Below, in pieces: positions 1-11,394 of a DNA stretch of 11,394 bases. A model generated the notes under the pieces. It did not search any database, was not told the DNA's origin, and saw nothing but the letters and a program-made list of their open reading frames with translations. How positions within the stretch are numbered: position 1 is the first letter of the stretch; each line of letters opens with the position of its first letter. This stretch comes from Halalkalibacterium halodurans. Lineage in GTDB: Bacteria > Bacillota > Bacilli > Bacillales > Bacillaceae_D. The stretch covers positions 1-11,394 of the forward strand of contig NZ_SNUY01000063.1 of assembly GCF_004376175.1 (NCBI RefSeq). Direction: 5' to 3'. A program made the translations under genes and the position numbers.

Positions 1-160
1 CGCCCTTGATTGACCTCTGAATAAACCATTGGTGTGTTTGTCAAGAGCGATAGCGTGGCATTTCCACCTAATAAATGGTAGGTAGTATGAACCGTGCTAG
101 TTTTTCATAGAACTTTTGGCACTACCTCTTGTGTATTTCACTGGAATACACTGTAATATG

Positions 161-301
161 TCAATTTCCACTACGCCCTAACTCTTGAGTCGTAAAGTCG
201 TCACTTGAGGATGAAGAAGTTTGGCTAATATACCCTTGGTTTAAAATAATCATTCCAAGAGCCATACTAGCTACAAGAAACTTTAACATTGTTTTTTTCA
301 T
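161..301 (-). CDS. Phr-like secreted signalling-peptide precursor (46 aa); absent from the supplied ORF track
   Basis: Manual minus-strand translation gives MKKTMLKFLVASMALGMIILNQGYISQTSSSSSDDFTTQELGRSGN. The ATG (301-299) overlaps the TGA of the upstream TPR ORF (ATGA). A strong SD, AAGAGGAGG (complement of 312-320), lies 10 nt upstream. The product has a basic N-terminus, a hydrophobic signal core and a polar Ser-rich pro-region. The C-terminal GRSGN has Arg at position 2, as in many known Phr pentapeptides. The stop is at 163-161. Confidence 0.6.
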   Translation of the reverse strand: MKKTMLKFLVASMALGMIILNQGYISQTSSSSSDDFTTQELGRSGN

Positions 302-888
302 ATTCTCTCAGCCTCCTCTTGTAATGAAGAAGTATATTCTTTCGCTTTTAAAGCCTCGACTAAATATTTCGTTGCCAGTTCATACATTTCCTTCTTTTTG
401 AAATGACGCCCAGCAATTGCACTTAAATCTGAAACATCGTGCCACAATTTTTTCTTTTTTAATTTTTCCAATTCATCATCAAGAGAGGATTCGTTTGGCT
501 CTAGGTAAATGGATTGAATGATGGATATCTTTGTCTGATACGTCTGTTCATTTATTTCCTCAGCCAATTTTTTTGACTCATTGAGCCACTCCCTACCTTC
601 TTCTATCAAATCCATTCTGAACAATACTCTCGCCAACATGTACTTAATTGCTAAATATGTGTCCTTTTTAATGTCTTTTGGATAGTCTATATCAAGGGTT
701 GTCTCAAGCGAATTCCTAGCTGTTTGAAGGTTGTCTAAATATTCGTTATAAACTCCTAAATTAAAGTATCCTATGACTTTCAGAAACGGAATGTCGTTCG
801 AGGACGCTATCTCTATTGCCTCTTTACATAGATTAATAGCATTATTGTGCTGATTGAGACCGAGTTGATGATGCCCGAAAACATGCAA
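298..888 (-). pseudogene. Rap-family (RNPP) TPR quorum-sensing receptor/aspartate phosphatase, C-terminal half only (N-terminally truncated remnant)
   Basis: The 196-aa ORF is built of TPR-like helix pairs (AINLCKEAIEIA, YFNLGVYNEYLDNLQTARNSLETTL, YLAIKYMLARVLFRMDLIEEGREWLNESKKLAEE). Its tail is Rap-like (LEKLKKKKLWHDVSDLSAIAGRHFKKKEMYELATKYLVEALKAKE). A phr-like ORF overlaps its stop. Rap proteins are about 375 aa, so roughly 180 N-terminal residues (3-helix bundle plus first TPRs) are missing. No ATG or SD lies upstream in frame; the frame stays open to about 1002 but reads as non-TPR sequence. Confidence 0.6.
724..752 (+). promoter_or_regulatory. Candidate sigma-A-type promoter facing the 930-3368 cassette (TTGAAG-N17-TATAAA)
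   Basis: The -35 TTGAAG is at 724-729, the spacer is 17 nt, and the -10 TATAAA is at 747-752. The motif lies antisense inside the rap remnant, about 180 nt upstream of the 930 ATG. This is AT-rich DNA, so a chance match is quite possible. Confidence 0.2.
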
Positions 889-929
889 AGGATGTAGTCG
901 AAGGGCTGTATGAACTTGATCATGAAGGC

Positions 930-2273
930 ATGACCTTGATGCGAGAGCTTCAAAGAGAAATGAACGAACTAAAAGCCATATTAAAGCAAGTAATCGAGTG
1001 GACTACTAACGGAGGCCCTCTTCTAAACGGTGTTAATATTCAGGATGTGAGATCATACTTTCAAGATATGACCCTACATACGAAAGCATCGGAAATTGAT
1101 TTGGAGACTTTGGATGCTCATGCGCTTCGAGACATTCTTCAAGATGGAGCCCTTATCAAACCGATTGTACAAAAATTTGCTGCCGGAGAAGCTTTAACGT
1201 ATACAGAAAGGGAACTTCTCTATTTCTTCTTACAGCACATTTTCCTCGGTGCTGAAAAGCGAAAAGAAATTGAAAGCATTGCCGAGATGATCAGTGAAGA
1301 TCGGATCGATGAATTAGTTTATCGCCTCAATCATACCGTACTTACATCTGAAACTACCCTTGATGATGAAATCGCCCTTATACAGGCTTATTTGTTTAGT
1401 GGGAATCGTCAATTGGAAAAGGAGCTTTCTTATGAAGAAATGATCTCAATCTATAAATTAAGGTCATATTTAGCATTGATTGAGAATTATCAAGTCGCTC
1501 TTGAAGAGAATAAACGCCTATATGAAAATACGGATGTTTGGGCACGGGTAGAGTGGATTTCTTATGAGTACGTCCCAGGCGCTCGAAAACAAACCTATGC
1601 GTTTGAAACAGCCCTTCAAACAACGCCTGTAGTAAGTGTTTATAGTTTGAAGACACGAGAGGAATTTTTAGCAAGAGAAGGCCATCAATTAGACGGGAAG
1701 GCAGATGTTTCAAGGGTGACTTATCTGGTAGGGCAGAATATTTTGTTACAGTCAAATGAAGATGAGGCGAACGAGTTGCTTAAAAAATATAATGATTATA
1801 CGGAAAATTTTATAAAGAAAGAAGTAGTTAACGTTCAATCCCCTATAAAGAGTGGAAGTGCACTCGGACAAGTAGTTGGCTTAGTTAATCTAGGGAGAAA
1901 ATACAACGATGGCAAAGAAGATCTAGGAAGAAGACTCACGTCTGCTAAGACAAAGGGGATAGCCGGAGAGCTTAAAGCGAACCTTCTTATATCGGAACGC
2001 CCAAAGTGGTATGAAAATCGAGCAGGAGCTGAGATTTACCCTAGTGTTGCTACTCATGATATTGTGGGTCGGTGGAGAGAAGCGCACAGTATTAATCCCG
2101 ATATACCTTATCCTGAACAAGCGATAATTCAACAAGACTGGTATGAAATTAGCGAATTTCTTGCAAATCACGTCGATGACTTTGACAAAATTAATCCAGA
2201 ATTATACGTATATATCTTTGATGAGTCAAAGAGAAATGATCAAACAGTGGAAGAGATTGCAAATAGAAATTAG
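930..2273 (+). CDS. Hypothetical 447-aa protein, largely helical N-terminal two-thirds; possibly a 5'-truncated fragment of a larger (polymorphic-toxin-like) gene
   Basis: It is a long ORF with coherent low-GC codon usage. No convincing SD precedes ATG 930 (GAAGG ends 1 nt before it), and ATG 939 has only weak GAAGG at 10 nt. The frame is open upstream to 858 with no start codon. No signal peptide, TM segment or catalytic motif is recognisable. The C-terminal 43 aa are paralogous to the next gene's product. Confidence 0.6.
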   Translation: MTLMRELQREMNELKAILKQVIEWTTNGGPLLNGVNIQDVRSYFQDMTLHTKASEIDLETLDAHALRDILQDGALIKPIVQKFAAGEALTYTERELLYFFLQHIFLGAEKRKEIESIAEMISEDRIDELVYRLNHTVLTSETTLDDEIALIQAYLFSGNRQLEKELSYEEMISIYKLRSYLALIENYQVALEENKRLYENTDVWARVEWISYEYVPGARKQTYAFETALQTTPVVSVYSLKTREEFLAREGHQLDGKADVSRVTYLVGQNILLQSNEDEANELLKKYNDYTENFIKKEVVNVQSPIKSGSALGQVVGLVNLGRKYNDGKEDLGRRLTSAKTKGIAGELKANLLISERPKWYENRAGAEIYPSVATHDIVGRWREAHSINPDIPYPEQAIIQQDWYEISEFLANHVDDFDKINPELYVYIFDESKRNDQTVEEIANRN

Positions 2274-2291
2274 TCAGGCAGGTGGAGAACG

Positions 2292-2783
2292 ATGAAAGGA
2301 TCAACGAAAAAGCGACTAATCGTCATCATATTGGTCATCGCAGGAATCATTCTAGGGGTCTATTTGCATAACGAAAAGAAAAATGCGGATGAAGAGTTGA
2401 AGCTAGCTCAGTACAGGAATGAGGCAATTGCAAAAATGTTCTGGCTTGATGTTAAACATACAGGTAAAGACCCGAATGATGTTGAATTTTTTCCAAGCCA
2501 AGATACAGATCGAATAATGGAACGGTGGAATGCAGTCACAGAGCTATACCCAGAGGCCGGTTATCCAGACGAAGTGGTAGAGCGAGAAGATTGGTTCGAG
2601 GTGAGTCAAATTTTCCTGAAGATACCTTTTCATGAAATACAACAGGAAATGATTGAAGATACAGATGCTTTACCTGAGGGGGAGAGAGTACCTGAAAGTA
2701 GCCTGGAGGATTATATTTTTTATAGAAGTTTTAGTTTAGGACCAGTCTTAGTGGAGTTAGGGCTTGAAGAAGAGGATCATTAG
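2292..2783 (+). CDS. Small signal-anchored (N-in, C-out predicted) acidic protein, 163 aa, unknown function; candidate immunity/accessory protein
   Basis: SD AGGTGGAG (2280-2287) lies 4 nt before the ATG, and the gene starts 18 nt after the upstream stop. The N-terminus MKGSTKKR is followed by the hydrophobic stretch LIVIILVIAGIILGVYL, with no lipobox Cys. The remainder is acidic and shares a module with residues 367-409 of the upstream protein. Confidence 0.75.
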   Translation: MKGSTKKRLIVIILVIAGIILGVYLHNEKKNADEELKLAQYRNEAIAKMFWLDVKHTGKDPNDVEFFPSQDTDRIMERWNAVTELYPEAGYPDEVVEREDWFEVSQIFLKIPFHEIQQEMIEDTDALPEGERVPESSLEDYIFYRSFSLGPVLVELGLEEEDH

Positions 2784-2801
2784 TCATTGGGTGGTGGATC
2801 T

Positions 2802-3368
2802 ATGTCAAAGAAGTGGAAGATCATTTTAGGTCTAGTTGCTGTGTTGTTCGTCGGTGGTTATGTCATGACAAACATAATAAAGGATGAAGCACAGAAAATA
2901 GAAGAGGAAGTGAATAGAGTATACTCAGACTCTGTAACACTCATTCATATTGAAAAGATGGATCAGAACAAGGCTCTCGTCTTTTATGAGTGGGGTGGTA
3001 TGTGGGAGAGAGGGGGAAAACTTGCAGTTGCTCAATTAAAGAAGAACTTGCTAGGTTGGACTTTTGAGAGCAGCCTTTCAATAAGTGCTAGAGAAGAGAG
3101 ACGATCCTTAGCTTTTAATGAGTATGCTGTTATAGTTGGTCTGGCGCTCCATTCTATAGATTTTCATGAAATCAAAATTGAAACAGCAGATGGTGAGATA
3201 CATACAGCCACGATCATCGAAAATGAAGATAGCCGTGGACGCTATTGGTTCTATATAGCAAGCGAAGAAGAATCTGAAGAGATATTTAATGCGTCGGTTT
3301 ATATGATGACAAAAGATGGAGAAGTGATTGAAGAGATCGAGAAACCTGACAATGATCCGTTGTATTGA
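2802..3368 (+). CDS. Small signal-anchored protein, 188 aa (193 aa if TTG 2787 is used), unknown function
   Basis: ATG 2802 has SD GGTGG (2790-2794) at 7-nt spacing, so I prefer it to the TTG at 2787 used by the ORF track. The N-terminus MSKKWK is followed by IILGLVAVLFVGGYVM (a TM anchor). The rest is a beta-looking domain with an acidic tail. The gene is followed by a terminator. Confidence 0.75.
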   Translation: MSKKWKIILGLVAVLFVGGYVMTNIIKDEAQKIEEEVNRVYSDSVTLIHIEKMDQNKALVFYEWGGMWERGGKLAVAQLKKNLLGWTFESSLSISAREERRSLAFNEYAVIVGLALHSIDFHEIKIETADGEIHTATIIENEDSRGRYWFYIASEEESEEIFNASVYMMTKDGEVIEEIEKPDNDPLY

Positions 3369-3400
3369 AAGGTGTTTAGATACAATCAAGTAATTGTAAC

Positions 3401-3440
3401 AGCCCCCTTCGAAGCTCCTATTTGGCTTCTGAAGGGGGCT
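3401..3440. terminator. Bidirectional intrinsic-terminator-like hairpin between convergent genes
   Basis: AGCCCCCTTCGAAGC (3401-3415) is separated by the loop TCCTATTTG from GCTTCTGAAGGGGGCT (3425-3440). This gives a GC-rich stem of about 15 bp with one bulged base. It lies between stop 3368 (+) and stop 3449 (-). The flanking T-tracts are short on both strands. Confidence 0.7.
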
Positions 3441-3448
3441 TTAGCGAT

Positions 3449-4669
3449 TTATGAACTTTGTTGTTCGACTAGGGTTAATGTGGTCGTTTCCTTTTTCCCT
3501 TCGCGGTAGTAGGTGACTTCCACTTCGTCCCCAATGTTCAATTCGGTATATAAAAATTTCCGTAATTCGTGGCCGTCGTTAATGTCTTCACCGTTGAGCT
3601 CGACGATGACATCGTACTGCCGCAATCCGGCTGTTTCGGCAGGTGACATCGGTACCACGTCGGTGATCACGACGCCGCCCTTCACATCTTCAGGGAGTTT
3701 AAGCGTCTCTTCCCAATGGAAGCTCGGAATCTCACTTAGTGAACGGAAGGCGACACCCATCTGTGGACGCTGCACCTCACCGTAAAACTCCAAATCTTCG
3801 ATGACTGGAATCGCGAGGTTCGATGGAATGGCAAAGCCAATGCCTTCAACAGCACTTTGCGCAATTTTCATTGAGTTAATCCCAATCACTTGACCTTGGA
3901 TGTTCACGAGTGCGCCGCCGCTGTTCCCAGGGTTGATCGCTGCATCCGTTTGCAGCACCTCGGCCTGCCAGTCGATTTGTCCGTTGCCTGTTAAGTCGAT
4001 TGGAATGCTTCGCTCGGTCGCACTGATGATTCCGAGAGTGACAGAGCTTGAGAAGCGTAACCCCAGCGGATTTCCGATCGCGATCGCCGGCTCACCTGGG
4101 CTGAGAAGGTCGGAGTTCCCGAATTCAGCAACGGTTTCTACGTCAGACCCGTCAATTTCGAGAACCGCCAAATCCGTGAAAACGTCTGATCCTAGCACTT
4201 CAGCTGGGAGGCGGGAGCCGTCGGTTAACACGACCTCGACTTGATTAGCACCGGAAATAACGTGCTCATTCGTGACGATAAACGCCCGATCGCCTTCTTT
4301 TTTGTAAATGACTCCAGATCCTGTCCCTTCCTCTTCCTCTGAGGAGGAGAACATGCTGCCATTTGTCATGCTAACGATCCCAACGACGGCGTCAGATACT
4401 TTCTCTACCGCTTGAGAGACATCTGAATTTACGGCATAATTGACCGTTTCGATGTCGTTAGGTGCTTCCGTCAGCTGACCTGTTTCTTCTGTGGGTGCTC
4501 CTGAGTCTATTTCATAAGGTAGCCAGCCAAGACCTGAGAGAGCCGGTACCGAAAAAAGAACGAGAAGTGCGCCTAAAATAGCACCGATAAATGCAGAAAT
4601 GCCAATTCCTCGTCTTGCGCCTTTTTGCTTTTCATTTCGATTAGATACGTGTTCATCATAGTACCCCAT
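3449..4669 (-). CDS. htrC: HtrA/DegP-family membrane-anchored serine protease with C-terminal PDZ domain (YyxA/HtrC position)
   Basis: Catalytic triad contexts are present: TNEHVI (His), DLAVLEI (Asp) and GNSGGALVN (Ser). The N-terminal TM is ISAFIGAILGALLVLFSV. The PDZ-like segment is GGVVITDVVPMSPAETAGLRQYDVIVELNGEDI. SD AAAGGTGGG lies upstream of the ATG. The gene sits directly downstream of yycJ, as in the Bacillus subtilis wal cluster; the symbol is assigned by synteny. Confidence 0.9.
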   Translation of the reverse strand: MGYYDEHVSNRNEKQKGARRGIGISAFIGAILGALLVLFSVPALSGLGWLPYEIDSGAPTEETGQLTEAPNDIETVNYAVNSDVSQAVEKVSDAVVGIVSMTNGSMFSSSEEEEGTGSGVIYKKEGDRAFIVTNEHVISGANQVEVVLTDGSRLPAEVLGSDVFTDLAVLEIDGSDVETVAEFGNSDLLSPGEPAIAIGNPLGLRFSSSVTLGIISATERSIPIDLTGNGQIDWQAEVLQTDAAINPGNSGGALVNIQGQVIGINSMKIAQSAVEGIGFAIPSNLAIPVIEDLEFYGEVQRPQMGVAFRSLSEIPSFHWEETLKLPEDVKGGVVITDVVPMSPAETAGLRQYDVIVELNGEDINDGHELRKFLYTELNIGDEVEVTYYREGKKETTTLTLVEQQSS

Positions 4670-4771
4670 ATGATATCACCCACCTTTATTATGAATGGAA
4701 ATAGTCCATTTATCCTTATTATATAAGGCTTTTTTCATTACGCTAGCCGACTAGGCCTATTTGCACAATTT

Positions 4772-4799
4772 TTTATACTTCTAATAGAATTGCCAACAA
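4772..4799 (-). promoter_or_regulatory. Candidate sigma-A promoter for the htrA-like gene (TTGTTG-N16-TATAAA on the minus strand)
   Basis: On the minus strand, -35 TTGTTG is the complement of 4794-4799 and -10 TATAAA is the complement of 4772-4777. The motif is downstream of the yycJ terminator and about 100 nt upstream of ATG 4669. The -35 is weak and the spacing suboptimal. Confidence 0.25.
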
Positions 4800-4885
4800 C
4801 ATTGACGCTTAATCATGGAAGTTGCACCTTTAACCGTGGGAAATTGACGCACGTTCCGATGACATGATGAAAGCAGTTCATCCAT

Positions 4886-4915
4886 AAAGAAAAAAGCCTC
4901 CGAAAAAAGGAGACT
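4886..4915 (-). terminator. Rho-independent terminator immediately after walJ/yycJ
   Basis: The minus strand reads AGTCTCC-TTTTTTC-GGAGGCT-TTTTTCTTT. This is a 7-bp stem (one G-U pair) with a 7-nt loop and a T-tract. It starts 2 nt after the TAA stop (4919-4917). Confidence 0.6.
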
Positions 4916-4916
4916 T

Positions 4917-5711
4917 TTACACGACTGCGAGGGGCGTCGGCTTATATGGATCGGTATCATAGAGGCGGAACCGCTCGCCAACTGCCAATCCTTGTTCCTG
5001 TAACACTTGCTCGACCGTGAGCCGAGCCAACTCTTTCATATTATTGTCCAAGCTTAGGTGAGCGAGATAGATTCGCTCGGTACGGTCGCCAATCACCTCG
5101 GCTAGCGCGTACGCCGCATCTTCATTGGAGACATGGCCCACATCGCTCAAAATCCGCCGTTTGACATTCCACGGATACCGCCCCATTCGGAGCATGTTTA
5201 AATCATGATTGGCCTCAAAAATGAGTGTATCGGCGTTTTCGATCGTCTTTTTAATCCGTTCACTTACATAGCCCATATCGGTCGCAAGGACAAGCTTTTT
5301 CCCATCGTGGTGAAAGACGTAAAACATCGGCTCAGCGGCATCGTGGGACACGCCGAACGATTCCACTTCTAAGTCGGCAAACGTCTTCACCTCACCGATT
5401 TCAAAATGAAACCGCTGGTCGGTTGTGAGCGTTCCGAGAGCCTTTTCCATCGCTTGCCATGTTTTGGCGTTAGCGTAAATGGGAAGGTTGTATTTCCGCG
5501 CGATGATGCCGACCCCTTTTATGTGATCGCTATGCTCATGGGTGACGAGAATTCCGTTGAGTTGACTCGGGTCGCAGTCAATTTTTTGGAACAGCTCGTC
5601 CATTTTTTTGCCGCTCAGCCCAGCGTCAACGAGCAGCTTTTGCTTATCTGTCTCCACGTAAAGAGCATTTCCCGTACTCCCGCTCGCTAAAACACTAAAT
5701 CGCAACGACAT
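4917..5711 (-). CDS. walJ: Metallo-beta-lactamase-fold hydrolase WalJ/YycJ
   Basis: The MBL signature [11 protein letters not shown] (HxHxDH) is present. At 264 aa it has the same length class as B. subtilis YycJ. SD AGAGGGAGAG is upstream. Its position after yycI matches the wal cluster. Confidence 0.92.
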
Positions 5712-5725
5712 CGTTTCTCTCCCTC

Positions 5726-6514
5726 TTACTGAATAATCTCACCGCCAATGGCGTTGATTAAGTACGTGTTCTGTTCGCCTTCTTGCTCATCGACGACGGT
5801 AATTTGCCACATGGGGGCAAACACTTGGATGGCTCCTTCTTGATGCACGAGGCTATGGTAGCCAAATTCGATCGCAGTTACGGCTTGGTTCATGCGCAAA
5901 AGCTGATCGGTATAAAGGCCTTCGATCGCCCGCAGGCTTGACATGAGGTCATGTTCCCGCCCGTGTTCCTCAAATTCAAGGATCGATTGCTCGTATCCGA
6001 TGATTTCTTGCTTCTCATTAAAATTTAATACGAGCTGCCCGTCTTCATAGGTGTACGTTGTAAACCCTTCATATTGTTGGTACAGCGGCAGTCTTCTATT
6101 GTCTTGGTCAAAGGCTCCGAACTGATAGGCCGATCCGTTCAGAACATACGTATTGACGAAGCTTCGCAGTTGCTGTCCCATGTTTTGGTCTGAGATCGGG
6201 TAGGGCTCATCCAGTGTAGCGACAAGCCGAGTCGGTTCAGGGAACGAAAGGTTGTCCGCTGGAAGAGGCACGACATCGACCATGGCTTGGGTCCATTCCT
6301 TCTTTTTTCCGACAAGATGTAGGCCGGATGGCTTGATCTCTGGTAGTTCCACATGAATGGAAATGTTGTTATCATTTAAAATTTCTTGAATGCTAGACTC
6401 GTTTAAAATCGCAATTTGATTGGCGCTTTTTTTATCGAGTAGCTGCCAAGTGAGGAAAAGGTTAATCAACAGGAAGATGATGATAAATATGGACTTCGTT
6501 CTACTCCAATCCAT
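5726..6514 (-). CDS. yycI: WalK-regulatory membrane-anchored protein YycI
   Basis: The N-terminus [26 protein letters not shown] is typical of YycI, with a single N-terminal TM and an extracytoplasmic domain. It is 262 aa long. Its ATG (6514-6512) overlaps the end of yycH by 14 nt. Confidence 0.88.
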
Positions 6515-7820
6515 CAGTCACTTCCTCCTTTGCTGTCAAATCAATCTTTTCCCACCGCCCGTCGTATTTTACAAACCAGAAAGGCTCGGCAATCACATAG
6601 GACGGTTTCACCATCTCGTAGCCGATTACCATTTTCTCAAGGGATCTAGGATTGAAATCTTCTCGCTCTTTTAAGGCGTCTAGCACTTCTTCGCCAGAAG
6701 GAAGCTCCTTTTTCCCTCCATCAATCGGCTGATTGTCAATGTCAAATAAAGGCCGGCGATATTCAGTCGGTTGATTCCCTGAGCCCCGTCGGACTAAATC
6801 TAGCTTCATTAAATCTTCGCCTTGAAAGCTCATCACCGGAAAGCCGTTCACCCGCAAACGATACGATACGAGATCCCGCGTTCCGAACGATTGCCAGTCG
6901 TCAAGGATGTACTGATCGGTCCATCCCCCGTGACTGTTAATAAAATCAAAGCTCGCCTGAATGATGTGCCTACCGCTTCGTTCCGTCGTTTCCGAGAAGA
7001 CGGGGTTCGTGTATTCCATAAAGTTGCCGCCGCCTTGTTCGGAAATGATGCGGTTCCCATCCGTGTAAGAATCGTCCTTCCCGTTTGATTGATGATACAT
7101 GCTGACCGCACTCGGATCGGTAAACAACGCTTGCGAAAACTGCATCGATGACAGCATCGTCGCCGTATACGAGAGTGTCGGCAAATGAGTGTGATCCACT
7201 GGGACGTATTGATTTTGCTGGTGCATTCCCATGACGACAGAAGTGGCCGCCATATAGTCATCCGTATCTTCCATGAGCGCTTCAAGATCCGAAGGGCTCA
7301 TATCCGTTTTGATCGTCACCACTTGTTCATCAAAAAGAGAAAGAAGCTGAGCCACGACCCCTTCATCAGGCTCCACGTAAAAGTAGATGCGATTGATCGA
7401 CGTGAGTGGCAGTAGAAAATCCTCGTCCTCCACATCAAACAAATGGACAAACAATTCGCTCGGAATCGAGGTAGGGTAAATGAGTTGAATGCCTGTCGGA
7501 GCACTGGCAAACGGGTGTTGTACTCTCATGTCATCGTCGATGAAGGTCGTCTCGCTCATTGTTGCTAAAAAGTCTTTATGTTGCTCAAGGTCCGGACGAA
7601 CGATGTAATACTCTTCATCTCCCCCATGGACGATCATCGATTCGGGAACGATCACTTCATTCATGGAGCGCTCTTCTTCAAGACGGATCAATTCCTCATA
7701 GTTGTTTTCATTATCTAAGACCGCGTAGTCCAGTTGAAACGTCCACAGTTGCCAAGTGAGGACCCAGCTCATAATCACAAGTCCAGTGAGGAGGACGGTT
7801 TTGATGTTTTCATAGTTCAC
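6501..7820 (-). CDS. yycH: WalK-regulatory membrane-anchored protein YycH
   Basis: The GTG start overlaps the walK stop (GTGA at 7820-7817). The N-terminal anchor is IKTVLLTGLVIMSWVLTWQLWTFQ, followed by a large extracytoplasmic domain. It is 439 aa long and sits between walK and yycI. Confidence 0.88.
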   Translation of the reverse strand: MNYENIKTVLLTGLVIMSWVLTWQLWTFQLDYAVLDNENNYEELIRLEEERSMNEVIVPESMIVHGGDEEYYIVRPDLEQHKDFLATMSETTFIDDDMRVQHPFASAPTGIQLIYPTSIPSELFVHLFDVEDEDFLLPLTSINRIYFYVEPDEGVVAQLLSLFDEQVVTIKTDMSPSDLEALMEDTDDYMAATSVVMGMHQQNQYVPVDHTHLPTLSYTATMLSSMQFSQALFTDPSAVSMYHQSNGKDDSYTDGNRIISEQGGGNFMEYTNPVFSETTERSGRHIIQASFDFINSHGGWTDQYILDDWQSFGTRDLVSYRLRVNGFPVMSFQGEDLMKLDLVRRGSGNQPTEYRRPLFDIDNQPIDGGKKELPSGEEVLDALKEREDFNPRSLEKMVIGYEMVKPSYVIAEPFWFVKYDGRWEKIDLTAKEEVTDGLE

Positions 7821-9640
7821 GCTTCTTCCCCCTTGAACGTGGAATAAGGCAACGTAAAGTAGATCGTCGTTCCAACCTTGTACTTGCTCTCAACCCAAAT
7901 TTCCCCTCCGTGGGCATGAACAAGCTCTTTTGCAATCGCAAGCCCTAGCCCTGTGCCACCAACGCTCCGGGCCCGCGCCTTGTCTACGCGATAAAACCGG
8001 TCAAAGATTTTCGTTTGGCTTTCTTTCGGAATCCCCATTCCTTGATCGGAAATGCTGACGCGTACATTGTGGCCTTGATGCAGCAAGGTGATCGCCACGT
8101 CGCCTCCTTCTGGGGAATATTTCATCGCGTTCGACAAAATGTTGTCGATGACTTGTGTGAGCTTGTCCTGATCGATTTCCACAAAGGTGGCGTGCTTCGT
8201 AATTTTGCGAATGAAATGAATGTCTTTCTCCTTGGCGATGATTTCATGACGATCAATCATGTCATGCAAATACGGTCCAAGGTCCACCCATGAGAGGTTC
8301 AGCTTGTAATCATGGGTATCAATTTTTGAAAGCTGCAATAAATCATTGACGAGACGAATCATGCGCTCTGTCTCATTTTGCGTTACATGTAGGAAGCGGG
8401 GCGCTAGGTTTGGATCGTTCATCGCGCCATCATCTAACGCTTCTAAATAGCTTTTCATCGTCGTCAGCGGTGTTCGCAGCTCATGAGACACATTGGCGAC
8501 AAACTCTCGTCGCTCTTGCTCGATTTTTTCCCGTTCTGTTACATCATGAAGCACCGTAATTAAGCCATTTACAGGTCCTTCATCCTCTTGAATAACGGAG
8601 AAGCTCGCTTGGATTAAATAATCTTCCTCGGTGCTAAAATCAAGCAGGACGCTATCGTTGTAATCATATAATTCATCGACTGCAAACGTTTCACTAATGT
8701 TTAACAGTTCAGGCAAAAGGGTTCCCTGTACCTCTTCATAGCTCACGCCGAGCATTTCCTCGGCCCGCTTGTTCATTAAAATAATTTTCCCATACTTATC
8801 GGACGCAATTACTCCATCTGTCATATGTGTCAGGACAGATCGGAGCTTCTTCTGTTCCTGGTCCCTTGTAGAAAGGGCGTCCTTCAGCTTCATCGTCAAG
8901 TCGTTAAACGACATAGCGAGCTGACCGATTTCATCGGTGCTGTGGACGTTTACCTTTCGAGAGAAGTCCCCATACCCCATGCGCAACGCCTGCTTACGCA
9001 TGTCTAAAATCGGACCAGTAATCGTCCGTGAAAGGAGGATCATTAATAGGGCGGTAATGCTGGCGGCAATGAGCGTCCCACTCGCTAAAATACTATTAAT
9101 ATCCTGCATCTGGTCATAAATGTCCTCAATAGAAGCTTCGATGTAAAGGGCACCGACAATCGCTTCTTCATCACGAATCGGTACAGCCAAGACGCGAATG
9201 CGATTTCCGGTTTGCGGATCGCGGTAGATCGAGCCAGGGCCGTCACGATTGCCGATTAACGCCCGTCGTACCGGGATTTCAGAGCTCAGCTGCCCGATAA
9301 TGTTTTGATTTGATAAATTGGACGTACCGATGACGACACGATTGGCGTCGATCACCTGCACCTCTGAGTTTTCAATGGAAAAGAGATCCCGCAGCAAGCT
9401 GTTCACTTCCGCTGTCAATTCTGCACGGTCCTCCCATTGCGCTGTTAACGGTTCGACTAAGCTATAGGCTAAAAGGTCCGCTCGCTCATCAAGCATGTTA
9501 AAATGGTTTTCTACGAGCTGATCCTCTAGCTGACGCGTAAAATACACGCCCATGATTTGCATGGCAATTAAAATGAGCAGCACGTAGATGATGATGAGCT
9601 TAAATTGAATCGATTTAAAAAAGCCGACCTTTCGCTCCAT
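7817..9640 (-). CDS. walK: Essential cell-wall-homeostasis sensor histidine kinase WalK (YycG)
   Basis: It has two TM segments flanking an extracytoplasmic domain. It also has HAMP (ITGPILDMRKQALRMGYGDFSRKV...IGQLAMSFNDLTMKL) and PAS (MTDGVIASDKYGKIILMNKRAEEMLG) regions. The kinase boxes are H-box VSHELRTPLT, N-box DNILSNAMKYSP, G1 DQGMGI and G2 GGTGLGLAI. It is 607 aa long, and its ATG overlaps the walR stop (TAATG). Confidence 0.97.
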   Translation of the reverse strand: MERKVGFFKSIQFKLIIIYVLLILIAMQIMGVYFTRQLEDQLVENHFNMLDERADLLAYSLVEPLTAQWEDRAELTAEVNSLLRDLFSIENSEVQVIDANRVVIGTSNLSNQNIIGQLSSEIPVRRALIGNRDGPGSIYRDPQTGNRIRVLAVPIRDEEAIVGALYIEASIEDIYDQMQDINSILASGTLIAASITALLMILLSRTITGPILDMRKQALRMGYGDFSRKVNVHSTDEIGQLAMSFNDLTMKLKDALSTRDQEQKKLRSVLTHMTDGVIASDKYGKIILMNKRAEEMLGVSYEEVQGTLLPELLNISETFAVDELYDYNDSVLLDFSTEEDYLIQASFSVIQEDEGPVNGLITVLHDVTEREKIEQERREFVANVSHELRTPLTTMKSYLEALDDGAMNDPNLAPRFLHVTQNETERMIRLVNDLLQLSKIDTHDYKLNLSWVDLGPYLHDMIDRHEIIAKEKDIHFIRKITKHATFVEIDQDKLTQVIDNILSNAMKYSPEGGDVAITLLHQGHNVRVSISDQGMGIPKESQTKIFDRFYRVDKARARSVGGTGLGLAIAKELVHAHGGEIWVESKYKVGTTIYFTLPYSTFKGEEA

Positions 9641-10350
9641 TAAGCATTCTCCTGCTCAGGGTGACGCAAATAGTACCCGACTCCACGGCGTGTAATAATC
9701 CACGTTGGATAGCTAGGATTGTCCTCTACTTTCTCTCTGAGGCGACGAACGGTGACATCGACTGTGCGGACATCTCCGAAGTAATCATAGCCCCATACAG
9801 CCTGCAGCAGGTGCTCACGGGTCATCACTTGGCCTAGATGCTTGGCTAAGTAATGTATAAGCTCAAATTCCCGATGAGTGAGTTCGATGGATTCTCCGCG
9901 TTTTTTCACGAGATAGGCCTCTGGGTGGATCGATAAATCTCCGACTGAGATTTCCTTATACGAGAGTTGATCGTCGCCAGATGTTTGGTGACGACGCAAA
10001 TTCGCCTTCACTCTCGCTAATAGCTCTCGGGTACTAAATGGCTTTGTCACGTAGTCATCGGCCCCTAATTCAAGGCCTAACACTTTATCGATTTCCGAGT
10101 CTTTTGCGGTCAGCATGATGATCGGCATCTCAAATTGCTTACGAACCTCTCGGCACACTTCCATACCGTCTTTATTCGGTAGCATGATATCTAGCAAAAT
10201 TAAATCCGGCTTTTCCTGATTCACCTGTTCCACAGCTTCAGCTCCATCATAGGCACATATGACGGTAAACCCTTCTTTTTCTAAATTGAATTTCAGTATA
10301 TCTGCAATTGGCTTTTCGTCGTCAACAACTAGAATTTTTTTATTTTCCAT
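9640..10350 (-). CDS. walR: OmpR-family response regulator WalR (YycF)
   Basis: The receiver domain ([15 protein letters not shown]...[24 protein letters not shown]...[45 protein letters not shown]) closely resembles my recollection of B. subtilis WalR. A winged-helix output domain is present ([23 protein letters not shown]...[15 protein letters not shown]). SD GGAG lies upstream. Confidence 0.97.
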
Positions 10351-10389
10351 TGTTCATCCGCTCCGTTTCCACAAGCTCTCTATTTTAGT

Positions 10390-10398
10390 ATTGTAACA
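10390..10398 (-). promoter_or_regulatory. Candidate extended -10 promoter element for walRK (TGTTACAAT on the minus strand)
   Basis: The minus strand reads TG-T-TACAAT (complement of 10398-10390), about 40 nt upstream of the walR ATG. No good -35 hexamer sits at 16-18 nt, which is tolerated by TG-extended promoters. The call rests on motif only. Confidence 0.3.
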
Positions 10399-10694
10399 TA
10401 TGCTCCCTTAAATCGCGGCAAGAACCCCTGCCACTTTTTGTCTAACCTCTAAACTATAGTCATTCGCGATCGGTCAGCCGAACCCCTTTGGTAAAGCGAG
10501 GGGCGTTGTAGAAAATGTTGTTGCTCCCCGCGTGTAAAAAGCCCCTTTTCTGAGTAAAGGAGCGGTGTCTGTCGAAGTTAAATCTATCTTAAGAATAATG
10601 GAAAACGCACGGTACGTCCAATGAGAAGAGCCAATTCATCATGATGGAGGGTTCTTAGTCAAATGTTGGGGTGGCATAGGAGGGCGAGCCCCTC

Positions 10695-11394
10695 TTATCC
10701 TACCCCGAATGTTTGATGTTTGAATGGATGATGCATGAGAATACGGCTTCGCAAGCGATCATAACGCCGAAAACCAAAGGCATTTCTCTTAATCACCTTC
10801 GTTTGATTATTCAGTCCTTCAATAAAACCATTGTTTAAGCCAAACGCGAAGCTATTCAAGATCTCGGTCTGTTGACCCTTCTCTTGAAGATATCGTTTAA
10901 GCGTATCGGCTTTACGATCCGGTAAGATATCCAGTGGCTTCCGTGTATCTGCATCCGCAATGATCACTTGATATTTCCCCGCTTTCGTATCCCCTTTGTA
11001 ATCATCAATCGCAATCCGAGGAGGAAGGTGATCCACCTTCTTCACGAGGGGGGCCGCCAATTGATCAAACCGGCGCATGGCAGTTGTCACGGACGTTTGG
11101 AATTGATTCGCTGTGTCCGTAAAGTTCTTCCCTTGAATGAGCCGTAAGCGAAACGCTTGATTCCATTCCACTGTCTGACGCTGATATCGCTCTACAAAAC
11201 AGGCTTTCTCCGCAAACCGCTTCCCGCATCTGCACGCGTACCGGCGCTTTCGATAGAATAGATACACCCACCGTTCAAAGAGCTTGAGATGTTGAACTTT
11301 TTGGATGCGGTAATCATGGATTCTCTCGGTTCTCTCCCCGCAGGATGGGCAACGATGAGGCGTTCGCGGCATTTCTACATGGAGCGCGATAAAG
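10695..11394 (-). pseudogene. ISL3-family transposase remnant with an in-frame internal deletion; 5' end runs off the window
   Basis: An N-terminal zinc-finger pair is present (CPSCG...CRCG). IAIDDYKGD matches the ISL3 region around the first catalytic Asp. YLQEKGQQ then joins directly to the ISL3 C-terminal signature TEILNSF...NGFIEGLNNQTKVIKRNAFGFRRYDRLRSRIL. About 200 aa, including the second Asp and the Glu, are therefore missing (full length is usually about 400-440 aa). The frame is open from 11373 to the edge (..FIALHVE-MPRT), so the true start is probably outside the window. Confidence 0.85.

Follow-up and report, generated by a model that had tools for sequence, protein, structure and literature searches.

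A 5′-truncated LXG toxin gene followed by two candidate membrane-anchored immunity genes in Halalkalibacterium halodurans

Known LXG systems and the layout of the cassette

Most characterized LXG toxins are enzymes acting in the cytoplasm (nucleases, an NADase, a deaminase), and to our knowledge the others target lipid II (TelC) or depolarize or permeabilize membranes (TspA, EsxX, TelE). TelC of Streptococcus intermedius is an LXG lipid II phosphatase paired with a TM-anchored, outward-facing immunity protein, TipC, and paralogues of tipC are found in arrays (PMC6193138). LXG operons of the ywqH-ywqI-ywqJ-ywqK type have been described in Bacillus subtilis (PMC8321402). LXG export depends on Lap3 and Lap4 (DUF5344 and DUF5082), and both the LXG domain and partners of the DUF5344/DUF5082 type are reported as required for it (PMC10801868). 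The LXG toxin EsxX of Staphylococcus aureus is reported to be a glycine-zipper protein that depolarizes membranes and is countered by two distinct immunity families in two compartments (PMC12744356). The literature search returned nothing on LXG toxins of H. halodurans or on immunity proteins derived from a toxin.

The window, i.e. the whole 11,394-nt stretch of H. halodurans DNA analysed here, carries three co-directional genes at positions 930-3368, with a GC content of 39.6% vs 47.7% in the adjoining walRK-yycHI-walJ-htrA block (3449-10350). ORF1 (930-2273, + strand) encodes 447 aa, ORF2 (2292-2783, +) 163 aa, and ORF3 (2802-3368, +) 188 aa. The best start of ORF3 is ATG 2802 and not TTG 2787, with GGTGGTGGA located upstream and homologues that start with MSKKWK; this choice makes each of the two intergenic gaps 18 nt long. 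A GC-rich hairpin (3401-3440) sits between the convergent ORF3 and htrA. Its folding energy is -32.5 kcal/mol (z = -5.65 vs shuffled sequences), it was missed by a terminator scan based on T-runs, and it is likely a bidirectional terminator. The preliminary description of this DNA had pointed to the low GC content, the three genes with 18-nt gaps and the strong hairpin, as well as to the absence of a credible SD in front of ORF1 and to SDs, N-terminal anchors and acidity for ORF2 and ORF3, and all these observations are reproduced here and below.

We interpret the cassette as the remnant of an H. halodurans T7SSb LXG toxin operon in which the toxin has been disarmed while ORF2 and ORF3 still serve as immunity genes, and assign to this reading a probability of about 0.8. 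The layout resembles that of TelC-TipC, in which the small proteins encoded after an LXG-type T7SSb toxin have a single N-terminal TM segment plus an extracytoplasmic domain (here predicted) and form tandem paralogues, and would imply action outside the membrane. Unlike in that system, two different partners are present per unit, one of them homologous to the C-terminal subdomain of the toxin itself, and the cassette proteins resemble TelC and TipC neither in sequence nor in fold. The intact H. halodurans locus can also be compared with ywqHIJK-type operons, as it comprises YwqH-like, DUF5344, LXG toxin, and downstream genes in the antitoxin position. However, its C-terminal domain shows no relationship to the deaminase and nuclease domains of the B. 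subtilis toxins, the partners are predicted to be exported instead of cytoplasmic, and in the window the export half is deleted.

The truncated toxin gene and the deletion

The frame of ORF1 is open from position 858, immediately after a TGA (855-857) and 72 nt upstream of the first ATG (930); the start annotated in GenBank is 939 (TES50180.1). No usable SD precedes ATG 930, and the sole candidate is a weak GAAGG, 12 nt before ATG 939. Full-length homologues (593-620 aa) are 71-86% identical to ORF1 with 100% query coverage, including the 24 codons that precede the first ATG; their starts are located elsewhere, and they belong to no housekeeping family. An N-terminal trafficking domain, for which the preliminary description had proposed to search, is present in these homologues in the form of LXG (PF04740, aa 3-199, E 6e-56), and YwqH-like and DUF5344 partner genes lie upstream of them. 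In the Pfam scan of the ORF1 product itself, no LXG (PF04740) match was obtained. Homology of the window begins at aa 147 and leaves a residual LXG tail (858-1016, +) of about the last 53 of 199 residues, and ORF1 is thus a remnant of the LXG family by descent and not a functional member. Small helical partner genes of the Lap type (YwqH-like/DUF5082 class and DUF5344) are present at L001, L003, L004, L005, L006, and L009. None occurs upstream of ORF1 in the window, where they have been deleted.

About 1.98 kb is missing from the window relative to L001 and L004. Synteny with L001, L004, and L005 extends over the same flanks, rap-phr on one side and htrA-walJ-yycIH-walKR on the other, and the order in the intact locus is rap-phr (minus strand), ywqH-like, DUF5344 (Lap3 family), LXG toxin, at least one pair of small-protein genes, and htrA. 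The deletion took the N-terminal half of rap, the divergent promoter region, both partner genes, and toxin codons 1-146, the last corresponding to ~146 of 199 LXG residues. At the junction (852-858), antisense rap is joined to LXG-toxin codon 147, with microhomology of 2-5 nt. The left border of the island is formed by an intact phr-like gene (161-301, -), located 3′ of the truncated rap, whose exported 46-aa product is identical to that encoded at L001 7748-7888. The remnant of rap, a RapH_N and TPR gene (298-867, -), retains the C-terminal 189 codons, equivalent to aa 183-371 of a 371-aa protein. It shares 79% identity (blastp) with aa 183-371 of the L001 counterpart, and the domain scan disclosed TPR matches only, the RapH_N domain being missing. 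Judged from the sequence, the deletion is an illegitimate event that occurred in situ, at the primary toxin locus between rap and htrA.

The deletion is known from one assembly, on a 25.4-kb contig of strain E2L07. The exact ORF1 occurs on only one contig in the databases, and a second seemingly truncated copy, P0008, is merely cut by a contig end, both of which would suit a chimeric rap/LXG join in a draft genome with an intact real locus. Such an assembly artefact is nevertheless highly improbable: the junction is internal to the window and flanked by ~850 nt and 10.5 kb of collinear DNA, no repeat able to mislead an assembler is present at the join, and the truncated ORF has been annotated by both GenBank and RefSeq.

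Because the export domain and the targeting partners are deleted, ORF1 represents a toxin body that is most likely non-secretable and would be offensively dead. There is no stop codon or frameshift in its frame, so decay is not visible in ORF1. A promoter consensus scan found no promoter for ORF1-3 after the deletion. The alternative raised in the preliminary description, a decayed segment devoid of activity, probably applies to the offensive role of ORF1; ORF2 and ORF3 are intact and equipped with SDs. A frame preserved over 447 codons, together with the GAAGG in front of ATG 939, might also suggest translation of ORF1 from an internal Met (930 or 939) and a new intracellular role. We consider this scarcely probable, as neither a promoter nor a proper SD is present and the 24 codons in front of the first ATG are clearly residual toxin sequence.

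The C-terminal toxin module and the candidate immunity proteins

The C-terminal toxin module (1083-2270, +; variable from ~1400 onward) belongs to an unannotated family with 178 cluster representatives at E ≤ 1e-3 in a profile search, seen so far in Halalkalibacterium, Shouchella, Evansella, Alkalicoccobacillus, Salicibibacter, and Amphibacillus. Scanning genome contigs with a narrow alignment of the family yielded two loci, both from Shouchella. Pfam, NCBIfam, and PADLOC scans of the ORF1-3 proteins gave only noise, and PDB sequence-profile searches with the toxin, ORF3, and ORF2 families gave nothing meaningful. The AF2 model of the module built from 41 diverse sequences (pLDDT 77.9, pTM 0.74) has no PDB relatives according to Foldseek (best E 0.025 at probability 0.15); a model from 9 close homologues was discarded (pLDDT 58.7), its Foldseek matches being meaningless. 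Weak NTF2/VirB8/TraM-like hints were the only other outcome of the Foldseek search (probability ≤ 0.54). As in the preliminary description, no catalytic motif was recognized, and with no motif or known fold detected in domain, PDB, and Foldseek searches, the target of the toxin remains a guess. Polar residues conserved in the toxin include a cluster of E93, N134, S140, E147, Y180, and R381/W382.

Two candidate assignments were rejected. Membership in the TelC/Lipocone group was dismissed, with no PDB-profile match and no match to TelC (PDB 5UKH) in Foldseek. A glycine-zipper or pore-forming toxin was dismissed since ORF1 has no hydrophobic segment (19-mer Kyte-Doolittle maximum of 0.73, threshold > 1.6) and since other genera do not conserve its GxxxG run GSALGQVVGLVNLG (aa 309-322). 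EsxX is comparable to the present candidate system in that a single LXG toxin faces at least two kinds of immunity protein; it differs in its zipper and in its neutralization in two compartments, whereas both partners are here predicted to face outward.

Proteins P0004 and P0007 bear the database name “ribonuclease YeeF family protein”, which would fit a nuclease acting in the cytoplasm, with ORF2 and ORF3 unrelated to its neutralization. This name, however, tracks the LXG region, and no nuclease or other Pfam/NCBIfam domain is found within the C-terminal 390 aa. P0010, with real PT-TG and LHH nuclease domains, matches the N-terminal part only, and no small cytoplasmic protein is encoded 3′ of the toxin, which makes a nuclease very unlikely. 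Paralogues of the toxin module of ~340 aa, exported by Sec or as lipoproteins, show that proteins with its fold also operate beyond the cytoplasm. In Shouchella and Salicibibacter, the toxin is located beside EssA (E 4e-37), EssC, and an EsaA-like gene.

Products of ORF2, preceded by the SD GGTGGAG, and of ORF3 each contain a single hydrophobic segment at the N-terminus (mean Kyte-Doolittle 2.5 and 2.2, respectively) with 3-4 K/R before it, no Cys, and an acidic remainder (pI 4.2 and 4.6), and their predicted topology is N-in/C-out (hydropathy and positive-inside rule). Behind its TM anchor, ORF2 carries a copy of the toxin C-terminal subdomain (1920-2270, +), which consists of a beta-hairpin and a small helical bundle and is characterized by the motif RW..PxIPYP..DW. 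The homology between the two was detected by BLASTP (E 3e-8) and hhalign (probability 97%, E 1.1e-10), and the ORF2 profile matches toxin C-termini of four other loci. The presence of a copy of the toxin's own tail in ORF2 was unexpected.

In relatives, ORF2/ORF3-type genes make up one to at least two tandem pairs 3′ of the toxin; ORF3 invariably has an ORF2-type gene as its partner. In Shouchella (two species), Salicibibacter, and Amphibacillus, the toxin gene is followed by ORF2-like genes, and in Evansella one lies three locus tags from the toxin on the same 7.4-kb contig, giving at least five genera overall. Beyond Halalkalibacterium, ORF3-like genes were found 3′ of the toxin in Amphibacillus; no homology was detected between ORF3 and the Shouchella lipoprotein in the equivalent position. 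The gene linkage that the preliminary description had suggested to check therefore exists between the toxin and the small genes in other genomes and genera.

The classic signature of immunity genes comprises tandem arrays 3′ of a toxin, fast divergence, restriction to toxin loci, and retention after toxin loss. We conclude that ORF2 and ORF3 are probably membrane-anchored and protective. Another envelope role could be envisaged for them, as toxin receptor, maturation factor, or in a housekeeping function in the wall, with mere co-location at the toxin locus. The ORF2 domain is common to the toxin and the Sec-exported ~340-aa paralogues, which could mean a shared envelope function, and toxin and immunity variants show no clean match. 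Against this unlikely explanation stand the tandem paralogue arrays directly following a polymorphic toxin and their rapid divergence (54-87% identity between copies), as well as the limitation of ORF2/ORF3-type genes to toxin-bearing loci and their persistence after toxin loss.

As parts of a disarmed operon with retained immunity, ORF2 and ORF3 would still protect when kin strains deliver toxins of this same family. Since the domains of both are predicted outside the membrane, the most likely site of toxin action would be the wall or the external face of the membrane, by analogy with TelC and TipC. Paralogy of the ORF2 ectodomain with the last ~110 residues of the toxin makes neutralization of a mimicry type possible, in which ORF2 may compete for the toxin docking site or cap the toxin. 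More tentatively, and with the odds against it, the locus could represent a new envelope-acting T7SS toxin fold with immunity proteins that are built from the C-terminal docking domain of the toxin, tethered to the membrane, and active by mimicry. ORF2-type proteins, possibly together with the ~340-aa lipoprotein paralogues, would then occupy the envelope target or cap the incoming toxin, and the repeated occurrence of an ECF-sigma/PadR/FtsW-RodA operon nearby would be a hint that the toxin targets peptidoglycan synthesis. If true, mimicry would constitute a way of achieving immunity that has not been described for T7SS toxins. In general, the locus points to an unannotated toxin family with all partners predicted to be exported, and a partner paralogous to the toxin tail offers a concrete and cheaply testable hypothesis of a novel immunity mechanism and a novel target in the envelope. 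The window would also be a natural “disarmed but immune” genotype, useful for studying how toxin loci decay while immunity stays.

Mosaic similarity and recombination

In a sliding-window comparison, the conserved block at 857-1400 (+) is 97-100% identical at the nucleotide level to every full-length copy from H. halodurans. At the amino-acid level, identity is 96-99% in the conserved part and 58-79% in the variable part. The conserved N-terminal region, the variable C-terminal domain, and a switch point common to proteins with other tails are traits of LXG toxins; as an illustration, P0010 and P0011 match ORF1 to about aa 50 and continue with PT-TG/LHH or other tails. The variable part of the toxin is nearest to strain L006 (79%), and ORF2 and ORF3 are nearest to L004 and to pair 2 of L003 (80-87%). 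Because the toxin tip and the two small genes are nearest to different strains, cognate pairing in the cassette is only putative, and this mosaic similarity indicates past recombination. A test of toxin-immunity co-variation gave no clean result due to the mosaic nature of the window.

The conserved block could act as a substrate for homologous recombination, and the cassette might be a silent orphan used for toxin switching, i.e. recombining with a full-length LXG paralogue elsewhere in the genome to swap the tip together with the immunity pair. This would be compatible with the remnant-operon explanation and is suggested by the 540-bp length and high identity of the block, the presence, in another H. 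halodurans strain (L003), of a second locus that is full-length and shares the N-terminal region, the mosaicism, and the different toxin domains that follow the same N-terminal region in P0010 and P0011. We nevertheless regard it as a rather doubtful possibility, since the cassette occupies the primary locus and is not located 3′ of a full-length gene, and since the loss of rap in the same deletion gives the impression of an accident and not of a programmed event.

The orphan toxin/immunity module proposed in the preliminary description can therefore be retained in part. As in orphan modules of CDI, Rhs, and LXG loci, a 5′-truncated toxin gene that keeps a conserved stretch usable for recombination is followed by intact genes of the immunity type. 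In contrast to them, the window copy is not displaced: it is the gene of the primary locus, beheaded by an in situ deletion that included half of rap and the upstream half of the operon. True orphan fragments of the ORF1 toxin family are found in Shouchella (L008, 10143-10457).

Architecture of the cassette and the upstream deletion

The cassette comprises three plus-strand genes, ORF1 (930-2273, 447 aa), ORF2 (2292-2783, 163 aa) and ORF3 (2802-3368, 188 aa), and ends at a strong hairpin (3401-3440; -32.5 kcal/mol, z -5.65). Its GC content is 39.6%, versus 47.7% in the adjoining walR-walK-yycH-yycI-walJ-htrA block. The predicted start of ORF3 is ATG 2802, chosen because homologues begin with MSKKWK, and with this start both intergenic gaps are 18 nt long. 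ORF2 and ORF3 are preceded by good Shine-Dalgarno sequences (GGTGGAG and GGTGGTGGA, respectively). None is usable at ATG 930 of ORF1, where only a weak GAAGG is present 12 nt before ATG 939, and the frame is open from 858, immediately after TGA 855-857. All these features agree with the preliminary description. No promoter is evident for ORF1-3 after the deletion described below. A near-perfect sigma-A consensus (TTGACT-17 nt-TATAAT, 11/12) lies antisense within the ORF1 3' end (2229-2201, minus strand); it may be due to chance, because promoter-like sites are less frequent here than in shuffled sequences.

Intact H. halodurans loci L001 (C-125-like, BH4018-BH4021), L004 (CP040441.1) and L005 were used for comparison. 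Their minus strand carries rap (371 aa, RapH_N and TPR) and small phr-like genes. On the plus strand, genes for a YwqH-like and a DUF5344 protein precede that of the LXG toxin, which is followed by one or two gene pairs (~163 aa and ~189 aa); htrA and the wal operon lie beyond these. The window is collinear with them on both flanks and lacks ~1.98 kb. Positions 270-776 align with the 3' part of rap, corresponding at the protein level to aa 183-371 (remnant 298-867, minus strand), and 857 onward aligns from codon 147 of the full-length toxin. The junction (~852-858) shows microhomology of a few bases only, and the loss looks like an illegitimate deletion rather than a site-specific event. Along with the LXG domain and the N-terminal half of rap, it took out the two genes for small helical partners and the divergent promoter region. 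On the available data, the deletion is peculiar to this strain. The 439-aa protein P0008 (locus L002, 1-1334) was considered as a second truncated toxin and rejected, as its apparent truncation is due to the end of the contig. The strain that carries it has a full-length paralogue elsewhere (locus L003), and the repeat probably broke the assembly.

The rap remnant is without its N-terminal 182 codons, RapH_N included, so that the rap-phr cassette is half destroyed; an overlapping gene for a 46-aa phr-like peptide (161-301, minus strand) is intact. For positions 1-124, no alignment was obtained with the phr-copy region in either L001 or L004. Downstream of walR, a 225-aa ISL3-family transposase ORF (10695-11372, minus strand) is perhaps truncated, its L004 counterpart having 255 aa.

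Identity of ORF1 and its toxin module

The open frame 858-2273 was searched against 5.8 billion proteins, and the matches were H. halodurans proteins. Besides an identical 444-aa entry ("hypothetical protein E2L07_16640", TES50180.1), five full-length relatives (593-620 aa) and one partial of 524 aa share 71-86% identity over 100% of the query. All six carry the N-terminal trafficking domain anticipated from the sequence, PF04740 (LXG); the source names, where given, are "T7SS effector LXG polymorphic toxin" and "ribonuclease YeeF family". The stretch of 24 codons ahead of the first ATG (DRVDDARKHAKDVVEGLYELDHEG) aligns with residues 147-170 of the full-length proteins, and the ragged 5' end of ORF1 is therefore residual toxin coding sequence. 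As LXG spans aa 3-199 of these proteins (E 6e-56), the window copy is missing ~146 of the 199 LXG residues. In two further proteins, P0010 and P0011, the N-terminal region is common with ORF1 until ~aa 50 and is followed by unrelated toxin tails (e.g. PT-TG plus LHH), a switch that conforms to the polymorphic-toxin pattern. The cassette is thus what is left, on the 3' side, of an LXG toxin operon stripped of its export half. The LXG domain is the minimum for export, and the DUF5344/DUF5082 partners (Lap3/Lap4) are required for secretion (PMC10801868); because both are deleted here, ORF1 would not be exportable.

Profile searches assigned 178 cluster representatives to the toxin-module family at E<=1e-3, of which 45 reached E<=1e-30; typical members are 470-610 aa long with the module C-terminal. 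LXG was found at the N-terminus of 12 of the 41 members scanned and WXG100 in two, the rest having ~110 helical residues without an assigned domain. Where members are named, they belong to Evansella, Alkalicoccobacillus, Salicibibacter and Amphibacillus, all annotated as "hypothetical" or "LXG domain-containing". The module had no match in Pfam, NCBIfam, PADLOC or PDB sequences, and no similarity to TelC or Lipocone was detected. An AF2 model (41 sequences, pLDDT 77.9, pTM 0.74) predicts a helical region (aa 62-197), an antiparallel sheet (203-268), a long helical hairpin (276-347), a beta-hairpin (351-370) and a small helical bundle (373-445); a Foldseek search of the PDB returned nothing credible (best E 0.025, probability 0.15). 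ORF1 is devoid of hydrophobic segments and its GxxxG-like run lacks conservation, which makes a pore mechanism of the TspA/EsxX/TelE type unlikely.

The small genes and the toxin tail

ORF2 and ORF3 each have a single N-terminal hydrophobic segment preceded by 3-4 K/R, are cysteine-free, and are acidic in the remainder (pI 4.2 and 4.6), in keeping with their description as anchored proteins. A word-indexed search recovered both families in H. halodurans only (58-87% identity), where the two genes are invariably adjacent as pairs: one in the window, L002, L004/L005 and L006 (a short contig), two in L001, and at least two and a half in L003. Profile searches extended the suspected linkage with the toxin to other genera. 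The first gene after the homologous toxin is ORF2-like in Shouchella tritolerans, Salicibibacter and Amphibacillus (E 2e-34 in the last); a lipoprotein gene and a toxin fragment intervene in Shouchella rhizosphaerae, and in Evansella the toxin and an ORF2-like protein are three locus tags apart. The ORF2-like matches in Shouchella and Salicibibacter score about E 1e-18 to 3e-20. Amphibacillus also has ORF3-like genes (E 3e-17), which make up two full tandem pairs, and unrelated lipoproteins occupy this position in Shouchella and Salicibibacter. In the latter two genera, genes for EssA (E 4e-37), EssC and an EsaA-like protein adjoin that of the toxin and connect the family with T7SSb. Organisation in tandem arrays, together with rapid divergence and a strict association with a polymorphic toxin, forms the genomic signature of immunity genes, and ORF2 and ORF3 are candidate immunity proteins. 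The TelC/TipC pair provides a precedent, with an immunity protein that is TM-anchored, faces outward and occurs in paralogue arrays (PMC6193138); the present locus would resemble this pair most in its way of working but is unrelated to either protein.

Among intact pairs in Shouchella, true orphan fragments form an immunity island (L008 10143-10457 and 11133-11447; L007 10492-10908), consisting of a 104-aa toxin C-terminal piece and ORF2-like genes truncated or without an anchor.

The ORF2 ectodomain is homologous to the C-terminal subdomain of the toxin itself. BLASTP aligned ORF1 aa 367-411 with ORF2 aa 64-108 (E 3e-8), the same homology occurs in L001 (E 1.5e-10), and profile-profile comparison gave 97% probability (E 1.1e-10, 78 columns). 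The ORF2 profile matches toxin C-termini at four other loci, and the toxin profile recovered small TM-anchored proteins (P0092, P0118, P0144, P0164, P0171, P0175) among 1.84 billion representatives (whole-library E 4e-20 to 2e-6). The toxin profile also disclosed a subfamily of ~340 aa in which most of the module is combined with a signal peptide or lipobox (P0083, P0084, P0091, P0108-P0112, P0119, P0127, P0139, P0140, P0160, P0170), one of them 3 kb downstream of the toxin in Salicibibacter (L009 12841-13875). They retain N134, S140, E147, Y180, R381, W382 and W404 and lack the toxin-specific helix GEALxYxERELLYxYxQ (aa 84-105). The module has thus been repeatedly deployed outside the cytoplasm; decoy immunity and an ancestral envelope function are candidate roles for these paralogues.

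Assignment and proposed role

By descent, sequence comparison places the cassette in an LXG T7SSb toxin locus of ywqH-ywqI-ywqJ-like layout. The family-defining LXG domain and partner genes are absent from the window copy because they were deleted, and it should be filed as an LXG remnant. The proposed orphan toxin/immunity module holds in that a truncated LXG-toxin gene precedes immunity-type genes, but the cassette occupies the primary locus position and hence is no classical orphan. Decay, the other option offered, would probably apply to the offence of ORF1 and not to ORF2 and ORF3; the cassette is a deletion remnant of an LXG operon. We estimate at roughly three in four the probability that ORF1, a toxin body without its export half, has no offensive function left in this strain and that ORF2 and ORF3 remain able to protect it against related toxins of kin. 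The toxin family somewhat more probably than not acts at the membrane's outer face or on the wall, given that all partner proteins are predicted to be exported and that some paralogues are Sec-exported. Neutralisation by ORF2 as a mimic of the toxin's C-terminal docking subdomain is speculative and would be the less expected outcome.

The variable part of the window toxin is nearest to L006 (79% aa; 81-89% nt), and ORF2/ORF3 are nearest to L004 and the second pair of L003 (80-87%; 82-97% nt to L004). This mosaic across 1400-3400 indicates recombination between toxin and partner genes, and ORF1 and ORF2/ORF3 are putative cognates only. Block 857-1400 is 97-100% identical to full-length genes; recombination with a full-length paralogue, such as that in another strain (L003), could in principle re-arm the cassette.

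What is new is an unannotated toxin domain family whose partners are all predicted to be exported, one being derived from the toxin's own tail; a non-exhaustive literature search found nothing on H. halodurans LXG toxins or such toxin-derived immunity proteins. Specialists in T7SS and polymorphic toxins should find the locus moderately interesting; for other readers it is ordinary.

An operon for an ECF-type sigma factor, a PadR and an FtsW-RodA-SpoVE protein adjoins the toxin cassette upstream in the second H. halodurans locus (L003 6512-8779) and downstream in Amphibacillus jilinensis (L010 12239-14494), with identities of only 46%, 27% and 28% between the two. This neighbourhood may have arisen by chance or may point to a target in peptidoglycan synthesis.

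Follow-up and report, generated by a model that had tools for sequence, protein, structure and literature searches.

A truncated LXG effector gene of Halalkalibacterium halodurans and its membrane-anchored neighbour encode homologous copies of an undescribed domain

The window, as the whole stretch of DNA analysed is termed here, comprises 11,394 nucleotides of Halalkalibacterium halodurans (contig NZ_SNUY01000063.1). Its minus strand carries at positions 298–857 the C-terminal half of a gene for a Rap-like TPR regulator, recognised by partial library matches and by comparison with a related, intact locus (L001). The only matches of this rap remnant were to positions 183–363 of the 372 in phrog_5208 and to TPR families of Pfam; window positions 125–776 correspond to L001 7709–8363, the 3′ half of a gene for a 371-aa RapH_N/TPR protein. 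Read directly from the sequence, Rap homology extends up to about nt 857, and the first ~10 codons of the ORF as listed (298–888) are antisense LXG DNA rather than rap. A deletion junction lies at 857/858, where blastn against L001 places rap DNA (minus strand) head-to-head with LXG-effector DNA (plus strand). According to blastn and the L001 gene map, ~2.0 kb of the intact locus (about L001 8445–10437) is absent from the window. The lost stretch includes the 5′ half of rap, the intergenic promoter region, the genes for a YwqH-like and a DUF5344 protein, and codons 1 to about 145 of the LXG gene. No promoter-like site was seen on the plus strand upstream of 930.

The junction is followed by a 5′-truncated T7SSb LXG polymorphic effector gene (858–2273, plus strand, as are all features below). 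Its frame is open from 858 (DRVDDARKHAKD...), and the mechanically called ORF runs from an ATG at 930 to 2273 and encodes 447 aa. Residues 1–160 (930–1409) form a constant part that covers the last portion of the LXG region and the beginning of a conserved body; this part is near-invariant among strains, with almost all of its columns invariant in alignment A1. Residues 161–447 (1410–2270) form the variable part of the body, delimited by the divergence that begins at about column 330 of the same alignment, and comprise in order a helical region, a three-stranded sheet region, and a C-terminal domain. The full extent of homology of the latter, as defined by hhalign, is residues 333–444 (1926–2261). 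Its most conserved core in alignments, referred to here as module copy 1, spans residues 367–409 (2028–2156) and includes P371, T375, R381-W382, P390, Y394-P395, and D403-W404.

In the same reading frame, 3′ of the effector after a TAA and 18 nt, lies a gene for a 163-aa membrane-anchored paralogue of that domain (2292–2783), a candidate immunity protein of the BH4018/BH4020 family. Hydropathy predicts a transmembrane anchor at residues 5–28 (2304–2375) with the N-terminus inside. The ectodomain region (residues 35–153, 2394–2750) is homologous to the effector C-terminal domain by hhalign and MAFFT, and holds module copy 2 (residues 64–106, nt 2481–2609) as well as an insertion of ~20 residues (MIEDTDALPEGERVPESS). 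The predicted orientation agrees with the positive-inside rule: across 42 family members, the N flank of the anchor carries 3.0 K/R and 0.24 D/E, and the C flank has a net charge of −1.2. The ectodomains of the family are strongly acidic. The 163-aa protein is thus predicted to be tethered outside the membrane with its N-terminus in the cytoplasm. Neither Pfam, NCBIfam, PHROGs, nor PADLOC, known immunity families included, gave a match above threshold. A second cassette gene follows at 2787–3368; it is listed with 193 aa, has an N-terminal transmembrane anchor, and probably starts at the ATG at 2802 (MSKKWK...).

Full-length H. halodurans relatives of the effector are 590–620 aa long, share 71–85% identity with the window gene, and carry a Pfam LXG domain (PF04740) at the N-terminus. 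The start of the window ORF aligns to residue ~147 of 593-aa relatives and to residue ~171 of the 614–620-aa forms. Pfam finds no LXG domain in the window ORF, that part having been removed by the deletion, and Lap/WXG100-like helper genes directly upstream were lost with it. Intact loci (L001, L031, L032, and L033) have YwqH-like and DUF5344 genes upstream, and the Shouchella loci have WXG100 (L008) or EsaA, EssA, and WXG100 (upstream in L022). Another truncated relative, P0004, was considered as a further instance of the same deletion and rejected, since it merely ends with its contig.

Identity between strains is 97–100% in the constant part versus 53–87% in the variable part, with a sharp breakpoint between them. 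Two further proteins, P0009 and P0011, have only residues 1–60/78 in common with the window ORF and end in other C-terminal toxin domains, which in P0011 are PT-TG plus LHH. Such a combination, with the N-terminal part constant, the C-terminal cassette variable, and other cassettes on related scaffolds, is expected of polymorphic toxins. By these comparisons, the large ORF of the window is a 5′-truncated remnant of a T7SSb LXG polymorphic effector and not a functional member of the family. As it is 5′-truncated and has neither secretion domain, helper genes, nor promoter region, this copy is unlikely to be secreted. The suggestion in an earlier note on this DNA that one copy of the module is soluble or secreted and the other tethered outside the membrane therefore suits the effector family and the predicted anchor of the 163-aa protein, but probably not the window's own effector. 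The locus is best read as a decayed toxin gene with a retained, putative immunity cassette.

Judged by its sequence, the effector body of ~365 residues is an undescribed family in Bacillaceae, mostly in alkaliphilic or halophilic genera. Searches of curated libraries (Pfam, NCBIfam, PHROGs, and PADLOC) returned nothing for the 447-aa protein. No nuclease domain was detected by Pfam and related searches, and Pfam, PDB profiles, and Foldseek revealed no catalytic or pore-forming fold and no known toxin domain in the body. The name used by NCBI, “ribonuclease YeeF family”, is on this evidence a scaffold-based label that is unsupported for the present C-terminal region. The body has no hydrophobic segment, and its C-terminal domain is the best-conserved portion across genera. 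Homologues of the whole body also exist as lipoproteins, a class with two class-specific conserved Cys residues; the single member of this class that was examined had no module-protein neighbour.

The similarity between the two neighbouring proteins was the central claim of the earlier note, and it is confirmed. The two peptides quoted there are present exactly at nt 2028–2156 and 2481–2609, and BLASTP recovered the same gap-free alignment (45 columns, of which 14 are identical and 26 positive; pairwise E = 3e-8). The Smith–Waterman score is 94. In comparison, 2000 shuffles of the small protein gave a mean of 36.4 (sd 5.8) and a maximum of 74, 1000 shuffles of the large protein a maximum of 62, and 20,000 shuffles within the Trp/Tyr/Pro-rich 43-mers a maximum of 55, so that none of them reached the real score (Gumbel p about 2e-6). 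Composition is ruled out as the cause of the match by the last of these series, in which the shuffles were composition-matched. Nucleotide identity between the copies is 53%, in agreement with the low similarity stated in the earlier note.

The relationship also extends well beyond the 43 residues first described. Comparison of the two H. halodurans families by hhalign aligned 78 columns (probability 96.8%, E = 2.8e-10), and the family-wide profiles (A6 versus A9) aligned 107 columns (99.4%, E = 2.1e-21). The latter pairs toxin residues 333–444 with residues 35–153 of the small protein, i.e., about 110 residues and the entire predicted outer domain. In MAFFT alignments, a common Y-I motif (Y428/I429 with Y141/I142) and the tail align as well. 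The module is therefore only the core of a larger region of homology and, while near the C-terminus of the effector, is not its extreme end, as 38 residues follow it. A degenerate DNA pattern occurs in the window only at 2040–2141 and 2493–2594 and was matched by none of 200 shuffles, and an HMM of the module scores 95 and 101 bits on the two window copies. That two Trp/Tyr/Pro/Glu-rich segments match by chance or composition, an idea invited by the shortness of the segment and its 31% identity, has negligible probability and is refuted by the shuffles, by the profile–profile E value, by the recovery of 167 clusters of both architectures with one HMM (see below), and by the restriction of the DNA pattern to two window sites.

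Predicted structures are in keeping with this relationship. AlphaFold2 modelled the variable part of the effector with a pLDDT of 73.7 and a pTM of 0.72, and its C-terminal domain appears as a long helix, a beta-hairpin (351–357 and 364–370), and six helices that make up a small bundle rich in conserved Trp, Tyr, and Pro. The model of the 163-aa protein has a pLDDT of 88.2, with residues 3–49 in one long helix. Secondary-structure elements come in the same order in the two predicted domains, a likeness that is not fully independent of the sequence comparison, since the alignment used for the small protein included rows of toxin C-termini. Both window copies fit the pattern P-x3-T-x5-R-W-x11-Y-P-x7-[DEN]-W ... 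Y-I within a unit of helix, hairpin, and helical bundle. A Foldseek search of the effector model against the PDB gave no match at E ≤ 0.001, and matches of its central sheet region to NTF2/VirB8-like folds were not accepted (probability ≤ 0.6, E about 1). For the 163-aa protein, neither Foldseek against the PDB nor PDB sequence profiles gave a significant match. On these sequence and profile comparisons, the effector C-terminal domain and the 163-aa ectodomain are homologous copies of one undescribed domain.

An HMM built from both module copies recovered 167 representative clusters with two recurring architectures; a search of this kind had been proposed as a check in the earlier note. Although direct searches with the 163-aa protein found homologues (60–82% identity) in H. 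halodurans only, with several per genome, the module HMM detected the same architecture in many Bacillaceae. One further match, P0116 (1150 aa, with Ig repeats), was treated as a false positive. A set of 25 loci was collected with a degenerate DNA pattern made by hand; about five of them, all non-Bacillota (L005, L015, L017, L021, and L026), were set aside as chance matches, since they have no significant body-HMM match and only a weak module-HMM trace (14 bits, L015).

Intact effectors were found in Halalkalibacterium, Shouchella, Amphibacillus, Alkalicoccobacillus, and other Bacillaceae. In the four named genera and in Bacillus caseinilyticus, the effector gene is always followed directly by one for a membrane-anchored module protein, with gaps of about 10–40 nt. 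A module protein with a transmembrane anchor occupies this position in the window and in L001, L006, L008, L010, L016, L018, L019, L023, and L024. A locus may carry as many as three or four copies, arranged as divergent arrays, and L014 and L022 contain orphan toxin C-terminal fragments that are each followed by a module protein of their own. (A candidate fragment of this kind at L008 3832–4248 proved to be a truncated small-protein gene.) The LXG effector family, the downstream arrays, and the orphan cassettes bear out the earlier impression that the neighbouring genes resemble a toxin/immunity pair. The module protein is not indispensable, however, since behind the same body Oceanobacillus, Cerasibacillus, and Avamphibacillus encode unrelated lipoproteins of ~130 aa and no module protein.

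The toxin and small-protein lineages each keep their own signature in several genera, and cognate toxin/small-protein pairs show no excess of similarity over non-cognate ones, a result on which recurrent duplication and gene conversion were rejected. Adjacency of the ORFs in one frame, with only a TAA and 18 nt between them, and the frequent recombination of polymorphic toxin loci could bring to mind a recent event in this strain, such as gene conversion, a local repeat, or in-frame fusion of an immunity fragment; this is highly improbable and is refuted by the low nucleotide identity, by the presence of the module in every toxin and every small-protein homologue of several genera, and by the grouping of toxin copies with toxin copies and small-protein copies with small-protein copies across genera. 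True paralogy by old duplication, as originally proposed, is thus upheld, and the comparisons indicate that the pairing of effector and tethered copy in at least five genus-level groups is the product of a single ancient duplication.

The partner gene is a constant feature. Every 163-aa-type gene is accompanied, on its 3′ side, by a 193-aa-type gene, as in the two L001 pairs (162 + 190 aa and 164 + 189 aa), and the same pairing is seen in Amphibacillus, B. caseinilyticus, and Shouchella, where the partner is a lipoprotein. No family match in Pfam, NCBIfam, PHROGs, or PADLOC was obtained for the 193-aa protein or for the partners from other genera. The idea that the partner is another homologue of a toxin part was rejected, as neither the body HMM nor the module HMM matches it. 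The 193-aa protein, likewise membrane-tethered by prediction, could equally be the immunity determinant.

From the arrangement of these genes and their predicted topology, it seems somewhat probable that the system consists of an envelope-acting toxin and an immunity protein descended from that toxin's C-terminal domain. The effector would be a toxin that works in the wall or on the outer surface of the cytoplasmic membrane, a site suggested by the fact that all genes 3′ of the effector encode outside-tethered proteins and that homologues of the body include lipoproteins. The immunity determinant would be the 163-aa protein, probably with its 193-aa partner. It would display a copy of the toxin C-terminal domain at the membrane surface and bind incoming toxin directly, by way of the contacts that normally join this domain to a second toxin molecule or to the remainder of its own toxin, and would so act as a dominant-negative cap. 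With several divergent copies in an array, different toxin variants would be covered. More tentatively, the immunity protein may have arisen by duplication of the toxin C-terminal domain and tethering at the outer face, and may neutralise either as a dominant-negative copy or as a decoy of the docking site.

An alternative regarded as rather unlikely follows the earlier note in taking the shared domain for a ligand-binding one. Its target would be a conserved component of the envelope, for example peptidoglycan, lipid II, a membrane protein, or a polymer of the teichoic or teichuronic kind. On the toxin the domain would serve for targeting, and the small protein would occupy this receptor at the producer's surface and block docking. 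Conserved aromatic-rich motifs are typical of glycan-binding surfaces, the same Trp, Tyr, Pro, Arg, and Asp positions are invariant in both lineages, and both copies are predicted to function outside the membrane. Moreover, the C-terminal domain is the most conserved in the body across genera, so a conserved function such as ligand binding fits it at least as well as a variant-specific interface does. Against this, the residues common to both lineages (P, T, RW, YP, DW, and YI) may be determinants of the fold only, and the searches matched the domain to no family or fold known to bind carbohydrate or lipid. Nor would a receptor shield require two to four divergent copies at one locus, or orphan cassettes; rather, the arrays and the orphan pairs of toxin fragment and small protein indicate variant-specific recognition.

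It is less likely again that the 163-aa protein is an accessory with a shared structural domain, perhaps a docking site on the producer at which the secreted effector is retained or matured, and that the 193-aa protein is the true immunity factor. The invariable presence of the second membrane-tethered gene accords with this, as do the three genera in which the body is found with other lipoproteins, and in the literature searched no precedent was found for toxin and immunity partners of related sequence. On the other hand, it is the module gene that directly adjoins effectors and orphan toxin C-terminal fragments, that is amplified and diversified as immunity genes are, and that is still intact in the window despite the disabled effector. 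Its divergence also follows that of the toxin C-terminus better than the partner's does, albeit weakly: over five distinct loci, Spearman coefficients were 0.47–0.62 for the 163-aa type and −0.19 to −0.26 for the 190-aa type, with a counter-example in the window and L030, whose cassettes are 80% alike and whose toxin C-terminal domains are 54% alike.

An envelope toxin countered by a tethered copy of its own domain can be set beside several known systems. One is TelC–TipC of Streptococcus intermedius, in which a T7SSb LXG effector with lipid II phosphatase activity is paired with an immunity protein that is anchored in the membrane and faces outward (PMC6193138). Both systems have an LXG effector whose C-terminal toxin region is large (~350 aa) and works outside the cytoplasmic membrane (here putatively), next to a gene for a protein attached to the external face of that membrane (here by prediction). 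The effector nevertheless has no sequence or fold similarity to TelC: PDB sequence profiles gave no TelC match at E ≤ 1, and TelC was not among the top 50 Foldseek matches listed. TipC is, to our knowledge, unrelated to TelC, whereas the tethered protein described here and the C-terminal domain of its effector are paralogues.

Intact loci of the family also resemble the LXG loci of the B. subtilis type (YeeF–YezG, and YwqJ–YwqK with YwqH/YwqI) in their N-terminal LXG domain, upstream YwqH-like and DUF5344/WXG100-like genes, variable C-terminal cassette, downstream genes of putative immunity function, and extra orphan copies. Toxins of that type act as nucleases or deaminases, and their immunity proteins are small and cytoplasmic; here, in contrast, the proteins encoded downstream are tethered to the membrane, one of them shares homology with the toxin, and the effector lacks a detectable nuclease domain. 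TspA–TsaI, EsxX, and TelE represent other LXG-type T7SS effectors with membrane-resident immunity. The two-gene cassette recalls the two immunity families of EsxX, but the glycine-zipper or hydrophobic C-termini of TspA, EsxX, and TelE have no counterpart in the present body, and their immunity proteins are polytopic or cytoplasmic, unlike the single-pass or lipid-anchored partners described here.

There are conceptual precedents for protection that stems from part of a toxin or from one of its forms. In HipBST, the antitoxin HipS is equivalent to the N-terminal subdomain of HipA-type kinases, and in yeast the unprocessed protoxin of the K1 and K28 killer toxins gives immunity. Folds, organisms, and compartments differ among these cases, and the present one would involve a secreted interbacterial toxin and a separate, membrane-tethered paralogue.

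In polymorphic toxin systems, toxin and immunity proteins are normally unrelated, and the origin of new immunity specificities is poorly understood. Within the incomplete literature coverage of this analysis, neither a description of the family nor a case of toxin-derived immunity in such systems was found. The family offers a handle on an uncharacterised class of T7SSb effectors that probably act on the envelope, and corrects the database labels that assign its C-terminal region to a ribonuclease. The window locus itself provides an example of toxin loss with retention of a putative immunity cassette. If the paralogue is the immunity factor, the family would present a case in which the evolution of immunity from the toxin could be tested directly. 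Should the paralogue indeed act by imitating the toxin's own domain, this would represent a previously unrecognised origin of immunity to a secreted interbacterial toxin, and would add both a new effector fold and a new immunity fold to T7SSb.

The window holds a disabled type VII secretion (T7SSb) LXG effector followed by an intact downstream cassette, the first protein of which carries an ectodomain that is a true, ancient homologue of the effector's own C-terminal domain. Three plus-strand ORFs are involved: the 447-aa effector remnant (930–2273), a 163-aa small membrane-anchored protein (2292–2783), and a second membrane-tethered protein of 193 aa, here called the partner (2787–3368). The remnant and the 163-aa gene lie in one reading frame, separated by a TAA and 18 nt (2271–2291).

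The earlier note had claimed that residues 367–409 of the 447-aa ORF and 64–106 of the 163-aa ORF share a homologous 43-aa module, and this observation is confirmed. Both peptides are encoded where it placed them (2028–2156 and 2481–2609), and BLASTP, which returned the identical ungapped pairing, counts 14 identities and 26 positives among 45 columns (E=3e-8). By Smith-Waterman the pair scores 94; the best of 2000 small-protein shuffles reached 74 (mean 36, sd 5.8), and the best of 1000 shuffles of the large protein 62. Shuffling within the two 43-mers, which preserves their unusual Trp/Tyr/Pro-rich composition, reached 94 in 0 of 20,000 trials (max 55).

The match is not confined to the module. 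An HMM of the effector body, the ~365-aa region that ends with the module-bearing domain, aligns to the small proteins at HMM positions ~215–346, and MAFFT pairs small-protein residues ~27–163 with the last ~130 residues of the toxins, with a ~20-residue insertion in the small protein and an invariant Y-I (Y141/I142 in the small protein, Y428/I429 in the toxin). When a profile of 30 diverse bodies was compared with one of 30 diverse small proteins, the match had a probability of 99.4% (E=2.1e-21, 107 columns; toxin 333–444 against small protein 35–153). AlphaFold2 models (small protein, mean pLDDT 88.2, pTM 0.72; remnant, mean pLDDT 73.7, pTM 0.72) show an identical order of elements, the toxin's alignment having contained no small proteins and the small protein's having contained toxin C-terminal rows. 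A long helix (toxin 311–348; small protein 3–49, including the transmembrane segment) precedes a beta-hairpin (351–357/364–370; 53–56/64–67) and six helices (373–388, 396–400, 404–413, 415–421, 423–431 and 440–445 in the toxin; 70–85, 93–97, 101–110, 113–124, 137–144 and 150–155 in the small protein).

That the pair stems from an old duplication rather than a recent repeat, with low nucleotide similarity, was also upheld: the two copies are 53% identical at the nucleotide level. A comparison over 12 loci, with 13 toxin copies or fragments and 22 copies of the small protein, showed that similarity in the module between cognate neighbours (22–40%) does not exceed that between non-cognate ones. 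The toxins have a signature of their own (RWEEVHxINPxIPYP), as do the small proteins (RWKAV[ST]ExxPxxxYP). These two features indicate a single ancient duplication, older than these genera, rather than gene conversion or repeated copying.

The closest relatives of the 447-aa ORF are H. halodurans proteins of 590–620 aa, 71–85% identical across all 447 residues, which carry a Pfam LXG domain N-terminal to the homologous part and are labelled by their sources as “T7SS effector LXG polymorphic toxin” or “ribonuclease YeeF family”. The alignment starts at about residue 147 of the 593-aa relatives, equivalent to ~171 of the 614–620-aa forms. An intact locus in a complete H. halodurans genome (L001) consists of a minus-strand gene for a Rap-like regulator (371 aa), YwqH-like and DUF5344 genes, a 614-aa LXG effector, small-gene pairs of 162 + 190 and 164 + 189 aa, and htrC. 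Window positions 125–776 match the 3′ half of the L001 rap, and positions from 857 onward match its effector from about codon 146. In the sequence itself, minus-strand Rap homology can be followed as far as about nt 857, with the effector frame (DRVDDARKHAKD...) uninterrupted from nt 858 on; the first ~10 codons of a 196-aa ORF (298–888) are antisense LXG sequence. A ~2.0-kb deletion has thus joined rap and the effector gene head-to-head at 857–858, taking with it the 5′ half of rap, the two helper genes with the intergenic region, and the part encoding the LXG secretion domain. Given this deletion and the lack of any promoter-like plus-strand site upstream of the remnant, the 447-aa “protein” is a decayed toxin gene; the two genes downstream are intact.

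A 46-aa Phr-like prepeptide ORF (MKKTMLKFLVASMALGMIILNQGYISQTSSSSSDDFTTQELGRSGN; 164–301, minus strand) starts with an ATG that shares bases with the stop codon of rap (ATGA), as is classical for rap-phr pairs, and is orphaned here since rap is truncated; L001 has three small ORFs (42–46 aa) at the equivalent place. The toxin/immunity block (1–3400) has ~39% G+C and adjoins the minus-strand walR-walK-yycH-yycI-walJ-htrC operon (3450–10350), at ~49%. The sharpness of this change is consistent with a variable island inserted beside the conserved operon. Beyond it, a 225-aa ISL3-family transposase fragment (10695–11372, minus strand; model positions 8–174 of 370, E=1e-56) looks truncated or disrupted.

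The module has many other family members. A 60-column HMM built from both module types and run on 1.84 billion representative proteins recovered 167 clusters at E≤1e-3, of which 49 pass E≤1e-10, and no homologue of the toxin or of the 163-aa protein lacks the module. Three classes are seen. The first comprises proteins of 155–178 aa that resemble the window's small protein, with an N-terminal transmembrane helix, the module at ~58–118, and a ~48-residue tail. Members of the second (445–620 aa) have an LXG or shorter W-x-G-containing N-terminal domain, then the conserved ~365-residue body, with the module ending ~30 residues short of the C-terminus. Those of the third (~340 aa) mostly have a lipoprotein signal peptide and lipobox; homology to the body spans the whole of their mature sequence, and they have two conserved cysteines that T7SS-class proteins lack. 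Lipoprotein members in the protein alignment include P0010, P0024, P0037, P0056, P0061, P0083 and P0091. The sole context examined for this class, that of P0152 (L027 6386–7423), has only a small multi-TM gene upstream, with no T7SS genes or module protein nearby. Proteins of this class could be toxins exported by Sec, or decoys, or serve another role.

A degenerate DNA motif pattern matched the window only twice, at the expected sites, and found 25 loci in a one-genome-per-species collection, ~20 of them in Bacillaceae (Amphibacillus, Shouchella, Alkalicoccobacillus, Oceanobacillus, Cerasibacillus, Pseudogracilibacillus, “Avamphibacillus” and B. caseinilyticus). Pairing of effector and tethered paralogue is conserved across genera: ORF and HMM maps place a TM-anchored module protein directly 3′ of a long effector in L001, L006, L008, L010, L016, L018, L019, L023, L024, and the window. 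Additional module-protein copies follow at ~1.3-kb spacing, each with a second membrane-tethered protein of ~170–200 aa. Unrelated ~130-aa lipoproteins take the place of the module protein after the body in Oceanobacillus, Cerasibacillus and “Avamphibacillus”. These form arrays of ~126–140-aa proteins (L002 3371–3751, L003 3682–4104, and several in L013 and L025) with the motif GGxWxxTAGYxxGxxEGxPxC; Pfam has no match for them, and they are a possible alternative immunity family.

In secretion scaffold and locus logic the family follows the T7SSb LXG polymorphic toxins. The remnant's first ~160 residues are 97–100% identical across H. halodurans strains, the remainder only 53–87%. In other Bacillaceae, related LXG scaffolds have just the end of the LXG region in common with it and continue into different C-terminal domains (for example, PT-TG plus an LHH nuclease in P0011). 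In Shouchella, the effector lies just 3′ of EsaA, EssA and WXG100 genes. One H. halodurans strain (GCA_001274915.2) has two loci of the family (L030 and L031); one adjoins htrC, as in the window, and the other, with three small-gene pairs, lies beside sigma-factor/PadR/FtsW genes. Orphan C-terminal toxin fragments occur in L014 and L022, each with its own small gene directly after, and L008 has decayed small-gene copies. Within downstream arrays, a truncated gene for the small protein and orphan effector fragments, from the N-part of the body or from the C-terminal part, resemble CDI/Rhs orphan cassettes (L008 3832–4668, L014 2275–4798, L022 7032–7346). Two other neighbours were seen. L001 (1145–3234, minus strand) encodes a reverse transcriptase (RVT_1, 480 aa) and an adjacent SLATT_5 protein within a few kb of its toxin locus; the two may be a retron- or DRT-type defence pair. 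Just 3′ of the B. caseinilyticus array (L024 6125–7040), the peptide VALFMSAWIE recurs in several short ORFs that lie in different frames. This indicates repeated DNA, which could be CRISPR-like or another kind of repeat.

Charge counts over 42 members of the small-protein family give an average of 3.0 K/R and 0.24 D/E on the N-terminal side of the TM helix and a net negative C-terminal side; the C-terminal domain beyond is strongly acidic (mean net charge -18.6). This pattern supports a predicted N-in/C-out topology. The occurrence of both the domain and the whole body in lipoproteins with class-specific cysteines, and the fact that the alternative downstream genes encode lipoproteins, argue that the module-bearing domain would work outside the membrane. 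The effector would thus be a putative toxin acting on the envelope, and the tethered paralogue, alone or with the partner, would provide immunity. Amplification and diversification of the small genes, and their occurrence with orphan toxin fragments, favour a reading in which a copy of the toxin's own domain would engage it directly and variant-specifically, as a dominant-negative cap. The main rival holds that both domains occupy a common envelope ligand; in its favour, both lineages strongly conserve the same aromatic and charged residues across genera. A further possibility is that immunity lies instead with the ~190-aa partner; in a small test of co-divergence over five distinct loci, with one counter-example, the 163-aa type is weakly favoured (Spearman 0.47–0.62 versus -0.19 to -0.26).

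The closest functional analogue of the system is TelC-TipC, in which an LXG toxin acts on the envelope and its immunity protein is tethered facing outward (PMC6193138). The window family shows no sequence or fold relationship to TelC, which neither model matched; no PDB entry matched either model at E≤0.001, and PDB sequence profiles gave nothing convincing. No description of the body family, the small protein family, or a toxin-derived immunity protein was found in the literature searched, and the curated libraries hold no model for the body or the small protein. Since the window copy is only a remnant, the interest of the finding lies at the level of the family.
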